DNA of 22,105 nt from Bugula neritina (lineage: Eukaryota > Animalia > Bryozoa), in the NCBI GenBank assembly GCA_964035545.1, contig CAXIUT010000127.1, positions 1 to 22,105 on the forward strand. The letters are read 5' to 3'. Shown in pieces: positions 1-22,105 of this stretch. The notes beneath the pieces were generated by a model. It worked only from the letters and a program-made list of their open reading frames with translations. It had not been told where the DNA came from and did not search any database. The position numbers and the translations under genes were made by a program. The stretch's first letter is position 1, and each line of letters starts with the position of its first letter.

Positions 1-63
1 CCCAACCCCAACCCCAACCCCAACCCCAACCCCAACCCCAACCCCAACCCCAACCCCAACCCC
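1..63 (+). repeat. Left telomere (CCCCAA)n
   Basis: Perfect C4A2 repeats (Tetrahymena-type telomere) at the start of the window. Confidence 0.99.
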
Positions 64-64
64 T

Positions 65-322
65 GAATTGTATAGACAAGATCTCCAGTCCATGAATACC
101 AAGATAGGAAATATCAATGAAGAGATAATCTAAACAATGACTCCTCTGATTGATTCTTTAAACAGAATGCTTTAGATGGGAATAAACAACCAGAAGTAGG
201 AAAATGCTAACTTCCAATAACAATTAACCGAACTCAAGAAGGAGAAATCAATTCTTGCTCAAATGATCGTAGCCTCTCATAAGAGGTCAGAACAACTCAA
301 CGAAGAAGTAGGTCACTACTGA
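65..322 (+). CDS. Small coiled-coil protein, probably 5'-truncated by the telomere
   Basis: With TAR=Glu the frame is open from the telomere junction to TGA 320-322: ELYRQDLQSMNTKIGN...NQKEENANFQEQLTELKKEKSILAQMIVASHKRSEQLNEEVGHY. The first ATG is at 92, only 28 nt from the telomere. Confidence 0.65.
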
Positions 323-410
323 TTTACCCTTCTTAATCACTACATACATATCTATCAACTCTTTTATTAATCAGCCAGCCTTTTTATAGGATAGTTAATA
401 TTATCAACCG

Positions 411-1944
411 ATGAAATAAGTTCAAGAGAAAGCAAGAAGCAGAAATATAACACCCAACTTCCTCCGCTTCAGAAGTAACTCCTTAGCTATTTAGGGAAAA
501 GCATAGGACCAACTGGTAAAGAAACAGAAGAAGATAAAGTGTAAACTCAAATAACTACTGAACGGTCAGATAGAAATTCTGTTAGAGGTAGTAGCTTTGA
601 AACACAACAAGCAAGAGAACTTCGATTAAGTCAACCAAGTATCAATACAATTATCAAGAAACGAAAGTTGTTAAGAGACAGAGTAGTGAAACGGAAGAAA
701 ATATGTACAAACATATTCACCTTACTCTTGCAGATCATCTTAATAGAACAAGATAGAACAGTTCGCAAAAAAAAAGTACAATCCCTGATCGTAACGCCAC
801 TGGAAGTAGTTTAAGTAGTAGAAACAACGACTATAAAAGAAACTCAGCTTCAGGAAAGATCGTAATTAAAACTTCTCGACAACCTTCAAATCCAAAAAGA
901 AATGAAGAATCTTTATAAAAAGAAGAATTAAGAGCTAATTAAACTAAAGCTTAATTATTAAAAAATATGAATAAAAAGACCTTTGCTCCTAACTATAAAC
1001 ACCATCAAAAGATGAAAAAAATAGAAATTACTTAAAAAAAGAAGCCTTAACTAGCATAAAAAAAGAAAATAGAAGTGATTGATAAGAAAAAATGTAGCAA
1101 AGGCAAACAAATGAATTTAATTGTTGAAATAAAAGGATAAGAATAAATAAATAAGTATGAAATATTGGGATAACTTGGAAAAGGAGCATATGCTAATGTA
1201 AAAATGGGAATTGATAAGAAAACTAAAGAAAAAATAGCTGTCAAAATCTATGATAAAAAGAAATTAGACTAGCCAAACAAAATTAAAAATCTTGAAAGAT
1301 AAATAAACATCTTAGCAGAGTTGTCACATATGACTATTGCTAAAATTATTGAAGCCATTGAAACTCCAAACCATCTGTATCTTATTTTATAATACGGAGG
1401 AGCAAATTCACTTTACAACTACTTGCTCTCAAAGCCATAACATCGTCTACCTTAGCATTAAGCAAAATAGTTTCTTTTGGTAATCGCTGAAGCCTTGTTT
1501 TATCTTCACGGTAGAGATATCGTTCATAGAGATATAAAGGCCTAAAATATTTTGATTAATCGTCATCGTCAACTCAAACTGATTGACTTTGGTTTTAGTC
1601 TCAGATGCCCAGCAAATGATGTTATTGACACCTTCTGTGGCACTCCAACCTATATGGCTCCTGAAATAGTATCAAAAAGAGATCATTGTCCAGTTTATAC
1701 AGATATGTGGTCACTCGGAATCTTATTCTATGTAATGCTTCAGGGAAATTATCCTTTTAGAGCAAAAAATGAAAACTAATTGTTCTAAAAGATTAAGAAA
1801 GGCCGTTTTGAGTACATTCATAACGACATAACAAAAGAAAGTAAGAAGTTAATTGAAGGATTATTACGTGTCAATCCTCTCGATAGGTTGAATATACGTG
1901 ACATTTTATCCAAAGAAAACAGAGAATGGTTAAAGAGCTAGTGA
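411..1944 (+). CDS. Ser/Thr protein kinase, CAMK group (SNF1/MARK-like), with a long low-complexity N-terminus
   Basis: Motifs GKGAYANV, IAVKIY, HRDIKAENIL, DFG, FCGTPTYMAPE and DMWSLG. 20-nt introns at 475-494 and 639-658 join ATG 411 to the kinase frame. Confidence 0.93.
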
Positions 1945-2005
1945 TTCAGTTTTACAATTATTAAAATAAACATCTATAAACATTTGAAAATCGTTAATAT
2001 TTTGA

Positions 2006-2532
2006 ATGAGTCACAGAAGAGATGTTTCTCCTCAATACAGACAGGAGTCAAAAAGAAGAAAAGCAGCCCTTTCAACAGATCAGGAAGTATAAGTCAGAGA
2101 AGCCTTTGATCTCTTTGACCCTCATCAAACATCTCACATCACATATCATTAACTCAAAGTCATTCTCAGAGCTTTAGGATTTGATATTAAAAAGTCAGAA
2201 GTTGTTCAATTGGCAAGATAGTTCGATGTCAGATAAACTGGTAGAATCAGTTACGAAGATTATGTTGAAATTATGAAGAGAAAATATGGAGAAAGAGATC
2301 CTATTGAATAAGCTCTCAAAGCATTTAAACTTTTTGATGTTGATGGTCGAGGAAAGATTAGTTTAAACGATCTAAGAAGAGTTGGTAAATAGCTGGGAGA
2401 AGGTTTAAAAGAAGAAGAGCTTGTTGCTATGATTGAAGAATTTGATCAAGATGGAGATGGCTAAAGTACATATCATTTAATATAGTTAATGAAGAATAAT
2501 TTTTGGCAATTCTACGTCCTTCCATCATTTGA
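2006..2532 (+). CDS. CETN3: Centrin (centrin-3/Cdc31-like EF-hand protein)
   Basis: EVREAFDLFD...YHELKVILRALGFDIKK...ELGE...EEFDQDGDGEINEEEFLAI. 20-nt intron at 2466-2485. Confidence 0.9.
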
Positions 2533-2602
2533 TCTCAATTCATATCTTTAAGAAAAAGGATTTTATTTAATATTAATATAAATTATAATTAATCCTCACC
2601 AT

Positions 2603-3060
2603 ATGTCATAAGCCAAAAGTCAACTTGTTCAATGCTTTGGAAGAAAGAAAAATGCTGTTGCAGTTGCAGCAGTCAGAACTGGCAAAGGAGTCCTCAGAGT
2701 CAATGGATCTCCTATTGAACTCCTTGAACCTCAATCACTCAGAGTTAAAGTCCTTGAACCCATCCTTCTTCTCGGTCTCAAGAGATTCCAGAATCTTGAT
2801 GTCAGAATTAGAGTCAGAGGTGGAGGTTATGTGGCTCAAATCTATGCCATCCGTCAAGCTCTATCTAAAGGAGTTGTTGCTTACTATCAAAAATATGTGA
2901 ACTAAACTGAGAAGAGAGAAATCAAGTGTACTTATTGATTGATTTAGAATTACTTCTCCAATATGACCGAGCTCTTTTGGTTGCAGATCCAAGAAGATGT
3001 GAACCAAAGAAGTACGGAGGTGCTGGAGCTAGAGCCAGATATCAAAAATCTTATAGATGA
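2603..3060 (+). CDS. RPS16: 40S ribosomal protein S16 (uS9)
   Basis: [14 protein letters not shown]...[16 protein letters not shown]...[28 protein letters not shown]. 20-nt intron at 2928-2947. Confidence 0.98.
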
Positions 3061-3162
3061 TAGTTGGATTCATGTATTTCAGATCAAATCTACTCATTAT
3101 AACTTATTATTTATTTATATAAGAATAACTCGATCACTAACAGGTTTGAACTAAATTTTTAA

Positions 3163-4846
3163 TCAAGAACTCTTCCTCGATACTCCTCGTTTATAGTATC
3201 TTTGTTACATTTTATTGCAGTATTTTTGATAAAGCCTATTGATCATTATCTATCAATCTTTCAAAACTTAAACTAAACTGCTTGTTTACATAAGCTTGCC
3301 ATTTAGAATATCTTTAAATCCAAGCAAACTCTCTTTCATCATTCTGATCAATACCTAACTCAATAATTACAGACATATTTGGATTTTTTTCATCTATTTT
3401 GCTTGATATCATAGAACTTTGTCTCTAATTTATTGTGCTCTAAGATTTTTATATAATTTTTGAATTTATAATTTATTTATCTAAAAATACTTTCCTTCGA
3501 GCTTGATATTCCCGAGTAAAGTCTTGAACTTCCGTTCTATACTAGCTAAAGCTTTTCCAATCTATTTGAGTCTATTAATTTAACTGTTTATTGATTCTTT
3601 TGAAAAACATCTGATAAGATTTAATATTCTCTCCGAAAACTCTGTAGATATCATTATAATTTAACAAAACACGAGATAATTTTTAATAAGTTTCTGATTT
3701 AATAAAAGCGTTATTTTGATTAAGATCAACTATAAAAAATTTAAACTGCTGTTGTTGATATGTAAGTTAATTAGTTATTTCTTGAATACTTTTATTAATT
3801 TTAACATTAGAATCTCCTATATCTCTCCATAGCTTTTATAATAATTAACTCTTCTTTGAATAATCTTTATTTAATCGCTGATTCTATTCAGAAATTTAAA
3901 TAGGAACACATCCATCTACATTCTTTATTAACTTTATATGATTTATTAAAGTTTAACCAAGCTTCTTCTTGTGATTTACATAATTTTAATATTTTATTTC
4001 TTTAAAAAAACGAAAAGTATAAAGATTCTCAAATAATTGTTTATTCTTGCATACTTTATTAATAAATCTCCTACATTTTTACACTAAAATACCTCTTATC
4101 ATCTAATTATCCACTTTACCTAGTTACTTCTATGTTATCTATAAAGGAGGCACAAAAGTATATGGAAAACCTTTTGTTAATGCTTTTCTAAGGAAAATAA
4201 AATCTTAAATAGTTCTTTATACTATTTCTGTGAAAATATTAGTCTTTACGACAACCCAAAGTTCCAGAGTACCTCCTATACCAAAGAATCCTCCTCTTTT
4301 ATTTGTAAAGTTTCTAAGTAAAGTTAAAAATACTTTGTAAAATTGATTGAAATATCGTTATAATTATAATGTTCTTGGAAAAAAGGCTTTTCTCTTTTAC
4401 ACTATTCATATCCATTCAGTTCATAATCCCAAGCTCCATTACTCTGAAATTATTTATAGAAATACATAATAAACTTTCGTTGGATTCCACTATTTGGTAA
4501 TTCCATTGATAATAGGTTTTTAGACAATAAAGCTTTGAGTTTAATCTTCTTTTACATCTTTTTTTGGGTGTTTTTCCTTGAAATGATTAACAATTTTTTC
4601 TAGTTATTCGCTTGTAAACAAATCGAGATTATGTTATTCTGTCTTAATTCCTTTCTTATCCTTCAATTCATCAAGAAAATATTGTGCAAAACATTCTAGC
4701 ACTTGTTAGTCACCATCATAAAAATCCATTATTTGTTCTTTGAGAAACTGCTTTTTATGAGCAAGTTCTTGATTAATCTCGTCTCCTTCTTGTTATCGCT
4801 TTTACAAATACTGCTCAACAATCTTTTACTCTTAATTATCCTCCAT
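3163..4846 (-). CDS. PX-domain (sorting nexin-like) protein
   Basis: PX core IVERTIEDFIFLRKALTKGFPYTFVPPL followed by a helical C-terminus. Several tiny introns (e.g. 4444-4465, 4314-4333). Exon structure and stop position only partly traced. Confidence 0.72.
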
Positions 4847-4913
4847 GTCAGTTTTTAATATCAAATCTGATATTTTAATTCTTATACTTAGACAATATTA
4901 TTTAATCAATAAG

Positions 4914-5836
4914 ATGGCTTCTCTCTCAAACCTCTTTTAAAAAAGATCCAAACAACCTCCTCAACTTTCAAATCTCTTCCAAATGTAAGCTATCAATAAA
5001 TTTGAACATCTACCACAAATCTAGAGGTAGCCAGTCATCACATTATAAGAACCATAACATAAAAAAGATTAGCCTTAGGACTTATAAAGCACAATATTTG
5101 TTGGAAATGTGCCTCTTAGTTATATTGATCGAGATTTGAAAAAAATATTTAAAGAATATGGCAAAATAAGCAAAATATGGTTTAGATCTGTGCCTGTTGA
5201 AGATAGTAAAATGTCAACAAAAGCTAAATGCATCCTCCAAAAATATCAAGATGGAGCTGATTCTCAAAATGCATACGTAAAATATGAAACAAAAGCACAA
5301 GCTTAAAAAGCATGTAAAGTCAATGGCTTTATCACTGAATAGCATACTTTGAGAGTATCCTTGTGCCTTGACAATAATTAAGACTATAAATCTACTTTGT
5401 TTGTTGGAAATCTACCAACTAACATCAGAGAAGAAGAATTAAGAGACCATTTTAAATCGAAAGGAGAAATTATCAATGTAAGAGTTATTAAAGATAAACG
5501 TACATTAAAAGGAATAGGAATAGGTTATGTAAGATTTGCTGTACAGAATGGTATAATATTTATTATATAGATATGTTTAAAGCCCTTGATACTATGAATG
5601 GGTCAGTACTTAATGATAGACCTTTAAGAGTAAAGCGAGCCATAGAGAAATCAAAACTGTAGAAAAAGGCGAGAACAGTAAATTAAAACAAAATAAATAA
5701 AAAAGGCTATACTCCTCCGAGACAAAAAAAGAATTCTAAAAATGTAGAAGCCTATAAAAGGAGAAAAGAACGTTCAGAAGGGAAAAAAGATAAACCTAAA
5801 AATCGTCAACATAAAAAGAAAATGATCAAAAAATGA
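4914..5836 (+). CDS. RBM34: Two-RRM nucleolar RNA-binding protein, RBM34/Nop12-like
   Basis: STIFVGNVP...KIWFRSVPV...SQNAYVKY; second RRM TLFVGNLP...GIGIGYVRF; Lys-rich tail. 20-nt intron at 5551-5570. Confidence 0.85.
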
Positions 5837-5909
5837 AGACTTTATCATTATCTATAACATCTGATTAATATTTTAAATTAAATATGAAGTTAGAGAGTTA
5901 GATTGAATA

Positions 5910-5996
5910 GGGGTTGGGGTTGGGGTTGGGGTTGGGGTTGGGGTTGGGGTTGGGGTTGGGGTTGGGGTTGGGGTTGGGGTTGGGGTTGGGGTTGGG
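5910..5996 (+). repeat. Internal telomeric tract (GGGGTT)n
   Basis: 87 nt of perfect G4T2 repeats in the orientation of a right-hand chromosome end, followed directly by unique sequence. Confidence 0.99.
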
Positions 5997-6588
5997 CTGG
6001 AAAATGGACTAGATTAAAATGTAAAGATGTGTTTTAATATCTTTCATCTATATAGGCAAAAATCATAGAACTATGTAAGACAGTGATAAAAAGATACAAA
6101 CAAAGAACCTGAGATAGCTCGATACATAGTTCACCCTTAAATGACACAGTTGACCACTTTAAATTTGAGTAATATTAGAATAAAGAAGGAAACAATAAAA
6201 TAGTCAGTCTTTGTCACTTAGTTGATATAAAAGCTCCTAATTTGACACATTTAAGCCTAGGAGACAATAATATATCTAGACTAAGACCATTAGCTAAAAT
6301 GGTAACTCCTAATCTAGAATACCTGAGTTTATGTATTATTTTTTTTATGAAGATTCCAACTAAGTGACCGATCTCTAACCAATTAGTGAATGCAATTTTC
6401 CAAAACTAAAAGTATCTTTATAAATAAAAAAGTTTTTCATTCTAGGAATAAACAAAGTGTCACATATTAAACCTATATGTAAATGGCAATTTGACAACTT
6501 TGAAAGTTTGAGCATGGAAAACAACCGATCTTGCAGTAACACTATTACTAGCAATTGGAAGTATACATCCAAACTGATCTACATGTGA
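5997..6588 (+). CDS. Leucine-rich repeat protein (24-aa LRRs), probably 5'-incomplete
   Basis: LTTLNLRNNKI..LTHLSLGDNNI..LEYLSLYSNEV..LKFFILGINKV after removing introns at 6075-6093, 6169-6188, 6333-6352 and 6412-6432. The frame is open back to the telomeric tract with no in-frame ATG in the first exon. Confidence 0.8.
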
Positions 6589-7068
6589 AGATAATTATTG
6601 AATGAAATCAATTACTGTTTTTGATAAAAATATGACCTTATTTAGAAATATTATTTTGTCTCTAAAATTCAAATTAACTCTTAATTTATTAACTAAAAAT
6701 TTAAGCAAGATATTTAAAATTTAAATTCAGTTTATCTTCACTCAATAATATTTAATAATCTTAATTTTATCCTTAAAACTCAGATAAAGGCTTTTATTTT
6801 TATTTTTAAAATCTTTTTGGATGTTAAAATATCAGTTAGAAATTATAATAAGCACCTAAATATCTTTATTTATAATTGATACTATCAAAAATTCATTTTC
6901 ATTAATTTATGTATATGATCTTTTTAGAGGAATTATACTTTTACGAAAAGTAAAAATTGAAATTTATAAAGTTTAGTTGATATATTTAAATATTTAAAGT
7001 GAATCTTTAATAGATTTCTATATACTATTTTGTTTAAAAGTAAAGATATAAATGGAAGTATCAATTTC

Positions 7069-7496
7069 ATGACCAGAACAAAACAAACTGCCAAAAAGAC
7101 AGCTCCCAGAAATCCAAAATTGCAGCCTTTTAATATGAAAGTAGCAAAAAAATCAGCGCCATTAAACCCTGGAGTCAAAAAGGCACCTCGATTCAAATCT
7201 GGCACTATTGCTCTCAGATAAATTCGAAAATATCAAAAATCTGTACTTATTAATTTATATAGACTGAACTTCTTATACGAAAGCTTCCCTTCCAAAGATT
7301 AGTCAAAGAAATAGCAACCAGCTTCAAACAATAAGTCAGATTCCAAAGTCAAGCATTACTAGCTCTGCAAGAAGCAGCTGAAGCATACATGGTCAGCCTC
7401 TACTAAGACACCAATTTATGTGCCATTCATGCAAAAAGAGTTACCATTATGACTAAGGACCTGCAACTCGCAAAAAGAATCAGAGGACAGATGTGA
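7069..7496 (+). CDS. H3: Histone H3 variant with a divergent N-terminal tail
   Basis: MTRTKQTAKK...[32 protein letters not shown]...YEDTNLCAIHAKRVTIM. 20-nt intron at 7243-7262. Confidence 0.97.
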
Positions 7497-7544
7497 TCAT
7501 TCATTATATGAAAATTAAATTATCAATATTTAACTAACTATCAC

Positions 7545-8948
7545 TCAAAACTCAAGCAAATTCTCTCTAAGAGGAGTGTCTATCTTTTACTAAAATCCAT
7601 GAAACGAAAACCTGAGAAAGTTGTTTGAAGAAACACTGATTTATGATTATTATAGCTATTTTAAAGAACTTTCCAGGGAAGATAATCTGAGATAAATTGG
7701 ATTTGATCCGATCCAAAGTGTAAAGATATCGTTATATTGTTCAAAACATTGTATAATCCATCGAACATATGCTAAGTTAGCTTAGTTAGTCAGAATATTG
7801 ACTGTAAAATCAAACTTTGAAGGATTTTTGGCTGTATAAAAGTCAAGATAGTTACTTTAATTTCCCCTGATTCTTTAAACAAGAATATTCAAATAGTTAC
7901 TATATTCTTAAAAATGGTATAGAGTTTTAAATTATTGAGAGAAAAAGGCAGTCTTTTTCATCAAAGGAAGCAGATTATTGATGCAAAGTGATCTACAATG
8001 CATGTACACAACTGTAAGTACTTTGAAAATGGTAAGAGTACTATCTTTACAGTTAATATGAACAAAACGATGAGAGTGTTGCCTATTAAATGTACCAGGA
8101 GAACATTGTTTGTTTATCTGACCCCTTTGATAACCTTTTTTATTGAAGATCTCTGAATTCCCCTTTCTACTTTTGATAATTATTTCCAGTTAAAGAAGAT
8201 ATATTTGTTCTGTAAGAATTCCAACTGAAAACATACAATTAACCAACTCTTTACTATTAGGAAACTCTCTTCTAGATATTTATTTAATCTTAAGATCATT
8301 TTTTAATCTAGATTCTTCCAGTTCTTTGGTTTATCGATCTCTTAGAGAGAACTTTTATCTCAAATCTGCAGATTATTTTTTCATTTTCATCATATCACAT
8401 TTTATTTATTTAATTTTTTCTCTTTTTATTGCATTAATTTCTTCTATTCTATCAGAACAATCTTTCATAGAGTATATTTCATAGTCAATTATAAAATTCT
8501 TTTTAGAAAAGAACAATAATCTTCTCTTTTTCATGTCATAGAATAAATTCTTTTTGCTTAAACTATAACTTCTTTTTTGAATCTCCTCTATTCTATCTAT
8601 GAGATCATTAACTTTTTTTTGTTTTTCCTCGAATACTTTAACAATTTTGTCATAGCGTAAAAATGAACTCTTTGTATAAGACTTTAATTTTGAAAGACTG
8701 AACTATTGAGCAACTAAAGGATTAACCGTTAGTGGTGAAACAACTTTCATTTATGCTTTAAAAATCCATTTGTTAGTTCCAAGACTTTCTTCATGCTTCA
8801 TCTTTTTCTTCAATGTTGAGAAGTAATCTTAAGAGAAATATCTCATTCTCTTCGAGAAAGTTGAATTGAGAGTAAGAACATTTGTTTTTGGTGTTTTAGG
8901 GCTTTAAAGAACTATAGAAGGAGGTGAATGACAGCCTCGCTGCTACAT
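7545..8948 (-). CDS. Hypothetical protein (~467 aa, partly coiled-coil)
   Basis: Uninterrupted ATG-to-TGA frame under TAR=Glu (MEQRGCHSPPSIVLESPKTPK...RENLLEF). No domain recognised. Confidence 0.7.
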
Positions 8949-9028
8949 TGATAAGATAATTATACTAAATTGAGTCAAGTAATGAGATAAATATAAATTA
9001 ATCGGAAAATGTAGAAATATATCTTAAA

Positions 9029-9565
9029 TCAAGGAAAGAAATAAGATAAGGCGACATTCTTTTTCTTCAACTTGGCAAATTATCTTCTATTGATTTCACT
9101 TATAGCATATCTGGGATTTTACAAAATTAGTTCAGCTTTTTTGAGTTATATTTTGTAGTTTTCGACAACCAAAACTCCTTCATCGATTGTATGATCTAAA
9201 GTTTTATAATTTGAAGTAAAGCACCAACTATTCATTCCAATAATGCCGTTATTATTTCCAAAAACAACATTACTTTTTCCTTGAATTTTATTCTTTTTTC
9301 CATCGACATAATTACCAGCTTCATATTTCATCTCTGATTTAGCCCAATGTAGAGCTTCAGCTGCTTCAATTACAGCTTCATACAATAAGGTTCGATTGCA
9401 AAATCTCCAGTTGTATGTCGGGACAACCAATTTAACATAGTTGACACGATAGTTAGTCAAATATTGCATCTAAGGAGATAAGTAAGGAATAGATATTCTC
9501 TGAATTTCAGCGCTTGAGAGCTTGATAATCAAAAGAACTGACAAAATTGTCAAAAGTTTATTCAT
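9029..9565 (-). CDS. Secreted protein (178 aa) with heptad N-x-(V/I)-x-G repeats
   Basis: Signal-peptide-like MNKLLTILSVLLIIKLSSA; repeats GNYVDGK/KNKIQGK/SNVVFGN/NNGIIGM; intronless. Confidence 0.8.
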
Positions 9566-9644
9566 TGTTCTTCTTCTATTTTTAGATTATAGAAGGATTA
9601 ATTAGATTGAACATAATATATTCTAGAAATGCCAATCTATCAAA

Positions 9645-10605
9645 TCAATCTTCCTTGCTAATCTACTCATATAAACCTCCATTTTTCTTCTTGTTTTTCT
9701 TCTTTTTGTCCTTGTTCTGGCCATATCTTAATCCAATCAAAGCCAACATTACTCCTGATCCTCCCAAAGTCATTTCTTGCCGATATGCACATATTCCCTC
9801 ACTAGAATCACTAGAACAAGCAGCCACAGAGTAGAATATCACAAGCATTGATAAAAATGATACAAATTGCATCCATTTATTTTTAGCCAATCTAAATATA
9901 AAAATTAATATACGAAAAGAAATTATTTCTCTAACCACGATAAGAAAACAGATATAAAGTCTTATCATATCCTTCTTTCATTCCAGAAATTCTAATTATA
10001 CTTTTATTTGCCACGTTTGCCATCTGAGTCACATAGATATTATCAGTATCGTCCATTATTGAATGCCAATAACAGTGTTTTGATACTTTAGATATATAAT
10101 GCTTTATATTTGTAACAAAATTCTGAATAAGGATATTAGTACAGTTTAGAAGTCTTTATCAGAATGGAAATATGTTCCATAGAAAGGCTATATAAAATCA
10201 ATTAGAGATTGATTAGTTGCCTAAGTAGTTGTACTTTTCTAATCGAAAGTAATCGTCAAATTATTTGCTTTATTTTGATTAATATACGTTTTTTATCTTT
10301 TAATTCAGGAAATTTAATAATGGATGGATACTAAATATACTTAGGCCTCCAAACCATTAGTATGATATTTTTAATTTTTAATATAGCTGATGATTTGACT
10401 TGATATTGTATGAAATAGGCAGGACTACGACAAACAGCCCATAAAATATCAGCAGGCGATATCTACTCAATATCCTTCACTTATTTAATCTATATGTACT
10501 AACATTGTTTAAAGGTTGATCGAAACTTACCAACTACAAGTGGCGAAGTATATTTTTAAGAGGTCTAGCATCAAATGTGTTCTGAATTATCTGAAGATCT
10601 GACAT
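9645..10605 (-). CDS. Hypothetical membrane protein with two C-terminal hydrophobic segments and a basic tail
   Basis: Frame reconstructed with four 20-22-nt GTA..AG introns. C-terminus WMQFVSFLSMLVIFYSVAAC...GGSGVMLALIGLRYGQNKDKKKKNKK. Confidence 0.65.
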
Positions 10606-10671
10606 TATTTAAGATGTTGATTATATTAATTTAGAATATTGAATCAAGTTTAACGTTTTGTATTTATTTAA

Positions 10672-11616
10672 ATGAACGAAGAAAACGTTATAGAAATCCC
10701 CATTGAAGATGTTAAAAATTAAGATAGTTCTTCTCATATGATTGAAGAATAAGAAGAAATAGCCAAAATATTGCCTCTCAAAATGCTTAAAGATCAATGG
10801 CTAACTGTTTCAAGAGCACAATACAAAAGAACTTGCGGCATCTCTTCTCTAATATCTATCTGGAATCATCAATTTTCTCACCTCGGAATGGGCAAAAACG
10901 ACCCTATCTGTGTCGAACAAGCTATGCTAAAACTCAACCTTATAGGAAAAGGATCAGTATAATAAAACATGCGGAAAAAGTTCAAAAAAGTTGGATAACT
11001 AACTGAAAAGACAGAAAATAATAACACATAAACCAAAGAAGAAGTTCCAGATGAAAATGACTTCAGCAATAAAACTTTACATTAATATGTTAATTCAGTA
11101 TAATTTGGATGTTTCACAGGAAATGATACTCTTCTGAAATGGTATCGACTTCTCTGCAGAATATATGGAGGCAATGGAAGATCTTGTCTATTCTATAAAA
11201 CCAATTCAGAAAGATCTCTTCATAAAACTTAAAAAAGTGCAAAAAAAGCATTAGTCGAAGGACTAAATAATCCCAACATGAGTTTTATCTATCATGCCTA
11301 TGATCACTACTTCTGTCCAGTTGGATACTAGTTCATTCCCAAAGAAGAACCTTAAATTGATACTTTCGAATCAACCCAAGTAAACTAAGAAGGAAATTAA
11401 CTTTATATCATGGTCGGATAATCATCAAAAATGTTTGCAGGCATCCATGTATTCAAATGGAGCGAAATCCAACTCGATCTAGAAACATATTGGCCCAAAT
11501 ACTATAATATCAGACATAGAAGTGATGGAGTTCAAGTAAGAAAAGGAAAATAAAATGATATCCCAGCCACATCAACTATTGACTGCATTATGGCCTTTTA
11601 AAAGTTCAAAGATTGA
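10672..11616 (+). CDS. BIVM: BIVM-family protein (basic immunoglobulin-like variable motif; Cys/His peptidase-like core)
   Basis: SRAQYKRTCGISSLISIWN, FGCFTGNDTLLKW, FIYHAYDHYFCPVGYE and CIMAF match recalled BIVM motifs. Intronless, 314 aa. Confidence 0.85.
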
Positions 11617-11745
11617 TCCAATAATCCATCTGCATAGTATATCCAATTATTTTTGATAATTTTTACAAAAGAACTGTTCTAGATCCTAATTAGATGACAA
11701 ATAGGTTAGAAAAAGGTAATAATATCAAAAAGAAGATATGGTATT

Positions 11746-12164
11746 TCATATTTGACTAAAATACTTTTCATATACTTTTTTCACAGGCTGTGAAAAAGTA
11801 TTTCTAAAACTAATAAACTCATCAACTGAGAACTAGTACTTTCTTTCAATAGTAGCCAGCTCAGTCTTATCATCGACCATCAATATCATCCTACTATCTC
11901 CTATGGCGACAGTACAATCTAGGCAGTTTCTGTTATCAACAGAATTTAATACCTAAGCCTCATTATGAAGAACTATCTTTTTTCCAGAATAGAATGAGAT
12001 TGAGCAGATGATGACATGAACTTATTGTTTGTATTTGATGACCCATTTGACTTTCTTTTTTGAACTATATGATACTATTTCTACGATGGCACTATCTTCC
12101 CGCAAAAGAATACTATTTTCTATACGATAAATATGTTCTGAGCCTAAAAACGAAATGATTGCAT
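11746..12164 (-). CDS. Small hypothetical protein
   Basis: ATG 12164 plus a 20-nt intron at 12065-12084 gives CGKIVPSSKKKVKWVIKYKQEVHVIICSISFYSGKKIV, resembling a recalled protist beta-rich domain. The 3' end is uncertain. Confidence 0.55.
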
Positions 12165-12308
12165 CGATTATTATTAGATAAAAGTTATTAATAAGAAAGA
12201 AATCAAGTCAGAAATAGTTGTACAAATTAAAATGTTAAATATCTTCTCAGAAAACTATTAGATACAGTATTAGAAATTGAGTAGGCATAGTTCAGAGAAA
12301 TATTCTGA

Positions 12309-13058
12309 TCATTTAGCTTAGTCTATCTTCTTATTTCTTTTTCTGATCCTCTTTCGCTTTGGTTTCACCTAACCATCGACTTTCGATGGATTATTATTTA
12401 CAACTTTTTGTTTCTTCTTCACAGAAAGAGGATTAGGTCCTTTAGCGATCTTAGTCTTTATCTGCAAACCCTGCTCAGAAGATAACTGTTTTATTTTATC
12501 TTTCTTTTATTTTTCAGCCTGCTTTTGCTTGAGTTCTATTACTGCCTTCATCTCTCTTTACTAAGGCAATAATTTATCTTTAATTGAATTTTGCAAATAC
12601 ATCATACTTTTTTTATGAATATCCTCCATGGTAATTCTCTGATCTGGTCCAAAATACATAATAGGAACATTATCAAACAACCTCACTCTTCTTCTCAACT
12701 ACAAATCTTGAGAACAAACAAAATATTGTTTCTCATTTTTATTTCCCAATTGTTCAATAATGCAATCATCGACAGATTGTTCTAACGAATGTTTACAATA
12801 AATGACTTTAAATTGTTTTGCATAATTAAAAACCAATCTAAAATGCTCTCCTAGCAACTATAACTCCCTCAATATACAAGAAGTTACTCTAGGTGTAACT
12901 CTAGATTTCAATATTCCTTCGAGTTTTCGCTTGAAATCAATGTCTTTCTCAAGAAGTAGTTTAGTGAAATTACCATCGAGTATCATTTGATAAGGTTAGT
13001 GAAAATTGTAGTTGATTCTGAAGAAATTAACTATCTTATCGATTTGTTGATTATTCAT
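12309..13058 (-). CDS. UTP23: rRNA-processing PIN-domain protein UTP23
   Basis: FFRINYNFHEPYQMILDGNF...TSCILRELELLG...YFVCSQD...AKGPNPLSVKKK. Intronless. Confidence 0.92.
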
Positions 13059-13106
13059 TAAATTATTGTAAAACAAAGAATACTTTTACACAAAGTTTAA
13101 TCAATA

Positions 13107-14762
13107 TCAACTGGATTATTTCTTACTCTTTCTTTTCTATTCATGCACTCGCTACAACCTGTGTCTTTTCTTTATCACTGACTTGTAACTCAAAACATCA
13201 CTATCCTTTAAAATAGAATCACGAAAATGATATTAAATTCCTTTAGGAAGATAAAGAGTCAACTACTTCTTCACTTTAGTGTTACTTTTATAAGCTAATC
13301 TAAAACTGATAAATCCCCAACCAGCAATTTCTAAATCTTAAGTCTTTCCATCAATAAAAGTCAAAAGAATTCTATATTTTTGCATAACAAGTTAATTCAA
13401 TTCTGGCAATCCTTTCCAAAACTATCGATAATTCAATAAAAACCACCGATTATCAGAAGAACAAGCCCCTCCCAGCCCGAACATAATAATCCTCACATTC
13501 TATATTTAAACTTTCCCTCCAAAAAAGAAAGCTCTATGCATCAAAACAGGAGGAGAATAAAATTTATTCCAAGTCAATAATGATTTATAGTTAGGTTTAT
13601 CTATCAAATTATACATATTAGACTAGGAATGCATACCAGGCATATCATAGATGATGTTCTTTTTACTATAGTGCTCTGTTATGTACAATGTAGTGCCTGG
13701 AACTTTTGAAGTTGGTCTGTTCATTCGACCAAGTCTGTTCAACAAAGTTGTCTTACCAGTGTTGGGAAATCCAACCAACTGAACACGATAAATCTTGTTT
13801 TTTTAAATATACTGTTACAACTGTTTTACTCCAGAACGATCAAGACTACTTAACAATAAAACTTTTACATTATTTATTCTCTATTTTAACTGATTTTTCT
13901 ATTTTTCAGAGCGATTGTCAATAAATTCCATCATCATCGCTCTCACAACTTCTAACACAATGTGTCTATTGACATATTTCTAGTTGATAATATCCAATTT
14001 ATTAACAACCACACAGAAATCTACTTCAGCATCAAGTAATCTCTAAAAGACATATTTTTTAAAACTACCACTTATGTCCAAAATATCCAATAAATACACA
14101 TAGTAAGGAGATATCGTCTTATGCTTTTTAAAGATTTTGTTCATCAACTACTATTGATTATTCATTCTCATTTACTAAGAAGTGTTATACTAATCTGGTA
14201 ATTTATTATGATATTTCAAACTATAACATCTGTAGCAATATAATTCCTCTCTTTCCTTCTTTATTCGCTTTATTGTCTGCTACTACTATTAGAAATGGTC
14301 TATTTTCTACTGCAAACGCAATAAAACCTCAACATTATCAAGATTATCCAACTTCTTTGTCCGATTATTAAATATATCGACCCCTAACTCCTTCTCAACT
14401 TCATGAACTATCTCAAGCACCCGATGGTCACTCGCTTCCACCTTATTCCCATAAGTATTCTCAATCAATTTGATATTATTTTTAACAGATCTATCCAACA
14501 CCTCTTCTTTTATAAAGCCATATTTGTTTTTATCCTAAAATTGAAGCAAACTATTGCAACCATCACATCGATGTTTCTTATAATACCTATCAATTGATTA
14601 TGGATTCAGTTGGTTATCTCTAATTCCACCCATTTCCTTTTATTTGATCTTTTTGTAAAGGTCTAGCTTGGATAGATTACGTTGCATTTAATAGATTGAA
14701 GTGTATGATAGGCGAGGTAAAGAGAATGATCTTCGAATTAATTTAGACAAGTTATTAATCAT
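13107..14762 (-). CDS. NOA1: Mitochondrial circularly permuted GTPase, NOA1/YqeH family
   Basis: Presequence-like MINNLSKLIRRSFS; Zn-binding CDGC...CYRC; NKLD precedes GFPNTGKTT, then VPGTT and DMPG (G4-G1-G2-G3 order). Confidence 0.88.
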
Positions 14763-15250
14763 AGTTGTTTATTATAAATAGCATAATATATTGTAAAAGA
14801 ATAATCCTTAATAAAATTAATAATTTTTTTGTTAATAAATAGATATTTACCATCTTTATAGTCAAAAATTAAACTATTTTGATCTTTATGTTTTTCAGTT
14901 TTATTATTATCAACTCTAATATCAAAATATTAACTTTGCTAAATTATCTTTAAAATCGTTTCCTTAAAGATTTATATGATTTAAATAATAAACTTAATCT
15001 TTTACTCATCTGATTAGTCAATATTTATTATAATTAAAAAGGTTTTCTAAAAAGAAGGCAATAGAAGATATTTTGTTTGATTCTTTTATTTTAGATTAGA
15101 AGTAGTTAAAGATGATATAATTTGATAGATTTTAGTTGGTGATGTCAGATATTTAAATCTAGCAGAGTGCGTTATGATAAAATTAACTGGAAATCGGGTG
15201 AATATAACTATTTGTTTTTTAAATCGTTGAGCTATAATCTTAATTCACTT

Positions 15251-16024
15251 ATGCAAGTAATTTCTACAAAACCCTTCCAAATCATCCCTTCCATCAACAC
15301 CATCACCTAATCCTCATAAAGAAAACCTCAATGGAACAAACAAGACAACATCAAGTATGTTGTTTACCTCAACTTCTCCATCAACCATCCTGATCACTCG
15401 TCAGAAAATTAACTCAAATCATGGAACTTCTTTAGAAAACTATCACTCTTCATTCAAACCAAAAACCCTAATCAGTGCAGAATATATCATAAAAAAATGA
15501 TAGAAGAATATACAAATGTTACCTCACTCATATCCAAAATGAAAGCTACCATCCCTAGATTCTAATAATGGAGTCATCACTATGAAAAGTCAATTCTCAA
15601 TGTTAGAAGTTGCCTTCAAAGAGAAAAAGAATAAATAAAAAAATAAACTACTATTCTTCCTCAAAAAATCAATACACAAATCATCAGACCACCCTCTGCC
15701 TATGACTTGATTACTGAAGGAAAGAAAAATGAAGAATAAGGACCAACTGGTGGATAATATCTTGATGATTAACCAGAAATGAAAAATAACTTTTCATTTT
15801 CAACAAAAAAAGAATCAAGACCATCATTCAATCCTCTCTCTTTTGAAGAACCATCCAATTTCAATGAAGATATGAGCTTCTTTAACCAAAAACCCATTCA
15901 AAAATAAAGAAAGAACTTTGAATTCGAAGGTAGAGAATAAAAATGGAAAGACTGCCAAAACAGTTTCATGACTTACTTAGGAAAGCTTAACAGCTTAATC
16001 AATCAAGCTTAATATACCTATTGA
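15251..16024 (+). CDS. Myb/SANT-like DNA-binding protein
   Basis: WNKQDNIKYVVYL...WNFFRKLSLFIQTKNPNQCRIYHKKM resembles a SHAQKYF-type Myb repeat. Intronless. Confidence 0.72.
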
Positions 16025-16085
16025 GCATCTCATTTTCATTAATATTTTTATTCTCTCCAATCATCACTATCATATAGAACATAAA

Positions 16086-17977
16086 TCATTATCGACTCAA
16101 AGTTAAAGAATCTTCTTCGAATTGCTATAAATCAGCCTCACTAATATCAAATATCTAAAAGGCTTTTACATGTTCAATCTAATTCTCATCTTCATAAATA
16201 ATACCAGGCTAGTAAAATTATTATTATTAAGCTTATTTCTAATTCTCCTACTCTTACTTTATCTATTCTTTTATACTCATATAGATCTTGTGGCAAATAT
16301 TTTCAGTTGCCTGAGAGACTTTCAAATTCTATTACTTAGATACTTCATTTTTATTATCTTATTAGGTCTCTTCTTTTTTAAGAGGTTTTCGAGATTATCT
16401 TATCACTTCCATCTGAGAATAAGTTAAATCGCATGGATAGACATCTTTTTATTTTTATTTCTATTTTTATTAATATCTTCCAAGTCTATCTTCCAAGTAG
16501 ACTCGACTATAGCGTTTAGCACTTTGTTGTATCTCTTTTTTTCTTTATTTTTTATTCCCAAAAATATTCTACAACTCCTTGAAGATAATAGAAACAATAA
16601 CTATTATTTTTTGAGAATATATCAAATCTTTAATAGAAGTCACCTCTGATCGCATAATACAAGGACCCAGTACGATACATATATTTTTTAGACCCATCTT
16701 ATTAGTATTCTCTTTAGGAATAACTTTATTCAAAAAAAATTAACACACAATAAGTAAAGTCTTTCTCCTCACTTCTGACAACTTCTTTATTCCTTAGATA
16801 GTAATAGAAGTTATTTTATCTTATTTAGCTGTCATAAATGAAGTAAACAACTAATAAGGAATAATAGGAGAAATAAGATTAGCCAAAAATCTTTTAATAG
16901 CATCTATATAACAACTAAATATACTTGCTATAACATGAGGATTTGTAACTGTTTCAATGAAATCATAATTGCCTTAATCAATTTAAACCAAGATTTCATT
17001 TTAATCATCAATAGATACACTTTTTCTAAATATTCCCTCAGAAGTTAAAGATTAATCCCGTTAATTAAAATAATATATTAACATCTATAAAGGTAATGGG
17101 GCTCCTGCCTGACCAACTTACTACATTATCAAAGAATTACATATTATTAGATTTAACGCTTTTTTGGCTTTTTATCTACTGTAGCTAAAATAACTGAAGA
17201 TTGAAATATTTTTTGACGTTGTGATTTCTTTAATGAAATGTTAGATTCTTCTTTCTTTTATGGCTATGATTATACTGATAATGTAGTTTATTCAGATTTA
17301 GGTTACTACTTTTTCCAATTTTATAAATTAGCTGGTCTCATAGTCTTTTTAGCCAAAACCATTTGAATGTTTTATTCTTTTTATTTGATTTATTCTTTTA
17401 TTTTATGAGGCAATATATTAAACAACTCAATCTAGTTGAGCTGTGATGCCTAAGCTAAAGCATGAAATTATTGAAAATATGTAGTTTTTCCCTTTATATA
17501 ATTAGTAACCAAGTCAAAAGATATCCAATTTAACGCTTTACTTATAAAAGAAGCATGCAATACATAGAGATACTAAAGATGTCTCAGATACTAGATCGGC
17601 AAAAACTATGTAACTTTTAGAAAATCATTAAATGCAGTTTTAGTAGCTTGAGTATTGATATAAATCATAGCATATGTATCTACAGGTCTCGGAATAAGAT
17701 GAATAATATTGAGTATATTTTTTTAGATAGAGTGATTACCTTGCTGGCATCCTAAGATAATATAATAGGCCATATTTTTTTTGTTATTTAGCTTTTAGCT
17801 GATCGGAGTGTTAGGTTTTATGGCTATAATCATACTTCTAGCAGACATTTAAAGTTAAGAGTAGTAAGCCTGTTGCTCAAATTATTGAAATTTAGTTGAT
17901 ACCTTCTTCATCTCGCTATTAAAAGAAGTATTATTCACATATCTATGCTATAACTATTGATTCTACTTGTTCTACAT
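16086..17977 (-). CDS. RhoGAP with an N-terminal BCH/CRAL-TRIO-like domain (p50RhoGAP-like architecture)
   Basis: LRHLEYLYVLHASF (BCH-like); EGIFRKS, NPHVIANAIKRFL and NKMGLKNICIVLGPCIMR (RhoGAP). Introns at 17121-17140 and ~16904-16924. Confidence 0.82.
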
Positions 17978-18110
17978 TTTTATAATATTGATTATTATCT
18001 CATCAAAATCACATCAAAATCACTTTTATCAACTTTTGTAAATACTTTATTTATTTTATAAAACTATTTCCTTAAAAGTTATTATTCCATTAGTTTTTAT
18101 TATTAAAAAA

Positions 18111-20330
18111 ATGTCACGGTTATCTCCTTAAATATATAGAAAATCTCCTTATAGACCATAGTATTCCCCCCATTTCAAAAAAAATCAAGACTCTTCTTAC
18201 TAAAGATATAAAAATCAAACTAGCAGCTATACCCCTCCTAAATCAACATCTCATAAACATCCTCATGAATGTTCTTAACCCTATCTTTACAACTACACCT
18301 AAAAAAAGAAAAATACAGACCATAACATAGTTATAAATCTTAAAGATAAAATAAAATATCTAACAAAAGAAAATCAAGAACTTTACAGAATGCTTGAATA
18401 AAGAGCTAGTATTATCATTTCTCTATAGAAATAACTAGATATACAAAGTACAAGATAAACTTAGAATTTACATTCGATTTAACAATAAAAAATAAGACAA
18501 CTTTAAGAAACACAAAGAACATTTAACAACTATTAATCCCAAATAGACTCATTAACTCGATAACTCAGAAGATTAAATGATTAATACGCATAAAAAACAG
18601 CAGTAAAATCAAGAGAAATCAATGAACTACATCATGTAGTAAATAAATAACAACTTCTAAGAGCAACTATTAAAGCTTAGACACTAACTCGCTAAAATAG
18701 TTAAGAATAAATTCAATTTTTAAAGAGATTAGTGGATTAAAAAAGCATAGAAATAAACTAATTAACTTATTCTTTCAAAAATAGTAATTAAACACTAAGA
18801 AGTGAAATAAAAAACCTACAAAATGAAATAATAGATTTAAAAGCATAAAATAAAACATAAATGTTATAACAAAAAATAACGTATTAACAATTAATATAAA
18901 AACAAAGAAAATAAATGATAATTGAGAAAGAAAGAATAGTCAATCAACATAGTACATAAATAAACAATTTATAAAAGTTGATAAGTAGTCGCATGAATAT
19001 AAAATAAAATAAACAAAATGATAGAAAATATGAAGATTTATTATAATAAAATAAAAGATTAAAAATAACATTTAATCAATTGCAACCTTATTCTAGTAAA
19101 AATCAAAATTAATAAATATAAAAATTAAATAAAAAACATATAACTTAAATAAATCATCTAAAAGGATAAAATATAGCTGTTGTTCATAATTTGCAAACAT
19201 AAATAAACAGATTAACTGAAATAATAAAAATAAAGTAATCATAAAATAATAGTCCAAGAACCCATCTCACTCAAATCATACAAAAATGCAATCATGATAA
19301 ATTAATTATAGCTTTAACTGAATAAAACACTAAATTAAAACGATAAATAAATCAAATATAAATATTAAAACAAAATTTAAAAGAACAAATCTAAATAAGC
19401 AATAAAAACAAATAAATGTTGAATAAATAAATAGATTAAAAAGAATAATTAAAAAAAATATATTAAGTATAACTTCTAGGACTAAATTTATAATTATCAT
19501 AAATAAAAATAATAAACAAATAAGCTAGTCTTATTAAAAATGAATAAATATAAGAATAGTTAAAAAAAACATCAACTATTACTTTCAGATAATAAAAATA
19601 ATAAAATAATAATATTAGATATAACTCAAAATAGAATAATTAGGTAGATTGTTTTAATGAGAAGATAACATAGTTTACATAAAAACATTTTGAATAAATA
19701 AATCAAAAGAACAAGATAATAGATATGCTAACAAAATAGAAATAATATCTAGCTATATAAATAAACAAACAAAAAGGATTTTATTAAGCATAACTACATA
19801 AAAGATAATCAGCCATTAGAAACAATATCCATCTGTATGAACAATAAGTCAAAAAGATAAAATCAACTAATAACGTAGAATCTCAATAAATAATCAAACA
19901 ACTGTAATCTACAAAATAAAGATTGACAGTATAGATAAATAAATTAAAAAATAATGAAGAATATTTATTGAAATAACTATAAAAACAAAATAAATAAAGA
20001 TAAAAAGATAAAAGTTATCAACCTAACTATTACCTATAACAAAGATTATAAGACTAAAAAATAATAATATAATAAAATATAAAAAAATAATATATCAAAT
20101 AAATCAATTCTTTACATTATCAATTATAAGCCATAAATTCTAAATTAATACACAAAGATAACTAGTTATCTATTTTAACATAAAAATATCAACGTTTGCA
20201 ATCTAAATTGAAGATGGTAGTATAAAGTCAATAAACATTAAAAAAAATGGAAGGCAAAGTCTATTAAATCTAACAATAAAATTCAATCATTAAAAATTTA
20301 GCTGAAATGATCAAAAGCAGAAAACAATGA
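18111..20330 (+). CDS. Long coiled-coil protein (~739 aa)
   Basis: ATG 18111 and TGA 20328-20330 are in frame. E/K/Q/I/L-rich heptads with most Glu encoded by TAA. Middle lines were only spot-checked for TGA. Confidence 0.75.
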
Positions 20331-20386
20331 TCCTTCATATCTATTATCAATATTAAAATTTAAAAATCATTAATAAAATTAAAATC

Positions 20387-21366
20387 ATGGAACAACTCAG
20401 ATCGAGCATCTTGTCAGATTAATAAACAATAGCAAAAAAGAGACGATTCGGTCTATTTAGTCAACTCCGCCCATCGCACTCGGCTAAAGCAACATTTTTC
20501 AATCAAAAACAGGTATAAATTATTATATTTAGCTCGTAAAGGATAAGATGGAAAGCCAATAACTAAACCCAGAAACATGCTAGCTGGTTCTAGTTTATCA
20601 GGAGTCGGAAAGAAGAGTTTTATCAATGTTCCAAGTTCAATAAATACTGGAGATAAATATTTAGATCCTGAAAAAATATAACTACAATACTAACAAAAAT
20701 TACACGGAAAATCACCTCTACATTAATACGATTTCAAATCATTAAGCGGAGTCAAATAAACGTAAATATAATACGATAAAGAATCAACTCAACATATAAA
20801 CATATCGACTAAAATCCAAAATAAAAGGCTAAACCTGCTAAAGATGATATGGGAAGAATCATCATTCAATAAAAACAATTCACATCCAATCCTCTCACTA
20901 AAGTTGATAGCACTTTCTTCAAAGCTCCTAAACACATCCTAGATCCATACTAAAGAAAATAAGAACTTTAAAGTTAAGAAAGAAAACTCTCAAAATCAAA
21001 AATAGTAGGATAGGGAATGTTCAGATCAATGAGTCTAGGAAATATTGCCTTTTCCAACAATAAATAAACCTATGGTATTGATTCTAGTGCTCTTTAGTTG
21101 CTAAAACATAAAAAAAGCTTTGTCAACTCACCTCCAAGAGTAGCTCAACACGATGGAAGGTTCAAACTTGCCGAGGAGGTCATGGAAATCCTCTTGGAAA
21201 ATATCCATAATATATGCCAGATTCTCCATTGAAATCTCAAGAATTAAAGCCAGCAAGCAAGAGTCCTTAGCCAGGTTAGCGATGGAACAACATAGGGAAC
21301 AAATCTCTTTCAAGACCAACTCCATCTATCAGTTACAGCACTTTTTCTATCCGAAAGCACTTGTGA
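20387..21366 (+). CDS. CFAP96: CFAP96/C4orf47 (UPF0602)-like ciliary protein with two apparent frameshifts
   Basis: RFGLFSQ, PPIALGE, KPRN, GDKYLDP, DPYE, GKYPEYMPD and SRPTPSI. 20-nt introns at 20513-20532 and 20762-20781. -1 frame changes are needed near 20467 and 21171. Confidence 0.72.
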
Positions 21367-21425
21367 TATTGTAATAATTGATAGACTATTTGGTATAATA
21401 TAAAGAGGGATATTTGAGGAGATTA

Positions 21426-21960
21426 TCAGATTTCAATATTTCCAATGAGGTTGGCTGATTGAGCCGCAAGAGCACTTTTTTGCTAAACATCAGATATAGT
21501 CTTTTATGTTGTATATGGGTATTAGCAAGAACATTTTAGTAGTTTCTGTGAAGAACTCTGCGAAGGACCTGTCGGTTGATCTCGTTCTCTCGGTTGATTT
21601 CAGAATCTTCCTCATTGATCCCGAAAAGCTATATCATATGAAAACGAGTTTTAGACTAGTTTAAAGACCCCGCGAATGTATTCAACCTTTCATTGTGGTG
21701 CTAAGTGGGAAACATGGGTAAGTCTCTGTAAAATACCTTAATAATAAATTTCGGAATATTTGTGGCCTTTCTTTTCTTTTTTAAGGTTTTTCTATCAAGT
21801 GAGGAAGAACTCTATCAAAAGGTTTGATGAGTTGTCTGGGATCGAACACTACTTTTCTGATAGATTTTTTAGAAAGAGACTTATCATCTTCTAAAATAAT
21901 CATCTCCTAACTCTAAATTTTAGGTTATTCTTCTTTTTGGATTGGTTCTGAGACTTACAT
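21426..21960 (-). CDS. Hypothetical protein with an apparent frameshift
   Basis: MEVSEPIQKEEEPK... continues best in the -1 frame after an A6 run (plus-strand T6 at 21777-21782): KRKATNIPKFIIKVFYRDLPMF...LYLMFSKKVLLRLNQP. The 3' end is uncertain. Confidence 0.5.
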
Positions 21961-22030
21961 AAAATAGGCTATTAATCACAATATTTATTAAACCAAAATA
22001 TTTCTACATTCTTAATTATATTATCACCAA

Positions 22031-22105: not shown

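Follow-up and report, generated by a model that had tools for sequence, protein, structure and literature searches.

Telomere tracts at a peritrich ciliate locus point to optional chromosome ends, one of them within a gene

Telomere repeats stand on either side of the first 6 kb of the window, the 22,105-nt stretch of ciliate DNA analysed here, and the question raised by this locus is whether they delimit a small macronuclear chromosome whose ends fall within genes. The record opens (CCCAACCCC) with a terminal C4A2 tract of 10.5 repeats at 1-63, and a G4T2 tract of 87 nt (14.5 repeats, plus strand) lies at 5910-5996. Both had been claimed in a preliminary description of this DNA and both are present; no comparable match arose in dinucleotide-shuffled versions of the window. 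That description had also taken 1-5996 for a self-contained telomere-to-telomere molecule, which does not hold: the G4T2 tract is internal and is abutted from 5997 by unique DNA (CTGGAAAATGG...), with neither Ns nor a C4A2 tract between, and the record ends only at 22105, where a third tract (22031-22105, 75 nt of G4T2, plus strand, co-oriented with the internal one) closes it. In all three tracts, the C4A2/G4T2 repeats have the correct polarity and abut unique sequence, the pattern of de novo telomeres. The start phase A|GGGGTT and the end phase TTGGG are likewise common to all three, as would fit complete natural ends. The telomeres are the only inverted duplications in the window, which thus carries no internal sign of amplification chimeras, and a tRNA and Rfam family search of it found none.

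In this DNA, UAA and UAG specify Glu and UGA is the sole stop (for example, DGDG[TAA]INEE[TAA]F in centrin and YVN[TAA]TEKREIK in uS9). Six compact genes occupy 1-5996, four of which (kinase, centrin, uS9 and RRM) have Pfam matches in stop-free pieces; neither the 76-aa ORF nor the SNX-like gene matched a Pfam family. A 28-nt leader (64-91, plus strand) runs from the left telomere site to ATG 92 of ORF1 (92-322, plus), a 76-aa, coiled-coil-like product whose frame is open upstream to 65. There follow on the plus strand a Ser/Thr protein kinase of 497 aa (411-1944; predicted 20-nt introns 475-494 and 639-658), the N-terminus of which, MKEVQEKARSRNITPNFLRFR, matches that of the relative discussed below, a centrin-like EF-hand protein (2006-2532; 20-nt intron 2466-2485) and ribosomal protein uS9 (S16e; 2603-3060; 20-nt intron 2928-2947). 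The next gene, on the minus strand (3134-4846, given here without intron positions), is labelled SNX-like (PX-BAR-like) from reading its translation, and the last, on the plus strand, is RBM34/NOP12-like with two RRMs (4914-5836; 20-nt intron 5551-5570; stop 5834-5836). A 47-nt spacer of 15% GC (5837-5883) separates it from ATG 5884. The six spacers have 15-22% GC, compared with 30% at 5997-6140 and 39% in the 64-91 leader, both of which are coding-like.

What lies beyond the internal tract can be judged from a related peritrich that also reads UAR as Glu. The first kinase relatives, L001-L006, had no synteny to the window. One JGI contig of 7,277 nt (L024) has the window's gene order, namely centrin, uS9, SNX (minus strand), RBM34, LRR, H3 and then the next gene, and contigs from other samples (L019, L020 and L021) agree with it; in the window, a histone H3-like gene (7069-7496, plus) anchors the synteny downstream. 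That gene order is kept across the tract argues that the DNA from 5997 onward is the native neighbour of RBM34 and not a random chimera. The LRR coding sequence at 5997-6074 (AGKWTRLKCKDVFEYLSSIEAKIIEL) is homologous to, and aligns with, SGKWKRLEASVAFTHLSELSPSILEV of the relative; a phase-1 intron splits a Tyr codon at the same position in both genes; and the bases that border the tract on its two sides correspond to neighbouring bases there. The predicted LRR exons, homologous and collinear in the relative, lie at 5997-6074, 6094-6168, 6189-6332 and from 6353 (entry 5997-6600, plus), with introns of 19 nt at 6075-6093 and of 20 nt at 6169-6188 and 6333-6352. When codon usage in the window genes was modelled (4.7 +/- 2.8 bits for in-frame 26-codon windows, -0.7 +/- 4.0 off-frame), the frame supported by homology scored best at both 5997-6074 and 6096-6140; the model is too weak for judging 9-codon pieces. 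Because 5997-6074 is homologous LRR coding sequence, the telomere site at 5909-5911 appears to interrupt the LRR gene just after ATG 5884, about 27 nt into the first coding exon, and 5884-5909 (plus; MKLESEIE...) would be the putative gene start. The relative's LRR gene has a longer N-terminus that is built differently, so that ATG 5884 is best called a predicted start codon.

The preliminary description had reached a similar view by another route, arguing from the frame 65-322, which is indeed open up to the telomere, and from ATG 5884, which does stand 47 nt after the RBM34 stop and run into the repeats. As arguments, neither survives. With a one-stop code, open frames at junctions are expected by chance: 82% of ATGs in the window have nine open codons upstream, and when the window is cut at random, an ATG that points outward and stays open to the cut lies within 73 nt at 62% of the sites, while a frame open for 86 codons or more begins right at the cut at 57% of them. 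Open frames and ATG spacing thus carry no statistical weight in favour of cut genes.

At the left-hand site, the evidence comes from public-run contigs (k=31 Logan contigs, which cannot cross an 87-nt repeat; repeats were masked in the comparison). A 4,931-nt contig of X1 (record 1) passes the site by 2.2 kb: letters 1-2739 lie on 2808-70 with zero mismatches, and 2,192 further letters, an extension known from the letter count only, continue to the left. The orientation convention of X1 was checked through X2 record 16 and a SNP bubble at 2809. An X3 contig has 105 letters left of position 70 and covers 70-243 of the ORF1 region; because the uS9 intron 2928-2947 is missing from it, it is RNA-derived, and ORF1 is transcribed. 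ORF1 probably represents the 3' portion of a longer gene. This view rests on composition and on the reach of the contigs past the site because ORF1 has no detectable homologue: an orthologue upstream of the relative's kinase could not be detected (score 36 versus a null of 39 +/- 5). The left telomere site thus probably lies in a transcribed, coding-like region, a weaker case than that of the right-hand site.

The same position can therefore be both capped and read through, since the record ends in a telomere at 64 and the X1 contig continues beyond it. At the right-hand site, the record itself has the tract and then the syntenic neighbour. The relative behaves likewise at two sites: L028 is capped by a telomere 29 nt upstream of the centrin ATG, a position read through by nine other contigs, and L015 is capped where at least three contigs (L012, of 94.5 kb, L013 and L018) read through. 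A search for same-species contigs with the exact products of five ORFs returned nothing on record, and the exact DNA patterns beside both telomere sites were found in none of the JGI metagenomes, IMG/VR or GTDB genomes. Six words sampled across the right junction (5962-6040) were present in part, four in X1 and five in X2; three of the six are pure telomere, and the pattern is ambiguous.

Taken together, these results favour one reading, to which we assign a probability of roughly 60%: the window is peritrich macronuclear DNA in which telomeres are added at optional, heterogeneous sites, giving overlapping minichromosome isoforms. Some molecules would end at 64 and 5909-5911, forming a six-gene minichromosome of ~5.9 kb, and others would read through both sites; since the right-hand site falls within the LRR gene's first coding exon, the LRR protein could be encoded by read-through copies only. 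A double-strand break, programmed or sporadic, would be healed by telomerase, and no conserved breakage signal would be retained. The 87-nt tract before its native neighbour is most likely the product of amplification and/or assembly merging capped and read-through isoforms; its presence in every molecule is less likely. The two-telomere 5.9-kb molecules, the shares of the isoforms and the route of tract embedding are what we infer here. In the k=31 contigs, unable to cross the repeat, no same-species two-telomere molecule, read ending at either site or tract-free 5909|5997 junction was seen. The central proposal of the preliminary description, namely overlapping molecules, telomeres added within genes, and other molecules carrying the intact copies, is borne out by the collinearity and the X1 contig; as a whole, its observation is confirmed in part and its interpretation supported in part. 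Against optional telomere addition as the explanation stands that no concrete assembler or amplification step can be named that would place a complete telomere before the native continuation.

The best-surviving alternative, which we regard as unlikely, is that the tract is genuinely interstitial. Telomerase would have healed a break at 5909-5911, and end joining would then have put the new, short telomere back onto the partner that originally lay to its right, so that the real molecule would be 22 kb long with a telomere scar in the LRR gene and the 5.9-kb molecule would be unnecessary. Interstitial telomeric repeats at repaired breaks are known from primates and rodents, where they are in the germline, short, degenerate and fixed. 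The window tract resembles them in standing with one polarity between otherwise contiguous flanks, and differs in being perfect, full-length and somatic and in that it may be an artefact. The flanks are native neighbours, contiguous and collinear in the relative down to adjacent bases, with little or no sequence lost, and the perfect tract passes directly into unique DNA without Ns; moreover, developing ciliate macronuclei have high activities of both telomerase and end joining. Ends there are either joined or telomere-capped (PMC7702705). However, the tract ends in the TTGGG phase of both true termini, for which random re-ligation gives a chance of 1/6; the LRR frame is broken when the tract is present; no internal tract occurs in 200 kb of contigs from the relative; and the left-hand site has a read-through contig for which no tract is needed. 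It is also doubtful, though conceivable, that full-length tracts lie inside macronuclear chromosomes at numerous places across the genome, even in coding exons, each marking a break that telomerase healed and end joining then rejoined to its partner, the trace of a contest between fragmentation and repair. If embedded tracts were physically real, telomerase and end joining would have acted on one break.

Very improbable is the suggestion that the internal tract marks no telomere addition and consists of telomeric reads misplaced into a continuous locus by an assembler or gap filler. In its favour is the ambiguous word pattern across the right junction. Against it, the tract has the register of both true ends directly after unique sequence, and the relative's optional telomere sites come from unrelated assemblies. 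Replacement of an equal length of native DNA by the tract is rejected on account of the flanks, whose counterparts in the relative are contiguous. Weakest of all, and scarcely credible, is a discrete fixed-end minichromosome at 1-5996 with end ORFs by chance and a random join at 5997 (a chimera of multiple-displacement amplification or assembly, or concatenated unrelated records). In its favour, short reads of cells amplified with REPLI-g are a common source of peritrich genomes (PMC12411067). Run-off synthesis with a subsequent template switch would leave co-oriented [X]-(G4T2)n-[Y] joins that include a complete end, and the open-frame arguments are at chance level. Against it, 5997 onward is syntenic with RBM34 in four independent contigs of the relative, a random join would reach the syntenic neighbour with a probability of ~1e-4, 5997-6140 is coding without a start of its own and the X1 contig passes the left-hand site. 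A random chimera and a concatenation of unrelated contigs are rejected on the synteny.

In Tetrahymena, fragmentation is precise and directed by the Cbs, a signal conserved at every site, and in spirotrichs gene-sized chromosomes carry one gene (rarely a few) between fixed ends with C4A4 telomeres. The locus shares developmental breakage and de novo telomeres with both, and its small unit resembles spirotrich chromosomes. Unlike those chromosomes, the unit has six genes, C4A2 rather than C4A4 repeats and optional ends. Unlike in Tetrahymena, comparison of the three telomere junctions found no common motif above chance, and Cbs-like sites in the window did not exceed chance (4 matches, 1.5 expected), as the preliminary description had noticed for shared motifs; its further suggestion of near-random sites is not supported, three junctions being too few to judge. 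A breakage signal lost with eliminated DNA would be invisible in somatic sequence.

Closer parallels exist. The minichromosomes of Paramecium bursaria are mostly 8-16 kb, with several genes and two telomeres; telomere sites vary highly among molecules of the same gene content, ~30% of them lie in coding regions, and a breakage motif was not found (Cheng et al. 2020, PMC7702705). Like the window, P. bursaria is oligohymenophorean with C4A2 telomeres, multigene units and variable, sometimes coding, motif-free sites; the window differs in being peritrich, in UAR=Glu, in its 5.9-kb unit and in its embedded tract, a feature not described for P. bursaria, and it is known from contigs and synteny, whereas P. 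bursaria is known from long reads of whole molecules. In Blepharisma stoltei, alternative telomere addition sites number in the tens of thousands, with telomere-bearing reads at internal contig positions where most molecules read through, giving overlapping isoforms (Singh et al. 2023, PMC9942806). The same sites are thus capped and read through, as here, although Blepharisma is a heterotrich with another telomere repeat, molecules of ~130 kb on average and mostly single-read sites (PMC9942806). In ageing Paramecium tetraurelia, internal breaks are healed with telomeres without a motif, and intact sister copies in the polyploid nucleus mask the loss (PMC13076228); these de novo telomeres resemble those of the window, but they are sporadic and rare per site, whereas the window sites were frequent enough for assembly. 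The architecture is therefore not, as had been suggested, a poorly described one, having precedents in P. bursaria (PMC7702705) and Blepharisma (PMC9942806). The locus is best read as a peritrich case of the optional telomere addition already described there.

Peritrichs are a large and ecologically important group of ciliates, and to our knowledge the searchable literature says little about their somatic genome architecture. The locus suggests that they join P. bursaria and Blepharisma in optional-site breakage, even within genes, and that a polyploid nucleus supplies the read-through copies on which they would depend. It bears on gene-dosage control, on the choice of breakage sites without a signal and on the reading of peritrich assemblies; internal telomere tracts in this assembly may flag alternative ends and should not be read as misjoined unrelated contigs.

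The three sites differ in setting. Coding sequence appears to be cut at 5909-5911 and, on weaker grounds, coding-like and transcribed sequence at 64. The third site, 22030, is in ordinary spacer upstream of a gene: the 71 nt preceding the tract have 18% GC, are spacer-like and lie upstream of an inward-pointing ATG at 21959.

The window contains three perfect telomeric tracts: C4A2 repeats at 1-63 (63 nt), G4T2 repeats at 5910-5996 (87 nt) and G4T2 repeats at 22031-22105 (75 nt), the last of which closes the record. Dinucleotide shuffles of the window produced no match like these three. All share one register, starting A|GGGGTT and ending ...TTGGG, and each length is 3 mod 12, suggestive of short telomeric duplexes whose terminal nucleotides are defined. 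Because the tract at 5910-5996 has this common start register and end phase, it resembles a complete natural end. It is nevertheless internal: unique DNA (CTGGAAAATGG) lies directly 3' of it, with neither a C4A2 tract nor Ns at that point, and the record continues to the third tract, which has the same orientation. The preliminary description, in which 1-5996 was a telomere-to-telomere minichromosome whose ends appeared to cut genes, was correct as to the tracts and genes but overlooked this internal position. Nor is gene cutting true of every telomere site, since site 22030 falls in an ordinary spacer, and the gene that points inward from it begins 71 nt away. Located 27 nt inward of the junction with the right terminal tract, TAAACCAAAATATTT (21989-22003) differs by three mismatches from Cbs, the conserved chromosome breakage signal of Tetrahymena; Cbs-like matches in the whole window number 4 against 1.5 expected, near chance.

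The first and second tracts enclose six closely spaced genes, separated by 47-88 nt: a 76-aa ORF (ORF1, 92-322), a Ser/Thr kinase of 497 aa (411-1944), a centrin-like EF-hand protein (2006-2532), uS9 (2603-3060), an SNX-like gene on the minus strand (3134-4846) and an RBM34/NOP12-like protein with two RRMs (4914-5836). A Pfam search, run on stop-free pieces of the translations, matched the kinase, the centrin-like protein (EF-hand), uS9 and the RBM34/NOP12-like protein (RRM). The peritrich code is used, with TAA and TAG at conserved Glu positions, as in centrin (DGDG-E-INEE-E-F) and uS9 (YVN-E-TEKREIK), and TGA as the sole stop. Introns have the form GTA...AG and are nearly uniformly 20 nt long (475-494, 639-658, 2466-2485, 2928-2947, 5551-5570, 6169-6188 and 6333-6352), with a 19-nt candidate at 6075-6093. 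From the ORF1 stop to the kinase ATG, the stretch 323-410 has a GC content of 29.5%, above the 15-22% of the other spacers, and may be unrecognised coding or UTR sequence.

The sequence around the internal tract was compared with contigs of a related ciliate, found by a search with the RRM piece and then by look-up with the relative's centrin. The relative is a peritrich by its UAR=Glu code, read in a kinase-paralogue contig (L012) from the same metagenome sample group, and its proteins are 54-95% identical to those of the window for the block's five well-conserved genes. On a 7,277-nt JGI contig (L024), centrin, uS9, SNX (minus strand), RBM34, a leucine-rich repeat (LRR) gene, H3 and the next gene follow exactly the order of the window, and contigs from other samples (L019, L020 and L021) have the same gene order; one additional minus-strand gene, for an acidic protein, stands between RBM34 and LRR in the relative (L019, about 1665-2235). 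Translation of 5997-6074 gives AGKWTRLKCKDVFEYLSSIEAKIIEL, for which the relative's counterpart is SGKWKRLEASVAFTHLSELSPSILEV. In both species a tiny phase-1 intron comes next, dividing a Tyr codon (T|AT) at a position kept between them, and is followed by NKEPEI or NKEPDI. The bases immediately left and right of the tract (AGATT... and CTGGAAAATGG) correspond to neighbouring bases when aligned with the relative, and the GC content of 5997-6140 is coding-like (30%, against 15-22% in six spacers). On this homology, intron position, alignment and composition, the tract lies within the LRR gene, in its predicted first coding exon, and the gene extends beyond the tract through 5997-6600; ATG 5884 would be in frame with that exon if two boundary Gs are native.

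How an 87-nt tract comes to have native sequence behind it may be explained by an amplification or assembly artefact. The internal tract stops at the same point of the repeat as the true termini do and disrupts the LRR frame, and the relative's assemblies are without internal tracts, none being present in 200 kb of related loci; REPLI-g amplified cells are, moreover, the usual source of peritrich genomes (PMC12411067). Alternatively, the tract may be a real interstitial scar, left by a break that was healed and then re-ligated, as its flanks belong together and have lost little sequence, if any. Of six words sampled from the right junction of the tract (5962-6040), three of them pure telomere repeat, X1 contains four and X2 five, a result compatible with either reading. 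A random chimera at 5997 and a concatenation of unrelated contigs there are both excluded, given that collinear order in the relative and flank homology identify the following DNA as the native neighbour.

At the left site, Logan contigs (k=31) from three studies, four public runs in all, were placed on 34-5939. Orientation was set by a record of run X2 (record 16, with 16 loose letters behind 5827) and by a 61-nt SNP bubble at 2809, which ends the main contig of X1, the source run, on the right. This 4,931-nt contig places letters 1-2739 on 2808-70 with zero mismatches, and its other 2,192 letters fall left of the window's telomere position; since a k=31 contig is unable to span a 63-nt hexamer repeat, the extension is non-telomeric. 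Its mean depth is 17.8, compared with 22-23 in neighbouring contigs, a drop that would roughly fit a telomere at 64 on about half of the copies. X1 contains 99% of the words of 64-5909, yet none of its contigs was placed on 5550-5939, the one covering that stretch having been removed by filtering. Contigs of a further run, X3, exactly lack the uS9 intron and end at gene borders, and are thus RNA-derived; one of them (279 nt, on 70-243) carries 105 further letters upstream, in an organism with 5' leaders of a few bases. The 28-nt leader at 64-91 has 39% GC and is by composition about 21 times likelier to be coding than spacer. ORF1, for which neither Pfam nor comparison with the relative's locus gave a detectable homologue, is probably truncated by the left telomere site. 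Another X1 contig agrees with the window to about 173 and then diverges for at least 255 letters (GCGGGTAGTTGGTTGGAGAG...); it may represent a paralogue, a rearranged isoform or a chimera. The 16 letters behind 5827 in X2, CCCCACCCCCACCCCC, look like a poly-G sequencing artefact.

Optional telomere sites are seen in the relative, in assemblies unrelated to that of the window. A contig of an NCBI assembly (L028) starts with (C4A2)3, 29 nt before the centrin ATG, and this point is read through by nine contigs of other samples, two of them for 10 kb. A second contig (L015) starts with (C4A2)2, with read-through in L012 (94.5 kb), L013 and L018. Native sequence and repeat have 2-3 bases in common at both sites, as telomerase healing would give.

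We favour, with a probability of roughly 0.6, heterogeneous and optional telomere addition that yields overlapping minichromosome isoforms. The 5.9-kb unit would be one isoform, and others would continue past both sites with the LRR gene intact. Fragmentation into overlapping molecules had been proposed in the preliminary description, largely rightly, but the open frames invoked there at the telomere sites, true as observations, are uninformative. As TGA makes up only 2.1% of triplets in the window, such frames are common by chance: nine open codons precede 82% of all window ATGs, and a randomly placed cut has an outward ATG within 73 nt, in a frame open as far as the cut, in 62% of cases, and begins an open frame of 86 codons or more in 57%. 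The architecture is also better described than was supposed, with direct precedents for this peritrich locus in P. bursaria (two-telomere molecules of 8-16 kb, with highly variable telomere sites, ~30% in coding regions; PMC7702705), Blepharisma (46,705 alternative telomere addition sites; PMC9942806) and ageing Paramecium (breaks healed by new telomeres; PMC13076228). The literature searched, incomplete in coverage, yielded no report of it in peritrichs.

Other differences from the relative were seen. The kinase-centrin gap is 61 nt in the window (1944-2006) versus about 6.6 kb with several genes between the orthologues in the relative (L022:3375-10000); this gap and the relative's extra acidic-protein gene may reflect a species difference or somatic deletion. 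The intron at 2928-2947 has no counterpart in uS9 of the relative. In another kinase-bearing relative (L007, an ENA scaffold of 10,861 nt), the called genes repeat at a 5,179-nt offset (3738-10859), which suggests that a ~5.2-kb unit is tandemly duplicated or that its assembly is circular or concatenated.
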